Source: a virus (taxonomy: Duplodnaviria > Heunggongvirae > Uroviricota > Caudoviricetes). From it: 64,000 nucleotides of DNA. Positions 1 through 64,000 of the stretch are shown piece by piece. Each line of letters opens with the position of its first letter. Positions within the stretch are counted from its first letter, which is position 1. Below the pieces are notes generated by a model that was not told where the DNA came from, did not search any database, and worked only from the letters and a program-made list of their open reading frames with translations. The translations under genes and the position numbers were made by a program. The DNA is taken from positions 64,001 through 128,000 of IMG/VR virus record IMGVR_UViG_3300029288_000055; one strand, written 5' to 3'.

Positions 1-706
1 GTGTATCAACAGCATCTTGTGGTGGCATATCTGAAAGCATATCATCATTACCATCAGCACAATTAAACATTTCATATATTTGATATTGACGTTTTCTTTG
101 TGGACTGTAATGTGTATTATATACTTCGTCAGTTAAACCATAGTCAGTAAGAACAATTGTTGGCTTACCATTACGTATTACTTCACCAAATGTACTTGCT
201 CTATTTAAATCACCAGCACTAATAGAATAATTTCCTATTATATCTTCTAATTCAATAACAAATTCATTATTATTTAAAAGTTCTACAATTGCTTCATCCT
301 GACCAAATGTGCCTCTTCCACCTTTATGATTATCTTCAAAATTCTTAAGAAATAAAAATAATTGAAATAAACTTGGGATGCCAGTTAATTGTTTAATTCT
401 TGATTCACTAACTTTTTTTGCTTTTTCAGCAATAATCCAATTGCCATTTGGGTCATATTCATAAATTTTAGTGACAATATCGTGACTATCTTCATATGTA
501 CCGATATTTATTTCTTCTTCGTTTTGTGCTACTCCTTTGGTATTCTTAGCAATTTTAAATACTTTAGTACCATCAATATCATATACAATTCTACCACTAC
601 CTGCACCAAGTTTTTGAAGGTTTTGATCAGCAAACATTATTTTCTGTCTAAATGATTGTATTTCTTCAAATTGGTCTAAGAAATTTAAGAAATTTTCGTA
701 AGTCAT
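1..706 (-). CDS. Protein kinase-like fold protein (partial, runs off window start; not in ORF track)
   Basis: Manual translation from ATG at 706 gives MTYENFLNF...LGAGSGRIVY (Gly loop)...VFKIAK...QNEEE...GDLNRASTFG...LTDYGL, in kinase motif order, with no stop before position 1. GTATTTAT motif upstream. Confidence 0.7.
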   Translation of the reverse strand, partial: MTYENFLNFLDQFEEIQSFRQKIMFADQNLQKLGAGSGRIVYDIDGTKVFKIAKNTKGVAQNEEEINIGTYEDSHDIVTKIYEYDPNGNWIIAEKAKKVSESRIKQLTGIPSLFQLFLFLKNFEDNHKGGRGTFGQDEAIVELLNNNEFVIELEDIIGNYSISAGDLNRASTFGEVIRNGKPTIVLTDYGLTDEVYNTHYSPQRKRQYQIYEMFNCADGNDDMLSDMPPQDAVDT

Positions 707-764
707 ACTTAAATTATTATTAGTATGTTTATAAATACAAACTTAATGCGAAAAAAAAGCGCAA

Positions 765-1442
765 TTACAGTTGCGCTTTTTTTGCTTTATTTTTGTCTGA
801 AATTTCTTTAATTACTTCAATTATTACTGCTCTGATCATTTCTTTGTTTTCTGTTAGCACTTCTTTTATTCGTTCAGCAGCATACATTTCAATTATTGTG
901 CCTTTAATTGCTTCCTCAACAACAGGACCGAAATTATCAATTAAATAATTATCAACTATTTTTTTTACATTTTCAACCAAATAACCTTCATTAAGATTCA
1001 TTTGTGTTGGAGTTGGAATACCAGTGTTTTGTCTTTGCTGATTACCAGCTACAAATGGTGTAATAGCTTCTGCTAATGTTTGCTTGCTCTTAGTTTGAAG
1101 ATCAATAAATAATTGTTCATCCCTTTCTGGTGACATATTAACTGGCTTAGTTGACTGTATTGGTATACGTGCAGATTCTCTTTCAACTACAGTAGTTTCA
1201 TCAATATTATGATGTATAGTTTCTTTATTTTTTATAGCAACTTTATTTTCGACTAATTTGATCAAATTGGTTGCTGATGTTTGAACACCAGTATCATGTG
1301 ACTTTAATAATTCATATAAAAACTTATCTCTCGGTGCAATATTACTTCCTACTTCACCTGTTGGTGAAGAAGATATTGTGTTTCTCTCCCTTTTTCGAGA
1401 ATCAATTTCAGTTCTAAGTTTATTTAAATCAGGTTTTGCCAT
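765..1442 (-). CDS. Hypothetical phage protein
   Basis: 225 aa ORF preceded by GTATTTAT motif. Confidence 0.6.
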   Translation of the reverse strand: MAKPDLNKLRTEIDSRKRERNTISSSPTGEVGSNIAPRDKFLYELLKSHDTGVQTSATNLIKLVENKVAIKNKETIHHNIDETTVVERESARIPIQSTKPVNMSPERDEQLFIDLQTKSKQTLAEAITPFVAGNQQRQNTGIPTPTQMNLNEGYLVENVKKIVDNYLIDNFGPVVEEAIKGTIIEMYAAERIKEVLTENKEMIRAVIIEVIKEISDKNKAKKAQL

Positions 1443-1474
1443 TTTATAAAATTTTATATTTTTTTATAAATACT

Positions 1475-2377
1475 CTAATCTTTGAAAAAAGTCTTTCTAA
1501 TTATAGGAATATTTTCATTTTCTCTGAACATAGGTGGATTTGTACTTTCTTTTTGTTCGATATCTTTTACCATCTTATCTTTTTGATTTTTGGCAAACTG
1601 ATCTTGTTGAGTTTTATTTATTGGTGTTTTGAGAATAAGTCTATTATATAAATTAGTTAGATCATCAATATATGCGTTTTGTGGAAAATTAGGCTTAGTT
1701 CTAATGTCTTGCAAATTAAAATTGTTTTTATCATCAATTGCAATAAAAAAATCAGTAATAGGTTTTTTCATAACTTTTTTTGCAATATCAATTAAACCAA
1801 GAACGTCATTTTTAGTAATTTTACGATTATTTTTATTTGCATTTTTATATTTTTCCCATCTTGGAACTTTAGGTTTTACAGTTGGTAATATGCCACTAAC
1901 AGCTTCTTTACCACCAGTAACTGCTGCAATAATACCGCCTGTCATATCTTTATCATTTTCTTTGTATCCGGGTGGAACTTGCACATTACCTTGAACATCA
2001 ACAAATTTTTTTCCTGTTGGCATTGCAGAAGTTATATTATTAACGAGAAACATTCTCCAACCGGGTTTTGTTACCCCATCTGTGTCAATCTCATGTTCAT
2101 GTCCTCTCCTGTTTCTTGGAGAATCAGGTCTAAGACTATCACTTCTACCTTTATCCTGCCATGCTCTAAGTGCCAAATTACCACTGGTATTTACTCCTAA
2201 TATAAACGGTCTTATTGTTCGATAGCCAGTTTCAACAGTCGTATCTCCCTTATAATATATATACAAGAATTTATGATTGTTAATAGCATCAACAATAGTT
2301 TTATCACTAACGCCCTCTGTTAAGAGTCTGCGAAAATGCTTAATATTTTCAAATAATATTTTAAACTCACTAATCAT
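1475..2377 (-). CDS. WYL-domain protein
   Basis: IYYKG...RTIRPFILG...LRAWQ...WRMFLVNNITS matches the WYL domain pattern. Confidence 0.7.
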   Translation of the reverse strand: MISEFKILFENIKHFRRLLTEGVSDKTIVDAINNHKFLYIYYKGDTTVETGYRTIRPFILGVNTSGNLALRAWQDKGRSDSLRPDSPRNRRGHEHEIDTDGVTKPGWRMFLVNNITSAMPTGKKFVDVQGNVQVPPGYKENDKDMTGGIIAAVTGGKEAVSGILPTVKPKVPRWEKYKNANKNNRKITKNDVLGLIDIAKKVMKKPITDFFIAIDDKNNFNLQDIRTKPNFPQNAYIDDLTNLYNRLILKTPINKTQQDQFAKNQKDKMVKDIEQKESTNPPMFRENENIPIIRKTFFKD

Positions 2378-2616
2378 TATGCAGTACTTGCATCATATTG
2401 TCTGTCCTGTTGAAACTTATTTTTAGTGATTTCACAGTTTCTTGTTTTTATGTCTGTTTTGCCACCAATACTACCATTCAATTCACCTTTACCGTCTTCA
2501 TCACCTGTTGATAATGCATCTGGATGTCCAGTACTATACTGATCATTATCCGTAAAATCATTCTTAGCAACTGCACATTTTCTGAAAGGCAAGCTAACAT
2601 CTTCTAATCTGCTCAT
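2377..2616 (-). CDS. Small hypothetical protein
   Basis: 79 aa ORF; GTATTTAT motif upstream; coupled to the next gene. Confidence 0.55.
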   Translation of the reverse strand: MSRLEDVSLPFRKCAVAKNDFTDNDQYSTGHPDALSTGDEDGKGELNGSIGGKTDIKTRNCEITKNKFQQDRQYDASTA

Positions 2617-2659
2617 TTTTTTCGTTTTTAATTATTTTATTATCTTATATAAATACAAT

Positions 2660-3442
2660 TTAATCATATTTTGTAAATACTAAATTTATATATTCCAAAA
2701 GGTTTGGCACAATATCTAAATATTCCATTTCATCAACATCATACCAACCATAATTGGTATGTTCATCATTTAATTTTATATCTGTCGGGTCACCTTTATA
2801 ACGACATGCAAATATGGTTTCAATACTATCTGGATTTCTTTGAATAGTAAATGACTTAATAAATTTATCAATATCAACATTAATCTCTTCTTTAATTTCT
2901 CTCTTAATTGCTTTTTCTGGTGTTTCTCCCTTTTCAATTCCACCACCAACTAATGCCCATTTACTTGGTTGCCATATCTTAGGGTTTGACCCTCTTTTTA
3001 AAAGTAAAATTTTATTATCTTCATCAACAATTACAGCAACAGCATTTTTCTTCAATTCATCTTTTTTCTTTTTTTCTTCATTTAATTTTGGAGTTTGATA
3101 CGGCTTTAATTCTGAATTAGGATTGATTGTCATATCCTGTTTAACATCTTTTGTCATTTGAACACCTGCCCTATCACTTACTAATGTCGTATCAATAAAT
3201 TGTTTCATAGCATTTCCACCAGCAAGCGCATATTGAATTTTATCACCAATTTCAGGATTAAAATAATCAAAGAAATTTTTTAATCTTTTCATTGCCTGAT
3301 AAGTTATAGCACCATTTTTAAGCATGAATTTAGCTCTTTTAACGCCTTCACCATTTGGATTGGATATGAGGGTTGTTTGGATGCTTTTCAGTACTTCTGG
3401 GGGTATTTTATACGTCTTATCGTATAATTCTTGATTAGCCAT
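2660..3442 (-). CDS. Nudix hydrolase with N-terminal extension
   Basis: Nudix box GGGIEKGETPEKAIKREIKEE. Confidence 0.85.
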   Translation of the reverse strand: MANQELYDKTYKIPPEVLKSIQTTLISNPNGEGVKRAKFMLKNGAITYQAMKRLKNFFDYFNPEIGDKIQYALAGGNAMKQFIDTTLVSDRAGVQMTKDVKQDMTINPNSELKPYQTPKLNEEKKKKDELKKNAVAVIVDEDNKILLLKRGSNPKIWQPSKWALVGGGIEKGETPEKAIKREIKEEINVDIDKFIKSFTIQRNPDSIETIFACRYKGDPTDIKLNDEHTNYGWYDVDEMEYLDIVPNLLEYINLVFTKYD

Positions 3443-4293
3443 TATTTTCTTTCTAATAAATTTGCAAGTTTATCTTTATCTTTTTGATCTAATTTACTAA
3501 TAAGACCAGCAATTTTTTCAAGTTTTTTTTCTTTTATATCATTATCTTCAGCTTTTTTGGACATTTCATCTTCACTTTTGTCAACAAGTTTATCTTCAAC
3601 AACATTGTCTTCAACAATTTTATCTTCATTTATTTTATTTAAATTTTTATCATATGCAAACAATTTTTGTGCAATTTCTTCTGCACCATATTGTTTTTTT
3701 GCCATTTCCAACCATTTGCCATGCATATCTAATAATTGTTCAATTCGTTGATCAAGTATTCCAGCTTTATCATAATTACTACCACTAAATATTTTTTTTA
3801 ATTCATCTTTAATACTATTATCAAATGGTATTGTTGAATTAACTTCTTCATCAATTGGTTCTTTAAATGCTTTTTCGAAATGTGGCTCAACTATTTTAAT
3901 AATTTTTCTTGCCCAATCAATATCCTCTTTTTCACACTGTTCTGAATGTGCTTCACCAGCATCTTCCTTCCTGTAATCGGGTTTCAATAAATTAGGATTC
4001 TTATAATAATATCTTAAAGTATCAGTATGCTTGTCATGCATAAGTTGTGCTAAATCTTTTAGTAATTCTTTTTGCCCCTCATCTTCCTTACCTTCAAAGA
4101 ATGGAAGCAATGTAAAACCAAAACGACCCAACATATCGTATCTAAACGGTTGTTGGGCAATTTTAGAATTATAATCAGTAGTATTATTTGCTTGGGTATC
4201 TGCGTTGGCATCATTTGTTGGCACATCATTTTTGCCAATCAATTCACCATTAGAATCAATGATCTCAAATAATTGTATCTTTTTTATTTTCAT
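3442..4293 (-). CDS. Hypothetical acidic protein
   Basis: 283 aa ORF; GTATTTAT motif upstream. Confidence 0.6.
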   Translation of the reverse strand: MKIKKIQLFEIIDSNGELIGKNDVPTNDANADTQANNTTDYNSKIAQQPFRYDMLGRFGFTLLPFFEGKEDEGQKELLKDLAQLMHDKHTDTLRYYYKNPNLLKPDYRKEDAGEAHSEQCEKEDIDWARKIIKIVEPHFEKAFKEPIDEEVNSTIPFDNSIKDELKKIFSGSNYDKAGILDQRIEQLLDMHGKWLEMAKKQYGAEEIAQKLFAYDKNLNKINEDKIVEDNVVEDKLVDKSEDEMSKKAEDNDIKEKKLEKIAGLISKLDQKDKDKLANLLERK

Positions 4294-4294
4294 G

Positions 4295-4338
4295 AGTGCA
4301 TATTTTCATATAAATACTATTAAATGTTAATATGCACT
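4295..4338 (-). promoter_or_regulatory. 10-bp inverted repeat enclosing a GTATTTAT motif, with its 3' arm abutting the start codon
   Basis: AGTGCATATT (4295-4304) / AATATGCACT (4329-4338); motif at 4310-4317; ATG at 4293. Confidence 0.5.
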
Positions 4339-4339
4339 A

Positions 4340-7300
4340 TCAATCTTCTTCGTTTTCATCATCAAATGATTCTGCATCATCTTCTTCATCAATACCCTCC
4401 ATTTGATTAACATAAAAATCAAGCATTTCACCTGCAGTAACTTCTTCACGTAAAAGCACTTCCATTGTCATCTCTTCAGGTATTTTAAAGCGTTTTTTAA
4501 AATTATTAAAATATTTTTCTCGTTTTAATTTGATAAGTTCAATTTCCTGTTCCTTTTCAGTCTTAGTAGCCAATGTTATTTCAAGATTCCTGATTCTTTC
4601 TTCTTCTTCGGCTTTTTTTCTATCCAGTTCTAATTCAATTTCACACTTGGGTATATTAACACTTTCTCTTATTGTTTCAATAAACACACCATTATGTTTT
4701 CCAAGAATATATTCACCACCATTTTTAATTAAAACCAAATCACCCTCAAAACATTCCTCATTTACTGATTTAATTTTTGGTTTGTCATTCTTAGCCATCA
4801 GATCATTTAAATAATTTAATGCATGATCATATATTTCATAATAAACTTTATTATCATCAAACATTTTAAACCCTTTCCATATTTTTCTTGGGTCATAACC
4901 AGTTTTATTCCAAAATTCAACCTCTTTTTCTTCCAAATGCATTGATTCATCAAAATCATTCAGATCAAAATTCTTTAATTCTAATTGATATGATGCAAAA
5001 TCCTTACCACCACATCTTAAATCAACTTCTTTAGTTTTTTTATCTTTAACTATTTTGGCAAGTATTTTTTGAGATACTTCAGGTTCAAAGCCAACAAGTA
5101 TTGTTTTAACTCGCTTATTGAATGCATTTAAATATTTTGCAACATTATACTTGCCCATCATGTTTGGATTTTCTAACAAATCATCAGCAGTAATTAAAGT
5201 AGAACAATATCTTTCTTCACCAGTTACAGGGTCTTTAATAATGCTTGAATTTCCTTCGGATGCCTTTGTTCCAGTATTTACATAATAAACAACACTATCA
5301 AGTTCTGGTTCGGGTGGCATGTAGTTTGTAACCAGTTTCAACTTATCATCAATACTTAATTTATCTTCGTCTTTAGTAAAAATTAATTGCGATTTGTGCT
5401 TTTGAAATATTTCTTCGGCAATTTTATTTCTCTTATCAATCAAAAGTTCCATATGTGCCTGTTTACCTTTTTCTCTTCCGTTTTTATCTTTACCTCTCTT
5501 TTTATATGCAGTAATTGTATTTTTTATCTTACTTTTACTTGCAATTTTTTTCAATGGGATTTGACATAAGTACAAATTTTCAGCATAATCATTATAATAA
5601 CTAACAAACTCAGCACCTTTACCATGAAGAATTAATTCCAAACCTTTATCAATGAAGTCTTCAATGTACCCGGGCATGATCTTTGATTTAATCGTATTAC
5701 CCGTCAATTTAATTTTTTCTTTCATTTCGCCAGTCTTTTTATCTTTGGCAAATGCTAAAGTTGCATAATTAATTCTTGAAAGATTAAGGCAAGAAATTGA
5801 TTCACCATCATTATCAATTGACATGTACGGTGGACGCATTTCTTCTTTATTGTACTTATCAATAAGTGCATTAATACCTGTCTTGCCATTATATTGCCAC
5901 ATTTCTTCAATTAATCCCTCACTTAATCCCTCAGTTATTCCCTCATCAGTAATTCTAATTGTTGTTTTTTCTGGATATTGAAAATTAATACCATCAGTTA
6001 CAGCAAGCAATGCAATACAACCATATCTACTGAACCAACTAATTGCATGTCTAAGATGTAATCTACCAGTACAAGTAATACGTGCTGCGCATACGTTATC
6101 TGACCAGTTAAATGAAATATCAGAACCAAGAGCACCGTATAATGAATTGTTCAAAATTTTGATAGGTAATTGTTTGATTTTAAACATCGCAACATCAGCA
6201 GGGGTCAATAATTTATTAACATACTTCAAATGCATTTCTGGGTCGATCTGTTTGAAAAGAACAATTTCTTCGGAATTCAATTCAATACCATTTCCTAATT
6301 TCTTATAGATGTTACGAGTTGTAGTTAAGTACAACAATATTTTCTTCATAACACCAGTAATATCAAATATTGGAAATACGTCTTCAGTTAATTCTATTGA
6401 AGGATAAAGACCAGCATAATCAATTTTGATAATTCTTTTAGTAAATCCTGATTTATAACATCTTGCAAGACCACCTGCAAATTTTTTAGCTAATTTAACA
6501 TCACTTTCAGGAATAGCAAGGTCATTTTCATAACTCCATGCTGTCATAAGTAAATTCCAAACGGAAGCAGTACCCATAGTACAGATTCTCTGATATGTGG
6601 TTGGGATGATCTTAGCAAGCATGAATGATGATTGATTATAAAGTTCATCAACCTGTTCAGTTTCCCAGAGGTCATCAAGAAGATAATTTTTTACAAGTTT
6701 TTTTCCGCCAATAAAGGCATTCATTTTCTTTGGAAGTGCTTCTTCTCTAAACCATTTAACGAAGTCTGGTGCATCATTAAGATATGCAATTTTTAGTGCA
6801 CTGTATTTTTCTGGAGATAATGTTTCTTTATTTGCTTGTAACGTATATAATTTTCTTGCAATAATTTGATATACGTCAGGAACTTGAATATAATTATTTT
6901 TATCGTCAATAACAAACACTTTATTCTCCCAATAAATTCTTCCAATAGCATTATCTTCGCCCGGGATATAGGTGCGATTAGGTCTTGCAATCTTTTCGAA
7001 TTTTGCAATATATTTTAGTTTATTTTCCTTTATTTCACTATTTACTGCTGCAGTTCTTCTTACCGCATGTAATATATCAATTACTGAATACCCCCACATT
7101 TCAGTTGCAATATATTTATCGGCAGTATTACCATATTTAACTGATGTATTGGGTTTTCTTTTTAACTGAACACCCTCTTTAAGACTTGTTGGAATTTTTG
7201 ACATATCCATCTTTAAAAGTTTTGCTCTACCTAAAATGAATTCAAAGTCAAACATTTCTGAGTTAAAACCTAAAATAACTGCTGGTCTTATTTGATCGAT

Positions 7301-8020
7301 CAGATTAAAGAAATCTTGAATAAGCTTAATTTCAGATTCGTCATCATTTGGCTTATTGGTTTCAAGTATCATTTCAAAACCTCTGTTGTCCCTGACACCA
7401 ATAGCAAATAATCTTGCCATTTGATATCTCAAACCAGTTGTTTCACAGTCAAAAGTAAGTTTATGAATTTGCTTATATTCTTCAAGACCTTTGTATAATC
7501 TTGATTGCGTTGATATAAAAAATTGTTCATATGGTTTAACAGAATGAAAAAGGTCACGATGTAAATATTTTACATCGCCTTTTTTATTTCTAACAACATT
7601 TCCATCACTATCTTTAACTTTGTCAAACGGATTGAGACCACCATCACTAAAATAATTTATAATTGCATTATATGATTTATTGCTTGTTACTTTATAACAG
7701 AAACCGTTAACTAATCTTTTTTGATTACCTGTTTTTAGTTTAGTAATTGTAATTCCATATTTTATTCTTTTGCTTTCAATATATGTGTCAGAATAACCTT
7801 CATATAAATTATAACCCAATTTAGGTAAATCTTTCATATACATGAAAGGTTCATATGCCATTTTTATTGTTTTTGGTTCTTTGTTTGGCTCATGAATAAT
7901 ACAATCAGCAAGATTAGTACTTGGGTCTGTTTCAACATTTACCAGATATTTTAAATCATTATTGTAACCTTCAAGAAATCCTTTAATCTCCGCAAGGACT
8001 TTTAGCTTATCCATTTTCAT
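4340..8020 (-). CDS. Family B DNA polymerase with 3'-5' exonuclease domain
   Basis: ExoI FDCETTG, ExoII FNSEMFDFEF, ExoIII YLLDD, motif A DYAGLYPS, motif B KILNNSLYG, variant motif C AVTDG. Confidence 0.92.
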   Translation of the reverse strand: MKMDKLKVLAEIKGFLEGYNNDLKYLVNVETDPSTNLADCIIHEPNKEPKTIKMAYEPFMYMKDLPKLGYNLYEGYSDTYIESKRIKYGITITKLKTGNQKRLVNGFCYKVTSNKSYNAIINYFSDGGLNPFDKVKDSDGNVVRNKKGDVKYLHRDLFHSVKPYEQFFISTQSRLYKGLEEYKQIHKLTFDCETTGLRYQMARLFAIGVRDNRGFEMILETNKPNDDESEIKLIQDFFNLIDQIRPAVILGFNSEMFDFEFILGRAKLLKMDMSKIPTSLKEGVQLKRKPNTSVKYGNTADKYIATEMWGYSVIDILHAVRRTAAVNSEIKENKLKYIAKFEKIARPNRTYIPGEDNAIGRIYWENKVFVIDDKNNYIQVPDVYQIIARKLYTLQANKETLSPEKYSALKIAYLNDAPDFVKWFREEALPKKMNAFIGGKKLVKNYLLDDLWETEQVDELYNQSSFMLAKIIPTTYQRICTMGTASVWNLLMTAWSYENDLAIPESDVKLAKKFAGGLARCYKSGFTKRIIKIDYAGLYPSIELTEDVFPIFDITGVMKKILLYLTTTRNIYKKLGNGIELNSEEIVLFKQIDPEMHLKYVNKLLTPADVAMFKIKQLPIKILNNSLYGALGSDISFNWSDNVCAARITCTGRLHLRHAISWFSRYGCIALLAVTDGINFQYPEKTTIRITDEGITEGLSEGLIEEMWQYNGKTGINALIDKYNKEEMRPPYMSIDNDGESISCLNLSRINYATLAFAKDKKTGEMKEKIKLTGNTIKSKIMPGYIEDFIDKGLELILHGKGAEFVSYYNDYAENLYLCQIPLKKIASKSKIKNTITAYKKRGKDKNGREKGKQAHMELLIDKRNKIAEEIFQKHKSQLIFTKDEDKLSIDDKLKLVTNYMPPEPELDSVVYYVNTGTKASEGNSSIIKDPVTGEERYCSTLITADDLLENPNMMGKYNVAKYLNAFNKRVKTILVGFEPEVSQKILAKIVKDKKTKEVDLRCGGKDFASYQLELKNFDLNDFDESMHLEEKEVEFWNKTGYDPRKIWKGFKMFDDNKVYYEIYDHALNYLNDLMAKNDKPKIKSVNEECFEGDLVLIKNGGEYILGKHNGVFIETIRESVNIPKCEIELELDRKKAEEEERIRNLEITLATKTEKEQEIELIKLKREKYFNNFKKRFKIPEEMTMEVLLREEVTAGEMLDFYVNQMEGIDEEDDAESFDDENEED

Positions 8021-8022
8021 AC

Positions 8023-8385
8023 TTAATCATAGATTATTGTATATGTTAATTCTTTTGTTTCTTTATTGTATAGATATTTTTTATTACCGATAATAAATGC
8101 ATTACTTTTTATTATTAATGTCGCATCAGTTGGAAAAAATCCGCTTAACCATAATGCACTTATTGAATTTTTTCCTTTTATTTTAAAATAATTTTTGTCA
8201 TTAATAATTTCAAAATCCAAATATACTACCTCATTAGGATTAATCAAAAGATTTCCTAAAATATATTTAAATGCACCATCAATATCTCTTTTGGCTTGTT
8301 TTGTCGATATATCAACGCCTAAATAAATTGAATCAAGTAAAAAATCCCTAAAAGGATTGCTGCCATAAACATATCTACTTCCCAT
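8023..8385 (-). CDS. Hypothetical protein
   Basis: 120 aa ORF tightly packed between helicase and polymerase. Confidence 0.55.
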   Translation of the reverse strand: MGSRYVYGSNPFRDFLLDSIYLGVDISTKQAKRDIDGAFKYILGNLLINPNEVVYLDFEIINDKNYFKIKGKNSISALWLSGFFPTDATLIIKSNAFIIGNKKYLYNKETKELTYTIIYD

Positions 8386-10168
8386 GTTTTTCTTTTATCT
8401 TCTTAATTACTTCAGTAAGTACAGATTCTTCAACATTTGACGTATAATCTTCATTGTCAATAACCTTAGTAATTTCTTTTCTTTTACTTTCAATTGAACT
8501 AAATACATAGTCGTCAATAGTATCTCTAAACATTAAAGGATAAATATTTACGACTGCTTTTTGACCAATCCTATGAAGTCTATCACTTACCTGATCATAT
8601 TCTCCTACTGAATAAGGAAGTGTCATAAAGAATAATTTACTGGCTGCAAACAAATTTAAACCATATCCGCATGTTTGTACTGTGCCTAAGAATACTTTTA
8701 AATCACTATCTGGGTCTTGAAACTTCTTTACAATGTCTGCTCTTTCATCATCTTTTTGATCACCAGTATGAAGTGCAGCTACATCACCAAGTTTTTCTTT
8801 CAATTCATATAAAGCATCTTTAAAATAATCAACAATTACAACCTTTTCTCCTGTTTCAAGAATATTTTCAACTAATTCAATTACCTGTTTAATTTTCAAC
8901 GATGCGGTATATTGTCTTAAGCGTAGCATTGTAGTTAAGGGATTACCGTTTGGATGCAATACAAATTCATTTGCAACACCTTCTTCAATTTCATTATATG
9001 TTGCATATTCATTATCATCCATTTCAAACATTATCTTCTGATATATTTTATCTGGAAGATCAAGCAATACTTCGAATTTTCTTTTTCTATGTGTATATGG
9101 TGCTGCTTTATGATAAAGTTCTTCAAGTTTAGCTTCTGCACTGTTTGTAACATAACCCCAACCACTATCATGATCATAAGTCATACCACAATAATATTCA
9201 TAAAAATATTCTTTTGTGGCAAAATCTACAGGAGATATTTGATTTAAAACAGTATATAATTCATATGCCCTGTTTGGTGCAGGTGTACCAGATAAGAAAA
9301 TTTTACTAATTTTACCGCTTTTAAATAAAAGTTTATTGAATGTTCTATTGAAATTCTTATAAGTATTTGCTTTTGTGTTTTTCAATTTCTGACTTTCATC
9401 GCAAATAACAGCATCAATACTATCTATGCCCAATTTTTTCCACTTGGCTAAAAACTTATCTTTATTACTTGAATTAAAAAAGTCATAATTAACAATTACA
9501 TATTTAGCATCTTCAATAGTACATTTGTTTCTTCTCCAGCCAACAATATATGAAATACTTTTCGTGAACTTTTCAACTTCGCTAAAATAATTGAATTTTA
9601 ATGAATTAGGAGTAATAACCACAACCTTTTCAAAGCCATTCATTTCAACATAAAGAATCGAACTAAGACTTTTTCCTAAACCCATTTCGTGAGAAATTAA
9701 CGTGTTACGAGTGGCATTTGCAAATAATGCTGCTTGAATTTGATGTGGATAAAGTTTAACGCCTTCATTCAAAAGTGCATGCATTTTATCAGAATATTGA
9801 ATATAAGTAGCTTCTAATTCTTGCTTATATTTAACCCAATGTTCTTTTTTAATATTAAGATCAGCAATGAATTTACGTTTTTCTTCTTCTGCTGCTTCGA
9901 CTTTTTTGATTTGTTGAATAAAAATCTTTCGGCTATCTTCAGTACCAAAATCAAAATGAATTTTATTAGAACCTTTATATCTTTTTATAAGCAAAAATAA
10001 TCCTAATGTATTAAGTTCCCACGCATATTCCATTGCAACCCATCTTCTTGTAATATGTGGAAGCTCTTTAATTCTATCAGTAAGCTGATTATTAATTGGA
10101 AATCTTAATTGATATAGAGATGTTTTACGAATTCTTAAACAATGTACAATAAAAACGGGTATTTGCAT
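8375..10168 (-). CDS. SNF2-family helicase/annealing ATPase
   Basis: LYPHQ, HEMGLGKS, DESQ, LSGTP, GYGLNL, QVSDRLHRIGQ. Confidence 0.9.
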   Translation of the reverse strand: MQIPVFIVHCLRIRKTSLYQLRFPINNQLTDRIKELPHITRRWVAMEYAWELNTLGLFLLIKRYKGSNKIHFDFGTEDSRKIFIQQIKKVEAAEEEKRKFIADLNIKKEHWVKYKQELEATYIQYSDKMHALLNEGVKLYPHQIQAALFANATRNTLISHEMGLGKSLSSILYVEMNGFEKVVVITPNSLKFNYFSEVEKFTKSISYIVGWRRNKCTIEDAKYVIVNYDFFNSSNKDKFLAKWKKLGIDSIDAVICDESQKLKNTKANTYKNFNRTFNKLLFKSGKISKIFLSGTPAPNRAYELYTVLNQISPVDFATKEYFYEYYCGMTYDHDSGWGYVTNSAEAKLEELYHKAAPYTHRKRKFEVLLDLPDKIYQKIMFEMDDNEYATYNEIEEGVANEFVLHPNGNPLTTMLRLRQYTASLKIKQVIELVENILETGEKVVIVDYFKDALYELKEKLGDVAALHTGDQKDDERADIVKKFQDPDSDLKVFLGTVQTCGYGLNLFAASKLFFMTLPYSVGEYDQVSDRLHRIGQKAVVNIYPLMFRDTIDDYVFSSIESKRKEITKVIDNEDYTSNVEESVLTEVIKKIKEKHGK

Positions 10169-10186
10169 GTTTTATTCAATATCTTG

Positions 10187-10216
10187 CAAAGATAATCAAA
10201 AAAATGAACTTGTCAA
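10187..10216 (-). promoter_or_regulatory. Bacteroidota-type promoter
   Basis: Minus strand TTGACA...TATCTTTG (TAnnTTTG -7 consensus) upstream of SNF2 gene. Confidence 0.6.
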
Positions 10217-10219
10217 GGT

Positions 10220-10678
10220 TTAAAATTTTGAAAAAAGTTTTTTTATTAGTGGCAAGTCATACCATTTTTTTGAACCATTTGATAATTCAGCATCATAATG
10301 CTTACCATTATAATAAATCCATGAATGATTTATTTCTTCACTAACTTTTTGTAAATCTACTGGTGGATAGCCATAATAATCTAACATCATTTTTGACCAA
10401 ATGCCATATGGCGTTTCAATTATTTCCTTCCAATTTTCTCTGGCAAATTCTGGGTCTCTCGTATTAAAAAACATATCACCAGTTAGTTCATGTAAATTAT
10501 TTGATTCTTCACCTATTTTATTAATAATATCTTGTGTAAATTGATCACACATACCATTATTAATATCCCATAATGTACATTTATGCTGTGTGGTATATTC
10601 ATTAGATAATTGTTTAATAATAAAAGATATGTACGAATCTCGTATTTCTTCGTTCACTATTTCAACAACATTTTTCAT
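10220..10678 (-). CDS. Hypothetical protein (start revised to MKNVVEIVNEE)
   Basis: GTATTTAT motif at 10703-10710 lies just upstream of the ATG at 10678. Confidence 0.55.
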   Translation of the reverse strand: MKNVVEIVNEEIRDSYISFIIKQLSNEYTTQHKCTLWDINNGMCDQFTQDIINKIGEESNNLHELTGDMFFNTRDPEFARENWKEIIETPYGIWSKMMLDYYGYPPVDLQKVSEEINHSWIYYNGKHYDAELSNGSKKWYDLPLIKKLFSKF

Positions 10679-10792
10679 ATATAACAGTTTGTTTTTTAAA
10701 TAATAAATACTACCCAAATCAAATAATTTAAATATTTTCCACAATAATCACCCAGAAAATCTAATTCAAAGTATTTATATAAAAAGAATATT

Positions 10793-11689
10793 ATGGAATC
10801 AGGAATATATAAAATTGAAAACATTATTAATAACAAAAAATATATTGGTAGTGCTAAAAACATCGAAAAAAGATGGTATCAACATAAATATGCTCTTAAT
10901 AATAATTGCCATGATAATTCATATTTACAAAATGCTTGGAATAAATATGGAGCAAATAATTTCAAATTTGATGTTCTTGAAAAGGTTAAGCCTGAAAAAT
11001 TAATTGAAAGAGAACAACATTACATTAATTTACATGATGCTTGTAATAAAATTGTTGGTTACAATTTAGCTCCAACAGCAGGAAATACTTTAGGATTCAA
11101 ATTTTCTGAAGAAAGTAAATTAAATATGTGTTATATGAAAAAAGGTAAACCATCATCAAGAAAAAATTATAAAATGTCTGATAAGACTAAAGAAAAAATT
11201 GGCAATGCAAATAAGATTAGCCAACTTGGAAGAACGCATAGTGAGAAAACAATCGAAAAAATGAAAAAACCTCATGGGGCAATGAAAGAAACAACTAAAA
11301 AACAAATAAGTGATTGGAGAAAAGGATTAATTCCATCTAAAAAAACTGGTAAATTTATTACTAATGACATTAAAAACACATTATTAACTGAAGAAGTAAT
11401 TAATAAAACAAAAATAATAAACAAAAATAATAAATATAGGTCAAATCAAAAATCTACGAATATATCTAAAAAGAAAATATTAAATTCAAATAAAGGTAAT
11501 AATAGAGGTGAAAATAATGGTATGTCCATTAGTAATGAAAATGAAGTACTTGCAATTAGAAAAGATTATGCAAATGGTTTATTAATATCTGAATTAATGA
11601 TAAAATATAATAAAAAATATATTTTTATCTATAAAATAATTAAAAGATTAAGATGGGATTGGTTAGACAACAGTAGTTTTAGTGATTGA
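10793..11689 (+). CDS. GIY-YIG homing endonuclease with NUMOD3-like repeats
   Basis: SGIYKI...KYIGSA...RW..H; HSEKTIEKM repeats; only substantial + strand gene. Confidence 0.88.
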   Translation: MESGIYKIENIINNKKYIGSAKNIEKRWYQHKYALNNNCHDNSYLQNAWNKYGANNFKFDVLEKVKPEKLIEREQHYINLHDACNKIVGYNLAPTAGNTLGFKFSEESKLNMCYMKKGKPSSRKNYKMSDKTKEKIGNANKISQLGRTHSEKTIEKMKKPHGAMKETTKKQISDWRKGLIPSKKTGKFITNDIKNTLLTEEVINKTKIINKNNKYRSNQKSTNISKKKILNSNKGNNRGENNGMSISNENEVLAIRKDYANGLLISELMIKYNKKYIFIYKIIKRLRWDWLDNSSFSD

Positions 11690-12082
11690 ATCACTTATTA
11701 ATACATTAATGTAACCATTTACAGGTAATTTAATTTTTCCGCATCCAATTTGCTCACCTAAAAAATCGATGACAAATTCCGCATTGTATCTACCAGATTT
11801 TCTTGTGTCTTTCAATGTAAATTTATAAATAAAAGTATATTTTTCTTCTGCTGGAAATGCTGGTCTATCATTATTAATAGCAAGACTTGCAGGTACATTT
11901 GCAATACGATATAAACCAGTCTCTGCATCTATCATAGAAAATGTAATTGCAACATTTTCAAGCATATCTTCTGTAATATTATACTTTTCCATTATTGGCT
12001 GAATAAGGGGATATTTTAATTCAGGAAGAGTACTATCTTTCTTAATAAAAAAATTGCTAATATCAAATGTACTGTAATTCAT
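11663..12082 (-). CDS. Putative baseplate/BppU-like structural protein
   Basis: FIKKDSTLP...TFSM...YKF..KDT..SGRYNAEF pattern; lies next to fibre genes. Confidence 0.45.
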   Translation of the reverse strand: MNYSTFDISNFFIKKDSTLPELKYPLIQPIMEKYNITEDMLENVAITFSMIDAETGLYRIANVPASLAINNDRPAFPAEEKYTFIYKFTLKDTRKSGRYNAEFVIDFLGEQIGCGKIKLPVNGYINVLISDSITKTTVV

Positions 12083-12084
12083 AA

Positions 12085-12516
12085 TTATCCTTCTTCTTTA
12101 GGTGTTTCACGATGTTCAGCATTATCTTCTGCTGGTTTATTTTCGTTATTAATTTGTGCTGTTAAATTTTCTCTATCTCCACCAATTGCTTTAACTCTTC
12201 TTTTTACTGTTGCAGCAATACCATCACCAATAAGACCTAACGAAATGGCATCAAAATAACCAAATGGATGTCCAGAAACCTCAATATTAAATCTAAATAA
12301 TATATATGAACATAAAATAGTTGTTAAATATCTACGCCAGTTATCATGAAACCAGAATTTCCAACTCCATTTTTTAGGTGTAGTTGGACTTTGAATATCA
12401 CGACCTGTTGTTTCAGTTAAGCCATAAATCAAATAACCGATTATAAAAAACCATAAATATCCAAATAATTGAATAAAGGTATACTCCCCAAAAATTACTT
12501 TTAAAATTTCAGTCAT
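12085..12516 (-). CDS. Membrane protein, possible holin
   Basis: About three hydrophobic segments and a charged C-terminal tail. Confidence 0.45.
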   Translation of the reverse strand: MTEILKVIFGEYTFIQLFGYLWFFIIGYLIYGLTETTGRDIQSPTTPKKWSWKFWFHDNWRRYLTTILCSYILFRFNIEVSGHPFGYFDAISLGLIGDGIAATVKRRVKAIGGDRENLTAQINNENKPAEDNAEHRETPKEEG

Positions 12517-12566
12517 AATTGATATTTTATTATAAATACAATAAATCTTTTATTTTCTTGTTAAAA

Positions 12567-13925
12567 TCAAATTTTCTTCCAATTATTACCATCACTCACG
12601 ATTCTAATTGATTGATATTGCGTACTTATTGTTGCTGTTGTTATACCATCAATTGTTTGTGCGCCATAACATGCTATTGTTAATACGCCAGTATTACTAT
12701 TTTTAATTATATATTGTTTTCCACGTTTTCCTACTGCTGTTGGTAACATTAAAGTAAATGTACCACCTGTAACATCAATAATATAATCATTAGTTGTACT
12801 TGCTGTATATGCTGCACCAATTATTGTATATGCTGTATTATATTCAGTACCATTAGACAATCTATAACGAATTGTAGTTGGTGCTATTAATGCTGTTGTT
12901 GTTAATTTATGTGGATTTTTATTACTATTAACAAAATTAGCACCCTTTTTAAAAATTTTACCCTCAGATTTATTAAGATAAAGATTAACACCATTATAAG
13001 TAATAACATTACCTTCTATATTAAAATTTTTTAAACCATCAAGTAAATCATTAAATTGAGAATTTGAATCTAACGCAACATCAGGAAGATTATTTACTGC
13101 ATTTATGTAAATTTTATTTGAATGAATTACTGCACCAATAATAATTAAATCTCTTCTTTGCTCATTAGTAAAATATGATGTTTGTTGTTGTATAGTACCA
13201 CCACTATCAATTGCTAAATAAGTAACAAGATTAGTATTTAAATATGTTAATGGAAATGCAGTTACACCACTAAAATGTACAAAATGTATTTGCGGATTAA
13301 GATAATTTGTATAATTATTTACGATAAACCCTTCACCAACACTTATATCAATTGTTGTACATGCACTTGTTGGTGGATGTTGAGTGATTGTGAAACCACT
13401 TAAAACACCATTTCCACCATAACTTTCAAGATGTGTTAATTGAAAATTAGTATCACCTGTATATACAAGAAATTTAGAAGTGTTTAATTTAGTATTTGTT
13501 ATACCAGAAATATAATCTATATTGTTAATTATATCAGTATGTGTATGTCCTGTTTGAAAACTTTGTAATGTTGTTCCTGATAACCACTGTGGCTTTAATG
13601 TTATTACTGCCCAACTTGGAGTATTTCCAGATACTTTGTTGTCAACATATTCTTTATCAATAAGTGAACGATTAGTAAAACTTGCCGAATAATTTCCACC
13701 ATATTCAATACCAGTTCGACCCGAAGCAATTCGTCCATCTGTAATTGTCGTTGTACAAATTAATGTGCCACCAAGTTTAACCTGATTTAATCCAACTATA
13801 CTTAAACCATTGTTTGCTGTGGTAATACCAGTGACACCTGTAACAATAGTAATAGTACTTCCAGTAAAAACTCCACTAAATAAATATCTATTACCCGTTA
13901 ATAAATCAATTGCGCTTATTGCCAT
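12567..13925 (-). CDS. Fibre/virion protein
   Basis: G/T-rich; ANNGL and SLIDKEYVD modules shared with neighbouring fibres. Confidence 0.65.
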   Translation of the reverse strand: MAISAIDLLTGNRYLFSGVFTGSTITIVTGVTGITTANNGLSIVGLNQVKLGGTLICTTTITDGRIASGRTGIEYGGNYSASFTNRSLIDKEYVDNKVSGNTPSWAVITLKPQWLSGTTLQSFQTGHTHTDIINNIDYISGITNTKLNTSKFLVYTGDTNFQLTHLESYGGNGVLSGFTITQHPPTSACTTIDISVGEGFIVNNYTNYLNPQIHFVHFSGVTAFPLTYLNTNLVTYLAIDSGGTIQQQTSYFTNEQRRDLIIIGAVIHSNKIYINAVNNLPDVALDSNSQFNDLLDGLKNFNIEGNVITYNGVNLYLNKSEGKIFKKGANFVNSNKNPHKLTTTALIAPTTIRYRLSNGTEYNTAYTIIGAAYTASTTNDYIIDVTGGTFTLMLPTAVGKRGKQYIIKNSNTGVLTIACYGAQTIDGITTATISTQYQSIRIVSDGNNWKKI

Positions 13926-13935
13926 AATGTAAATA

Positions 13936-15219
13936 TTAAGTTTCTGATGTTAAGACACCATTTATGAATGTTATTTTTCTTGTAGCAATTCCCCCATTTG
14001 TATCTGAAACATAATAAGTTTTTGTTCCTGCAAGTGGCGTTTGTCCATCTATTAATCTACCATTCGTTGAAGCGATAGGTATTTTTCCAGAGGTTAAATT
14101 TGTACCATCATTTAATATAATTCCTTTTCTTGCAGTACCTGTTGTTATTGTTGCAAAATAATTATCAGTAGTAAATTCTATTGCACCAGCTACTGGTGTT
14201 GTAAGTGACACACCAGAAGTAAGTTTAAGTGGTGCTATTGCATTTGTACCAGCATATAAAGTAATACCACGCAATAATGTTTGTGCAATATCTGCATTAC
14301 CAATTACAATTTGATTATTTGCTGTTGTATATGCACCATTACCAATTGCTATAGAATTCGAAGCATTAATCTTTTGTAAAGAATTATATCCAGCAAAATT
14401 ACCAAGAAATGTATTACAATTACCATTGTAAATACTTGCACCAGCATAATAACCAATAGCAACGTTACTACTACCTGTTCTATTAGCAGTAAGTGCTCTA
14501 CAGCCAAGTGCAGCATTATAATTACCTGTAAGATTATCATGAATTGCTCTTGCACCAATTGCAGTATTACCACAACCAGTTGTATTAAAATCAAGTGTTG
14601 CAAAACCAACACCAACATTGTCTGTACCACTAATATTATCATCAATTGCCGAATAACCAATTGCAACATTACATTGACCAATGGTATTAACTTTAAGTGC
14701 AGCATTACCAATTGCAACATTAAGATTACCACTTATATTACCACAAAGTACAGCCCAACCGACTGCAACATTATGATAACCAATTGTATTACAATAAAGT
14801 GATTGATATCCAGCAGCAATATTATATCTACCATTTGTGTTTCGACTAAGAGTATCTTGACCAATGGCAACATTATATTTACCATTAGTACTACCTGAAA
14901 GTGCACCATATCCAATTGCAGTATTACCACTGCCACTTGTTATATTTTTACCAGCATTAACACCATATAGTGTATTATACATGATTGCACTTATTGGTGT
15001 TCCATAACCAGCAACAGTTGAACTATTAATTAAATTTGACCAACCTGTTAAATATTGACCATGTGTGTGCCCTGATTGAAATGTACATAAAGTTATACCT
15101 GACAACCATTGTGGCTTATTAGCAAGTGTAGTCCAAGTTACTATACCAGTATTACCCGTAAAATCACCTTTAATTAAAAGTAAATTACCGCTTAATAAGT
15201 CTATTGTAAATATTGCCAT
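13936..15219 (-). CDS. Fibre protein with YadA-head-like 14-aa repeats
   Basis: Repeated NxAxGxxALxxNxxG. Confidence 0.75.
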   Translation of the reverse strand: MAIFTIDLLSGNLLLIKGDFTGNTGIVTWTTLANKPQWLSGITLCTFQSGHTHGQYLTGWSNLINSSTVAGYGTPISAIMYNTLYGVNAGKNITSGSGNTAIGYGALSGSTNGKYNVAIGQDTLSRNTNGRYNIAAGYQSLYCNTIGYHNVAVGWAVLCGNISGNLNVAIGNAALKVNTIGQCNVAIGYSAIDDNISGTDNVGVGFATLDFNTTGCGNTAIGARAIHDNLTGNYNAALGCRALTANRTGSSNVAIGYYAGASIYNGNCNTFLGNFAGYNSLQKINASNSIAIGNGAYTTANNQIVIGNADIAQTLLRGITLYAGTNAIAPLKLTSGVSLTTPVAGAIEFTTDNYFATITTGTARKGIILNDGTNLTSGKIPIASTNGRLIDGQTPLAGTKTYYVSDTNGGIATRKITFINGVLTSET

Positions 15220-15306
15220 GTGAAAAGACTTTCACATAAATACTAAAAATAAATCAATTTGGCACTAATTACAAATAAATGAAAAAATAAAACTCTCTTT
15301 TATAAT

Positions 15307-15549
15307 TTATTGATAAGTATATCCTGCTCTACTATTCCAAACAAATGAATATGATTGATCACCATTTGGATATTCAGTTCTCCATACAGTACCATCTTTC
15401 CATACTTTCTTAATTCTCCAACATGCAGCACTTGGATTATTACTATTTATTGAAGTACCAATGTAACTTGTATTACCCGTCAATTCATCGGTTAATATTA
15501 TTGTCTCATATGTAAATACTTGATTACTAAAATTACTTAAAACTGTCAT
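15307..15549 (-). CDS. Small virion-associated protein
   Basis: 80 aa ORF with its own GTATTTAT motif inside the fibre cluster. Confidence 0.5.
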   Translation of the reverse strand: MTVLSNFSNQVFTYETIILTDELTGNTSYIGTSINSNNPSAACWRIKKVWKDGTVWRTEYPNGDQSYSFVWNSRAGYTYQ

Positions 15550-15617
15550 ATTTGAATATTTTATTATAAATACTTATTAAAACAACATTATTTGTTAATT
15601 CAATTTTAAAATTATTT

Positions 15618-18600
15618 TTATGGTGCAATTTTTTTATTACCACCCCACGCACCACCTGTTCTATATTGAACAACTAAACTTGCTCCGCTTGTTACAAATC
15701 TCCAGCTACCATCAGTATCTTTATTACCTAAATATAAATAATTACATGTACCATTTACAATTTCTGTTGTTCCACTTATTACTAATCTTTTTGTATCAAA
15801 TTCACCATAAATTAATGAACATCCACTATTGTTTGCAATATATAATTTATTTGAGCCAGTTTCATTATAACCCGCTTGATATCCAATACCAACATTATAA
15901 CAACCAGTTACATTGTATTTTAATGCTGTATAACCAATACCAACATTATACTGACCCATCCTATTACTTAATAATGCACAAGTACCAATTCCAATATTTT
16001 GAATTCCGCAAATATTATTATTACCTCTAAGTACACATTCACCAATACCAATATTATTAACGCCATTTGTATTGGTTAAAAGTGCCTGATAACCTATAGC
16101 AATATTTTTAGTACCACAAGTATTCGCACAAAGTACTTGATATCCAATACCAACATTATCACAACCACTTACATTATTATATAATGCTTTACAACCTAAC
16201 GCAATATTATTATTGCCTATTTTATTCCAATAAAGAGCGTCAGCACCATTTCCTATATTACCAGTACCACCTGTATTATTATAAAGTACTGCATAACCAA
16301 ATGCAATATTATTATTAGATGCTGAATTACTATAAAGAGCACATGCACCATTTGCAACATTATCACTACCAGTTGTATTAAATGCAAGTGCTTGATAACC
16401 ATTTGCAACATTAAAACAACCAGTTAAATTATTTTGAAGTGCAGAACCCCCATAAGCAACATTACCACAACCAGTTGTATTACAATAAAGTGTATATGCA
16501 CCAAAAGCAATATTATCACAACCAGTTGTATTATTATAAAGTGTATTAACACCAAAAGCAATATTTGTATTTCCACTTGTATTGGTTTGAAGTGCATTAT
16601 ATCCCAAAGCAATATTATAATTACCAACTAAATTACAGGACATTGATTCAAAACCAATCGCAATATTATAATTACCTGTTATATTATTTAATAATGCACG
16701 ATAACCAGTCGCTATATTATAATTACCATTTTTATTTGAAAAAAGTGCACATATTCCATTGGCAATATTGCCTGTGCCACCTGTATTACTATTAAGTGAT
16801 TGAAAACCAATACCAACATTATCACTTCCACTTGAATTAGACTGGAGTACCTGAGCACCAAAAGCTAAATTTTTGTTACCACTGTTATTTAATAATAGCG
16901 CATAATCACCAATTGCAATATTATAACAGCCACTATTATTGTAATAAAGTGTATGATTACCAATTGCTAAATTTGAATAGCCAATTCCTGCTGATTCACC
17001 ATAAAGTGCCTCAAACCCAATACCTATATTATTATCTGTTAAGCTATTATATAATGCACTATAACCAATAGCAATATTACCATTACCAATTAAATTATTT
17101 TGAAGTGCATGAGTACCATGAGCAATATTATTATCACCTCCAACATTACTATAAAGTGCCTGAGTACCAATAGCAATATTACTTGTATCTCCTGAACTGT
17201 TTGCAAGTGCTTGTGTACCAATAGCAACATTATCCAAACCCGTTGTCAAACTTGCACCCGCACATACACCATATATTGTGTTGCAACATATTGTTCCGCC
17301 ACTTGCAACAGTTCCACAACCTGCTACCGTTGAACCATTTGTTAGGTTAGACCAACCAATACCACCACTTGCTATCTGCCATGTTGCATAACCATCAGCA
17401 TCAGAAGTTAACACTTTACCTAAACCTTGATTACCTTCAACAAATCTTAATTTATTTGAACATGTACTACCAGTTGCAATAACATGCAATGCCGAATCTA
17501 ATTTCAAATATTTATTATCAAATTCGCCATAAATTAATGAACAAGTATAATTATTTGCAATATATAATTTATTTGAACCAGTTTCATAAAATCCAGCATA
17601 TGAACCAACTGCAACATTATTACAACCAATCATATTAAATCCAGCATATGAACCAACTGCAGTATTATTACAACCTATTATGTTGGTGTAAAGTGCTGAA
17701 TTACCAAGTGCAACATTATCATTACCACATGTATTGTTTAAAAGTGTACCATAACCATGTGCAAGATTATTACAGCCTTCTTTGTTATTTTGAAGCGCAC
17801 AAGTACCTATAGCAACATTATTAGTACCGCCACTATTATATAAAAGTGTTTGACAACCAATACCGATATTATTATTACCTAAAACAGCACATTTCAATGC
17901 TTCAACACCAATTGCAATATTATTACATCCATCTAAATTATTTTGAAGCGCACATGCACCATTAGCAATATTATTAGTACCGCCAGTATTAAAATAAAGT
18001 GCTAAATATCCGATTGCAATATTATAACTACCACATAAATTTTGACGCAAAGCACTAAATCCAACTGCAAAATTGTCATGACCACTTATATTACACATAA
18101 GCGAACTAAAACCAATTGCAGTATTATTATATCCAATTGTATTATTTTGAAGTACACTATTTCCTATTGCAATATTTGTACATCCAGTTGTATTGTAATA
18201 AAGTGAACCAATTCCAATCGCAATATTACCACTACCAATTGTATTATTAAACATTGCCTGATTACCAATAGCGGTATTATCACTACCAATAGTATTTTTT
18301 ATAAGTGCTTGACTACCAATAGCAACATTAGTACATCCACTTGTATTACAATAAAGTGCTCGATAACCAACAGCAACATTATTCGTACCAGTTGTTGTAC
18401 TCATACCTGCACAAACGCCATAAAACGTATTACAAAATAATGTGCCACCACTTACAGGTGTACCACAACCAGCAACAGTTGAACCATTTGTTAAATTTGA
18501 CCAACCTATGCCACCACCAGTACCAGTACTTAACATACCTGCTGCATCTATATAAACAACACATGTTTCTGTTGTTTTTGGTGGTAAATTACACATATAA

Positions 18601-20963
18601 ACATTACCACATAGATTAGTTGCAGTTGAACCCGAAAGTGTAAGTATATATCCGTTCAATTCAACAGCACTAAAACTATTATCAATTCTAATAATATTAA
18701 CTTGTGGCGTTAATTTAATTGAAGTTATTGAATTTGCACTTATTGCAATAACATTATCAGTTGGACTAACACTAATGAACGCATTCGCAGGATGACCAAT
18801 TGAAGTGCAACCAGCATTATCAATTCTTAAACCATAAGAATTTGTACTACTATAAACACAAAATGCGTTTGTGGTTGTATCAATTACAGTATCACCAGTT
18901 AATGTACCACCAAGACCAATACAATTTCCACTGTTTTTATTCAAACCATTAGTTGCATATGTAAGAGTACCACCAGTTGCAGCAGCAATCATTGAAGCAC
19001 TACAACCACTTGCCCAACCAGCATCAACAAGTGAATATTGAGTAAATTGTGTACGATAATCACCTGCATATACTAAACCTTTAGCAACATTATCAGTAAC
19101 TGTCATTGCACCACCAAAACCAGAAATATCAACACATGTATTCGTTACACAAATATAAGAACCTGCTGTTGTAAGCATTGAAACACAATCACTGGCATTA
19201 CTAACACAAATACGACCACCACCAGTGGTTATTATTGAAGTATCATTCGTTTTGGTATCTACGAATAAACCACTACATAATTTAAGATATTCTGCTGTAC
19301 ATGTGCAATCGCCAAGAATAACACCACCACCAGTTCCAAAAACATTTAAACCAATCCCTGAAGATGTTATACTGAAGTCATATGTGCTGGTAGTATTAAT
19401 TATTGTCGTACCAGTTAAATCACCACCAAGACCAATACAATTTCCACTGTTTTTATTTAAACCATTTGTTGCTGTAACTGCACTTGCAGAAATCATTGCA
19501 GCAGTACAACCACTTACATAATTAGCACTAACAAGAGATAAACAAGTAAATTGTCCACAATAATCGCCAGCATATACTAATCCTTTGCTTGCTGCATCTG
19601 TAAATGTATTACATGCTGTTGTTATGTCTAAACAACCAGCAGAAGCAACTTGTAAAGAAATTAATGCACCTGAACTTAAGCAAACATTTTCTGCATTACC
19701 ACATACTTTAACATCTGTAGTATCAACATAAACATGACCTGCAGTAACACCAATATCACCAAGAATTGCTCTGGTACTATTAACATTGAAACCATAAAAT
19801 GAGGCATTACAGATACTTATTTCATTTGCACCCGCATCAATTACAGTAAGTGCTTCGGTTAATACACCGCCAAGACAAACAGCACCAGAAGTTAGTGTTA
19901 AACCATTAGTGAACGTATATCCACTTGTTCCACCTGATATCCATATTGCATTATCAACATATCCCTTATCAACAAGTGAACGGTCAGTATATGAACCACT
20001 ATAATCTGCTGCATAATTTGCTGGATTATAAGTAATCAAAACTTCTGTTTGAGAAATATCAAGACATGTCAGACTTGTACCAGCATCAATATGAACACAA
20101 TTTTCTCCATGAAGGCGTACATCACCACAAGTACCACTACCACCAATAGATATCACACCCAAAACAGGACCTACAGAATTATATCCACAAAGAGTAATTA
20201 ATGTAGAGCCTTGTTCAATTCCAGTGTAATCACTACCATTAACTATTGTTGAACATATGCAACCACCAGATGCGGTACTACATAATGTATATAAATTCGC
20301 ACCTAAATCAATAGAAGTATTACCAGTTAAACTGCCACCTAAACCAATACAATTACCACTATTAAGATTTAAGCCATTAGTTGCTCCATATGTGGTACTA
20401 CCTGATGTCCATATTGCATTATCAACATACCCTTTATCTACAAGTGTACGAACACCAAATGTTGGACATGTACTATAATCAGCACAATAATCAAAAATTC
20501 CTGCACCACCCATTATAGTACCAACTCCACCAGAACATATTGAAAGTGAACCAGCACCAACCTGAGAAGTACTAATTACTGTTTTATCAGTACCTGTTCT
20601 TAAATTAAAACCACTTGCACCTGATACTGTAAGACAATCAATATCAAAACTTAAATTATAAACTCCATCAATTGTTGTGTTACCAGTTAAAGTTCCACCT
20701 AATGTTATGTTTTTACCTTCGACATGTAAACCATTAGTTGCACCAGTAATACCGCCACCACTTGGAGTTTGCCATGTTACAGTACCACCAGAATTTGATG
20801 TTAATACTTTTCCCGTACCAGCATTTGCTAATATTGATAATGTTGCACCACTTGCTATTTCAAATTTGCCAAAAATATTTGTGCAACCTGATAAATTCAG
20901 AACTTCACCTGAACATTGTTCAATTTTACTACTATTTAAATTAAGTTTTGTGGTAAATATCAT
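15618..20963 (-). CDS. Large Cys-rich fibre protein with two blocks of YadA-like repeats
   Basis: 1781 aa; ATNGL modules; two repeat cassettes, each bounded by GWSNLTNGSTVAGCG and ETGSNKLYIAN. Confidence 0.8.
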   Translation of the reverse strand: MIFTTKLNLNSSKIEQCSGEVLNLSGCTNIFGKFEIASGATLSILANAGTGKVLTSNSGGTVTWQTPSGGGITGATNGLHVEGKNITLGGTLTGNTTIDGVYNLSFDIDCLTVSGASGFNLRTGTDKTVISTSQVGAGSLSICSGGVGTIMGGAGIFDYCADYSTCPTFGVRTLVDKGYVDNAIWTSGSTTYGATNGLNLNSGNCIGLGGSLTGNTSIDLGANLYTLCSTASGGCICSTIVNGSDYTGIEQGSTLITLCGYNSVGPVLGVISIGGSGTCGDVRLHGENCVHIDAGTSLTCLDISQTEVLITYNPANYAADYSGSYTDRSLVDKGYVDNAIWISGGTSGYTFTNGLTLTSGAVCLGGVLTEALTVIDAGANEISICNASFYGFNVNSTRAILGDIGVTAGHVYVDTTDVKVCGNAENVCLSSGALISLQVASAGCLDITTACNTFTDAASKGLVYAGDYCGQFTCLSLVSANYVSGCTAAMISASAVTATNGLNKNSGNCIGLGGDLTGTTIINTTSTYDFSITSSGIGLNVFGTGGGVILGDCTCTAEYLKLCSGLFVDTKTNDTSIITTGGGRICVSNASDCVSMLTTAGSYICVTNTCVDISGFGGAMTVTDNVAKGLVYAGDYRTQFTQYSLVDAGWASGCSASMIAAATGGTLTYATNGLNKNSGNCIGLGGTLTGDTVIDTTTNAFCVYSSTNSYGLRIDNAGCTSIGHPANAFISVSPTDNVIAISANSITSIKLTPQVNIIRIDNSFSAVELNGYILTLSGSTATNLCGNVYMCNLPPKTTETCVVYIDAAGMLSTGTGGGIGWSNLTNGSTVAGCGTPVSGGTLFCNTFYGVCAGMSTTTGTNNVAVGYRALYCNTSGCTNVAIGSQALIKNTIGSDNTAIGNQAMFNNTIGSGNIAIGIGSLYYNTTGCTNIAIGNSVLQNNTIGYNNTAIGFSSLMCNISGHDNFAVGFSALRQNLCGSYNIAIGYLALYFNTGGTNNIANGACALQNNLDGCNNIAIGVEALKCAVLGNNNIGIGCQTLLYNSGGTNNVAIGTCALQNNKEGCNNLAHGYGTLLNNTCGNDNVALGNSALYTNIIGCNNTAVGSYAGFNMIGCNNVAVGSYAGFYETGSNKLYIANNYTCSLIYGEFDNKYLKLDSALHVIATGSTCSNKLRFVEGNQGLGKVLTSDADGYATWQIASGGIGWSNLTNGSTVAGCGTVASGGTICCNTIYGVCAGASLTTGLDNVAIGTQALANSSGDTSNIAIGTQALYSNVGGDNNIAHGTHALQNNLIGNGNIAIGYSALYNSLTDNNIGIGFEALYGESAGIGYSNLAIGNHTLYYNNSGCYNIAIGDYALLLNNSGNKNLAFGAQVLQSNSSGSDNVGIGFQSLNSNTGGTGNIANGICALFSNKNGNYNIATGYRALLNNITGNYNIAIGFESMSCNLVGNYNIALGYNALQTNTSGNTNIAFGVNTLYNNTTGCDNIAFGAYTLYCNTTGCGNVAYGGSALQNNLTGCFNVANGYQALAFNTTGSDNVANGACALYSNSASNNNIAFGYAVLYNNTGGTGNIGNGADALYWNKIGNNNIALGCKALYNNVSGCDNVGIGYQVLCANTCGTKNIAIGYQALLTNTNGVNNIGIGECVLRGNNNICGIQNIGIGTCALLSNRMGQYNVGIGYTALKYNVTGCYNVGIGYQAGYNETGSNKLYIANNSGCSLIYGEFDTKRLVISGTTEIVNGTCNYLYLGNKDTDGSWRFVTSGASLVVQYRTGGAWGGNKKIAP
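18460..18509. repeat. 50-bp exact repeat (copy at 28236-28285; degenerate copies near 15008-15045 and 17320-17360)
   Basis: gtaccacaaccagcaacagttgaaccatttgttaaatttgaccaacctat is identical in two fibre genes. Confidence 0.85.
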
Positions 20964-21033
20964 TTGTTTCTGTTTTTAATTTTTGTTATTAAATATAAAT
21001 ACTTAGATTAATGTTAATACATTTCGTTTTTTG

Positions 21034-24000
21034 TTAATATAAATCATGTACCACACCACCAATATCTTTATAAACTAATTTACTTGAAGTTGTTGAAAAA
21101 TATATACTATTGTTTGGATATGATGCATCTGCACCACTTGAAGGTATTATTGCTTTACTTGCTTCCAAACTACCACAAATTTTAACACTACAAGCACTGA
21201 AATCACCACAAATTAATGTACATACACCACAGTTACCAATATGTAATTTATCAGAACCAGTTTCACTCAAACCAACACATCTTCCGATAAATACATTTCT
21301 TGCACCCGTATAATTACCCATACCTGCTTTTATACCAATACCAATATTCTCACTACCACACTCATAATATAATGCTTGACATCCAAGTGCAATATTATAA
21401 TTACCAACAGCATTTCTATAAAGTGATTGAAATCCTATTGCAATATTTTGACTTGTAGTGGTCATACACATCGCTTGATCACCAATTGCAATATTAAAGC
21501 CACCAGATATATTTGAATAAAGTGCCTGACAACCAATAGCAATGTTATTTGTACCAGTATTAATTGATGACGATGCCAGACAACCAATACCAATATTAAA
21601 AGAACCAACACCATTAGAACCAGCACTTTTGCCAATATAAATCGAATCTATTGCACCTGTCGATGTTCTAAGTATTGTATTGCCTGAAATCTGATAACCA
21701 CAAGTAGTACTTAATTTAGCAGCACCACAAATATTAAGAGTAAACGCACCAATAATTGAAGTGGTTTGAGTCAAAACACCACCAAGACAAACAGTTGTAC
21801 CATTTGTTGTTAAACCATTACTTGCTGCAGATATTCCACCACCACCACTTACAGTACCACTACTCAATTTACCAGCAGTATCAATATAAACAACACAAGT
21901 TTCTGTTGTTTTTGTTCCTATTCCTGTTAAACAAACAATACCTGTTGTGCATAAAATACCAGTAAATATTGGATTAGCTTTAGGAGCAAATTTTGTGTTA
22001 ACATAACCACAATCAACTAATGAACGTGCAATATAATTTGCACAATAATCATCAATATATTGAATTCCTGCAAATGTTGTACAACCATTAACTGTTAATG
22101 AATTAGGCATTATACACATTTCAACACTACATGTACCATTAGCAGCAGCAAGACAAACGGATGGTGTCACACTACTCCAAGTAGTCATTGCAAATTTACT
22201 TGCTATTGGGTCTGCAGAAAATGCTTGCATTTGAGTTCCACCAGCAGTAAATGTATTTAAACAGGTAGTTCCTGCCATATTATATATTACAATATTAGCA
22301 GCAGTTGTACATATAAAATTAGAACTATTACCCAATACTCCAAATGAAGGAGTTAAATCAACATAATTACAAGTAGACGGATTTTTTGATGTTAATACTA
22401 TTTCCCCCACATTTGCAATACAACCACAAAAAGCAGTTGCTGGGTTATATGTGCATGTAGTAAATATACCAGAACATATATTTGTTTTATTAGTACAAGT
22501 ACCATTAATTGAACATAAATTCAAACCATTAGTAGCACCAGTTGCTGTTAATGTTATAAGTGATGTTATTGAACCACCAAGACAAACATTCATACTATTA
22601 TATAAACACACACCATTAGTTGCACCAGTAACTGCCGTACTAAGACTGCCTGTACCACCACTTGAAATGCCTGTACTTAATCTGCCAATTGAATCAACAT
22701 AAACCACACAACTTTCTGATGTTTTTGCAGGTAATCCACATAATTGAATTCTACCGTTTGCACCACCACTAATACCTAAACCAGCTTTTAATGTAACATT
22801 GCCACCAATTTTTGGAGTAGCACCAATACCATCAGCAGCATTACCAGCACAAATATTAAGTGTACCACCACTACCAGCATATCCTGTTTGAGATGCACCC
22901 TGACCACCAGTTATATTTATTGAGCCACCATTAGTATAACCAGCAAGACCAAAGCCACTATAACCACAAACATTAGCATTATATGGTAATTGAAGCGTTT
23001 TTGATGTACTTACAAATCCAAAACCATTAACACCACTATTACTTACATTAACTATTGGAGCGAACAAATGAATTGGGCAACTACCCTTTGAACTAATTAA
23101 CAGATCAATATTTGTAGCTGCACCAGCCACTCCAATTCTTTGACTTGTTATTGCTGCAGATGCGGTTGGTTTACCAATCAAAACACATCCATATCCAGAA
23201 ACAGTACATGTTGTTGCAAGATAAATTGATTTAGTGTCAGGTGTTTCAATAGTTAAATCATCTGTATTACTTAAAAGATTAGTTGTAAATGTAAGTGTTG
23301 AATTCTGAATATTATTGCCAAAACTATTAAATAATGGAATACGATTAACTGTTCCACCCACAATTGTTGTCATACCTGTACCAACAATACCTTTTGCTAA
23401 ACAACCAGTTGCATTAATATAAATTGCACATGTTTCAGTTGTTTTTACAGGTAAATTTGTAATTTGAATTTTACCAGAATTACTGGTTGATAATAATATA
23501 TTACCACCAACAGTGCCAGTACCACCAGTTAATATAACATTACCACCTGCAGCACCAATACCATCACCACCACTAAGGCGCAATGTTTTTCCTGCACAAC
23601 CAGCCGATACTGCCGTACCTGCATGAAGTAATAAATCCTGATATGTTGCAGCGCATAGTGTAAGACCATCAGTTGTACAACCAATACAAACACATGCATT
23701 TAAATCTCCAATATTTACTCCGCTTGATGCAATTAATTCAATTTTTCTTGTAAAAGATGGTTTAATTGTTATTTTACATCCATTCGCAACATTATCACCA
23801 AGAAGTAGATTATATCTAAGTATTCGAACATTATCTGTATTAGTTATACCACTATCAAAAATAGAACTATTAATAATATTATCTCCAATAGAATTAAACC
23901 TTGGAATATAATTTGTTGCACCACTTATTATACTACCAGCACCAATACTACTTATTGTAAGAGTAGTTTCACCAGTAATTATTGATAAGCTACTACCAGT

Positions 24001-24129
24001 TACTAAAATTGTTTTAAATTGCAAAGTATTACCAGTAATATCTTTACATTTAAAAACACCTGAACCATTACCAAGATTAATCCCGCTTGTAGAATTGGCA
24101 ATTAAATCTATATCTGATCTATTTAACAT
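21034..24129 (-). CDS. Cys-rich fibre protein
   Basis: Gly-rich segments, GATNG modules and C-terminal NIAIG repeats. Confidence 0.75.
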   Translation of the reverse strand: MLNRSDIDLIANSTSGINLGNGSGVFKCKDITGNTLQFKTILVTGSSLSIITGETTLTISSIGAGSIISGATNYIPRFNSIGDNIINSSIFDSGITNTDNVRILRYNLLLGDNVANGCKITIKPSFTRKIELIASSGVNIGDLNACVCIGCTTDGLTLCAATYQDLLLHAGTAVSAGCAGKTLRLSGGDGIGAAGGNVILTGGTGTVGGNILLSTSNSGKIQITNLPVKTTETCAIYINATGCLAKGIVGTGMTTIVGGTVNRIPLFNSFGNNIQNSTLTFTTNLLSNTDDLTIETPDTKSIYLATTCTVSGYGCVLIGKPTASAAITSQRIGVAGAATNIDLLISSKGSCPIHLFAPIVNVSNSGVNGFGFVSTSKTLQLPYNANVCGYSGFGLAGYTNGGSINITGGQGASQTGYAGSGGTLNICAGNAADGIGATPKIGGNVTLKAGLGISGGANGRIQLCGLPAKTSESCVVYVDSIGRLSTGISSGGTGSLSTAVTGATNGVCLYNSMNVCLGGSITSLITLTATGATNGLNLCSINGTCTNKTNICSGIFTTCTYNPATAFCGCIANVGEIVLTSKNPSTCNYVDLTPSFGVLGNSSNFICTTAANIVIYNMAGTTCLNTFTAGGTQMQAFSADPIASKFAMTTWSSVTPSVCLAAANGTCSVEMCIMPNSLTVNGCTTFAGIQYIDDYCANYIARSLVDCGYVNTKFAPKANPIFTGILCTTGIVCLTGIGTKTTETCVVYIDTAGKLSSGTVSGGGGISAASNGLTTNGTTVCLGGVLTQTTSIIGAFTLNICGAAKLSTTCGYQISGNTILRTSTGAIDSIYIGKSAGSNGVGSFNIGIGCLASSSINTGTNNIAIGCQALYSNISGGFNIAIGDQAMCMTTTSQNIAIGFQSLYRNAVGNYNIALGCQALYYECGSENIGIGIKAGMGNYTGARNVFIGRCVGLSETGSDKLHIGNCGVCTLICGDFSACSVKICGSLEASKAIIPSSGADASYPNNSIYFSTTSSKLVYKDIGGVVHDLY

Positions 24130-24153
24130 TTTTCCGTTTTTTTATTAATTTAT

Positions 24154-25302
24154 TTAATTTACAATACAATCTTCATTACAACTACCAGCAAATACAGTTA
24201 ATCCAACGCTACTACTAAATGGATATATACTAAAATCACTACATGAACCAGAATTACCATCTGAAAAGTTTGTATAGCAAAGACAGTCACCATGACAAAT
24301 ATAAACCTGCCCACCACCGTTACGACAGAATTGTACACTATCAGTACACATACAAAAAGATGGGTCTATTGAAGCAGTTACATCAGTAAAATATGGATTT
24401 CCATATGGTTTGCAATATATTGTAACTTTACTACAACCAAAATCAGCTACTGTTTGCTGATAAAATGCTGATATGCATATCCATTGACCAAGACCTAACG
24501 ATGGACTGATATCAATATAACCATTTGTTTGATTGCCATAATTATTTACCTGATTTAAATTAATGATAACACTTGAAGGTAATGGTAATACTGCAGTCGT
24601 GCAAGATTTAACAATACCATAACCAGTTTCTTCACAGTTTTTTGCATATGCTCTAAAATATGTTAATGTACTATCCTGAAGACCAGTTATTGTTTTTGTA
24701 TATGGTGTGCCAACTGCAATTGTACCAACAGTACAAACCTTACAACTTGATATTGTAGGATTTGAAGTAGATTGTGAGTATACAACACCATATTCACAAA
24801 TTGGGGCATTGCCATTATTAGTTACCACATTATTATCAACATTAAATGATGTTCCACCTAAACAAGAAACAGTACCAGTTGTAAGTGTTGCTCCAGTTAT
24901 TGTCGAATATTGTACTGCAATCCAACCTCTATTATTATATGAATTACTAAAACCACCAGTATCAAAAAAATATCCATTTTCTCTACCAATTTCTACTGTG
25001 GCATTATTTGTTGGTGTGTTACATACTTTAACACAACCAGCCATTTCCCAATTACTATTTGGAAATGTGAGTGGAAATATTTCTCCAGTATCTGATCTTA
25101 TTGATGCAGTAACGCCTTTTACTTTACATAAAAGAACATCTGTTGAAATTACTTTTGTTCTTATATTTGTATGCATATTCCAACCACCAATATCAATCAT
25201 TTTAGTTCTTATTTGCTCAATATTTGTAGTTGTTGTAGCAGTTGTTCCAGTAATACTACCACCAGCAAGATTGCCAACAATTTTAATATATGATCTATTC
25301 AT
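24154..25302 (-). CDS. Cys-rich virion protein with FN3-like domain
   Basis: EYGVVYS..NPT...ITGLQDSTLTYFRAYAKN..GYG resembles fibronectin type III modules. Confidence 0.6.
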   Translation of the reverse strand: MNRSYIKIVGNLAGGSITGTTATTTTNIEQIRTKMIDIGGWNMHTNIRTKVISTDVLLCKVKGVTASIRSDTGEIFPLTFPNSNWEMAGCVKVCNTPTNNATVEIGRENGYFFDTGGFSNSYNNRGWIAVQYSTITGATLTTGTVSCLGGTSFNVDNNVVTNNGNAPICEYGVVYSQSTSNPTISSCKVCTVGTIAVGTPYTKTITGLQDSTLTYFRAYAKNCEETGYGIVKSCTTAVLPLPSSVIINLNQVNNYGNQTNGYIDISPSLGLGQWICISAFYQQTVADFGCSKVTIYCKPYGNPYFTDVTASIDPSFCMCTDSVQFCRNGGGQVYICHGDCLCYTNFSDGNSGSCSDFSIYPFSSSVGLTVFAGSCNEDCIVN

Positions 25303-25411
25303 TTCATTGCTTTTAATATAAATACTAAATTTAATACAAATACCAAAATCTATTCAATATTCTTACTTATAAATACTTTTAAAACAAGCCATGACGATCA
25401 TTATCTAAAAT

Positions 25412-25441
25412 AAAAAACCCACCGAAATTCGATGGGTTTAA
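25412..25441 (-). terminator. Intrinsic terminator
   Basis: Minus strand AAACCCATCGAA-T-TTCGGTGGGTTTTTT just downstream of the GT gene. Confidence 0.65.
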
Positions 25442-25462
25442 AAACAAATAAAAATATGGCTA

Positions 25463-26371
25463 CTATTTTTGTTTATTCACGGCTTCAATAATTTTATTAA
25501 TATCAAATACATTTACTGTATCATAAGGAAATGCTTGGATTTGCCCAGAAATATCCTCCTGTAAATATGTAAATTTATTCAAATTATTTATAATATTAGC
25601 ACTTGGTAATACGTTTATATGTTCAGTATAACCAAATACTTCAGGTTTATTTCCAATCCAAACAACAGTTGATTGTAAATCAAGTGCAGCAGCAACGTGC
25701 TGTGCAAAACTGTCAATAAAAAGTCTTTTCGTACTAAGAGGAAAAACAGCATAAAGTTCTCTATATGGTAAAGTCAATGGTTCTACTCCCTGTAATATTG
25801 GTTGCTCTGGCGATTTAATATGTAAAATACGATAAGATTTACTAAAATAATTTACAAGTTTTTGAGCAATTTCAATAGGCATATCTCTATACCATGATTT
25901 TTTACTATATTGCCCTGTAGGAGCACCACCATGAGTTTGAAGTAACATAATTGGTCTATTATCTGGTTTAATCTTATCCTTCGCTATTTCAAGTTCTCTG
26001 GGGTTTAAATACAATTCGGGTTTATGCCCATCATATTTAACATTAAACATTTTACACCAAGTTTCAGTTAAATGCTCTTTTCTAAGAATATGATTAGTTT
26101 CATTATATGGGTCTTGTTTCATTATAATAGTATCTTCGTTCAAAAAATCATCCTTAAAATATTGCATTTGATTAAAGGCATAAAAACGAAAAATATTGGG
26201 ATTATAAAATGCGGGTCCGTCCCACGGAGTAATCCATATCAACTTTCTATCAGGATATTGTTTTTTTATTGCACGAATTACTGCAGTTGCTGCACACTGC
26301 TTACCATGTCCGCCTTGACTTTCGAAAATTATATACTTATCGTTGTCCCTAATTTTACTGTCTGTTATCAT
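25463..26371 (-). CDS. GT-B glycosyltransferase, GT9/heptosyltransferase-like
   Basis: QGGHGKQCAATAVIRAIKKQYPD, YRDMP and FIDSFAQHVAAAL resemble GT9 motifs. Confidence 0.7.
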   Translation of the reverse strand: MITDSKIRDNDKYIIFESQGGHGKQCAATAVIRAIKKQYPDRKLIWITPWDGPAFYNPNIFRFYAFNQMQYFKDDFLNEDTIIMKQDPYNETNHILRKEHLTETWCKMFNVKYDGHKPELYLNPRELEIAKDKIKPDNRPIMLLQTHGGAPTGQYSKKSWYRDMPIEIAQKLVNYFSKSYRILHIKSPEQPILQGVEPLTLPYRELYAVFPLSTKRLFIDSFAQHVAAALDLQSTVVWIGNKPEVFGYTEHINVLPSANIINNLNKFTYLQEDISGQIQAFPYDTVNVFDINKIIEAVNKQK

Positions 26372-26391
26372 AATTTAAAAATTTTATTTAA

Positions 26392-27111
26392 TTAATTATT
26401 ATTTTTATATTCCCAACAAAAACCACCAGCATGCTTTCGTTCTTTTTTTAAGCAATGATTTATATTTGGTTGGAAAATATTTGTTAATGTTGATGCTTCT
26501 TTTTGACTTTTATATTCTCTAATAAAATTACCGTTTGACAAACATTGTATTACTGGTATATTATCTTTCTTAGTCTCTTTAAATATAAATAAATTTGCTT
26601 TTTCTTCAGAAGAAAATAAATATGTGCCTCTATATGATTTTTTTCCTCTTTGGTCAATGGCTTTCGATATTATATCTGCGCCTATTTTATATTTATTTGC
26701 AACTTCATTAACTGAATCATATCTTTCTAAAAATTCACCGTCTTCAGAATATTGATAAACTGGTTTTAAATAAGTACGTCCGCCATCGCCACCATCAGTT
26801 AAATTTGTTAACTTAATTCCTTCATTTCTGTATTTTTGAATATAATATCTTTCCAATCTTTCATGCTCACACATATTTAATTTATTATTATATTCATGCT
26901 CACATTTATCAATTATTTTCATTTCTGGTTTTAGTCCTAATGCAAGTATTTTATTAATAACATTATCTTTATATGTGTTTTTTTCTCTTTTCCTACCATT
27001 TGTATTTAAATGCTCATGAAACCTTTTATTTATATCATTAGCAAACCCAACATAAAAAATCTGATTATTTAAAGGATTTGTTAATGTATATATGTAGACT
27101 TTTTTCGTCAC
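26392..27111 (-). CDS. GIY-YIG homing endonuclease with NUMOD1-like C-terminus
   Basis: YIYTL..P...IFYVG...RF.EH; LTNLTDGGDG; PVYQY repeats; GTG start. Confidence 0.8.
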   Translation of the reverse strand: MTKKVYIYTLTNPLNNQIFYVGFANDINKRFHEHLNTNGRKREKNTYKDNVINKILALGLKPEMKIIDKCEHEYNNKLNMCEHERLERYYIQKYRNEGIKLTNLTDGGDGGRTYLKPVYQYSEDGEFLERYDSVNEVANKYKIGADIISKAIDQRGKKSYRGTYLFSSEEKANLFIFKETKKDNIPVIQCLSNGNFIREYKSQKEASTLTNIFQPNINHCLKKERKHAGGFCWEYKNNN

Positions 27112-27226
27112 ACTTATTATAATTTTTTATATTTTTTTATAAATACTAATATAAATGAAAAAAGCACAACTTACAAGAAAAAAAATGAGAATCATTTAAT
27201 TCCCATTTTTTATTATTAATTCAAAA

Positions 27227-30200
27227 TTAATTAACGAAAGATAATATATACCATGACCCTAATGTAATATCATACATTAATTCAATAGCACCACCATCTG
27301 TATTAATTATTGCATCATTTGCAACGCTATCAATATTATTACCATTACGAGCAATCATAATATTATAAGTTAATGCAGCATTTGCAACATCTTTAATCTT
27401 AAATGCTTGTCCATCAATTGGAAGTGCTGGTAATGTAAGTGTTACTGTAGCACCAGAAGAATTAACTAAAATTGTATAAGAACTACCAGTTGTTAATAAA
27501 GTATTACCAGTAACAATTGTTTTACTATAAATATTATTCTTATCACCAAGAGAACCGCCAACAACAGTTTTAATTAATTTATCACCACTATTCCAAACAA
27601 GAACTGAATCACTTGTACTTCCAGCAACAGGAGCTACAAGAAGTGATGTTGCACCACTTGTTTTAAACGCACCATGAATTATTGCACAACAAGCACTAAA
27701 ATCACCATAAATAAGTGGTTGTGTAGTACCATCATTTGCAATATATAATTTATTTGAACCTGTTTCATAATAACCTGCACAATAACCAATTACAATATTA
27801 GAACAACCACTTATGTTATTATAAAGTGCTGAATTACCAATTACAATATTATTGTTACCAATTGTATTTAAATAATGTGCAGTATTACCAAAATCAATAT
27901 TAGAACAACCACTTATGTTATTATAAAGTGCTTGTTGACCGATAGCAGTATTATTACTACCATCTATATTTTGGTAAAGTGTTTGATAACCCATAGCATT
28001 ATTAGAACAACCACTTATGTTATTATAAAGTGCTTGATAGCCCATAACATTATTATAACAACCACCTATATTATTTACAAGTGCAGAAAAGCCGTTTGCA
28101 ACATTAGATTTACCATAGGTATTTTTTAATAGAGCATAAGTACCAATAGCAACATTACCACTACCTGTTGTTATAAATTCACCAGCTTCAACACCATAGA
28201 ATGTATTATTATATATCGTACCACCACTTACAACAGTACCACAACCAGCAACAGTTGAACCATTTGTTAAATTTGACCAACCTATACCACTTGTTATACC
28301 AGTTATTTGTGAAAGAACATAATTTTTATCAACTAATGAATGAGAAGTAAAACCACTGCTATAATTTCCACCATATTCAATACCTTTAGTTATAACACGT
28401 ATATCATTAATTATTGTTGAACCTGTTAATGTGCCACCAAGACCAACTTGTTTAGCTGAATTTATATTTAAACCATTTGTTGCACCAGTAATTACATCAC
28501 CAACAGTAGAACCACTTATTAATATATATCCAGCATATGGTAATACCCATCCAGCATCATTTGCTGTTGTAATAAGAACTGATCTTACAACATGTGTAGG
28601 TATTGTTGGTTTAACTGTTGTTAATAAACCAGCAGTAGCATCACTAAGAAAATATGTTGTATTTGCACTAAGTGTTGTAAATCCACTAAAATAACCTGCT
28701 TGTGTTACTTCAAAAGTATCACCAGTAGTTTTAGTTACAATACCAATAACTTCACCATTATATAAACCATCTGCAATCGCTTTATTATATGTTCCACCAC
28801 TCCAACCAATCACATCATTAAGAACAAATCCATGTCCTATTTGTGAAATACTTTTTACAATTCTTTCTCCATTATTAGTACTATTACCAGTAAGACCACT
28901 TGAAACCACATAACCTGCATATGGCAATATCCAACCACTTGTTGTTGTATCTGCAATAAGAACCGTCTTATTAATATGCCCTTGAATTATTGGTTCAGTT
29001 GAAGTTAATAAACCAGCAGTAACATCACTAAGAAAATAAGTTGTATTACCAACTAATCCTGTAAATCCAGTACCATAACCAGCTTGTGTCAATTCAAATG
29101 TATTACCACTAATTTTTGTTACAATACCAATTATTTCACCATCATATGTACCGTCAGCAATTGGTTTATTATATGTTCCACCACTCCAACCAACAACAGT
29201 ACCTACAGTAAATGTATGACCAATCTGTGTAATTATTTTACTAACTTTTTCATTTATTTTATCAGCATATGCTTTATCAATAAGTGATCGTTCACTAAAA
29301 CCTGAATGATAATCAGCAAAATATTCAATACCAGCAGTATTACCAGCACCACTAACTATTGTTGTTGGAGTAGTTAAAGTACCACCTAAACCAATATTCA
29401 TACCAATAACTGTCAAACCATTTGTTGCACCTGTAATTATACCACTACCAGTTCCACCGCTTGCAAGACCAAAAGATATTTTACCTAATGTTGAATCATA
29501 GTACAATACATTAATTTCACTTGTTTTTGCTGGTAAACCAAGCATTTTAATATTACCATTTGCACCACCACAAATACCTAAACCAGTTTTTAATATAATA
29601 TCACCACCAGCTTTTGATGTAGCATCAGTAATGTTTTGAGCACAACCACCACAAATATTAATTGTACCACCACTACCACAAAAACCAACATATGAAAGAC
29701 CATTACCACCAATAATACTTAAAGGTGGAGAATCAGGAATTAAAGCACTACCGCCATATGCAGAAATTTTACCATATTGTGGCATTCTTAATGTACGTAA
29801 TGAACAAAAATAACCTAAACCATTAGAACCATTACTACCAAAATAAGCTGCTGGTGTTGCCAGCATAATATAACCATTACTACCAGTACCTTTTGAACAA
29901 ATCGTTAAATTAATATCAGTTGCCAAACCAGCTACATTAATAAAATTATTTGTTGTACCACTACCTAATGTTGGCTTACCTAATGTTAATATATTATATT
30001 GACTTGCATTACTTGGAGCAACAATGTAAATACTATTAGTATTAGGTACTTCAATAGAAAGATTACTTGAATTATATAATGTAGTACCAGTAAATGTAAG
30101 CGTAGTATCTTGAATACTATTGCCTGAAACACCAAATACTGGAATATGATTTGTAGTACCAGATATTTTAGTATCTGCATATCTTTTTGTTATAAGAGAT

Positions 30201-30592
30201 TCATCAATAAATGTACTACTATAATCAGCACCATACACAATACCAATTGGTGTAACACGTGCATCAGTAATTGTAGTACCAGTTGTCAAAGTACCACCCA
30301 ATGTTATATTTTTATCAATAGCAGTTAAACCATTTGTAGCTCCAGTAATAGTACCAGTTCCACCAGTACTGCTCGCAGTTTTTAAAACTAAATTACTATC
30401 AGTAACACCGTTTTTATACCAGTATTCAACACCCAATATATTTACAGTTAAACCAGTATATCTTTGTGATTCTGAAATTGCTGTATTTGTAGCACCAGTT
30501 GAAGCATATGGTTGATTCAAAGAATTCAAATATTTTGAATCGATTGGAGCACCGATACCTATTTTAAAATTATTATTAAATGTTATTGCCAT
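27227..30592 (-). CDS. Fibre protein
   Basis: PIDSKY N-terminal module, GATNGL modules, duplicated HxF..GWSGGTYNK domain, YadA-like repeats. Confidence 0.75.
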   Translation of the reverse strand: MAITFNNNFKIGIGAPIDSKYLNSLNQPYASTGATNTAISESQRYTGLTVNILGVEYWYKNGVTDSNLVLKTASSTGGTGTITGATNGLTAIDKNITLGGTLTTGTTITDARVTPIGIVYGADYSSTFIDESLITKRYADTKISGTTNHIPVFGVSGNSIQDTTLTFTGTTLYNSSNLSIEVPNTNSIYIVAPSNASQYNILTLGKPTLGSGTTNNFINVAGLATDINLTICSKGTGSNGYIMLATPAAYFGSNGSNGLGYFCSLRTLRMPQYGKISAYGGSALIPDSPPLSIIGGNGLSYVGFCGSGGTINICGGCAQNITDATSKAGGDIILKTGLGICGGANGNIKMLGLPAKTSEINVLYYDSTLGKISFGLASGGTGSGIITGATNGLTVIGMNIGLGGTLTTPTTIVSGAGNTAGIEYFADYHSGFSERSLIDKAYADKINEKVSKIITQIGHTFTVGTVVGWSGGTYNKPIADGTYDGEIIGIVTKISGNTFELTQAGYGTGFTGLVGNTTYFLSDVTAGLLTSTEPIIQGHINKTVLIADTTTSGWILPYAGYVVSSGLTGNSTNNGERIVKSISQIGHGFVLNDVIGWSGGTYNKAIADGLYNGEVIGIVTKTTGDTFEVTQAGYFSGFTTLSANTTYFLSDATAGLLTTVKPTIPTHVVRSVLITTANDAGWVLPYAGYILISGSTVGDVITGATNGLNINSAKQVGLGGTLTGSTIINDIRVITKGIEYGGNYSSGFTSHSLVDKNYVLSQITGITSGIGWSNLTNGSTVAGCGTVVSGGTIYNNTFYGVEAGEFITTGSGNVAIGTYALLKNTYGKSNVANGFSALVNNIGGCYNNVMGYQALYNNISGCSNNAMGYQTLYQNIDGSNNTAIGQQALYNNISGCSNIDFGNTAHYLNTIGNNNIVIGNSALYNNISGCSNIVIGYCAGYYETGSNKLYIANDGTTQPLIYGDFSACCAIIHGAFKTSGATSLLVAPVAGSTSDSVLVWNSGDKLIKTVVGGSLGDKNNIYSKTIVTGNTLLTTGSSYTILVNSSGATVTLTLPALPIDGQAFKIKDVANAALTYNIMIARNGNNIDSVANDAIINTDGGAIELMYDITLGSWYILSFVN

Positions 30593-30620
30593 TTTTCAAT
30601 TTTATTAATTTTTTATTTTA

Positions 30621-32714
30621 TTAAGTTAATGCCATTGGTATTACTACACTTGTTTGTGCGTTTGATATATAAACATTATATGATTTACCTGCCCAACATG
30701 CACTTGTAACACTAACCACATCAGGAGCAGGAAATAAATTACATGCTGGATTTATACCACCACCAATTGCACCATTATTTGTTGGAGCAGATGGTGTACA
30801 CCAGCAAACTTTTGATACTGTTGCTGGAACAGCAAACCACAAATAATCATCATTACCACTATTAAATGTAATACTAATACTTCCAGAACTACTTGCAAGA
30901 ATTTTAGTTCCACCAATTACCATTGCACATGTTGCTGTTGGACGATTTGTACCAGAAGGACCGGGACACGTACATATGCCCCAATAATAAGGTAAATATG
31001 CTGTTGTTGTATATGCAACTGAACCAAAACAAGTACCACATGTATTTGTAACACAGCCACACCATGATTGTTGTTGACCACAAGTTGTGGCAGTATATGA
31101 TGTTATTGTTGCTGATTGTGGTGATGAAATTGGACACGCAGTTGCAATGTTACTTCCGAGTGTAACATCCCTAATTGACAATGTATTTGCACAAATATTA
31201 CTTGAATTAGTAAAACCAAAAGTAAATGATTTACTACCACTTATCTGACAACCAACCTCAATAGTTGCAGGAACACCAGCAGTACTAAAACTACTAAAAG
31301 TAGGTACTAAGTATTCAACAAGAATTTCTTCAAGAATGCTCTCCAGAGTTCTACCACATAATACAGTACTTGCTGGCATTCCACCTACAGTTACTGTAGA
31401 AGGACTTGCTGAACTATATGTCGTGCTACCAGTTATTTGATCATCTACATATTTTTTATCAACAAGTTGAGTATCGCCAGTAAATATGGGATGTGTAACA
31501 TAGTTCATATTTGTTCCACACACACATATATTATTACTAACTAAATTTAAATTACCTGAACCTGAGTCAATATCTGTATCTGCTGGTGATACAAAAATAT
31601 GATTAGCACCTAAAGTTTCATCACCAATAACAATAGCTGTTGGGTCAATTACAACACTATATCCTGCAGTTCCAAGTGTTAATTTTTTTGTAGCTGTTCC
31701 TATAACAGTATCACCAGTTAATGTACCACCAAGAATAATATTTCTACCAACAGCAGTTAAACCATTAGTTGCACCAGTAATCGCTGTATTAAGTATTGGG
31801 GCTGTTGTGGCAGTATATGCATTATATGCACTAACATTAAGTTTTGTTGTTTGTAAATTATTTAATATTGTTGCTAAAGTACCAGTAGTTATATCAACAC
31901 TAATAGTACTACCACTAATTATTATACTATTTCCAGCAGAATATGATGAACTACTGAACAATCCAAATGTTAATGGCGTAACATCAATTGTTATTGGATT
32001 TTCTGTAACTAAAACCCAAATTGTGTTACTATGTGTACTACCAGTAATTACAGGTATTAATGCACCTTGAACAGTTTCACCACTTGGACTTCCATCAAAA
32101 TCAGAACTACGAGTAAATCCTGATGTTGATGCAGAATATATATAAATACCATTTTGTTTTCCAAGTATTTGATTTTTAATTAAAACTCTCCAATCATTTT
32201 GAACAATAATTCCATCAATAGTTGAACCACTTACAAAAGTACCACCAGTTAAATCAATATTACCATCACTTAAAGTTGTTGTTACTTCAACTGCTAACTT
32301 AGGGTCAAGTCCTGTTGCAACAATATCTACATATTTTTTATCAACAATTTGTGTATCACTACTAAAAAATGGATGTGTTGAATAACTTAAAATACCATTA
32401 CTAAATGAAGTATCACCACTCAATACACCACCTAATGCAACCTGTGTACCATTATTTGCAAGATGTAAACCGTTTGTAGTACCAGTTAAAGTACCAATAT
32501 TAGTTTTGAGAACTAAATCTCCATTAGTGATTCCATTAGCATACCAATATTCAGCACCCAATATATTTACAGTTAAACCAGTATATCTATATGATAATGG
32601 AATACCAGCATTTACTGCACCAATTGTTGTCCAAGGTGTAGATATATTTAAATATTTACTATCTATTGGTTTTCCTATATTAACCGCTAAATTATCATTA
32701 ATAATTATTGCCAT
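30621..32714 (-). CDS. Fibre/virion protein
   Basis: PIDSKY module; RVLIKNQ..QNGIY..TRSSDFD fibre domain; C-terminal DYLWFAVP domain. Confidence 0.72.
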   Translation of the reverse strand: MAIIINDNLAVNIGKPIDSKYLNISTPWTTIGAVNAGIPLSYRYTGLTVNILGAEYWYANGITNGDLVLKTNIGTLTGTTNGLHLANNGTQVALGGVLSGDTSFSNGILSYSTHPFFSSDTQIVDKKYVDIVATGLDPKLAVEVTTTLSDGNIDLTGGTFVSGSTIDGIIVQNDWRVLIKNQILGKQNGIYIYSASTSGFTRSSDFDGSPSGETVQGALIPVITGSTHSNTIWVLVTENPITIDVTPLTFGLFSSSSYSAGNSIIISGSTISVDITTGTLATILNNLQTTKLNVSAYNAYTATTAPILNTAITGATNGLTAVGRNIILGGTLTGDTVIGTATKKLTLGTAGYSVVIDPTAIVIGDETLGANHIFVSPADTDIDSGSGNLNLVSNNICVCGTNMNYVTHPIFTGDTQLVDKKYVDDQITGSTTYSSASPSTVTVGGMPASTVLCGRTLESILEEILVEYLVPTFSSFSTAGVPATIEVGCQISGSKSFTFGFTNSSNICANTLSIRDVTLGSNIATACPISSPQSATITSYTATTCGQQQSWCGCVTNTCGTCFGSVAYTTTAYLPYYWGICTCPGPSGTNRPTATCAMVIGGTKILASSSGSISITFNSGNDDYLWFAVPATVSKVCWCTPSAPTNNGAIGGGINPACNLFPAPDVVSVTSACWAGKSYNVYISNAQTSVVIPMALT

Positions 32715-32749
32715 TTTATTCTATTTTTTATAATCTTTAATTTTTATTA

Positions 32750-34564
32750 TTAACTCATGCACATTGGTACTCCTACTGCAGTTCCTGTTGGAGCACAACT
32801 AACATATACCATAAAATTACAACCTATCCAACAACCACTTCCTGAAGTTACAGTAACACTACATGATGCTGCAAATAAGTTACCAACGCCACCAATACAA
32901 CCATTATTTGTTCCATTAACATACCAACAAGTTTTTACAGGAGTTCCAGCAGGTACTGCAAACCAAAGATAATCCGTTGATGCACTATTATATGTAATTG
33001 GTAATGTACCACTTGCTGAAGCAACTATTTTTGTTCCAGCAGCAACACATGCACCATTAACTATTCCTGAAGCACTTTTTCCCCAATACCAAGGTAATAT
33101 ACCAGTAATACTAACACTTGCAGAAGGTGTCATTCCTGCAGGACATGCTGAATTAAAAACAGTTCCTTTTGTACTTATTGGCTGAACACCAGCACCATAA
33201 CATGTTTGAACACTCCAAGTTTGACTACCACCTATAACTGTATAGCCAGCTATTGATCTTGTATCTGTTAATGCACTGCTTGCATATGCAGCACCAATTT
33301 GAGCACCAGTATATATGTAACAACTTGGTAAACCAACTCTCTTATCTGAAGTACTACAACCTTGTGGATTTATACAACCTCTGTTAAATGCACCAATAAC
33401 ATTAAATGAAGCACTACATCCAATTTCATATGGTGAAACTGCTGTTGTACTTATTGAACCAATAGGAGCAGTTAATGTACCAAATATTTCTGGCACTAAT
33501 ATTTCTTCAAATAATTGAAACGCTGTTTTTCCTGTTAAAATTGTTCCAGCACAAATACCACCAACAGGGCAAACTGAAGGTGAACTTAAATCATATGTAC
33601 CACCACCAGTACCACCAGTTGAAGATATCACAATATTATTTCCAACTTGACTAACAACAGTATCACCACCACCACAAATACTTTTAAATTGAAGAGTATT
33701 ATTTGTAACACCACTATAAATACCAACACCCGTACCAATATTAATACCTTTAACTGTTGCACCTGACAAATAAACAAATGCTTCATCAGATGTTACACTA
33801 ATAATATTTGGAGTTATTGATTGAATTGTTTTAAAATCTAAAATTTTACCCTCTTTTTTTGCAAAAACACCACCACCAATAGTAATTGTAGTTCCTGTTG
33901 TTAAACTACCAAGAATTGTATCAACAACTATATCTGAACCATTATTAGGATTAGTTCCAGTAATCCAAGAAGTTTGAATATATGGAATTGCTGGTGGATA
34001 ATATGCTACACCATTTTGAAATGTTCCAATTTGTTCTGCAATATTGCCATCAATTAAAATCCAACCAAGCAAATTTCCACTACCAGTATATTCATTCCAA
34101 ATCCATGACTTAACTGGTGATGCTGTCTTTACATAACCTCTTTTTAATATACCGTCACTTGGTGTACCAACATGAATTTTACCATCAGTACCTCTATAAT
34201 AATAATTATATAATGAATAATAATCACCATCATAAGCATTAAGACTTACATGATTTAATGGTAATATTTGTACACCTGTTTTGCCACTAAAGAATCCAAC
34301 ATTTGTTGCACCCGTGACAAAATCTCCACTTGGTATTATACTATCATATTTTTTTTCAATTAAATTGATATCAGCAACACCACCATTATACCAATATTCA
34401 ATACCTAATATATTTACCGTTAAGCCACTATATCTTATTGGAATTGGTAATTGTAAGTTTGCTTGTGCAACACTTATATATGCGGTATTTCCTGTACTCA
34501 AATATCTTGATTCACTTGGTTTACCAGCATTGATTTTAATATTGTCATTTAATATTATTGCCAT
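32750..34564 (-). CDS. Virion protein paralogous to 30621-32714
   Basis: Shared N-terminal module and C-terminal WYWG...DYLWFAVP domain. Confidence 0.7.
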   Translation of the reverse strand: MAIILNDNIKINAGKPSESRYLSTGNTAYISVAQANLQLPIPIRYSGLTVNILGIEYWYNGGVADINLIEKKYDSIIPSGDFVTGATNVGFFSGKTGVQILPLNHVSLNAYDGDYYSLYNYYYRGTDGKIHVGTPSDGILKRGYVKTASPVKSWIWNEYTGSGNLLGWILIDGNIAEQIGTFQNGVAYYPPAIPYIQTSWITGTNPNNGSDIVVDTILGSLTTGTTITIGGGVFAKKEGKILDFKTIQSITPNIISVTSDEAFVYLSGATVKGINIGTGVGIYSGVTNNTLQFKSICGGGDTVVSQVGNNIVISSTGGTGGGTYDLSSPSVCPVGGICAGTILTGKTAFQLFEEILVPEIFGTLTAPIGSISTTAVSPYEIGCSASFNVIGAFNRGCINPQGCSTSDKRVGLPSCYIYTGAQIGAAYASSALTDTRSIAGYTVIGGSQTWSVQTCYGAGVQPISTKGTVFNSACPAGMTPSASVSITGILPWYWGKSASGIVNGACVAAGTKIVASASGTLPITYNSASTDYLWFAVPAGTPVKTCWYVNGTNNGCIGGVGNLFAASCSVTVTSGSGCWIGCNFMVYVSCAPTGTAVGVPMCMS

Positions 34565-34576
34565 TTTCTATATTTT

Positions 34577-35734
34577 TTAACTATTTCTTAATTCCATTAA
34601 TAAATTTGCAGCAGTTTGATAGTTACTTACATAAACTTTATATGCTTGACCTGACCAACATATTGTTGTTACTGGCGTTACTGTTGCTGGAGAAGGAAAT
34701 AAATTACCACCGGGAGTTACTGCACCACCAATAGCACCATTATTAAGATTATTAACAAACCAACATGTTTTTGTTGTTGAAACATTTGGCGTTGCAAACC
34801 ATATATAATCATCAGAAGTACTATTAAAATTAATAGAAACTGTACCTAAACTATCAGCAACTATTTTATTACCTGCAATCACTAATGCACATGTTGGTGT
34901 AGGTCTATTAACACCAGTAGGAACACCACCACTTGCTACTTTACCATAAAAATATGGATAAATACCAGAAATTATTCTTTGAACTGCAGGTGCTGTAGTT
35001 CCTGCAGGTGTTGCACCTGAAAAAACACCACCTGAACTGTTATATGCTGGTGTTGCACCTGAAGTATATGCCACCCAACCAGCCAAAACATTATTAGCTC
35101 CTGCAACAATTGTATGTAACGGAGCAGCACATGAATTACTTAAGCTACTTGAAACTACTGGTGCTAATGATATACCATAATACGTATATAAATATGAAGA
35201 AGGAAGACCACTTCTAAATGGTGAAGTACCACAATATTGAGGGCAAATACTACCCCTGCTAAAAGTTGCATTACCTGTTATCGTTACCTGACAACCAACT
35301 TCATATGTTGTATCAGATGGAGAAATTGTAAATGTACTTGAAGGTGGTACTATTGTAGGATTTAATGTAGGAACTAACATTGTTTCAAGAATACATGATA
35401 ATGTTTTTCCAGTAAGTACAAATCCAGCACAAATGCCACATAAACTTACTGCAGCAGGTGATTTACATATCGCTGGATATATAGGGTCACCACCAGCACC
35501 TGAAGGTAATAATTTAATTTTACCTACGCCATCATATGTTAACACATCACCAACATGTGAATCTGCATTTTCTGCGGTAACAATAAGATCAGGATGTAAA
35601 GTACCAATTGAATCATTGTGTAGTGTTAGACCGCTTGTAGTTGCAATACGAGTTTGACCAGAAAGAGTTAATGTACTACCAACTTCTTGTCTGAATTGTA
35701 TGTCTTCTAAATTTGGACGTGCGAAAAATGTCAT
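34577..35734 (-). CDS. Virion protein paralogous to the previous two
   Basis: YFYG...DDYIWFATP...NNGAIGG...NLFP C-terminal domain. Confidence 0.68.
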   Translation of the reverse strand: MTFFARPNLEDIQFRQEVGSTLTLSGQTRIATTSGLTLHNDSIGTLHPDLIVTAENADSHVGDVLTYDGVGKIKLLPSGAGGDPIYPAICKSPAAVSLCGICAGFVLTGKTLSCILETMLVPTLNPTIVPPSSTFTISPSDTTYEVGCQVTITGNATFSRGSICPQYCGTSPFRSGLPSSYLYTYYGISLAPVVSSSLSNSCAAPLHTIVAGANNVLAGWVAYTSGATPAYNSSGGVFSGATPAGTTAPAVQRIISGIYPYFYGKVASGGVPTGVNRPTPTCALVIAGNKIVADSLGTVSINFNSTSDDYIWFATPNVSTTKTCWFVNNLNNGAIGGAVTPGGNLFPSPATVTPVTTICWSGQAYKVYVSNYQTAANLLMELRNS

Positions 35735-35867
35735 ATGTTTTTAATTAAATTCTTATTATAATTTTTCGTAACTTACAAACCGTCCAGTAAGTTACCTAAA
35801 CCGACCATTTCTGATCGGTTTTATTTATAATAAATACAAAAGAACTTGATTAAAAACATCATAAAAT

Positions 35868-35902
35868 AAAAAAACCCTGTAAGAATAATTTTCTACAGGG
35901 TT
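35868..35902 (-). terminator. Intrinsic terminator ending the vWA-ARPP operon
   Basis: Minus strand AACCCTGTA...TACAGGGTTTTTTT. Confidence 0.65.
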
Positions 35903-35908
35903 ATAAAA

Positions 35909-35944
35909 AAATTAAGGTCCGCAAATATTTGCGGACCTTAATTT
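35909..35944. repeat. Perfect 36-bp palindrome with no spacer
   Basis: aaattaaggtccgcaaat|atttgcggaccttaattt. Confidence 0.9.
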
Positions 35945-35957
35945 ATAATATATTAAA

Positions 35958-37055
35958 TTACAAACTAAAATTTTTCTGTTTACGTGCTTTATTTCTAAGT
36001 TCACTTATCTGTCTGTATGCATTTGGATTAAACCTTTCCCTCTTAATGATGCTTACAAGATGATTAAATTCATTTTCAGTAAGAACCTGTCCAACATAAC
36101 CTTCAGTCTTAAGAACATAACTCTTTGGAGCAGTCCTTGATGTAGACTGACCTTCTGTATCAAGTTCAGCATCAAACTGAAGTTCAAGAACTTCTTGAAT
36201 CTTTTCATGAACGCTTGCAGTCATTCTTTCCTTTGTTTTCTTCAATGCTTTTTCAAGCAAATCAACAACGGTAGTACGATTATCCTTCTTAAGTTCTTCA
36301 TATGACTGAGTAAACTCATTCACAGAAGTCTTGTGCTGCAATTCACTTATGATTGCAAGTGAGCCATAACAGTCCCTGATCATCAAATCCCATACCTGTT
36401 CAGCATATGTGAATGAAGGAAATTTGTCTATTGCAACAATTTCACCATCAATCAATACGATAATACCGATAAGATTTTTTGGACGTTCAAAATGTGCAAT
36501 GAACTGTTCAAGTTTCTTGTCATACTTGTTAAAATAAACATCAAGATAGTTACCTGCACCTGAATTAGTATCTCTACCTAATTTTTCAATTGCAGGATAA
36601 ATTCTTGAATATGAATTTGGCTTTCCGATTGAATCAAAAAGCATTTCACGCATTGAAACAGGAATCATTCTGAACTCCTGAGTACCACGGAAATAACCGC
36701 CCTGACTACCCTGAACACAACCTGCATCATGGTAAGTTACATTTGCCTTTGGAGAAACATAACCAGCTTTAATCATGCCGTGATTCTGGGCAACCTGCTT
36801 AGTAATAACAGCCATTTGTGTAGGAAGAATAACTTCCTTATTTTCGTTATTAGAAAAGCTGATTTGACCATATTGTGAGTTACTTGATGTCAATGATGTC
36901 AATGGATTCGCAAAACGATCATCCATTGAATATTCAACATCAGTTGTAAGGCAAACAACTTGCATATTTAATATGCTTTGTACCACAATATTACCATCTT
37001 TGTCTTTGACAGGACGGCAACCTTTTAACATTTCTGATAAATCTTTTGTATTCAT
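35958..37055 (-). CDS. ARPP-like (DUF6569-related) protein
   Basis: N..VILP..AV...AQNH...AGCVQ..QGG and GIIVLIDGEIVAIDKFPS...W resemble my recollection of ARPP-family motifs; not verified by search. Confidence 0.5.
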   Translation of the reverse strand: MNTKDLSEMLKGCRPVKDKDGNIVVQSILNMQVVCLTTDVEYSMDDRFANPLTSLTSSNSQYGQISFSNNENKEVILPTQMAVITKQVAQNHGMIKAGYVSPKANVTYHDAGCVQGSQGGYFRGTQEFRMIPVSMREMLFDSIGKPNSYSRIYPAIEKLGRDTNSGAGNYLDVYFNKYDKKLEQFIAHFERPKNLIGIIVLIDGEIVAIDKFPSFTYAEQVWDLMIRDCYGSLAIISELQHKTSVNEFTQSYEELKKDNRTTVVDLLEKALKKTKERMTASVHEKIQEVLELQFDAELDTEGQSTSRTAPKSYVLKTEGYVGQVLTENEFNHLVSIIKRERFNPNAYRQISELRNKARKQKNFSL

Positions 37056-37066
37056 GGTATAAATAT

Positions 37067-38707
37067 TTAAGCGTTAATACTAATTTTTTTTGTTCTCTTA
37101 ACAGGTGCTGCTTCAAGAGCAAGAACCTGATTTTCTAACCAACGTTTTGTGTCGATTTCAAGTAATCTTGCATTGATCTGTGTTTGAATTGCAACAGGAT
37201 TGTTAATCGCCATTGTAACCACTCCAGCACCTAATGCTCTTACATTACCACCTGTTTCAGCACCAGTGATTGGTGAAATCTGGAAGATAGGTATTACACT
37301 ACCAGATTCGGCTTTCCAGATTTGAATAACTTCGTTAGTCATACCATCGTAAGCATTTTCGTAACCATCAGTTATAATAAAAATTGCATCGTATGGTTTT
37401 TCTGGACGTTCTTCCTTCAAAAGTTCAATGAATGAACTTGCAAGATCACTTGCGAAACCTTTAGTATCTACTCTATTAGATTCATTTGCCGAAGCCATAA
37501 GAACCAATGAAGTAAAATCAGCGATTGCCCGTGGAGTATTCTTTGATTCTAACTTATTACCAGTCATCGACACACTGTCGTCAACTACAATACCAATATT
37601 CTGATAAAAGAAATTATTAATTTTCTTCTTTAGAGCAAGTTTTACAATTGCAGACCTAATTTCCTCAGTAAAAATAGTTTCATAACCAGTCTTGTAAAGT
37701 GCCATGAAGTCAGTTGCTTTTTCAAGTTCAACGTGTTTTTCAACGCCTAACTTTGCAGTTGACTTAGTTTGACGTACTTGCTGGTTTACAGAAGTAACTT
37801 CAACTGTTGATCTGATCATAGCCTTTGTAGCTTCTTTCTGAAGATCAGTTGACCACATAGTATGATACTGTGGGTGCTTTACAGATGAAATTAACCCAAG
37901 CAAAACTTCTTCTGGAACACTTTTAATACCCCTGATATCAACCTTTGCCTTCTGGTATTCACTCAAAAGAGGAAATTCGAAGAAATCAACATCATTATCC
38001 TTTTTAAATAAAAACAATAACAATTTGAATGCCTTTGTTGCATCACCATTAAAATATCTTACAATACATTCATTAACAATTTTAGCTTCTTTTTCGCTAT
38101 AAACGTTATTGAAAAGAATAGTATTATTGATAGCAACCTGCTTTTGTGCAATTGAAAGCAATATAGAAGTTTTTTTCAAACCATATACATGCTTCAATAC
38201 TTGTGCAATCTTATTACGATATTTCACTGCATAGAATTCAATATTAGGCTGACCCCAAATAAAGCCAAGCATAATTTTTCTTGATCTTTCGTTATTGATT
38301 TTCTTGTTTTTCAATTCAACGAAAAGACGAAGAACATATGGAAGACCGTTTTCAGTATAAAGATTACTTAATGCAGAAAGCACGGCTTTATCACTGATGC
38401 CATTATCATACCAGTCGATTGGGTTAACAATATTACATGCTCCGCCCTTTAAAGTCTGCTTAAATTCATTAAGCAACACTTCTGATACGAATTGACCAGT
38501 TGCTCCTTTCTGGGAAGCAATAATCAATGGAAGTTCCTTTGAAAGTTTATACAGTTTATCGATTTGAGTCTGTATAGCCTTCATCTGTTCGTCTCTGCTG
38601 TGGTAGTAAGTTGCTGAACTTTTGCTACCTGAAGCAATTGTTAAACCGTCAATTAATGACTGCTTAACTGCTGGAAGTGCCTTCTGTGTTAATACCAAAT
38701 TTTCCAT
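37067..38707 (-). CDS. TROVE/Ro60-like helical protein with C-terminal vWA domain (start revised to MENLVL)
   Basis: vWA MIDAS motifs VVDDSVSM and IITDGYEN; helical N-terminus with a TYY-S-xE segment like the TROVE start; ~546 aa, Ro60-like size. Confidence 0.6.
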   Translation of the reverse strand: MENLVLTQKALPAVKQSLIDGLTIASGSKSSATYYHSRDEQMKAIQTQIDKLYKLSKELPLIIASQKGATGQFVSEVLLNEFKQTLKGGACNIVNPIDWYDNGISDKAVLSALSNLYTENGLPYVLRLFVELKNKKINNERSRKIMLGFIWGQPNIEFYAVKYRNKIAQVLKHVYGLKKTSILLSIAQKQVAINNTILFNNVYSEKEAKIVNECIVRYFNGDATKAFKLLLFLFKKDNDVDFFEFPLLSEYQKAKVDIRGIKSVPEEVLLGLISSVKHPQYHTMWSTDLQKEATKAMIRSTVEVTSVNQQVRQTKSTAKLGVEKHVELEKATDFMALYKTGYETIFTEEIRSAIVKLALKKKINNFFYQNIGIVVDDSVSMTGNKLESKNTPRAIADFTSLVLMASANESNRVDTKGFASDLASSFIELLKEERPEKPYDAIFIITDGYENAYDGMTNEVIQIWKAESGSVIPIFQISPITGAETGGNVRALGAGVVTMAINNPVAIQTQINARLLEIDTKRWLENQVLALEAAPVKRTKKISINA

Positions 38708-38788
38708 AGTCTCAAATTTATTAGTTAAAATTAATGTGCAATTATACGAATAATATTTTAATAAGTTACAAAATAATATAAAAAACAC

Positions 38789-38839
38789 AAAAAAAATGGG
38801 TGAGTTAACGCATTTCTACGTTAAGTCCCCACCCATTTT
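38789..38839 (-). terminator. GAAA-capped long hairpin plus U-tract ending the ncRNA array
   Basis: AAAATGGGTG..TTAACGTA-GAAA-TGCGTTAA..CACCCATTTTTTTT. Confidence 0.65.
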
Positions 38840-38869
38840 CCTAAGAAAAACAAACACTTCTCATAATTG

Positions 38870-38963
38870 AGAAGAAGTTTAGTTGTAATTTGGTAAGTTT
38901 GTCCCGTCTCTCAATGGACGGGATTACATGTTTCAATCTACTGTATTCACAACAAGTTCTTCT
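38870..38963 (-). ncRNA. Carrier-stem RNA module D (hairpin cargo)
   Basis: AGAAGAA/TTCTTCT outer stem, GTTGTGAAT/ATTACAAC inner stem, ACAGTA motif, cargo hairpin TCCCGTC/GACGGGA. Confidence 0.6.
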
Positions 38964-38966
38964 TTG

Positions 38967-39024
38967 TAATTGTTGCTTCATAGTGGCACGCTCCGAAGAA
39001 CCCGACACTTCAACACAACAATTA
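38967..39024 (-). ncRNA. Stem-loop module with cUUCGg tetraloop
   Basis: TAATTGTTG/CAACAATTA, AGTG/CACT, GTTC-TTCG-GAGC. Confidence 0.5.
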
Positions 39025-39161
39025 TTTCTTTTTTTAAAAAACACTACACTTCTGCAGTGAAAAACCATTCTTAACCTGCGAATATATCAACATTCGCTCA
39101 AATGTTAGGCGGTATGCCCCGTTTTTATTTAAAAACACTGATACCAACAGCCAAAAACTTT

Positions 39162-39215
39162 AAACGGGTTGGGTTTAATGTGTCCGATTAGCGTTGACAC
39201 GACCCATTTCCGTTT
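39162..39215 (-). ncRNA. Three-segment stem-loop module
   Basis: AAACGG/CCGTTT, TGGGT/ACCCA, GTGTC/GACAC. Confidence 0.45.
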
Positions 39216-39223
39216 TAAAACTT

Positions 39224-39366
39224 AGGGAACAATTTAAAAGTATTTTTTGTTTTTGATTGCAAGTTTAGCCGACTTGTGACTTAACCGCTTGTCTAATTCT
39301 CCAATTGTGGCGGAGGATGATGGATTCGAACCACCGAAATTACTATAAACACTTTTCGTTTTCCCT
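39224..39366 (-). ncRNA. Carrier-stem RNA module B containing a circularly permuted tRNA-Ser(GCT) (YrlA/Y-RNA-like)
   Basis: Order inside the carrier stems (AGGGAA/TTCCCT and AAAAGTGTTT/AAATACTTTT): T arm GGTGG-TTCGAAT-CCATC, acceptor 3' strand ATCCTCC-G-CCA, linker, acceptor 5' strand GGAGAAT, D arm, anticodon arm CAAGT-CGGCTAA-ACTTG. Confidence 0.8.
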
Positions 39367-39393
39367 TTGTATTTTTAAAGAACACTTTTAATA

Positions 39394-39550
39394 AAATTAA
39401 GATGGCGCAGACCTATTGTGGCTGTCTTTACTCTCTCATTGCATGAGAACCATTCAATTACGGCTGACTTAACAACTACTACCCAAGTTCTTGTTCTCAA
39501 ACTGTACAGTAATCAAACAATCGCCATTTGGCATTTCGTAATCTTAATTT
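39394..39550 (-). ncRNA. Stem-closed module F
   Basis: AAATTAAGAT/ATCTTAATTT and ATGGCG/CGCCAT stems; ACAGTT motif; TGAGAAC/GTTCTCA. Confidence 0.45.
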
Positions 39551-39560
39551 CAAATAACTT

Positions 39561-39640
39561 TGAAGAAATTCGTTGGTCTTGTTTTAGTTTTACTCTGATT
39601 TCAAGTCAAATTGTTTACTGTAAAAACCACCAGTTCTTCA
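39561..39640 (-). ncRNA. Carrier-stem RNA module C displaying a Ser(TGA) anticodon stem-loop
   Basis: TGAAGAA/TTCTTCA, TGGTTTT/AAGACCA, ACAGTAA motif, TTTGA-CTTGAAA-TCAGA. Confidence 0.68.
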
Positions 39641-39645
39641 TTTTG

Positions 39646-39720
39646 TAGCGGAGGGTGGATTCGAACACACCGATCTTAACGTTATGAGCGTCACGAGTTA
39701 ACCACTGCTACTACCCCGCA
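39646..39720 (-). tRNA. tRNA-Met(CAT), initiator-like but degenerate
   Basis: TGCGGGG acceptor with 1:72 mismatch; TGACG-CTCATAA-CGTTA; TTCGAAT T-loop; extra bases in D and T stems; no encoded CCA. Confidence 0.75.
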
Positions 39721-39760
39721 ATGTTATGAGATTTTGTGAAAATCCCATGAAAACTATAAG

Positions 39761-39890
39761 GAAAATGGACAGTTTGTTTGTTATTTTTGTTTACAATGAT
39801 GGGGTTTCGACACCCCGACCTTCTGCTTTAAATGCGGACGCTCTACACTGAGCTAATTATTTACTGTAATAACAAACCGTTTCCATTTCT
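39761..39890 (-). ncRNA. Carrier-stem RNA module A containing a degenerate full tRNA body (anticodon position TTA)
   Basis: GAAATGGA/TCCATTTT and GTTTGTTATT/AATAACAAAC stems enclose TA-GCTC-AGTGTA-GAGC-G-TCCGC-ATTTAAA-GCAGA-AGGTC-GGGGT-GTCGAA-ACCCC. Confidence 0.75.
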
Positions 39891-39893
39891 TTG

Positions 39894-40030
39894 TGGGGAA
39901 GGGTGAGACTGAGTCACCATACAACTGTTTTACTGACAATTTGCTGTACCTTTTTCTGTAAACACAATCAGTTCTCCAGTAAGGAGTATTACGATTATAT
40001 TTTTTGAATTTTTATTCGCATACTTCCCCA
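39894..40030 (-). ncRNA. Stem-closed module E (first in array)
   Basis: TGGGGAAG/CTTCCCCA outer stem; internal GAGAACTG...TTTACAG similar to module C. Confidence 0.45.
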
Positions 40031-40074
40031 TTTTAAATTTCATTTTTACAAAGAACATTTGTCCTAAGACGATG

Positions 40075-40105
40075 CAAACATAATACACATTTTTTTAATG
40101 TGCAA
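40075..40105 (-). promoter_or_regulatory. Bacteroidota-type promoter driving the ncRNA array
   Basis: Minus strand TTGCAC...TATGTTTG (TAnnTTTG); a GTATTTAT motif also lies at 40163-40170. Confidence 0.6.
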
Positions 40106-40209
40106 GTATTTTCCAAAATATTTTTAAAAAAAATTTATTTCCGTGCAATCGTATTCGGATTAATAAATACACAATTTTTTTAAAAAAGTTACAAATTAAT
40201 GAAAATATT

Positions 40210-43200
40210 TTATTTTTTCTTCATTAAATTTTGATGAATTTCTGCTAATTTTAATCTTTCATGCATCGTCATATGCTCAGTAGATGGTTCATCAGGATTT
40301 TTCATATTTTTTTCTGCTTCTTCAATTTCTTCTCTACTTAAAATAATTTTTTCTTTTGGGGGTGAATATGATCGATTATTTTTATTTATTTCGTCATATT
40401 TTTGTACAATTCCTTCAGCAATTATTTCCTTTGGCAATGAAATATCTTCCAATTTTATTTCAATTTCATTCGTTTTTACAGTTTCAGTCTTTCCACTCCA
40501 ATCCAATAAATCATCTTTTTTTGGTGGATTTGTAATATTATTTACACCCTCATTTACAGCATCAGTTACAGCATCATTTTCATCTATTTCAATTAATCCA
40601 TCATCATTTTCAGTTTCATTTAATGCTTCTTTGGCAATATCATATATTTGTTTTATTTCATTTATAGATTGATCAGTTCTGGTTGTTTCAATATGCATAT
40701 TTATAATTTCAGCATCTTTTTTTTCAGTAATTTTTTCAAATTGTTTTAAATCAACAGGGTCATCATTAATTGTTGGGTCATTTACCATTTCAGTTAAACT
40801 TATCACACGCTTATTTATTGCAGCATGCATATCAATATCAGATGACTTTTTTATTATTTCATTTGCAGTATTGTTTATTTCATTAACATCTTCGGAATCA
40901 TGATGCTTCAGTATTGTTCTTACAGGATATCTTTTATCTTCAATTATAATTTGCATTGTATCATTATTAAAAATACAGTCAGTAAATGTTTGTCCATCTT
41001 GTGCGAATCTTGCTTTAATAATACGTATACTTGCAAGATTTGCTTCTTTTTGATCTGCAGTCTTTGCAACACTCATAAAAAAATGTGCTTTTTGTACTCT
41101 TTTAATGCTTCCACCAGATTGATATGCTTCCACATATTCCGCATTAAAACCACTACGATTGGTTTGTATTGCTGTCCATGCAGGTATATCAAAATCAGCA
41201 GCCAATGCTTCAAAAGATTTTATTATTACAAGTTCAGCTTCGTTTCTGTCTGGTGTTTTTTTATGTGATTCAAGACAATCCAAATAATCAAGAACTAATA
41301 TATCAAATTTATATCCATACTTTTTTTGATGTCTAAGCATCCAAGAACGAATATCCATCATTGTGGTATTCTCCTGACTAAATCTTTTTATAATAAGGTT
41401 ACCCTTACCTACCATTTCACTGGCTTTCTTATATGTAAGTTGTTTTACCAATTCACAATTTTCGTCAGTTTTACTTAATGCTATATTTGACCATATAGTA
41501 AAATGTTTACGTTGAATCTGTTCTTTAGTATCTTCAAATATTATCTGGCAAACATTTTTACATTCATCATATGCAGTATTTGCAATCTTGGTTAAAAGAG
41601 TTGTATTATGTGTTAAAATATAATCATCGATAACATATAAATGATTTTTATTTTCAACATATATACATTGTGCTTCTTCTTCATGAGAATATGAAATATT
41701 TGATATATATTTATTGAATTTATATTTATCTCTATATACAACACGATCTTGCTTTCTTTTTAAAAAAAATGGTTTTATTTCATCATTTAAAAATGATATT
41801 GTTAAAATATAAGATTTTTGTCCAATTTTAATTTCATTCTTATATTTATATTTTGGTAATTTTTCACACATACGACAAAATCCACCTAATGATAACACTA
41901 ATTCTCTAACATCATATACTAAATCTTTTGATGCCGTGGTAAATTGTATTCTTCCAGATTTTGAAGTGTATCCATCAGTATCCATCAATCCTTGTAACAA
42001 CGATATTCTATCCTCAATTGATGAATATAAATATTCTTTTGGAATAAATTTTTTGTTAGAAGTAACATTAAGTTTCAAATCTTTAATTAATTCATATAAT
42101 TTATTTTTTTTACCTTTTTTGCCAGTTATCGAATAGGATATAGTCTTAGAAATTTGTTTTAATGATAAATCTTCATATTGATCATTAATGATATTATTAA
42201 TACGATTAATAATATCATCATCAATTGATGTAAATCTTATTGAAGATTGAGTTAAACCACCATCACCAATTAATGCACCTAATAAATATGAGTTTATTAA
42301 TAATTCTTTTTTATTAAATTCTACGGCTTTAACAATTGGTATTCTATAATTTAATTTTTTATGATTTTTATTATAAATCACATAATTTTTAATTAATTCT
42401 TTTGTTGTAATTGGATTATATGAAAAATCGGGTGTTTTTATATGTTTTGGTTTACCATCAATATAATGTGTAGTATTTGCAGTACGTTGATTTAAAGAAT
42501 TGACTGACCATATGTGTTCTTCATCACAATATGCTGTCGTTTGGTCGTTAAATTCTATTTTATATATTGGTCTCTTGCCTTGTGGATAAACGCCCAATAC
42601 TTTTGTTGGTCTACCATCACTGCCTACAACCAAATCATTTAATTTAACATCACCCATTTTAATCCAACCTTCAGGAGTTAATAAATTAGCTGATAACGGT
42701 AAGCTCTTACCAACACCTGAAGGAGTTAATATAACACCAATTTCACCTTTTCCTAAACCACCACCTGTAAGAGTATCAATTACACCAACGCCAGTAGCTA
42801 TTGTTTGACGAAACTCTTTTCTTAATGCATGATCAATATTATCAAATACACTTATGCCATAATCTTCTTCATCGCCAATATGTTGAATTTTATGAAATTT
42901 TTCTTCAATTGAAGCAATTGTAGTTTTTTTTCTAATATCACCATTTTTTGTCGATGTAATAATAAACTCTCCAGTCTTTCGATACTCCTGTTGTTTAATA
43001 AAATTGGTTGTTTCAGTTCTAATTACATCGCCATCATGCAATATTTGTTTATTAAGAACTCTTTCATTCCACATTTCGATTCGCTTAATTACAGCAAATA
43101 AAGATTCTTCCTCAATAATATTATTGGGAGTTTTATAAGTATTAATTGCCTGTAATATGCTTTGATTCTGAAGATTTGGAACTTTTCCGTGTGCTTTATA

Positions 43201-43377
43201 GAATTCAAGTATTATAATAAAAAGTCTTTTAAGATTTGGGTCATCAAAATATTCAACTGCTAAATTTGGAATTGTTTTTTCTGCAAATTCTGGTTCGACC
43301 AGTAATTGCCACATCAAACGTTGTTGAAATTCGGGACCTAAGTATGCAGTTAGTGTATATTCAGTATTTTCAGCCAT
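40210..43377 (-). CDS. dnaB: DnaB/gp41-like replicative helicase, intein-interrupted, with long acidic C-terminal tail
   Basis: Walker A PSGVGK|TT split by the intein; LVLDYLD, TAIQTNR, KARF. Confidence 0.9.
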   Translation of the reverse strand: MAENTEYTLTAYLGPEFQQRLMWQLLVEPEFAEKTIPNLAVEYFDDPNLKRLFIIILEFYKAHGKVPNLQNQSILQAINTYKTPNNIIEEESLFAVIKRIEMWNERVLNKQILHDGDVIRTETTNFIKQQEYRKTGEFIITSTKNGDIRKKTTIASIEEKFHKIQHIGDEEDYGISVFDNIDHALRKEFRQTIATGVGVIDTLTGGGLGKGEIGVILTPSGVGKSLPLSANLLTPEGWIKMGDVKLNDLVVGSDGRPTKVLGVYPQGKRPIYKIEFNDQTTAYCDEEHIWSVNSLNQRTANTTHYIDGKPKHIKTPDFSYNPITTKELIKNYVIYNKNHKKLNYRIPIVKAVEFNKKELLINSYLLGALIGDGGLTQSSIRFTSIDDDIINRINNIINDQYEDLSLKQISKTISYSITGKKGKKNKLYELIKDLKLNVTSNKKFIPKEYLYSSIEDRISLLQGLMDTDGYTSKSGRIQFTTASKDLVYDVRELVLSLGGFCRMCEKLPKYKYKNEIKIGQKSYILTISFLNDEIKPFFLKRKQDRVVYRDKYKFNKYISNISYSHEEEAQCIYVENKNHLYVIDDYILTHNTTLLTKIANTAYDECKNVCQIIFEDTKEQIQRKHFTIWSNIALSKTDENCELVKQLTYKKASEMVGKGNLIIKRFSQENTTMMDIRSWMLRHQKKYGYKFDILVLDYLDCLESHKKTPDRNEAELVIIKSFEALAADFDIPAWTAIQTNRSGFNAEYVEAYQSGGSIKRVQKAHFFMSVAKTADQKEANLASIRIIKARFAQDGQTFTDCIFNNDTMQIIIEDKRYPVRTILKHHDSEDVNEINNTANEIIKKSSDIDMHAAINKRVISLTEMVNDPTINDDPVDLKQFEKITEKKDAEIINMHIETTRTDQSINEIKQIYDIAKEALNETENDDGLIEIDENDAVTDAVNEGVNNITNPPKKDDLLDWSGKTETVKTNEIEIKLEDISLPKEIIAEGIVQKYDEINKNNRSYSPPKEKIILSREEIEEAEKNMKNPDEPSTEHMTMHERLKLAEIHQNLMKKK
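41605..42705 (-). mobile_element. Intein with LAGLIDADG endonuclease (367 aa)
   Basis: Begins SLPLSANLLTPEGW and ends YILTHN before T; LLGALIGDG and LLQGLMDTDG blocks. Confidence 0.92.
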
Positions 43378-43400
43378 TTAAATTTGTTTATTAAAAGAAA

Positions 43401-43471
43401 GCAGTTGTTGGAGTAGAAACACAATATTAACCAAGTATGAGTACACAAACAAAGATACTTCCAACAACTGC
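43401..43471 (-). promoter_or_regulatory. 12-bp inverted repeat in helicase leader
   Basis: GCAGTTGTTGGA/TCCAACAACTGC with a ~47-nt loop, followed by TTTCTTTT on the minus strand. Confidence 0.45.
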
Positions 43472-43487
43472 CCAAGTAATTTTAGAC

Positions 43488-44102
43488 TTAATTACGTCTA
43501 ATTCGTCTCAGCATTTCCTCTCTTTTAGCAGGAGAAAGTTCTCTGATTTGGTTGATCGATAATCCTTTAATATTGATTAGGTCATAATCGTCCCACATGT
43601 TTTTAACATCCGTATGCAAGATTTTTGCCCAGATATTGTCTGCAATATTCGATACTTCATCAACTATTTCGGTTGACCAACGTGCTATTGGATTAAAACC
43701 GTCAACATAAAAAGTTCTTTCAACAATAGGTTTATTGTTAATATAAAAGCCAATCTTACACTCAACGCCTCTGATTGTTTTTTCCTCAATCTGTTGAACG
43801 ATTGGTTGCGGACTATAATACATTCCATCTCTTTGTTCTTTTGGATAAGCATTTACCATAGTTTGATAATACCCAAATAAACCATATGCTTTGGTTTTAC
43901 TTATATTAAATGATGTATTATAATTTCTTCTGGAAAGTGTTTTTTGCAAACGAGTGATTGTACGTGGTAAAATATCCCTAATATCAATTGAATATCTTGT
44001 GAAGGGATTAAATTGATCTGCATCAAATATTTTTTCGCACAATAAAACATTTTCCTGATACAGTGAAAATCTAAACATATTACTGCGTTCTTTTTCGTTC
44101 AT
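43488..44102 (-). CDS. Hypothetical protein (start revised to MNEKERS)
   Basis: ORF in the replication cluster; TATATTTG promoter-like element at 44136-44143. Confidence 0.6.
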   Translation of the reverse strand: MNEKERSNMFRFSLYQENVLLCEKIFDADQFNPFTRYSIDIRDILPRTITRLQKTLSRRNYNTSFNISKTKAYGLFGYYQTMVNAYPKEQRDGMYYSPQPIVQQIEEKTIRGVECKIGFYINNKPIVERTFYVDGFNPIARWSTEIVDEVSNIADNIWAKILHTDVKNMWDDYDLINIKGLSINQIRELSPAKREEMLRRIRRN

Positions 44103-44172
44103 TTTTATAATTTTTAAATTGTTAATAAACCAATACAAATATATATACTATCCACCGTAAGTGGAAGACTTT

Positions 44173-45225
44173 TTATAAACTTTTCCTTTTGTTTTTACGA
44201 TACTCTGTAAGTAGCTCTCTTTCTGCTGAAACAACAGTATAAAATGGTTCAATATAATTAACATATGTGCTACCATATACTGTTAAAAATTCATCTTCTG
44301 TCATCATTGGTAGTAAATTTCTACTACCTCTGTCACCCATAGTTAAAGATGCATCTAAATCTTTTAATGCTTCTCTTGCCTGATCAGTAAGCAATGGTTG
44401 TCTTAAATTAACCAATTGAAAATTCATTTTTAATCTATCAATATTATTTAATAAATTTTCAAGTGCTTTTAATGGTTTCTTTTTATTTAAAACTCTTTCT
44501 TTATTTATTTCATCAGCTTTCTTACAAATTTCCCTTACTGTCATGTGTTTATATTTCAGTTCAGGAAAATGTTTCAAAAGAGTATCTTCTCCCATGCCTT
44601 CAATGCCTTTAACATTATCTGATGTATCACCACAAATTATTTTTAATATCAATGCATTTGAATAATAATGATTAAAATGCATCATATAATTTGTACTATT
44701 TACTGGCACTGAAATGTTTGGAAATAATATTGTAATATTTAAATCCAACAATTGTGCAAAGTCTCTATCATTTGAGTATAAAAGAATTTCTTCAATATTA
44801 TTATGATCAATACAATATGCTGCAATTAAATCATCTGCTTCAACATCATCAATCTCAATTTGCCTTAAAAATAATTCTTCCGCATATGCTTGTATTCTCA
44901 ATCTTTGTTTTAAAATTGATTGTTCTTTTTCTCTTTCTTTACGAATTTCAGCAGCAGTTAATTCAATTCTTCTATACCATTCCTTAGTTTTGCGATTAGC
45001 TTTATATTCTTTATCAATACGATGACGTTGAATACCACCACCTTCACCATCCCAAACAAGAACTACTTTATTAATCATATGCTCTTTAATCACTTTACGA
45101 ACGGTTGTCAGAAATTGATACAAACCCCCAATATGTCCAAATTTTGGAGTATATGTATCTTTTGCTCCATGATAAGAACGTTGTAAAAGATATGATGCAT
45201 CAACTAATAGAGTACGAATTTTCAT
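44173..45225 (-). CDS. 5'-3' exonuclease / T4 RNase H-like flap endonuclease
   Basis: LLVDAS, WDG, YKANR, EADDLIA, SNDRDF, GDTSDNVKGIEGMG. Confidence 0.92.
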   Translation of the reverse strand: MKIRTLLVDASYLLQRSYHGAKDTYTPKFGHIGGLYQFLTTVRKVIKEHMINKVVLVWDGEGGGIQRHRIDKEYKANRKTKEWYRRIELTAAEIRKEREKEQSILKQRLRIQAYAEELFLRQIEIDDVEADDLIAAYCIDHNNIEEILLYSNDRDFAQLLDLNITILFPNISVPVNSTNYMMHFNHYYSNALILKIICGDTSDNVKGIEGMGEDTLLKHFPELKYKHMTVREICKKADEINKERVLNKKKPLKALENLLNNIDRLKMNFQLVNLRQPLLTDQAREALKDLDASLTMGDRGSRNLLPMMTEDEFLTVYGSTYVNYIEPFYTVVSAERELLTEYRKNKRKSL

Positions 45226-46370
45226 TCTTCTGGTTGTGTTTCACTTCTTTCAACTATTTCATCTTCAAATGAAATTTTACCGTTAGCATCGATATTTTTT
45301 GTCGATAATGTAACTTCATCAGCATTAATAGTATCATCTTCAAATAAATTGCGAAAATACAATATATTTTTCTTTTTGAATGCATCTACATCGTCAGGAG
45401 AAACAAAGCCAAGCGGTGTTGAAATAATTGTACCTTGCATTGATATGCCACCAAGAGGACCGTCCACATGGTTTTTTGCAACACTAATTTTGGTTTCAAT
45501 ACCATAACTAACAGTACGTTTTTTGCTGTCAGCAGTTGCAGCTTTTGTTCCATGTGTTACAATACCGCCAAAATGATAAATAAGTCTTGCACCAAGATTC
45601 CATGTTTCACCACCTTTATGTTTAACAACACCTTTATTCATATTGTCAATCCAAATTTTCTGGGTTGCAACAACAGTATTAGTATATGGTCTATTGATTT
45701 TTCTACTACTTGGAATAGTATTATTAAGTAAATACATAAATGCTTTTTCATATGCACCCGCATTCCACATATTATTATTTGCTTCATCTTTTTCAGCAGC
45801 ATTAATTGTTTTAATACAATTCAAAGTACCTATTGAATCGATTGCAAATAATAAATCGTATGGTAAATCACCATTTGCTTGCATATCAAGAAAATAATAA
45901 AAACATTTTGCAAGGTCTTCAATTGCAGCTTCTTTTCTGTCTTTGTCTTGTACAATACCAAAATTTTTAAGAAGATAATCATTATCAATTCTAATATAAT
46001 TATCAAAATCAAATCCCAATTCAGTTAATCTGTAACTACCTTTTCCCATATTGTTTTCAGTATCAATAAGAATTGGTAAAATACCCATTTTTTGTGATGT
46101 TACAAGTACTTCACAAATAGCAGTTGATTTACCAGTATTGGTATGTCCACGAACTTGATTAACATAACCCTTAGCAAAACCGGGTAAACCACATGCCTTT
46201 TTAAATCCATCTGACATTTGTATCCAAATTAATGGTTTGTCTGGTACATCATCTACCTTTGCTTTTTTCTTAAAATTATCGAGCGAAAAAGTTTTTTTAG
46301 CAACAGGTTTTCTCATTTTATTATTAGCGGGAACGTTTTCTTCGTCTATGTGTAATAATTCTTTTGACAT
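45222..46370 (-). CDS. recA: RecA/UvsX-like recombinase
   Basis: GHTNTGKST, LIDTEN, AIDSIG, GGE, KNH. Confidence 0.8.
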   Translation of the reverse strand: MSKELLHIDEENVPANNKMRKPVAKKTFSLDNFKKKAKVDDVPDKPLIWIQMSDGFKKACGLPGFAKGYVNQVRGHTNTGKSTAICEVLVTSQKMGILPILIDTENNMGKGSYRLTELGFDFDNYIRIDNDYLLKNFGIVQDKDRKEAAIEDLAKCFYYFLDMQANGDLPYDLLFAIDSIGTLNCIKTINAAEKDEANNNMWNAGAYEKAFMYLLNNTIPSSRKINRPYTNTVVATQKIWIDNMNKGVVKHKGGETWNLGARLIYHFGGIVTHGTKAATADSKKRTVSYGIETKISVAKNHVDGPLGGISMQGTIISTPLGFVSPDDVDAFKKKNILYFRNLFEDDTINADEVTLSTKNIDANGKISFEDEIVERSETQPEE

Positions 46371-46381
46371 GTTAATTATTT

Positions 46382-46873
46382 TTAATAAATCAATTTTAAT
46401 TTTTCAATAAATTCTAAATGTTTTCTTTTTGTGTCTAACACTTCACCATTTTTTGTTTCAAAAATTAAAGAATTTTCATTTAATATTAAATATCGATGAA
46501 TAAATCGATGAAAATTTTTATCTAATATAATTACATCTTCAATTAAAGAATAATTCCAGTGATGCGCATTTTTGTCTGAAGGTAATTTTAAGTCACGTGA
46601 AAGATTTTTATATTTACCATTTTTATATATTTTTAATTTGTTTTGTTCAAATTGTAATTCTTTATAGTTTAGACGATAATATTTTTCTTGACTTCTTAAT
46701 CTTTCTTTTTCACAAAATTCTTTAGAATTTTTTCGTAATGTTTTTTCTCGTATATTTGCTACTTCTTTACAACATTCTTTACACTTATTTAAATGTCCAT
46801 CCCGCATTTGGGGATGGACATAAAAATCATTCAATTCTTTATCGTTTCCACATCTAATACATCTTTTTTTCAT
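46382..46873 (-). CDS. Zn-finger/HNH-like endonuclease
   Basis: CIRC...CKEC and AHHWNYS...HRFIH. Confidence 0.6.
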   Translation of the reverse strand: MKKRCIRCGNDKELNDFYVHPQMRDGHLNKCKECCKEVANIREKTLRKNSKEFCEKERLRSQEKYYRLNYKELQFEQNKLKIYKNGKYKNLSRDLKLPSDKNAHHWNYSLIEDVIILDKNFHRFIHRYLILNENSLIFETKNGEVLDTKRKHLEFIEKLKLIY

Positions 46874-46905
46874 TTTTTACGATAACTAATTGATAGTTAA
46901 TCAGA

Positions 46906-48147
46906 TCAAAAGGGAAGATCATCATATTCATTACCGCCACTACTACTACCTTCATTTTCTGGTGCTGTTTCAGCAGCAGGTGCAGATGCTTGAGCAGGTG
47001 CAGATTTTAATGCTGATTCGCCAACGTTTACTGCATCATCAGTATATGTACCAACCTTATCAGGGGTAATATTACTAATTGTAACACGTGGATATTCTTC
47101 ATCAATCAAATCTGATGCCTGTTCAAATGCTGCATCTTCATCTGCGTCAAGATTACGGTTACGAGTATTAGCTGCTTCTTCCAAATCAGGACGACCCGGG
47201 AACACCCAATGTTTGTTGTTTGCATCAGTATCATCCCAATAAGGATTAGTACCATTTGCCACAGCTTCAAGAAATTCATAAGGTGGCATACCCGGTGCTT
47301 GTTTTGGCTTAAATACTTCTCTCCAATTGATATTATCTTCAAGCCACTGTTGCATAACGAGAGCGTCAGCATGAAGCGGTGACTTGCCACGGAAAGTAAT
47401 TGCAGATATCTGTTTGTATACATGACCATTAAATTCACTATCAGACATAGTAATACTTAAATCAGTTCCGATTTTAATGTCTGAAAAATCTGCCTGATTA
47501 ATCTCCATATATTCTTTCAATATAGGAAGTAACTTATCAAGAGTACCTTGATTTTTAAAGTTGTGCTTAAATCTCCAGAATTTAACACCGTCTTTTTCAG
47601 CACCTTTGTCAATTCCACGAACTATGTAGAATTTTTTTGCTTCCCACTTATTAGCTTCTGTAAAGATTGCTCTATTTTTTTCGTAGATTACTAATTCATC
47701 TGCATTTAGAGTTTCTTTCTTTCTACCTTTTAATGAAGGATTCTGCTGTGCAAGCATTTTCTTTGCTTTGTCACATAATGGACATGGAGCAGGAATCATG
47801 ATAGGTTGACCATTTGTATCAAAACATGGTTTATCATTTGCCATTTTTTGAACCTTTTGATCATTGTGGGCAGGACAATAGATAACTGTGCCGTGTTTTT
47901 TCTTTCCCCCTGATGCATTTGTTGGAGCAACATGGAAGAATGCTTCTTCAATGTGTTTCTTGTTTGGTTTTGGAGGGAGAATTCTGAAAATCTCTTTGTT
48001 TTTACGAGGAACGAAATACTTCGCTAAGATTTCCTCACTTGTTCTACGCTTTTTTTGATTTTGTTTGTTCTGATAATCAGAAAACATTTCTTTCAATTTT
48101 GACAAATCGCCACCTTGTGGGTTTGTCACACTTTCATTTTGTGCCAT
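46906..48147 (-). CDS. gp32-like single-stranded DNA-binding protein
   Basis: FRILPP, HV, YCP...CPLC, acidic tail ending DDLPF; adjacent to recA. Confidence 0.78.
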   Translation of the reverse strand: MAQNESVTNPQGGDLSKLKEMFSDYQNKQNQKKRRTSEEILAKYFVPRKNKEIFRILPPKPNKKHIEEAFFHVAPTNASGGKKKHGTVIYCPAHNDQKVQKMANDKPCFDTNGQPIMIPAPCPLCDKAKKMLAQQNPSLKGRKKETLNADELVIYEKNRAIFTEANKWEAKKFYIVRGIDKGAEKDGVKFWRFKHNFKNQGTLDKLLPILKEYMEINQADFSDIKIGTDLSITMSDSEFNGHVYKQISAITFRGKSPLHADALVMQQWLEDNINWREVFKPKQAPGMPPYEFLEAVANGTNPYWDDTDANNKHWVFPGRPDLEEAANTRNRNLDADEDAAFEQASDLIDEEYPRVTISNITPDKVGTYTDDAVNVGESALKSAPAQASAPAAETAPENEGSSSGGNEYDDLPF

Positions 48148-48198
48148 TTTAATAAAATTTTACAGTAAAGTTATTTTTCAATTATAAAAATTGTGCTA

Positions 48199-48229
48199 CA
48201 AATATAGCCTTCATTTTCTATAAATACAA
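48199..48229 (-). promoter_or_regulatory. Bacteroidota-type promoter overlapping a GTATTTAT motif
   Basis: Minus strand TTG-20 nt-TATATTTG. Confidence 0.55.
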
Positions 48230-48286
48230 GACTTTTTTTATTTAGACTAAATAAAAATAAAATTTTTTATCTTTTTTTATAAAATT

Positions 48287-49723
48287 TTACGCTTTTAAAT
48301 TACCGTCAGAAACAACAGTAAATGAAAGTGTTTGTTTGTTTTCGTAATATGAACCATTTTTCAATCTAATCTGCAAATAATAATCTTGCGGAATCAACCA
48401 TGATGTGTCAAGATTAAACTCATATCCTTTATTTGTTCTATTCACTGATGTAAATGGTATTAGATCAAGCTCATATTTTTTTCCTATCGTTGTAAATAAT
48501 CTATATTCAATATCCAAAGGTAAAAAATTATTTTGATTTGCATAGAGTTCTTTAATAGTTAATTTAATTTTTCTTACTGTACCTACTCTAACATTCTCTT
48601 TTTCATTAATTCCCCAAAAATAGAAATAATAATTATCAAAATTCATCTGATTTGATTGATCAAATGTATAATACTTATCTTGTGATATAAGATAAAACTC
48701 ACCTTCAAAAGTAGTTGTTCTACTATTAACAGTTAATGTCCACACATCCTTGAATAAAACAGCATCTGGGTAAGTATTAGAATCAACATTTAATGTAATC
48801 TTATATACACCTTTACTTACATTAATTATTGAACTACCAGTAAGTGTTGCAACAAGATTATCTTCATAATCAAATATTTGTACCTGATTTACAGTAACAT
48901 TTTGTTGAAAATTACCAATATTAACATATAAAAACAAATCATTATCTTTGTCGAGATAAAAATAATTTCTATCATCTTGAATTATATCATCAATTGTTGT
49001 TTCAATATATGGTTCATAATAAGTATTTGTATGTTTTGCATGAAATGCAACTGCCTGTCTAAAGTTAGTTTCAAGTACTTCAAAACTATCTGGAAATTTA
49101 ATACCAAGACCATATGAACTACCAGTAAATGTGGTTGTACCAGTATAACCTGTACCAAATATTCTCTGATTTATATAATCTGTAATATCAATTTCAATAT
49201 CTTCATCACCTTTTTCAAAATGTTCAGTTCCTATTATTTGAGTTACACCACTAATATAAGCACCTTGTACAGTCCAGCCACTTGTTGTTGTTCTGGCTGA
49301 CCAATTAGATGCCTGTGGTATTAAAACAGGGTCTACAACATCCACAAATTGAAAATTGGGGTCGTTATATTCAAACTCATAACCACTACCTTCGTCCCAA
49401 CTTTGATTAATATTAAATAATTCAAGATCAAAACTACTTGCCCTATCAATATTTAAGCTATATGATTTTTTTCCAACATATTGTTGTGCATATCTAATTG
49501 TATTAGTCATATGTAATACATGCTTAACAATTCTACTTGGATTTATTGACCCATCAGCAATTTTAACACGTATATCATCAAAATCTACATCAAAGATAAA
49601 TCTACTTACCTGTGTATTCAATGTACCATATGATACTTCTGTTACAGGATTTTGTGAATTGTTGCTTAGATTATTACCTATCAACGTATTATTTTTCAAG
49701 AAATATGATCTAAAGATTGACAT
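48287..49723 (-). CDS. Putative virion structural protein
   Basis: 478 aa beta-rich composition; GTATTTAT motif upstream. Confidence 0.5.
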   Translation of the reverse strand: MSIFRSYFLKNNTLIGNNLSNNSQNPVTEVSYGTLNTQVSRFIFDVDFDDIRVKIADGSINPSRIVKHVLHMTNTIRYAQQYVGKKSYSLNIDRASSFDLELFNINQSWDEGSGYEFEYNDPNFQFVDVVDPVLIPQASNWSARTTTSGWTVQGAYISGVTQIIGTEHFEKGDEDIEIDITDYINQRIFGTGYTGTTTFTGSSYGLGIKFPDSFEVLETNFRQAVAFHAKHTNTYYEPYIETTIDDIIQDDRNYFYLDKDNDLFLYVNIGNFQQNVTVNQVQIFDYEDNLVATLTGSSIINVSKGVYKITLNVDSNTYPDAVLFKDVWTLTVNSRTTTFEGEFYLISQDKYYTFDQSNQMNFDNYYFYFWGINEKENVRVGTVRKIKLTIKELYANQNNFLPLDIEYRLFTTIGKKYELDLIPFTSVNRTNKGYEFNLDTSWLIPQDYYLQIRLKNGSYYENKQTLSFTVVSDGNLKA

Positions 49724-49753
49724 GTTCTTTTTCTATATAAATACCTCACAAAC

Positions 49754-49780
49754 AAAAAAGACTACACTTCGTAGTCTTTT
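49754..49780 (-). terminator. Intrinsic terminator
   Basis: AAAAGACTAC-GAAGT-GTAGTCTTTTTT. Confidence 0.65.
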
Positions 49781-49801
49781 TATTATTGATATTTACAATT
49801 A

Positions 49802-51964
49802 TTATAATATCTTTTTCAAATTATTGTTCATTAGTATCTGTACCGCTTCTTTTTTAGTCATTCCAGTTGGGACTTTTCTATTACTTAATGTTATTTTAGC
49901 AATTTTAATCTGTTCTTCAGTAATTAAATTATTAATTTTATCGTTTTCTGATTCATTTAATTTCTTCATGAATTGTAAATCTCTTGTTGCTATTTCTTTT
50001 TCACCACTTTGACCCCTTAATGTCACACCACCTTTTACTTTATCTTTTACAACAAATTCATTACCATCTTCATCAGCATATCTGTCACCAATATTTCCAT
50101 TATATTCTTCAAAACCTTGTTCTTCATCAACTTCTTCAGGTTTTTCTTGTGATGTTTTTAGAGAACTGATATCTTGATCTGGATTAGTCATGTCAGATGT
50201 TTCTTTATCACTTTCTGGTTCATCACCCACATTATGTGGTTTGAAACCAAGCAAAATGTCTTCCATATTCTTATCATCACCTTCTTCACCACCAGTCATT
50301 GCATCATTTGCTGCATTTGCTTGTGCCAGCAATTCAGGATTTTGGTCAGCTTCGCCATAATAAAGTTCATCTTCAGTTAAGTGGTCTAAAGTAATTTCCA
50401 ATGCAATCATTGGGTCATTAGTATGTTCCATTTCAACTCTCATACCCTTTAATATCTGATCTGGACTGAATTCAAGTAGTGATTTTCCTTCACCCTTGCC
50501 ACCGGGTATCATTTCACCAGCTTCTTCTTTATCTTGTGCAATCTGTTCAATTTCATCACTTTCTGGTTCGTGTGACATACCACCCATTTGTGAAATATAT
50601 GGGTCTAAACCATGAACAGGTTTATCAGAAATATATGGGTCTAAACCATGAACAGGTTTATCATCACCTTCAGGTTCATTATCCATTGATTGATGTGATA
50701 TTTGATCTTCACCATTATCCATTTCATCACCTTGAAGACCTTGACGTTCAGTATCAATAAAATCAGTATTTGCTACTTCATCATCACCAGTTTCTGGTTC
50801 TTCATTTTTTTCATCCATATGAAAATCACTACCCACTTCAACTTTATCCTTATCATCATAAGCACCGCTTATATCATGTTTTGCCATTCTTGCTGCTCTT
50901 TTGTCAGTTGGAATTTCTAAATCAGGTATTTCTTCATATTCATCATCTTCATTTTCACTTAATTTAACAGAAGTTGTTGGTTTTTTTCTTTTCTTTGGAT
51001 AATGTTCTTTTGGTTTAAATTTCTTACCCATTGGAATTGGATAATCGCCTAACTTTATTTCATCATCTTCATTCATTGTGCTGTAATTACCAATTTCGCC
51101 AGCAGCTTGCATTCTCTGGATTTCTGCATTTATCTCTGCAGCACTTGGAGCATATTCACTTTTACCTACTTTACGTGTTAAATTATGATATGCCTGATGA
51201 AATATCTTTTTCTTTTCAGGTGACAAAGCATCAACGGGTGATTTTGTGCTTACAGGAAAACTTGGTTTTGGTTCACCAATTACTTCTTCGGCAACAGTAG
51301 TCGGACCAACCATTGGTTGCATTTTTAATTTCATGGCAGGTTTATCATATTCATTTACTGGAGCAAATTTTTGTAATTCAGGTGCTTTAGTCCTAATTAC
51401 AGGATTTGTTGGCTTTTCATCACCATATGCCTTATTTGTTTGCATTCTTTCAGGAGTGCCACCAAAAGGATATGAATCAATTTTTTTAATAGCATCTTCA
51501 TATAAACTATCTATTGGTTCACTTTCTTCAACATCAATATATTGATCAATTACATCAAATAATTCGCTGCCATGTTGTGCATTGAATTGTTGTAATCCTT
51601 TTTCATCCATTTCAACTGATTCATCATCTGTTGCTGAATCAAATGTAAAACTTGTCATTATAACGCCATTTACATTATATACGCCTTCCTGATCTCCGCT
51701 ATTTGCATTTACTTTAAAAGTAAATGTTATATTATTACCTTGTTTATCAGTACAAACTAATTCAACAAAACTTATTTCACCTTTCGCTTGACTATTGCTA
51801 CGTTCAATATTAAGTGCACCACTTTTAAGTTGATTAAATGATACGTCAAGAACTGCTTGAGGATTAAAACTCTGTCCAAAATCTTCATTCAATTGAACTT
51901 TATTAACTCTCTGAAATATTTCAGTGAATCTCTCTTTACTACCAATTGGTTTAAATACTTTCAT
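49802..51964 (-). CDS. Large acidic protein, probable internal head protein
   Basis: Shared N-terminal leader ending LNE; GMRVEMEHT..ALEI.LDHL.E..YY domain. Confidence 0.55.
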   Translation of the reverse strand: MKVFKPIGSKERFTEIFQRVNKVQLNEDFGQSFNPQAVLDVSFNQLKSGALNIERSNSQAKGEISFVELVCTDKQGNNITFTFKVNANSGDQEGVYNVNGVIMTSFTFDSATDDESVEMDEKGLQQFNAQHGSELFDVIDQYIDVEESEPIDSLYEDAIKKIDSYPFGGTPERMQTNKAYGDEKPTNPVIRTKAPELQKFAPVNEYDKPAMKLKMQPMVGPTTVAEEVIGEPKPSFPVSTKSPVDALSPEKKKIFHQAYHNLTRKVGKSEYAPSAAEINAEIQRMQAAGEIGNYSTMNEDDEIKLGDYPIPMGKKFKPKEHYPKKRKKPTTSVKLSENEDDEYEEIPDLEIPTDKRAARMAKHDISGAYDDKDKVEVGSDFHMDEKNEEPETGDDEVANTDFIDTERQGLQGDEMDNGEDQISHQSMDNEPEGDDKPVHGLDPYISDKPVHGLDPYISQMGGMSHEPESDEIEQIAQDKEEAGEMIPGGKGEGKSLLEFSPDQILKGMRVEMEHTNDPMIALEITLDHLTEDELYYGEADQNPELLAQANAANDAMTGGEEGDDKNMEDILLGFKPHNVGDEPESDKETSDMTNPDQDISSLKTSQEKPEEVDEEQGFEEYNGNIGDRYADEDGNEFVVKDKVKGGVTLRGQSGEKEIATRDLQFMKKLNESENDKINNLITEEQIKIAKITLSNRKVPTGMTKKEAVQILMNNNLKKIL
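50592..50663. repeat. Perfect in-frame 36-bp tandem duplication (DKPVHGLDPYIS x2)
   Basis: gaaatatatgggtctaaaccatgaacaggtttatca occurs twice. Confidence 0.9.
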
Positions 51965-51975
51965 GTCTTATATTA

Positions 51976-52422
51976 TTATTCAAAAATTATTGGATATTTT
52001 GTGCCAAATTCTCTCATAAATACACCAGCAAGAGCATTTGCTTCATTTTCATGCTCACTGCCAGTATCGTTAGAATCTGGATTTAATATGCCTTTTAGAC
52101 GTTGCATATGATGTATTAGTTCATGTGCCAATGTTCTTAGTACGTCTGCCAAGTTTCTGTTTATTGCAACTACCCTTAATTCATTTGTTTCTGGTGTGTA
52201 CTTACCAAAAGAATGCATACCTTGTGCTTCTTTTTCATCATAAGATATCACAATCTTTGGCATTTTGTCACCAAAACCAAGTTTTTCTTTTAAAAATTCA
52301 ATAAATTTTTCGATAATCTCATTTTTCTTCTCAACTGGAAGAACTTGTTCATTAAGATTATTAACTCTCTTCATCATTTCAAAGAGACGTTCTGGAGTAC
52401 CATATGCATTAAAAACTTTCAC
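51976..52422 (-). CDS. Zincin-like metallopeptidase
   Basis: LAHELIH...HENEANA. Confidence 0.7.
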   Translation of the reverse strand: MKVFNAYGTPERLFEMMKRVNNLNEQVLPVEKKNEIIEKFIEFLKEKLGFGDKMPKIVISYDEKEAQGMHSFGKYTPETNELRVVAINRNLADVLRTLAHELIHHMQRLKGILNPDSNDTGSEHENEANALAGVFMREFGTKYPIIFE

Positions 52423-52423
52423 T

Positions 52424-52675
52424 TTAAACTTGTTTCAACTGAGGATATTTATCTTCCAGTGCTGATGTTATAATATCAACGGCAACTGATTGTTCATAAT
52501 ATTTTAATTTCCATAATAATTCAGCGATAAATGCTCTCAATTCTTTATTTGTGGGTGGTGTTTTAAATGACCAATCACTATCAAATTCTTGTTTTTCATC
52601 CATCCATTCTTTAAGGTTAATTTTATTTACCTTTTCAAATGTTTCAAACAACTTTCTTTTATCACTATTTGCCAT
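52424..52675 (-). CDS. Small hypothetical protein with shared N-terminal leader
   Basis: RKLFETFEKVNKINLKE is similar to neighbours' N-termini. Confidence 0.6.
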   Translation of the reverse strand: MANSDKRKLFETFEKVNKINLKEWMDEKQEFDSDWSFKTPPTNKELRAFIAELLWKLKYYEQSVAVDIITSALEDKYPQLKQV

Positions 52676-52681
52676 ATTATT

Positions 52682-53461
52682 TTATATCTCATTAAAACTA
52701 TTTTGTACATCAATCTTAGACTTCTGTGGTAAATCATCAAAATCCGCAACAAACGTACCGTCTGGCAATTCATTAATGCCCTTTTCATTTTCTTTTGATC
52801 TTTGTTCATTAAACCAATTACCTGACCAAAAATCATTTAAATTAAAATAATACGGATAACTTACATTTTTTTTACTCATAAGTTTTTCAGTATTAGTCGG
52901 TTCACGGACTTCTTCAACCTCATTACTTAATGTTGCAAATTTATTATCCAAACCTTTCACAGTACTATCCAGACTTTCTAATTTGTCATGAATGCTTTTC
53001 ATTGCTTCGATATTACTTTTAATAATATCGTTTTGTATAGTATTAACTTCTTGTGCTGGGTCAGGAATACCCATAGGGTCTGCTGCTTGAGGACCGCCAA
53101 TCAATGTGTCGGCATTCATATCACCAAGTTGCTCACCACCACCTGTTTTATCAAATGCTGGTACTGGAGCATCAATAGGTGCGTTTGTATTTTGTGGTTC
53201 ATCGTTCGATGGCGCAGGAGGTTCTTGTCCTTCTGGTTTAGGAACATCTTCTTGATCACCAGCTTCCATAGTTAATCCCTGACTGGTAGGAACAGGTTGA
53301 CCGTCCCTTGTCATATAATTGCTATCTGGAACGGAATCAAATTCCTCATTATCACCAACCAACGGACGATATTTAGGAGATTCGTTGATCTTATAACCAA
53401 CACGAAATTTAATCTTTCTTAGATGTTCCGCTAAAAGATTATCATTTTTTTCATTTTTCAT
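52682..53461 (-). CDS. Hypothetical acidic/coiled-coil protein
   Basis: 259 aa ORF in operon. Confidence 0.6.
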   Translation of the reverse strand: MKNEKNDNLLAEHLRKIKFRVGYKINESPKYRPLVGDNEEFDSVPDSNYMTRDGQPVPTSQGLTMEAGDQEDVPKPEGQEPPAPSNDEPQNTNAPIDAPVPAFDKTGGGEQLGDMNADTLIGGPQAADPMGIPDPAQEVNTIQNDIIKSNIEAMKSIHDKLESLDSTVKGLDNKFATLSNEVEEVREPTNTEKLMSKKNVSYPYYFNLNDFWSGNWFNEQRSKENEKGINELPDGTFVADFDDLPQKSKIDVQNSFNEI

Positions 53462-53474
53462 TGTCGAATGAATA

Positions 53475-53666
53475 TTAATATCTTTCTCTCAATAATTGTT
53501 TGCCGTCTTTTGTAACGAAAACCTTATCTACTCTTTCAATTAAGCCTTCACGTTCATCGAGAACAACTTTTTTTGAATTTTCGATCTTTGCCTTTTCTAC
53601 TAATTCTTCTTCAGTTTCAGGAGTTTTGACAAAATTATCAAGTGCTTTTTCTACTTTATTTTCCAT
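53475..53666 (-). CDS. Small hypothetical protein
   Basis: 63 aa; GTATTTAT motif upstream. Confidence 0.55.
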   Translation of the reverse strand: MENKVEKALDNFVKTPETEEELVEKAKIENSKKVVLDEREGLIERVDKVFVTKDGKQLLRERY

Positions 53667-53704
53667 AGTACTTATAATTATTTCATATAAATACTATGTT
53701 GTAT

Positions 53705-54340
53705 TCAATTTGACAAGATAACTATTAGATATCTTTTAAGGTGAGCAAAATTTGGAAGTATTTTATAATATGATAGATATGTATTGCCATCCAAATCATC
53801 AATACATTTTTTTGTTCTTTCAGTAATTTTAATTATGATTTCTTTAACATCAAACTTAAAAAAGTCATACATTTTTAAATTAATACCAGTAATTTTATTT
53901 TCATAAAGAAGATATATCATTTCATTTTTAAAATTATATAAAAAATCAATTTCTTTTGGTAACACATCCATTAATCCTTGAATATCAACTATTTGAAAAA
54001 ATACAGGGTCTAAATTAATATAAGTATATTTGGGTTGAAAATAAAATTGTGGAACTAAACTAACAAATTTATCAACACCCTTAACATGTGATGGCTTACT
54101 TTCTTCAAAACTACATTCCCAATATAATTCATTAAAAATGATTTTCTTTTTTAAAATGTCAGCATTTTGAATTATTGAATTGTTTGGATTACATACCTTC
54201 ATAAATGACCAACCAACGTATAATGTTGGTAATGATTTGTCTACTTTATCATACTCAGTTGGCGTATTAATATAATTTACATAATCTACTTTAGTATGAT
54301 TTACCAATTCTTTTTCATAAATAATATTAGCGAGTTTCAT
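53705..54340 (-). CDS. Hypothetical protein
   Basis: 211 aa ORF overlapping the hldD stop. Confidence 0.55.
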   Translation of the reverse strand: MKLANIIYEKELVNHTKVDYVNYINTPTEYDKVDKSLPTLYVGWSFMKVCNPNNSIIQNADILKKKIIFNELYWECSFEESKPSHVKGVDKFVSLVPQFYFQPKYTYINLDPVFFQIVDIQGLMDVLPKEIDFLYNFKNEMIYLLYENKITGINLKMYDFFKFDVKEIIIKITERTKKCIDDLDGNTYLSYYKILPNFAHLKRYLIVILSN

Positions 54341-55235
54341 ATTTTAATTTATTTATATACTTTAAAACACCGTCTTCCAATTCATGAAATGGTTTATTAT
54401 AACCAACACTTCTTAACTTAATAATCTTTGCCTCAGTAAAATATTGATATTTATTTCTTATTTTAATTGGAGTGTCAATATATGTAAATTTTTCGGGTTT
54501 TCCAAGACATTTAAAAACTGCTTTTGCCACATCATTAAATGAACGTGCTTTTCCTGTACCAACATTATATAAACCAGATATTGGTTTTTCATTACCCATA
54601 AATAAACAAACATCTACAATATCGTCAACATAAATAAAATCTCGTAATTGTTCACCATCTGCATAATCTGGACGATGTGATTTAAACAATTTTACCTGAT
54701 CTTCAGTAGTTACTTGATTATAAAAATGAAATATTGTTGATGCCATGTTGCCTTTATGTGCTTCACCATAACCATAAACATTAAAGAATTTTAATCCATA
54801 CCAATATGACGGTTGTTCTTCTTGCATTTCTGCCCATATATCAATTTGTTGCTTTGACCAGCCATATGGATTAAGTGGATTAAGATTTAAAATATCCATT
54901 TCATCATCAAAACCTTGCTCACCATTACCATATGTTGCTGCAGAACTTGCATAAACTAACGGAATTTTATAATTAACGCACAAACACCAAATAAATATTG
55001 TGGATTCTACATTAAACCTATCAAATATTTCACTATTCATTTCAGTAGTATCAGTATTTGCGCCAAGATGATATATAATATCAATTTCTCTGGCATGCGT
55101 CATAAGCCAGCCATATATTGAATCTAACGATTCGTTTCGAGTATCAAGAACTACAATACCAATATTACCTTGTCGTTGTAATTCTTTGACAAGATTTTGT
55201 CCAATAAACCCTTCACCACCAGTTACTACTATCAT
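54327..55235 (-). CDS. hldD: ADP-L-glycero-D-manno-heptose 6-epimerase
   Basis: VVTGGEGFIG, YASSAATYG, PLNPYGWSK, FFNVYG..EAHKGNMAS, QLRDFIYV, YQYFTEA. Confidence 0.9.
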   Translation of the reverse strand: MIVVTGGEGFIGQNLVKELQRQGNIGIVVLDTRNESLDSIYGWLMTHAREIDIIYHLGANTDTTEMNSEIFDRFNVESTIFIWCLCVNYKIPLVYASSAATYGNGEQGFDDEMDILNLNPLNPYGWSKQQIDIWAEMQEEQPSYWYGLKFFNVYGYGEAHKGNMASTIFHFYNQVTTEDQVKLFKSHRPDYADGEQLRDFIYVDDIVDVCLFMGNEKPISGLYNVGTGKARSFNDVAKAVFKCLGKPEKFTYIDTPIKIRNKYQYFTEAKIIKLRSVGYNKPFHELEDGVLKYINKLKYETR

Positions 55236-55672
55236 AAATTCTTTATTTTTTCAATAACATTTGTTGTTGATCTGTTATCTACTTCGTAATATACCACTCC
55301 ATATTTCGAATTCTCATAACCAATTACTTCCCTGTTTTTATATTGATCACCAACAATCATATAATCAATATTCAATATTTTAATCAAGTTTCTTAATTCA
55401 TCATCTGTGCTAAATATAAATACTTTGTCAACCATTCTCAAATTACGCATTATTGTTAACCTTGTGTTAAGGTCATTAATTGGTCGTTTATTTCCTTTTA
55501 ATTGCTTAACCCTTTCATCTGTATCAAGTCCAACAAATAACTTATTAAATGGCTTAAATCCTACAATATCGTGGTGTGTTTTAAGACCATCATTATAATT
55601 CTTCGCATACCACAATAAATCAATGTGCCCTGTGTGTAATATGTCAAAACATCCATTTGTCCAGATATTCAT
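55232..55672 (-). CDS. rfaE2: Heptose-1-phosphate adenylyltransferase (RfaE domain II-like)
   Basis: TNGCFDILHTGH, LKGNKRPIN, RSTT. Confidence 0.82.
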   Translation of the reverse strand: MNIWTNGCFDILHTGHIDLLWYAKNYNDGLKTHHDIVGFKPFNKLFVGLDTDERVKQLKGNKRPINDLNTRLTIMRNLRMVDKVFIFSTDDELRNLIKILNIDYMIVGDQYKNREVIGYENSKYGVVYYEVDNRSTTNVIEKIKNL

Positions 55673-55673
55673 T

Positions 55674-55961
55674 TTAAATTTCTTCTATTCTCTTACTCTT
55701 ATCATCGATCAGCAAATCATATGCAGGTTTCTGTCTCATAACTACATCATGAAATTTACAACCCCAATCAGTGAGTTGCATTGCTGTCAATTCAGTCCAG
55801 TTTCTACCTGTATTCTGACCTCTGGCTGACCAATAAATAATTATGTTTCCTTCGTCATAAAGTTTATTGATCTTTGCAATAGCAGCATGATCTGGTTTTG
55901 AATTATCATAACCACCTTCAGTATGACAGATTGTTCCGTCAATATCACAATATATCAGCAT
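55674..55961 (-). CDS. Small HAD-family phosphatase
   Basis: DIDGTI, WSAR, KP.YDLLIDDK. Confidence 0.75.
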   Translation of the reverse strand: MLIYCDIDGTICHTEGGYDNSKPDHAAIAKINKLYDEGNIIIYWSARGQNTGRNWTELTAMQLTDWGCKFHDVVMRQKPAYDLLIDDKSKRIEEI

Positions 55962-55965
55962 TATT

Positions 55966-57102
55966 CTAATCTCCTTTCTCTATTCTTATTGAGTCTTCTG
56001 GAAAATCAGTTGTTGAAACTTCAACAATAATTGAATTTGATAAAGCCATTAACTGATGTTCCATATTCGGTTTAATTTCAATCTTATCACCTGCCTTGAA
56101 TTTAAAGTAATCGAAAATTTCATTATCTTCGGTATTCAGCACACATTCAAAACTACCCCACATACAAAACCATAGTTCTTGCTTTAATATGTGTTTATGC
56201 CAGCTAAACTTCTTTCCCTTAAAAAAAACCAAGTATTTCAAACAATACTTATCGTTATTAACTAAATGTATTTCCAATCCCCACCCCTTTTTAACTATTT
56301 TAGAGTTTGAACATAATCCGATAAAAACCAGAGTCCAAAACTCTCTATTATAGTTGGTGATATTGTGGCATCTTCTACATAAGGTTATTAAATTATTTTC
56401 GTCCTTATTTTTCTTATTATAATCAATATGATGCACATGTAAATCTTCAGTCGCACCACATAGTTGACAACAATTGTTATCTCTTTTTTTAATTTTATTT
56501 TTTAATTTCTTATTAAATCCAAACGAATATTTATGATCCCCATTAATATTAGTAGTAAATTCTTTATTGTTACCATTATTCCTCGAACAATCCAATGAAC
56601 AAAACACTCTTTCCTGTCCTTTATGTAGATTTCTTCTTGTGTATTCGAATTTCTCACCACAATCCTCACAAATTCTATTTTCTTTATCGCCAATCCACGC
56701 AGGATTATTTTCATTTAACCTCTGTTGACTCATATATATGCTTAAACATTCTCTGGAACACACAATTCTTTCACCATAATGTTTAAACTCTTTACCACAA
56801 ACCAAACAATTCGATGTTGTTCGTGAATCACCCTTCTCTATTGCTTCTAACTGACATTTCTTTGAGCAATATTGTCTGTCTTTTTCCCAAGTCGGTACAT
56901 TAAATTCTTTTTGACATTTTTTACAAACCAACGTTAATTTACGATTTTCATTGGTTTGTTTTTTATTTTGAATTCGTTTACATGTATAACAAATATCAGT
57001 GTTCACATATCTCTTATCAACATGTCCGTGTTTACAAGGTTCGCCAGTAAAATACCATTTTTGACCAATTTTTTTTGCTTCTTCCCTTGTAATTATTTTC
57101 AT
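55966..57102 (-). CDS. Zn-finger/HNH endonuclease fused in frame to a sugar-isomerase-like cupin
   Basis: RDNNCCQLCG..LHVHHIDY...NLITLCRRCH, then KKGWGLE...FSWHKH..KQE...HQL...EVST. Confidence 0.72.
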   Translation of the reverse strand: MKIITREEAKKIGQKWYFTGEPCKHGHVDKRYVNTDICYTCKRIQNKKQTNENRKLTLVCKKCQKEFNVPTWEKDRQYCSKKCQLEAIEKGDSRTTSNCLVCGKEFKHYGERIVCSRECLSIYMSQQRLNENNPAWIGDKENRICEDCGEKFEYTRRNLHKGQERVFCSLDCSRNNGNNKEFTTNINGDHKYSFGFNKKLKNKIKKRDNNCCQLCGATEDLHVHHIDYNKKNKDENNLITLCRRCHNITNYNREFWTLVFIGLCSNSKIVKKGWGLEIHLVNNDKYCLKYLVFFKGKKFSWHKHILKQELWFCMWGSFECVLNTEDNEIFDYFKFKAGDKIEIKPNMEHQLMALSNSIIVEVSTTDFPEDSIRIEKGD

Positions 57103-57103
57103 T

Positions 57104-57877
57104 TTATTGTATTTTATTTAAATCAATAGTAACTACCCCCTTTTGTGTAACTACCCATGAAGCACATTTATTTGCAAAATCTATCGCTTTTTCCATGTTT
57201 TTATTTTCCAAATACTTTGCCACCAGTGCAGCCATAAAAGTATCGCCAGCACCACTTAAATCTCTTACTGGATGATCTTCATTAATTGAAATTAGATGCT
57301 GTACAATTTTTTTCTTCAAATTTGAATACATTGCACCTTTATCACCAAGAGTAATAATTACATTATTTTCAAACATATGATCTAACCATGCTTGGTTTCT
57401 CTGATATTCTTTGTTATTTACTTTGATACAAAATATATTACTACACCAAATACTAATTTCTTTTTTAGTGTCCATAAATACATGATTGTGATTTTCTGTT
57501 AAATATTCAATATCGTCTATGTCAAGAAATCCTTTATTATAATCACTAACCACAATTGCATCGTATTTTTTAAAATCAATATCTGCCAGTCGTTCTACAG
57601 TAACTTCATCAACTTCATCGTTTTCATCAACCCTGAGTAACATTTGATTGCTGGTTTCATCAACATAACGAGTTTTAGTTATACCACTATCAGTAATAAT
57701 ATCACATTCAACACCCAACGCTAATAAATTAGCATATACATTCATTGCCATACCGCTATTATGATTCTTTTTTGTTGGCTTAAATATAGGAACTGGTGCT
57801 TCAGGACTCAGCCTATCACACTTACCGTATTGAAATACATCTTTACAACCATCACCAATTACTAATACTTTTTTCAT
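57104..57877 (-). CDS. rfaE1: Heptose-7-phosphate kinase (RfaE domain I, PfkB family)
   Basis: RLSPEAPVP, KTRY, VSDYNKG, DLSGAGDTF. Confidence 0.85.
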   Translation of the reverse strand: MKKVLVIGDGCKDVFQYGKCDRLSPEAPVPIFKPTKKNHNSGMAMNVYANLLALGVECDIITDSGITKTRYVDETSNQMLLRVDENDEVDEVTVERLADIDFKKYDAIVVSDYNKGFLDIDDIEYLTENHNHVFMDTKKEISIWCSNIFCIKVNNKEYQRNQAWLDHMFENNVIITLGDKGAMYSNLKKKIVQHLISINEDHPVRDLSGAGDTFMAALVAKYLENKNMEKAIDFANKCASWVVTQKGVVTIDLNKIQ

Positions 57878-57879
57878 AA

Positions 57880-58359
57880 TTAAAATTCTTCTCTTAATAT
57901 CGACATTATTATTGAATTAACCCAAACACCATTCTTTTGTACTTCTTCTCTTTTAATTCCTTCTATTATAAATCCAATTTTTTTATATAATGAAATTGCT
58001 CTTATATTTGTTTCCAATACTTCTAATGATATTTTATGTAAATTTAATTTATTAAACAAAATTGGTATAAATATACAATAGCTTGCATATGCAATTCCCA
58101 TACCTCTATAATCCTTATGTAAATCAGCACCAATGTAAATATTTTTGTTTTTAATTGAATAATTGCTTGTTCTAAAGTATCCTACATTTTCTCCTAAAAA
58201 TTTAATCATCCAGAACATCGGCTTAGTCTTATTAAACCAATCAATTGTTTGTTTAAGCGTATATTTGTCTGAATCATGTAAATATTCTTCACAACATTCA
58301 TTTCTAACTTCATTTAAAAAAGATAAATCATCAAATTTTATTTCATTAATTTCAATCAT
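57880..58359 (-). CDS. GNAT N-acetyltransferase (RimJ/PseH-like)
   Basis: YRGMGIA, LEVLETNIRAISLYKKIGF..EG. Confidence 0.8.
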   Translation of the reverse strand: MIEINEIKFDDLSFLNEVRNECCEEYLHDSDKYTLKQTIDWFNKTKPMFWMIKFLGENVGYFRTSNYSIKNKNIYIGADLHKDYRGMGIAYASYCIFIPILFNKLNLHKISLEVLETNIRAISLYKKIGFIIEGIKREEVQKNGVWVNSIIMSILREEF

Positions 58360-59063
58360 TTACATACATTTTGAATTGGTGTAAATATTTTTGTTTTATT
58401 TTTAACATTTGTAGAAGTAAAATCAGTAATATATCCATTAGCATAATAATCAACTATATATTCTATTGAATAATCTTCAATAAAAATTTCATTCTCAATA
58501 AAATATCTTGAAAATGCTCTTTGATAATTTGTACCTCTAAAAATAAGATCGGGATATTTTTTACCATAAGTATCAAACCATTCTGAATATTTTATATTAG
58601 TTATAAGATTTCTAATTGTATTCTTTGAAATGATACCATTAGATATTTGGCAATGTTTTAAATCATTTTCTCCACCAACTTTTGAACATAAAAAAGTGCC
58701 TTCTTTATATATTTGAATTAATTTCATGTCAAAATTATCAATTGCTGGAACATAATCATCTTCAATAAAAATAAAATAATCAAAATCGTTTAAAAATAAA
58801 TTTGCTGCTTTCAGCCATTGCCCATATGATTGATATTTGTTTTCACAATCAACTATTTTAATTTTATCATTTAAATTAATATCATCATAATATGAATTTA
58901 CCACATTAGATTTTGGTTTCATTATTGTTATTTGTACTATTGAATTTAAGGTGTTATTCAATATTTTAATATGATTTCTTAAAACTTGTTCATAATATGT
59001 TACATTACAAACTGGTTTCACTCTAATTCCATTCCATGTGGCAATAATATAATTAATTTTCAT
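58356..59063 (-). CDS. Putative GT-A glycosyltransferase
   Basis: DYFIFIEDDY; cluster context. Confidence 0.55.
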   Translation of the reverse strand: MKINYIIATWNGIRVKPVCNVTYYEQVLRNHIKILNNTLNSIVQITIMKPKSNVVNSYYDDINLNDKIKIVDCENKYQSYGQWLKAANLFLNDFDYFIFIEDDYVPAIDNFDMKLIQIYKEGTFLCSKVGGENDLKHCQISNGIISKNTIRNLITNIKYSEWFDTYGKKYPDLIFRGTNYQRAFSRYFIENEIFIEDYSIEYIVDYYANGYITDFTSTNVKNKTKIFTPIQNVCK

Positions 59064-59743
59064 TATTTTTTTGTTACTCTATATATTGAATGTAATGCTC
59101 CCGCATCAAATGTATCAATCAAATCAATATTGATATTCAATTTAATTTTTAAATCATTAACTTGTTGTAGTGTATTATATGTTATTTGATAATTATCAAC
59201 AAAATCATATGCTGTACCTCTTAATTCATATTTATCACCATGAATCATAGAAAATATAATATTTCCGCCTCTTTCTACTATTGGAAGAAGTTTATTTAAT
59301 ATTTTTTCTGTTTCTTCAATAGTGGTATGAGTAAAAACACTAAGTAATAACACAGTTTCACTGATTTCTATTGCTTTTTTTTCTAATTCGCTTTCGGTAA
59401 ATCCTAATTCTATTCTATTATCATTTCCAAATAATTCTATTGCTTTACTTATACAAGCATTAGTCCAATTACTTTCAAATTTTTCTAAACCAATATAATG
59501 AAAAAATTTTAATCTTTTACTTAAAAAATTAGAAACTCTTGCAGACCCACAACCATAATCCAATATTTTCATTTCCTCTTTATATTTCTCACCCATTGCA
59601 TTAATAAAAGATGCAATACATAATGACGCTTTTGGTTCGGGGTCAGTTCCTACAATTATACCAACATTTTCGTAATTATTCACAATTGGACTATAATATT
59701 CTTTACTCCAATTATTTATCCATAAATTATCAGTAAATTTCAT
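59063..59743 (-). CDS. Class I SAM-dependent methyltransferase
   Basis: ILDYGCGSAR, SVFTH. Confidence 0.8.
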   Translation of the reverse strand: MKFTDNLWINNWSKEYYSPIVNNYENVGIIVGTDPEPKASLCIASFINAMGEKYKEEMKILDYGCGSARVSNFLSKRLKFFHYIGLEKFESNWTNACISKAIELFGNDNRIELGFTESELEKKAIEISETVLLLSVFTHTTIEETEKILNKLLPIVERGGNIIFSMIHGDKYELRGTAYDFVDNYQITYNTLQQVNDLKIKLNINIDLIDTFDAGALHSIYRVTKK

Positions 59744-59768
59744 TATTATTCTTTATTATAAAATTATT

Positions 59769-60956
59769 TTACCAACCCTTTTTAATACAATCAACAATAT
59801 ATTCTCTATCTTCTTCAGTAACCCACCAACCAACAGGAATTGATATTAGTTTTGATGTGATTTTATCTAAATTAGGTAGTATTGTTTTATAATCACGAAC
59901 ACAACTATGAATATCGTTTCTTTCATGTACTTGACTAACAACAATCCCACACTGTTTCATATAATCCATAAAATCTTGCTTTTTATCAACAAGCATTGAA
60001 TATATCCAAAATGATGAATCCATTCTTGAATCTCTCTGTAAAAGAGTAATACCTGCAATATTTTTTAAATTATCATCATAATATTTAGCATTATTCTTGT
60101 GAATTTTAATTACATTTTCATCAACCTCTTTTAAATTTTCAATACCTACCGATGCATTAACATCATTCATGTGAAATTTAAATCCCCATTCAGGAATGTC
60201 TGCTTCACATCGAAAATCTTTTTTATTAGTTTCTCGATTAATGCCATACCATCTTACTAATTTTGCTCTTCTGTATAAATTTTCATGTGGAAGTACCAAC
60301 GCACCACCATCCACAGATGTTAAATGTTTAATCGCTTGAAAACTAAAAGTACAAATATTACCATGACTACCCATTGGTTGTCCTTTAAAAGTACTTCCAA
60401 ACGCATGTGCACAATCTTCAATAACAGATGGTTTAAAACCAAAATTTTGATATGATTTAATTTGAATTTCTTCAACTTTATCCAAATCAACAGGATATCC
60501 ACCCCAATGAACCAACATTATTGCCTTTGTTATTGGACTTATTTTTCTTGCTAAATCATCCAAATCCATATTTAAATTATTTGAATCAATATCAACCCAT
60601 TTTATTTTTAAATTATTTGCTAATATTGGAAAATTACTTGCAGTACAAGTTAATGGAGTAGCTAAAACTTCATCACCATCTTTAATACCTTCCCAATGGC
60701 TTTCGCTAAAGGCAACACCACCATAAGATTTAACTCCTTTAAATGGCTTTTTTAATAAATGCAATGCCAAATGTTCTGCAGATGTTGCAGAATTTGTTGT
60801 TACAACATAGTCATTTTTAAATCTTTCTTTTAATAAACATTCAAATTCTTCGACTTTTTGTCCCTGACCAACATATCCTGAGTCTAATACATCACCAACT
60901 GCTTCTCTTGCTAATTTTGACATGTAAACTTTAAATAACAAAATTGTTTTATTCAT
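59769..60956 (-). CDS. DegT/DnrJ/EryC1/StrS sugar aminotransferase
   Basis: NSATSA, VHWGG, IEDCAHAFG, FSFQAIKHLT. Confidence 0.9.
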   Translation of the reverse strand: MNKTILLFKVYMSKLAREAVGDVLDSGYVGQGQKVEEFECLLKERFKNDYVVTTNSATSAEHLALHLLKKPFKGVKSYGGVAFSESHWEGIKDGDEVLATPLTCTASNFPILANNLKIKWVDIDSNNLNMDLDDLARKISPITKAIMLVHWGGYPVDLDKVEEIQIKSYQNFGFKPSVIEDCAHAFGSTFKGQPMGSHGNICTFSFQAIKHLTSVDGGALVLPHENLYRRAKLVRWYGINRETNKKDFRCEADIPEWGFKFHMNDVNASVGIENLKEVDENVIKIHKNNAKYYDDNLKNIAGITLLQRDSRMDSSFWIYSMLVDKKQDFMDYMKQCGIVVSQVHERNDIHSCVRDYKTILPNLDKITSKLISIPVGWWVTEEDREYIVDCIKKGW

Positions 60957-60985
60957 TTTAATTTATATTAAATATTTAATTATTT

Positions 60986-61753
60986 TCATATTCCGACATG
61001 CATAAAAAATTTTTTTGTTAAATCGAATTTTTTTATGTTTTGCCATTTAACATTTGGTGGAAATTCTTCCCAATTATCCGCCAAAGTAATAAAATCTGTA
61101 TTATTTGGTATTCTAACCTTATATCCCATTTTATAATAACAATTTGTAAACATTACTTCTGAAAATCCTATTTGAGCATAAGTACCAATTCCCATTCCTT
61201 CATCATATGGTAATTTTCCATATTTTGCTTTAACCTTTTCTAATATCTCTTTTTTTGTTGCGCCAAAACCACCAGATACAAATGCAATTGCAGGATTATT
61301 TTCTTCATTAATTAATGTTAATGATAAAAATCCAAGATTTTCATTTTCATTGGCAAATTCATCAATAATCATTTTATAATAATTCGGATAAATTATTTTT
61401 AAATCATCTTCGATAAAAAGCCAATAATCATAATTATTACCAAATTTATCAAAAGCATAACTATATGCACCCATTGATGCACCAATATTTTCTCTTTCTA
61501 CTACAAATATTTTTCCAAATTTAGTTTCACTATTATTTAAATTTTCTAAATATTCACAGCATTCTTTAGTTATTGTGTCTGCATGATTATTAACAATAAT
61601 AATATCCATATTGTCAACACCACATTCAAATGTTAAATCATGCTCAATATTTTTTTTAAAAACAATAAGTGCTTCTGTGGCATTTGCAGGACTTGCAGTA
61701 AATTTTCCTCTTCGATTTCCAAAATATGTGCAATATACTTTACAACATTTCAT
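60986..61753 (-). CDS. Putative GT-A glycosyltransferase
   Basis: RENIG, YDYWLFIEDD. Confidence 0.55.
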   Translation of the reverse strand: MKCCKVYCTYFGNRRGKFTASPANATEALIVFKKNIEHDLTFECGVDNMDIIIVNNHADTITKECCEYLENLNNSETKFGKIFVVERENIGASMGAYSYAFDKFGNNYDYWLFIEDDLKIIYPNYYKMIIDEFANENENLGFLSLTLINEENNPAIAFVSGGFGATKKEILEKVKAKYGKLPYDEGMGIGTYAQIGFSEVMFTNCYYKMGYKVRIPNNTDFITLADNWEEFPPNVKWQNIKKFDLTKKFFMHVGI

Positions 61754-62499
61754 TTATTTTTTATAGTATTACAATAATCAATTATTTTTCGTATTCTTTT
61801 ATTCTGACTTGGAGTATCATTCCAGTTTCTTGCAAACCATGTATGATATGCAAAATCAACATCATTATGATTTTTTACTACAGTTGTTAAATCATCATCA
61901 GAATAGTCATATGCATTTAAATACTGCATTTTATATCCATTTCTTAACAGCCAAAAAAATAATTTATATGTTGGTTCAAAATTATCATAAATAATACCAT
62001 ATGGTGAATATCCTTTAGCAATTGTCCTACTAAATTTTTCATGATATGATCTATTTGAATTAATTATATGATGTGGAATAAATTTATCTAAATCATGATC
62101 ATATTTCATAGAATTTGCGTTATTATAATTATATGTTTTTCTTAATTCACCAATTTTAATAATCATGAAAAAGGCAATTATTGAAATTGGATTATGAAAT
62201 CTATGACTAATAACACCGCCATCTGGAACACCAGAACAATGAATATCATTATTAATTTGATAATTTAATAAATCAAGTAATGCATTTTTATTAGTAATGA
62301 AACAGTCTTCATCCACATATATTGCCCAATCACAATCGGCAAATAATTTATCCGTCATCATATAATTAAAAAATGGAAATCCATAAAAACGATTTTTTCC
62401 ATTAACACCAATCATTTCAAATCCAAAATCTTTATAAAATTCTTTAGATATTGAATATAATTCATCACTTAAATAATTTGTTATAAATTTTATTTTCAT
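61750..62499 (-). CDS. Putative glycosyltransferase
   Basis: IYVDEDCF (DxD) and HTWFAR; cluster context. Confidence 0.5.
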   Translation of the reverse strand: MKIKFITNYLSDELYSISKEFYKDFGFEMIGVNGKNRFYGFPFFNYMMTDKLFADCDWAIYVDEDCFITNKNALLDLLNYQINNDIHCSGVPDGGVISHRFHNPISIIAFFMIIKIGELRKTYNYNNANSMKYDHDLDKFIPHHIINSNRSYHEKFSRTIAKGYSPYGIIYDNFEPTYKLFFWLLRNGYKMQYLNAYDYSDDDLTTVVKNHNDVDFAYHTWFARNWNDTPSQNKRIRKIIDYCNTIKNK

Positions 62500-62512
62500 T
62501 ATTTTTTTGTAT

Positions 62513-63259
62513 TTATTTTTTCAAATGATTAAATCCAATACTATTAATAATTGTGTTATTGTCTTTATTTAAATATTCTGTATAATAGTTATAATTATTA
62601 TTATAATACGGATTATTTGTACCATCATTAACACCCTTTGGATGATTTAAATGAAATAAATCTGAATTCAATCTAACTACTCCAATTGTCTTAATTGCTT
62701 TAACATAAAAAGCATCATCTTCACCACCCCAACCAATAAATCTTGGGTCATGTCCACCTATTTTATAATAATTATCTGAACTTATCATAACTACTCCACC
62801 ATTTGACTGACAATTTCTTCTAATTAAATTTAAATCAAAATTGTTAAATGATTTATGATTATTAATAAATTGAACTGTCTGATTTTCATCAAGATTAAAT
62901 ACTGGTTTATTATATGGTAATATTATTTTTCTATCAAGAATATTCAACAAATTATTTATACTTAATAAAATGTTTTTATCTACAACACAATCAGTATCAA
63001 TAAAAAACACATATTTATTTTTGTTTCCATTATATCCTTCATTTAGTAAATATGACTTACAAAATAATTGTTCAGTTATTTTCAATTTCAAATGTGTACC
63101 AATCAAATCTTTAATTTCATTAATATCTGTTTCAGTATTTTGTTCGACAATAATAATATTTGAATCAGGTAGATATTCTTTATAATATTTTACAATAAAA
63201 AATAAATTTCTTTTTCTATATTCATCAATATTACTATGCGGAATTACAATATCAATCAT
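62513..63259 (-). CDS. GT2/GT7-like glycosyltransferase
   Basis: IIVEQ, FIDTD, GGHDPRFIGWGGEDD. Confidence 0.8.
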   Translation of the reverse strand: MIDIVIPHSNIDEYRKRNLFFIVKYYKEYLPDSNIIIVEQNTETDINEIKDLIGTHLKLKITEQLFCKSYLLNEGYNGNKNKYVFFIDTDCVVDKNILLSINNLLNILDRKIILPYNKPVFNLDENQTVQFINNHKSFNNFDLNLIRRNCQSNGGVVMISSDNYYKIGGHDPRFIGWGGEDDAFYVKAIKTIGVVRLNSDLFHLNHPKGVNDGTNNPYYNNNYNYYTEYLNKDNNTIINSIGFNHLKK

Positions 63260-64000
63260 GATTGACTATTTTTATTTATCTCACCAAAAGATTCGATACT
63301 ATTAATTTTATTTTTAAGTTCATTTATTGACATATTTTTATACTTATCTACAAGTAATATATTTTTATCTCGAAACGAATAATACTCATTTTTATTATTT
63401 TTAGAATAAACATCTTCATGAAATACATGTACTGCAATATCATTAACATTATATAATAATAAATTCATTTTTTTTATTTTAAAGTCAAAAATATCGTCTT
63501 CACCGCCCCAACCATAACAATCTTCATCAAAACCTTTTAATTCTAAATATTTATTCTTTTTCATCATAAAAACACCACCAGATATTACGGGTGCATTATA
63601 TGTTCTTTCAAGTGTTTTAACCACATTAAAATCATAGTCATTTGACATAAATAATTTACTTTTTTCTTTATTTAAATAATATAATATTTTATATGGATTT
63701 ATTATATCAAACTTATCTAATAAATCTATTGTAATTCTATAAGTATTCAATTTTAAAAATAAATCAGAATCGCTAAATACAAGATAATCACCTTTTGCTG
63801 CTTTTACTCCAATATTATATCCCCAACCTTTATTAAAAACACCATCATTTTTAACAAATATGTGATTTATGTCTTTATATCCTTTAATTGTTGACAACCA
63901 ATCTACTTTGCTTTTACTATCTTGTTCAACTAAAATAATTTCTGTTTTACCATTTAATAGCCATGATAAATAATCCAATAATTTCATAAGATTAATTTTC
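63256..64000 (-). CDS. GT2/GT7-like glycosyltransferase (5'-partial)
   Basis: FNKGWGYN, FSDSD, GFDE..GWGGEDD. The frame is open to the window end and the paralogue alignment implies an upstream start. Confidence 0.78.
   Translation of the reverse strand, partial: KINLMKLLDYLSWLLNGKTEIILVEQDSKSKVDWLSTIKGYKDINHIFVKNDGVFNKGWGYNIGVKAAKGDYLVFSDSDLFLKLNTYRITIDLLDKFDIINPYKILYYLNKEKSKLFMSNDYDFNVVKTLERTYNAPVISGGVFMMKKNKYLELKGFDEDCYGWGGEDDIFDFKIKKMNLLLYNVNDIAVHVFHEDVYSKNNKNEYYSFRDKNILLVDKYKNMSINELKNKINSIESFGEINKNSQS

What the first reader, a model, noticed from the sequence alone, without database searches (positions are those of the whole stretch)
39561..39640. Minimal module presenting only a Ser(UGA) anticodon stem-loop
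Seen: an 80-nt unit with the ACAGTAA handle and a 5-bp stem closing the canonical 7-nt loop CT-TGA-AA. With module B, both Ser codon boxes are represented. Inference: the anticodon loop is the functional payload, which favours a decoy model over translational supplementation.
Basis: partly seen in the sequence, partly recalled or inferred. Interest (0 to 1): 0.72.

Follow-up and report, generated by a model that had tools for sequence, protein, structure and literature searches.

The report
Smallest phage Y-like RNA module
The 80-base unit is a real, conserved small RNA of a huge phage, most likely the shortest of several partner RNAs of a Ro60-like ring protein encoded next to it, but its serine "anticodon" is a lineage-specific accident of a variable loop and not its payload.

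Summary
Window 39561-39640 (minus strand) is an 80-nt unit closed by two helices, with a conserved UACAGUA element and an apical 5-bp stem with the 7-nt loop CUUGAAA.

The unit is conserved. 50 distinct versions occur in related phage contigs, and compensatory changes support the two closing helices. The same handle closes three larger neighbouring units and occurs nowhere else in the 1.27-Mb assembly.

About 850 nt downstream on the same strand lies a 546-aa gene whose model has the Ro60 fold (Z 18.7). An ARPP-1 gene follows it. This protein pair and the handle motif recur in phages and in bacteria, there beside tRNA arrays.

The serine reading fails. Among 37 distinct 7-nt loops the consensus is CGGUAAA. 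Position 33 is U in only 5, and the "anticodon" positions drift. The constant features are the 5-bp/7-nt geometry, C32 and A36-A37.

Best reading: a YrlB-like minimal Y-type RNA, cut from a precursor next to a tRNA-Met, that docks on the Ro60-like protein through its handle. Binding and expression are untested.

This scan has already reported the same Ro60-like/ARPP/handle-RNA system on other DNA (43 notes, at least 25 genomes). What is new here is the loop tabulation.

The parts
39561..39640 (-). The minimal (C-type) module, 80 nt: handle plus one apical hairpin
   Evidence: MFE and centroid fold; boundaries recovered independently from homologues; covariance model R1 scores it 83 bits, E 2e-15
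39634..39640 (-). Lower stem, 5' strand UGAAGAA (contains the conserved GAAGAAC motif, together with C39633)
   Evidence: Pairs with 39561-39567. 99.5% of cells are paired in 29 homologues, and the outermost pair switches AU/UA
39561..39567 (-). Lower stem, 3' strand UUCUUCA
39623..39632 (-). Second helix, 5' strand (the variable 'N10' UGGUGGUUUU)
   Evidence: Pairs with 39571-39580. 96.9% of cells paired; GC<->AU compensation at pair 13-70; U.G<->U-A changes
39571..39580 (-). Second helix, 3' strand AAGACCAACG
39616..39622 (-). Invariant UACAGUA element (5' side of the conserved internal loop)
   Evidence: Invariant in all 29 aligned homologues. It is part of the motif ARAAC-N9-11-[UG]A[CU]AG[AU], which occurs about 190 times on the sense strand and about 10 times on the antisense strand in 71 viral loci
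39581..39593 (-). A-rich 3' side of the internal loop (homologues: ACU(U)AC-RAAA)
   Evidence: Alignment A2
39594..39610 (-). Apical hairpin UUUGA-CUUGAAA-UCAGA (the 'Ser(UGA)' stem-loop)
   Evidence: Stem kept in most homologues, with compensatory variants UCUA/UAGA and UUGU/ACAA. Loop tabulated
39646..39717 (-). tRNA-Met(CAU)-like gene, 5 nt upstream of the module
   Evidence: Rfam tRNA 24.7 bits, below threshold. ARAGORN calls tRNA-Met at this position in most related loci. Its 3' end lies 3-6 nt before the short module in 26 of 52 cases
39765..39886 (-). Sister module A: tRNA body (anticodon UUA) inside the same handle
   Evidence: R1 33.5 bits; Rfam tRNA 37.5 bits at 39793-39862
39226..39365 (-). 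Sister module B: rotated tRNA-like body inside the same handle
   Evidence: R1 25.4 bits, E 0.029; arms listed
38870..38963 (-). Sister module D: same handle with a GC-rich covarying hairpin, the last unit before the terminator
   Evidence: R1 34 bits; covarying hairpin among homologues
38789..38839 (-). Long hairpin followed by a U-run: likely terminator or attenuator between the RNA array and the protein gene
   Evidence: Read from the sequence and the fold.
37067..38707 (-). 546-aa Ro60-like protein (helical-repeat ring plus vWA domain with a DxSxS MIDAS motif)
   Evidence: AF2 model pLDDT 92.5. The top 12 Foldseek hits are all Ro60/Rsr/phage Ro60. VIA Z 18.7 against 1yvr over 403 residues. 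D376/S378/S380 are conserved. No Pfam hit
35958..37055 (-). ARPP-1 domain protein, the constant downstream partner
   Evidence: PF20208, E 1.4e-14. A homologue lies directly downstream of the Ro60-like gene in 58/71 viral, 75/80 metagenome and 54/61 cellular loci

Best explanation
The unit is the smallest member of a family of Y-RNA-like non-coding RNAs that a group of huge phages encodes in an array just upstream of a very diverged Ro60-type ring protein and its ARPP-1 partner. Shown: it is an RNA-level, strand-specific, conserved structure. Its two closing helices and the invariant UACAGUA / A-rich internal loop form a handle shared with three neighbouring units that carry tRNA-like bodies. 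The handle, the Ro60-like gene and the ARPP gene travel together in phages and bacteria. Inferred: (1) the array is transcribed as one precursor; (2) the module's 5' end is made when the tRNA-Met 3-6 nt upstream is processed at its 3' end; (3) the handle docks on the Ro60-like protein as the stems of Y RNAs dock on Ro60; (4) the apical hairpin is a small effector or gate element. That hairpin has anticodon-arm shape (5 bp, 7-nt loop, C32, A36-A38), but what matters is its shape and the AAA, not a particular anticodon. It plays the role that the short hairpin-type Y RNAs (YrlB, Yrn2) play beside the tRNA-like YrlA/Yrn1.
For: Structure and conservation: covariation in both closing helices. The covariance model finds the unit in 50 of 71 viral loci and in 24 further metagenome loci, always on the sense strand. 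Lengths of 70-81 nt differ by non-multiples of 3, which rules out coding. Shared handle: R1 built only from minimal modules also hits modules A, B and D of this window and nothing else in the 1.27-Mb assembly. Protein partner: Ro60 fold with Z 18.7 and 403 aligned residues; all top hits are Ro60, including a phage Ro60 that binds two upstream Y-like RNAs (PMC12135203). Co-occurrence: the motif RR[AGC]AC-N10-12-U[AU]CAG occurs 73 times sense against 5 times antisense upstream of 24-30% identical homologues in Planctomycetota, Myxococcota and Bacteroidota, with ARPP downstream. [quoted passage not shown] The tRNA-Met 3' end lies 3-6 nt before the module in 26/52 cases.
Against: There is no direct evidence of transcription, processing or protein binding. 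The canonical Ro60-binding motif (GNCGAAN0-1G / GGUCCGA) is absent; the handle has GAAGAAC-UG instead. Rfam Y_RNA and YrlA models do not hit the array at E<=10 and reach at most 29.7 of 69 bits in related loci. The protein has no Pfam TROVE hit and only about 13% identity to Ro60. The unit's folding energy is not exceptional (z -1.22). RNAalifold does not carry the apical hairpin into the consensus structure. Thirteen of the 50 distinct versions show no 7-nt-loop hairpin, so the cargo may matter little.
Confidence: 0.6

Rival explanations
1. Anticodon stem-loop decoy. The module displays a tRNA-Ser(UGA) anticodon arm to soak up or divert a host anticodon nuclease or another tRNA-Ser-specific toxin.
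For: The loop CUUGAAA equals the loop of the genuine tRNA-Ser(UGA) genes of the same assembly. The hairpin has anticodon-arm geometry, which is rare by chance in this cargo (0.1% of shuffles). Sister modules carry whole tRNA-like bodies whose anticodons differ widely between related phages, as an arms race might produce.
Against: Only 3 of 37 distinct 7-nt loops are CUUGAAA. U33, the most invariant feature of real anticodon loops, is present in 5/37. The consensus is CGGUAAA. Thirteen of the 50 distinct versions show no 7-nt-loop hairpin. The stem is a weak AU/GU helix unlike that of tRNA-Ser. The constant parts of the unit are the handle, not the loop.
Confidence: 0.1
2. Cis-acting processing or stabilising element. 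The module is a structured trailer that directs or blocks RNases at the 3' side of the adjacent tRNA-Met and punctuates the precursor, with no life of its own as an RNP.
For: Fixed 3-6 nt spacing from the tRNA-Met 3' end. It lies in a dense array of tRNA-like genes with a recurring GUUCUUUAAAA spacer motif.
Against: The same handle also encloses whole tRNA-like bodies (modules A and B) and a distinct GC-rich hairpin (module D), and it occurs in bacteria immediately upstream of the Ro60-like gene. That pattern fits a shared protein-docking platform better than a tRNA trailer. In five loci the module sits 80 nt from tRNA-Met, with another element between them.
Confidence: 0.12
3. Vestigial module. 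It is a handle whose former tRNA-like cargo has been deleted down to a remnant hairpin, kept only because the handle still titrates or loads the protein.
For: The cargo evolves fast and in a mosaic way. Relatives with 82-85% identical proteins carry a different cargo (AUUU-AAGCC-AAAU), and others carry 5-6-nt loops or no hairpin. The consensus hairpin matches the phage's own tRNA-Tyr anticodon arm at 12/17 positions.
Against: A short module is kept at the same position in 50 of 71 viral loci. The 7-nt loop length, C32 and A36-A37 are conserved far beyond the flanking cargo. These features argue for selection on the hairpin.
Confidence: 0.1

Closest known systems
Short hairpin-type bacterial Y RNAs: Salmonella and M. 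smegmatis YrlB, D. radiodurans Yrn2 (Chen et al. 2014, PMC4201824)
   Same: A second, smaller RNA encoded upstream of and on the same strand as the Ro60 gene, beside a tRNA-like Y RNA. It is a long interrupted hairpin with a small terminal loop and is processed from a common precursor.
   Different: It has no GNCGAAN0-1G motif; its handle has GAAGAAC...UACAGUA. The loop is purine-rich, not pyrimidine-rich. The protein partner is Ro60-like by fold only. There are at least four units per array instead of two. An ARPP-1 gene is coupled instead of rtcBA/PNPase. Binding is untested.
Thermus phage phiLo Ro60 with Yrl1/Yrl2 (PMC12135203; PDB 9KOP, 9L5Y)
   Same: A phage-encoded Ro60 ring with Y-like RNAs in the upstream non-coding region. 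The structure matches the model here at Z 14.8.
   Different: The phiLo RNAs were found through CGAA motifs in a large internal bulge. Here there is no CGAA motif, the handle is different, and the RNAs lie in an array with tRNA-like cargo.
YrlA (Rfam RF02553), the tRNA-mimicking Y RNA
   Same: Belongs to the same kind of locus. The sister modules A and B of this array are tRNA mimics mounted on the stem.
   Different: This unit has no T or D arm. The RF02553 model does not hit the array. In YrlA the protein-binding stem replaces the anticodon arm, whereas here an anticodon-arm-like hairpin is all that is displayed.
Anticodon arm of tRNA-Ser(UGA)
   Same: Identical 7-nt loop CUUGAAA on a 5-bp stem.
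   Different: The stem sequence differs and the rest of the tRNA is absent. Orthologous modules carry CGGUAAA and other loops, mostly without U33.

Membership tests
Y RNA (Ro60-associated ncRNA; YrlA/YrlB/Yrn class) | Encoded within about 2 kb of a Ro60 orthologue, on the same strand | tested here: met
   The module ends about 850 nt upstream of the 546-aa gene on the same strand. The Ro60 fold has Z 18.7. The arrangement is kept in 71 viral loci.
Y RNA (Ro60-associated ncRNA; YrlA/YrlB/Yrn class) | 80-130 nt; 5' and 3' ends pair into a long stem interrupted by internal loops | tested here: met
   80 nt; helices of 7 and 9 bp with covariation, plus conserved internal loops.
Y RNA (Ro60-associated ncRNA; YrlA/YrlB/Yrn class) | Conserved Ro60-binding motif GNCGAAN0-1G (bacteria) or GGUCCGA (animals) in the 5' strand | tested here: not met
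   The 5' strand reads GAAGAAC-UG, invariant in 29 homologues. The motif definition comes from PMC4201824.
Y RNA (Ro60-associated ncRNA; YrlA/YrlB/Yrn class) | Match to the curated covariance models (RF00019, RF02553) | tested here: not met
   No such hit at E<=10 in 37500-41500. In related loci YrlA reaches at most 29.7 bits against a gathering score of 69.
Y RNA (Ro60-associated ncRNA; YrlA/YrlB/Yrn class) | Physically bound and stabilised by Ro60 | not testable with these tools
   Needs RIP or EMSA. The complex predictor offered takes no RNA.
tRNA anticodon-arm mimic | 5-bp stem closing a 7-nt loop | tested here: met
   Present here. A 7-nt loop is found in 37 of 50 distinct homologues.
tRNA anticodon-arm mimic | U33 and purine 37 (YU-NNN-RN) | tested here: not met
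   Met in this window. Across homologues position 33 is G 25, A 5, U 5, C 2. A37 is 37/37. The full pattern fits 5/37.
tRNA anticodon-arm mimic | Conserved or specifically selected anticodon (Ser UGA) | tested here: not met
   Positions 34-36 read GUA in 19 of the 37 loops; the others read GCA, CAA, UGA, GAA, UCA, GAA and AUA. UGA occurs in 4.
tRNA gene (tRNA-Ser) | Cloverleaf with acceptor, D and T arms | tested here: not met
   ARAGORN finds no tRNA in the window. Rfam tRNA does not hit 39561-39640.
Ro60/TROVE protein (the neighbouring gene) | Helical-repeat ring plus C-terminal vWA domain with MIDAS | tested here: met
   Model pLDDT 92.5. Residues 16-516 align to Xenopus, human, Deinococcus and phage Ro60. 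DxSxS is conserved.
Ro60/TROVE protein (the neighbouring gene) | Sequence match to Pfam TROVE (PF05731) | tested here: not met
   No Pfam family for the protein or for 10 distant relatives, apart from weak vWA hits. No PDB sequence hit.

The most novel reading that the evidence does not exclude
The apical hairpin is a purpose-built mimic of the anticodon arms of UNN-decoding tRNAs. It has 5 bp, a 7-nt loop, C32 and invariant A36-A37 with A38 nearly so; A36-A37-A38 is the necessary determinant for MiaA-type A37 isopentenylation (PMC5699536). U33 is deliberately abolished and positions 34-35 are free. The hairpin hands an anticodon-loop-binding enzyme (a modification enzyme or a host anticodon nuclease) to the Ro60-like/ARPP particle. 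Together with the sister modules, whose anticodons differ between related phages, the array would be a panel of non-decoding anticodon baits that evolves in an arms race over tRNA cleavage.
Probability: 0.12. Interest if true: 0.85.

Novelty: new variant of a known kind. Interest (0 to 1): 0.55.

Why it matters
Ro60 and its Y RNAs are a conserved but poorly understood RNA-surveillance machine. Here a very diverged Ro60-like protein comes with a whole set of partner RNAs on one handle, ranging from complete tRNA mimics down to this 80-nt minimal version. The minimal unit has two uses. It is the natural substrate for defining what the handle alone does (binding, stoichiometry, structure). It also shows which features of the displayed hairpin are under selection: loop size, C32 and the AAA are, the "anticodon" is not. 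This corrects a tempting over-reading (a serine decoy) and narrows the bench experiment to a short RNA and one protein. The link of the protein pair to tRNA arrays in bacteria suggests a role in tRNA damage or quality control during phage-host conflict.

Tried and rejected
1. Alternative long-range pairing of ACAGUAAACAAU (39622-39611) with AUUGUUUGAUUACUGU (39516-39501). The partner is absent in the closest relatives that carry the same module (L003, L050, L034), so it is rejected as window-specific.

2. The + strand ORF 39418-39648 (76 aa). It is rejected as coding because homologous units differ in length by non-multiples of three and show RNA-type compensation.

3. Permuted, split or intron-containing tRNA-Ser. 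The unit has no T, D or acceptor elements.

4. Rfam scans of the array found only tRNA matches and chance snoRNA-like hits.

5. Thermodynamic significance of the unit on its own: z -1.22, not informative.

6. Expression: no RNA holder was listed for 38790-40210.

Loci of distant protein relatives were obtained through the search for related loci instead. Two single-protein scans of viral contigs (P0131, P0140) found nothing.

8. blastn of the array against GenBank phages gave only short tRNA-derived matches.

9. The sigma-70/terminator consensus scan gave no more promoter-like sites than shuffles. I make no promoter claim.

10. Complex prediction was not used, because it does not take RNA.

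Full report
**Context.** The window is bases 64001-128000 of a 362.8-kb contig with 30.5% G+C. Elsewhere this contig carries 56 tRNA genes and a tmRNA. It is therefore a huge phage genome binned with a 1.27-Mb assembly. The finding lies on the minus strand in a 1.4-kb gene-free gap (38790-40210). The gap sits between a DnaB-like helicase gene interrupted by an intein (40210-43377) and a 546-aa ORF (37067-38707), which is followed by an ARPP-1 domain gene (35958-37055).

**Observation.**
- Lower stem: 7 bp, UGAAGAA/UUCUUCA.
- Second helix: 9 bp, UG.UGGUUUU/AAGACCA.CG.
- Internal loop: UACAGUA on the 5' side and an A-rich stretch on the 3' side.
- Apical hairpin: UUUGA-CUUGAAA-UCAGA.

The loop is letter for letter that of the genuine tRNA-Ser(UGA) genes of the phage and of the co-binned genome, but the stems differ. 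The folding energy alone is not special (z -1.22). A 5-bp/7-nt hairpin with a YU-NNN-RN loop appears in 0.1% of shuffles of the cargo.

**Conservation.** The neighbouring 546-aa protein has hundreds of relatives and 71 loci in viral contigs.
- Upstream of the gene, the motif ARAAC-N9-11-[TG]A[CT]AG[AT] occurs about 190 times on the sense strand and about 10 times on the antisense strand.
- Extracting the units with short cargo recovered this unit's exact boundaries from the homologues.
- In an alignment of 29 distinct versions, the two closing helices are paired in 99.5% and 96.9% of cells. Compensatory switches occur at pair 1-84 (AU 15, UA 10) and pair 13-70 (GC 15, AU 12), and U.G/U-A alternation fits only this strand.
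- RNAalifold independently predicts the same 16 handle pairs, but not the apical hairpin.
- Unit lengths of 70-81 nt differ by non-multiples of three, which excludes the overlapping + strand ORF.

**Shared handle.** A covariance model built only from these minimal units (R1) scores the target at 83 bits. In the same gap it also hits 38870-38963 (34 bits), 39765-39886 (33.5 bits; a tRNA body with anticodon UUA) and 39226-39365 (25.4 bits; a rotated tRNA-like body). It hits nothing else in the whole assembly. The target is therefore the smallest of at least four units that share one handle and differ in what the handle encloses.

**The partner protein.** Pfam and PDB sequence searches are blank. 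A model built on 86 diverse relatives is confident (pLDDT 92.5, pTM 0.90). Its 12 best Foldseek matches are all Ro60: Xenopus, human, Deinococcus Rsr and Thermus phage phiLo. The second-look aligner gives Z 18.7, rmsd 4.2 Å and 403 aligned residues over model residues 16-516. The next unrelated entries match only the vWA domain, at Z of about 10. The DxSxS MIDAS motif is conserved. The gene thus encodes a Ro60-shaped protein that lies outside the TROVE sequence family.

**The wider system.**
- An ARPP-1 homologue lies directly downstream of the Ro60-like gene in 58/71 viral, 75/80 metagenome and 54/61 cellular loci.
- Relatives with 24-30% identity occur in Planctomycetota, Myxococcota, Bacteroidota and other genomes. 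There they sit downstream of large same-strand tRNA arrays.
- These cellular loci carry the handle motif RR[AGC]AC-N10-12-T[AT]CAG 73 times on the sense strand and 5 times on the antisense strand, in 39 of 53 loci. Typically one copy encloses a tRNA-like body and a second, smaller copy lies next to the gene.
- The published description of ARPP lists other gene neighbourhoods and has no occurrence of 'TROVE' or 'Ro60' (PMC9503650).
- Jumbo phages are known to carry TROVE proteins occasionally (PMC7824862).
- A phage Ro60 has been shown to bind two upstream Y-like RNAs (PMC12135203).
- Notes of this scan report the same three-part system in at least 25 other genomes. I reached the Ro60 fold, the ARPP coupling and the tRNA-array link with my own calls. 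The first lead to Ro60 came from a scan note.

**The loop, the point at issue.** Across the viral and metagenome loci there are 50 distinct short modules (78 instances). Of these, 37 carry a hairpin with a 7-nt loop, most often on the stem UUUGA/UCAGA.
- Loop counts: CGGUAAA 15, CGGCAAA 3, CUUGAAA 3, CAGUAAA 2, CGGAAAA 2, AGCAAAA 2, AGGCAAA 2, and eight singletons.
- By tRNA numbering: position 32 is C in 30/37. Position 33 is G 25, A 5, U 5, C 2. Positions 34 and 35 vary. Positions 36 and 37 are A in 37/37. Position 38 is A in 32/37.
This is uncorrected for relatedness, and four of the five belong to one related CUUGAA[A/C] group. In the first set it was 3/26, p 0.15.
- Relatives with 82-85% identical proteins carry a different cargo (AUUU-AAGCC-AAAU). 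Others have 5-6-nt loops or no hairpin.
- The stem shows compensatory variants (UCUA/UAGA, UUGU/ACAA), so the hairpin is real where it is present.
- The rotated tRNA-like sister module shows the same behaviour. Its anticodon-like loop varies (CGGCUAA, CGUGAAA, CAGUAAA, CUAUGAA, CUCUUAA, CAGUUAA, CAGUGAA, CUUUAUA, AUUUAAA), and half of these loops lack U33.

Selection therefore acts on loop size, C32 and the 3' AAA. It does not act on a Ser anticodon, and it does not act on the U-turn nucleotide that every decoding anticodon loop needs. A36-A37-A38 in an anticodon stem-loop is the necessary determinant for A37 isopentenylation (PMC5699536). I offer that as a lead only.

**Processing.** In most related loci ARAGORN calls a tRNA-Met(CAU) just upstream of the module. 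Its 3' end lies 3-6 nt before the short module in 26 of 52 cases. Here the corresponding tRNA-Met-like gene (39646-39717; Rfam 24.7 bits, below threshold) ends 5 nt before the module. That spacing suggests that tRNA 3' processing creates the module's 5' end. In M. smegmatis, YrlA and YrlB are likewise cut from one precursor (PMC4201824). This step is inferred, not shown.

**Verdict.**
- The unit is most likely a minimal Y-type RNA, analogous to YrlB or Yrn2 beside the tRNA-like YrlA or Yrn1 (PMC4201824), and it docks on the Ro60-like protein through the shared handle.
[quoted passage not shown] I therefore file it as a new variant that works like a Y RNA, not as a member of YrlA/YrlB.
- The decoy model for tRNA-Ser is not supported.
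- A broader bait or enzyme-recruitment role for an anticodon-arm-shaped hairpin is not excluded, and it is the most novel reading left.

Noticed in passing
window 39765-39886 (-) and the orthologous units in L022-L073: The tRNA body held in the handle just upstream of tRNA-Met has a different anticodon in almost every lineage: UUA here; elsewhere GUC, UCU, CAA, UAA, UUC, UCA, UAU, UUU, UGA, CGC, GUU, AUG, AUC, CCU. R1 hits enclose each ARAGORN tRNA by about 24 nt on each side. This looks like hypervariable anticodons on a conserved scaffold.
   Followed up: partly
window 39226-39365 (-) and 13 homologues: The rotated tRNA-like module keeps its T arm, closed acceptor and D arm, but its anticodon-like 7-nt loop varies freely and has A or G instead of U at position 33 in about half of the lineages.
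   Followed up: partly
window 39393-39552 (-): A structured element of about 160 nt, closed by an 11-bp stem (AAAUUAAGAU.../...AUCUUAAUUU), lies between the minimal module and module B (MFE -41 kcal/mol). It has no Rfam match. Related sequence follows tRNA-Met directly in L036, L033, L038 and L041.
   Followed up: no
window 39894-40033 (-): A perfect 7-bp GGGGAAG/CUUCCCC acceptor-like stem, with an adjacent 5-bp/7-nt T-like arm, encloses about 100 nt that contain handle-like motifs (GGAGAAC-N10-UACAGA). It is another, differently wired unit at the head of the array.
   Followed up: no
L161 (Minicystis rosea), L162, L164, L166, L168, L202, L157: Cellular homologues of the Ro60-like/ARPP pair sit at the end of, or inside, same-strand arrays of 12 to more than 30 tRNA genes. 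Directly upstream of the gene lie truncated tRNA matches (for example tRNA-model positions 6-65) enclosed in a long stem with the ...UUACAG handle.
   Followed up: partly
L199 (Bacteroidales MAG contig, 204 kb): The locus of a 30% identical Ro60-like gene also holds the 3' end of a GOLLD RNA (37 bits, cut by the locus edge), a group I intron (81.6 bits) and several tRNAs. It is probably another large phage or prophage.
   Followed up: no
window 40210-43377 (-): The DnaB-like helicase gene is interrupted by an intein (Hint plus LAGLIDADG domains).
   Followed up: no
window about 39385-39395 and after most modules in related loci: A recurring spacer motif GUUCUUUAAAA(UA) follows or precedes many modules. 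Another scan note reads it as boxA-like. I did not test it.
   Followed up: no
G000 contig C1, 195.9-237.4 kb (outside the window): A block of 56 tRNA genes, a tmRNA and a CUA-anticodon (amber-reading) tRNA lies on the same 363-kb contig. The contig has 30% G+C against about 36-40% for most other contigs, so it is a phage genome binned into the assembly.
   Followed up: partly
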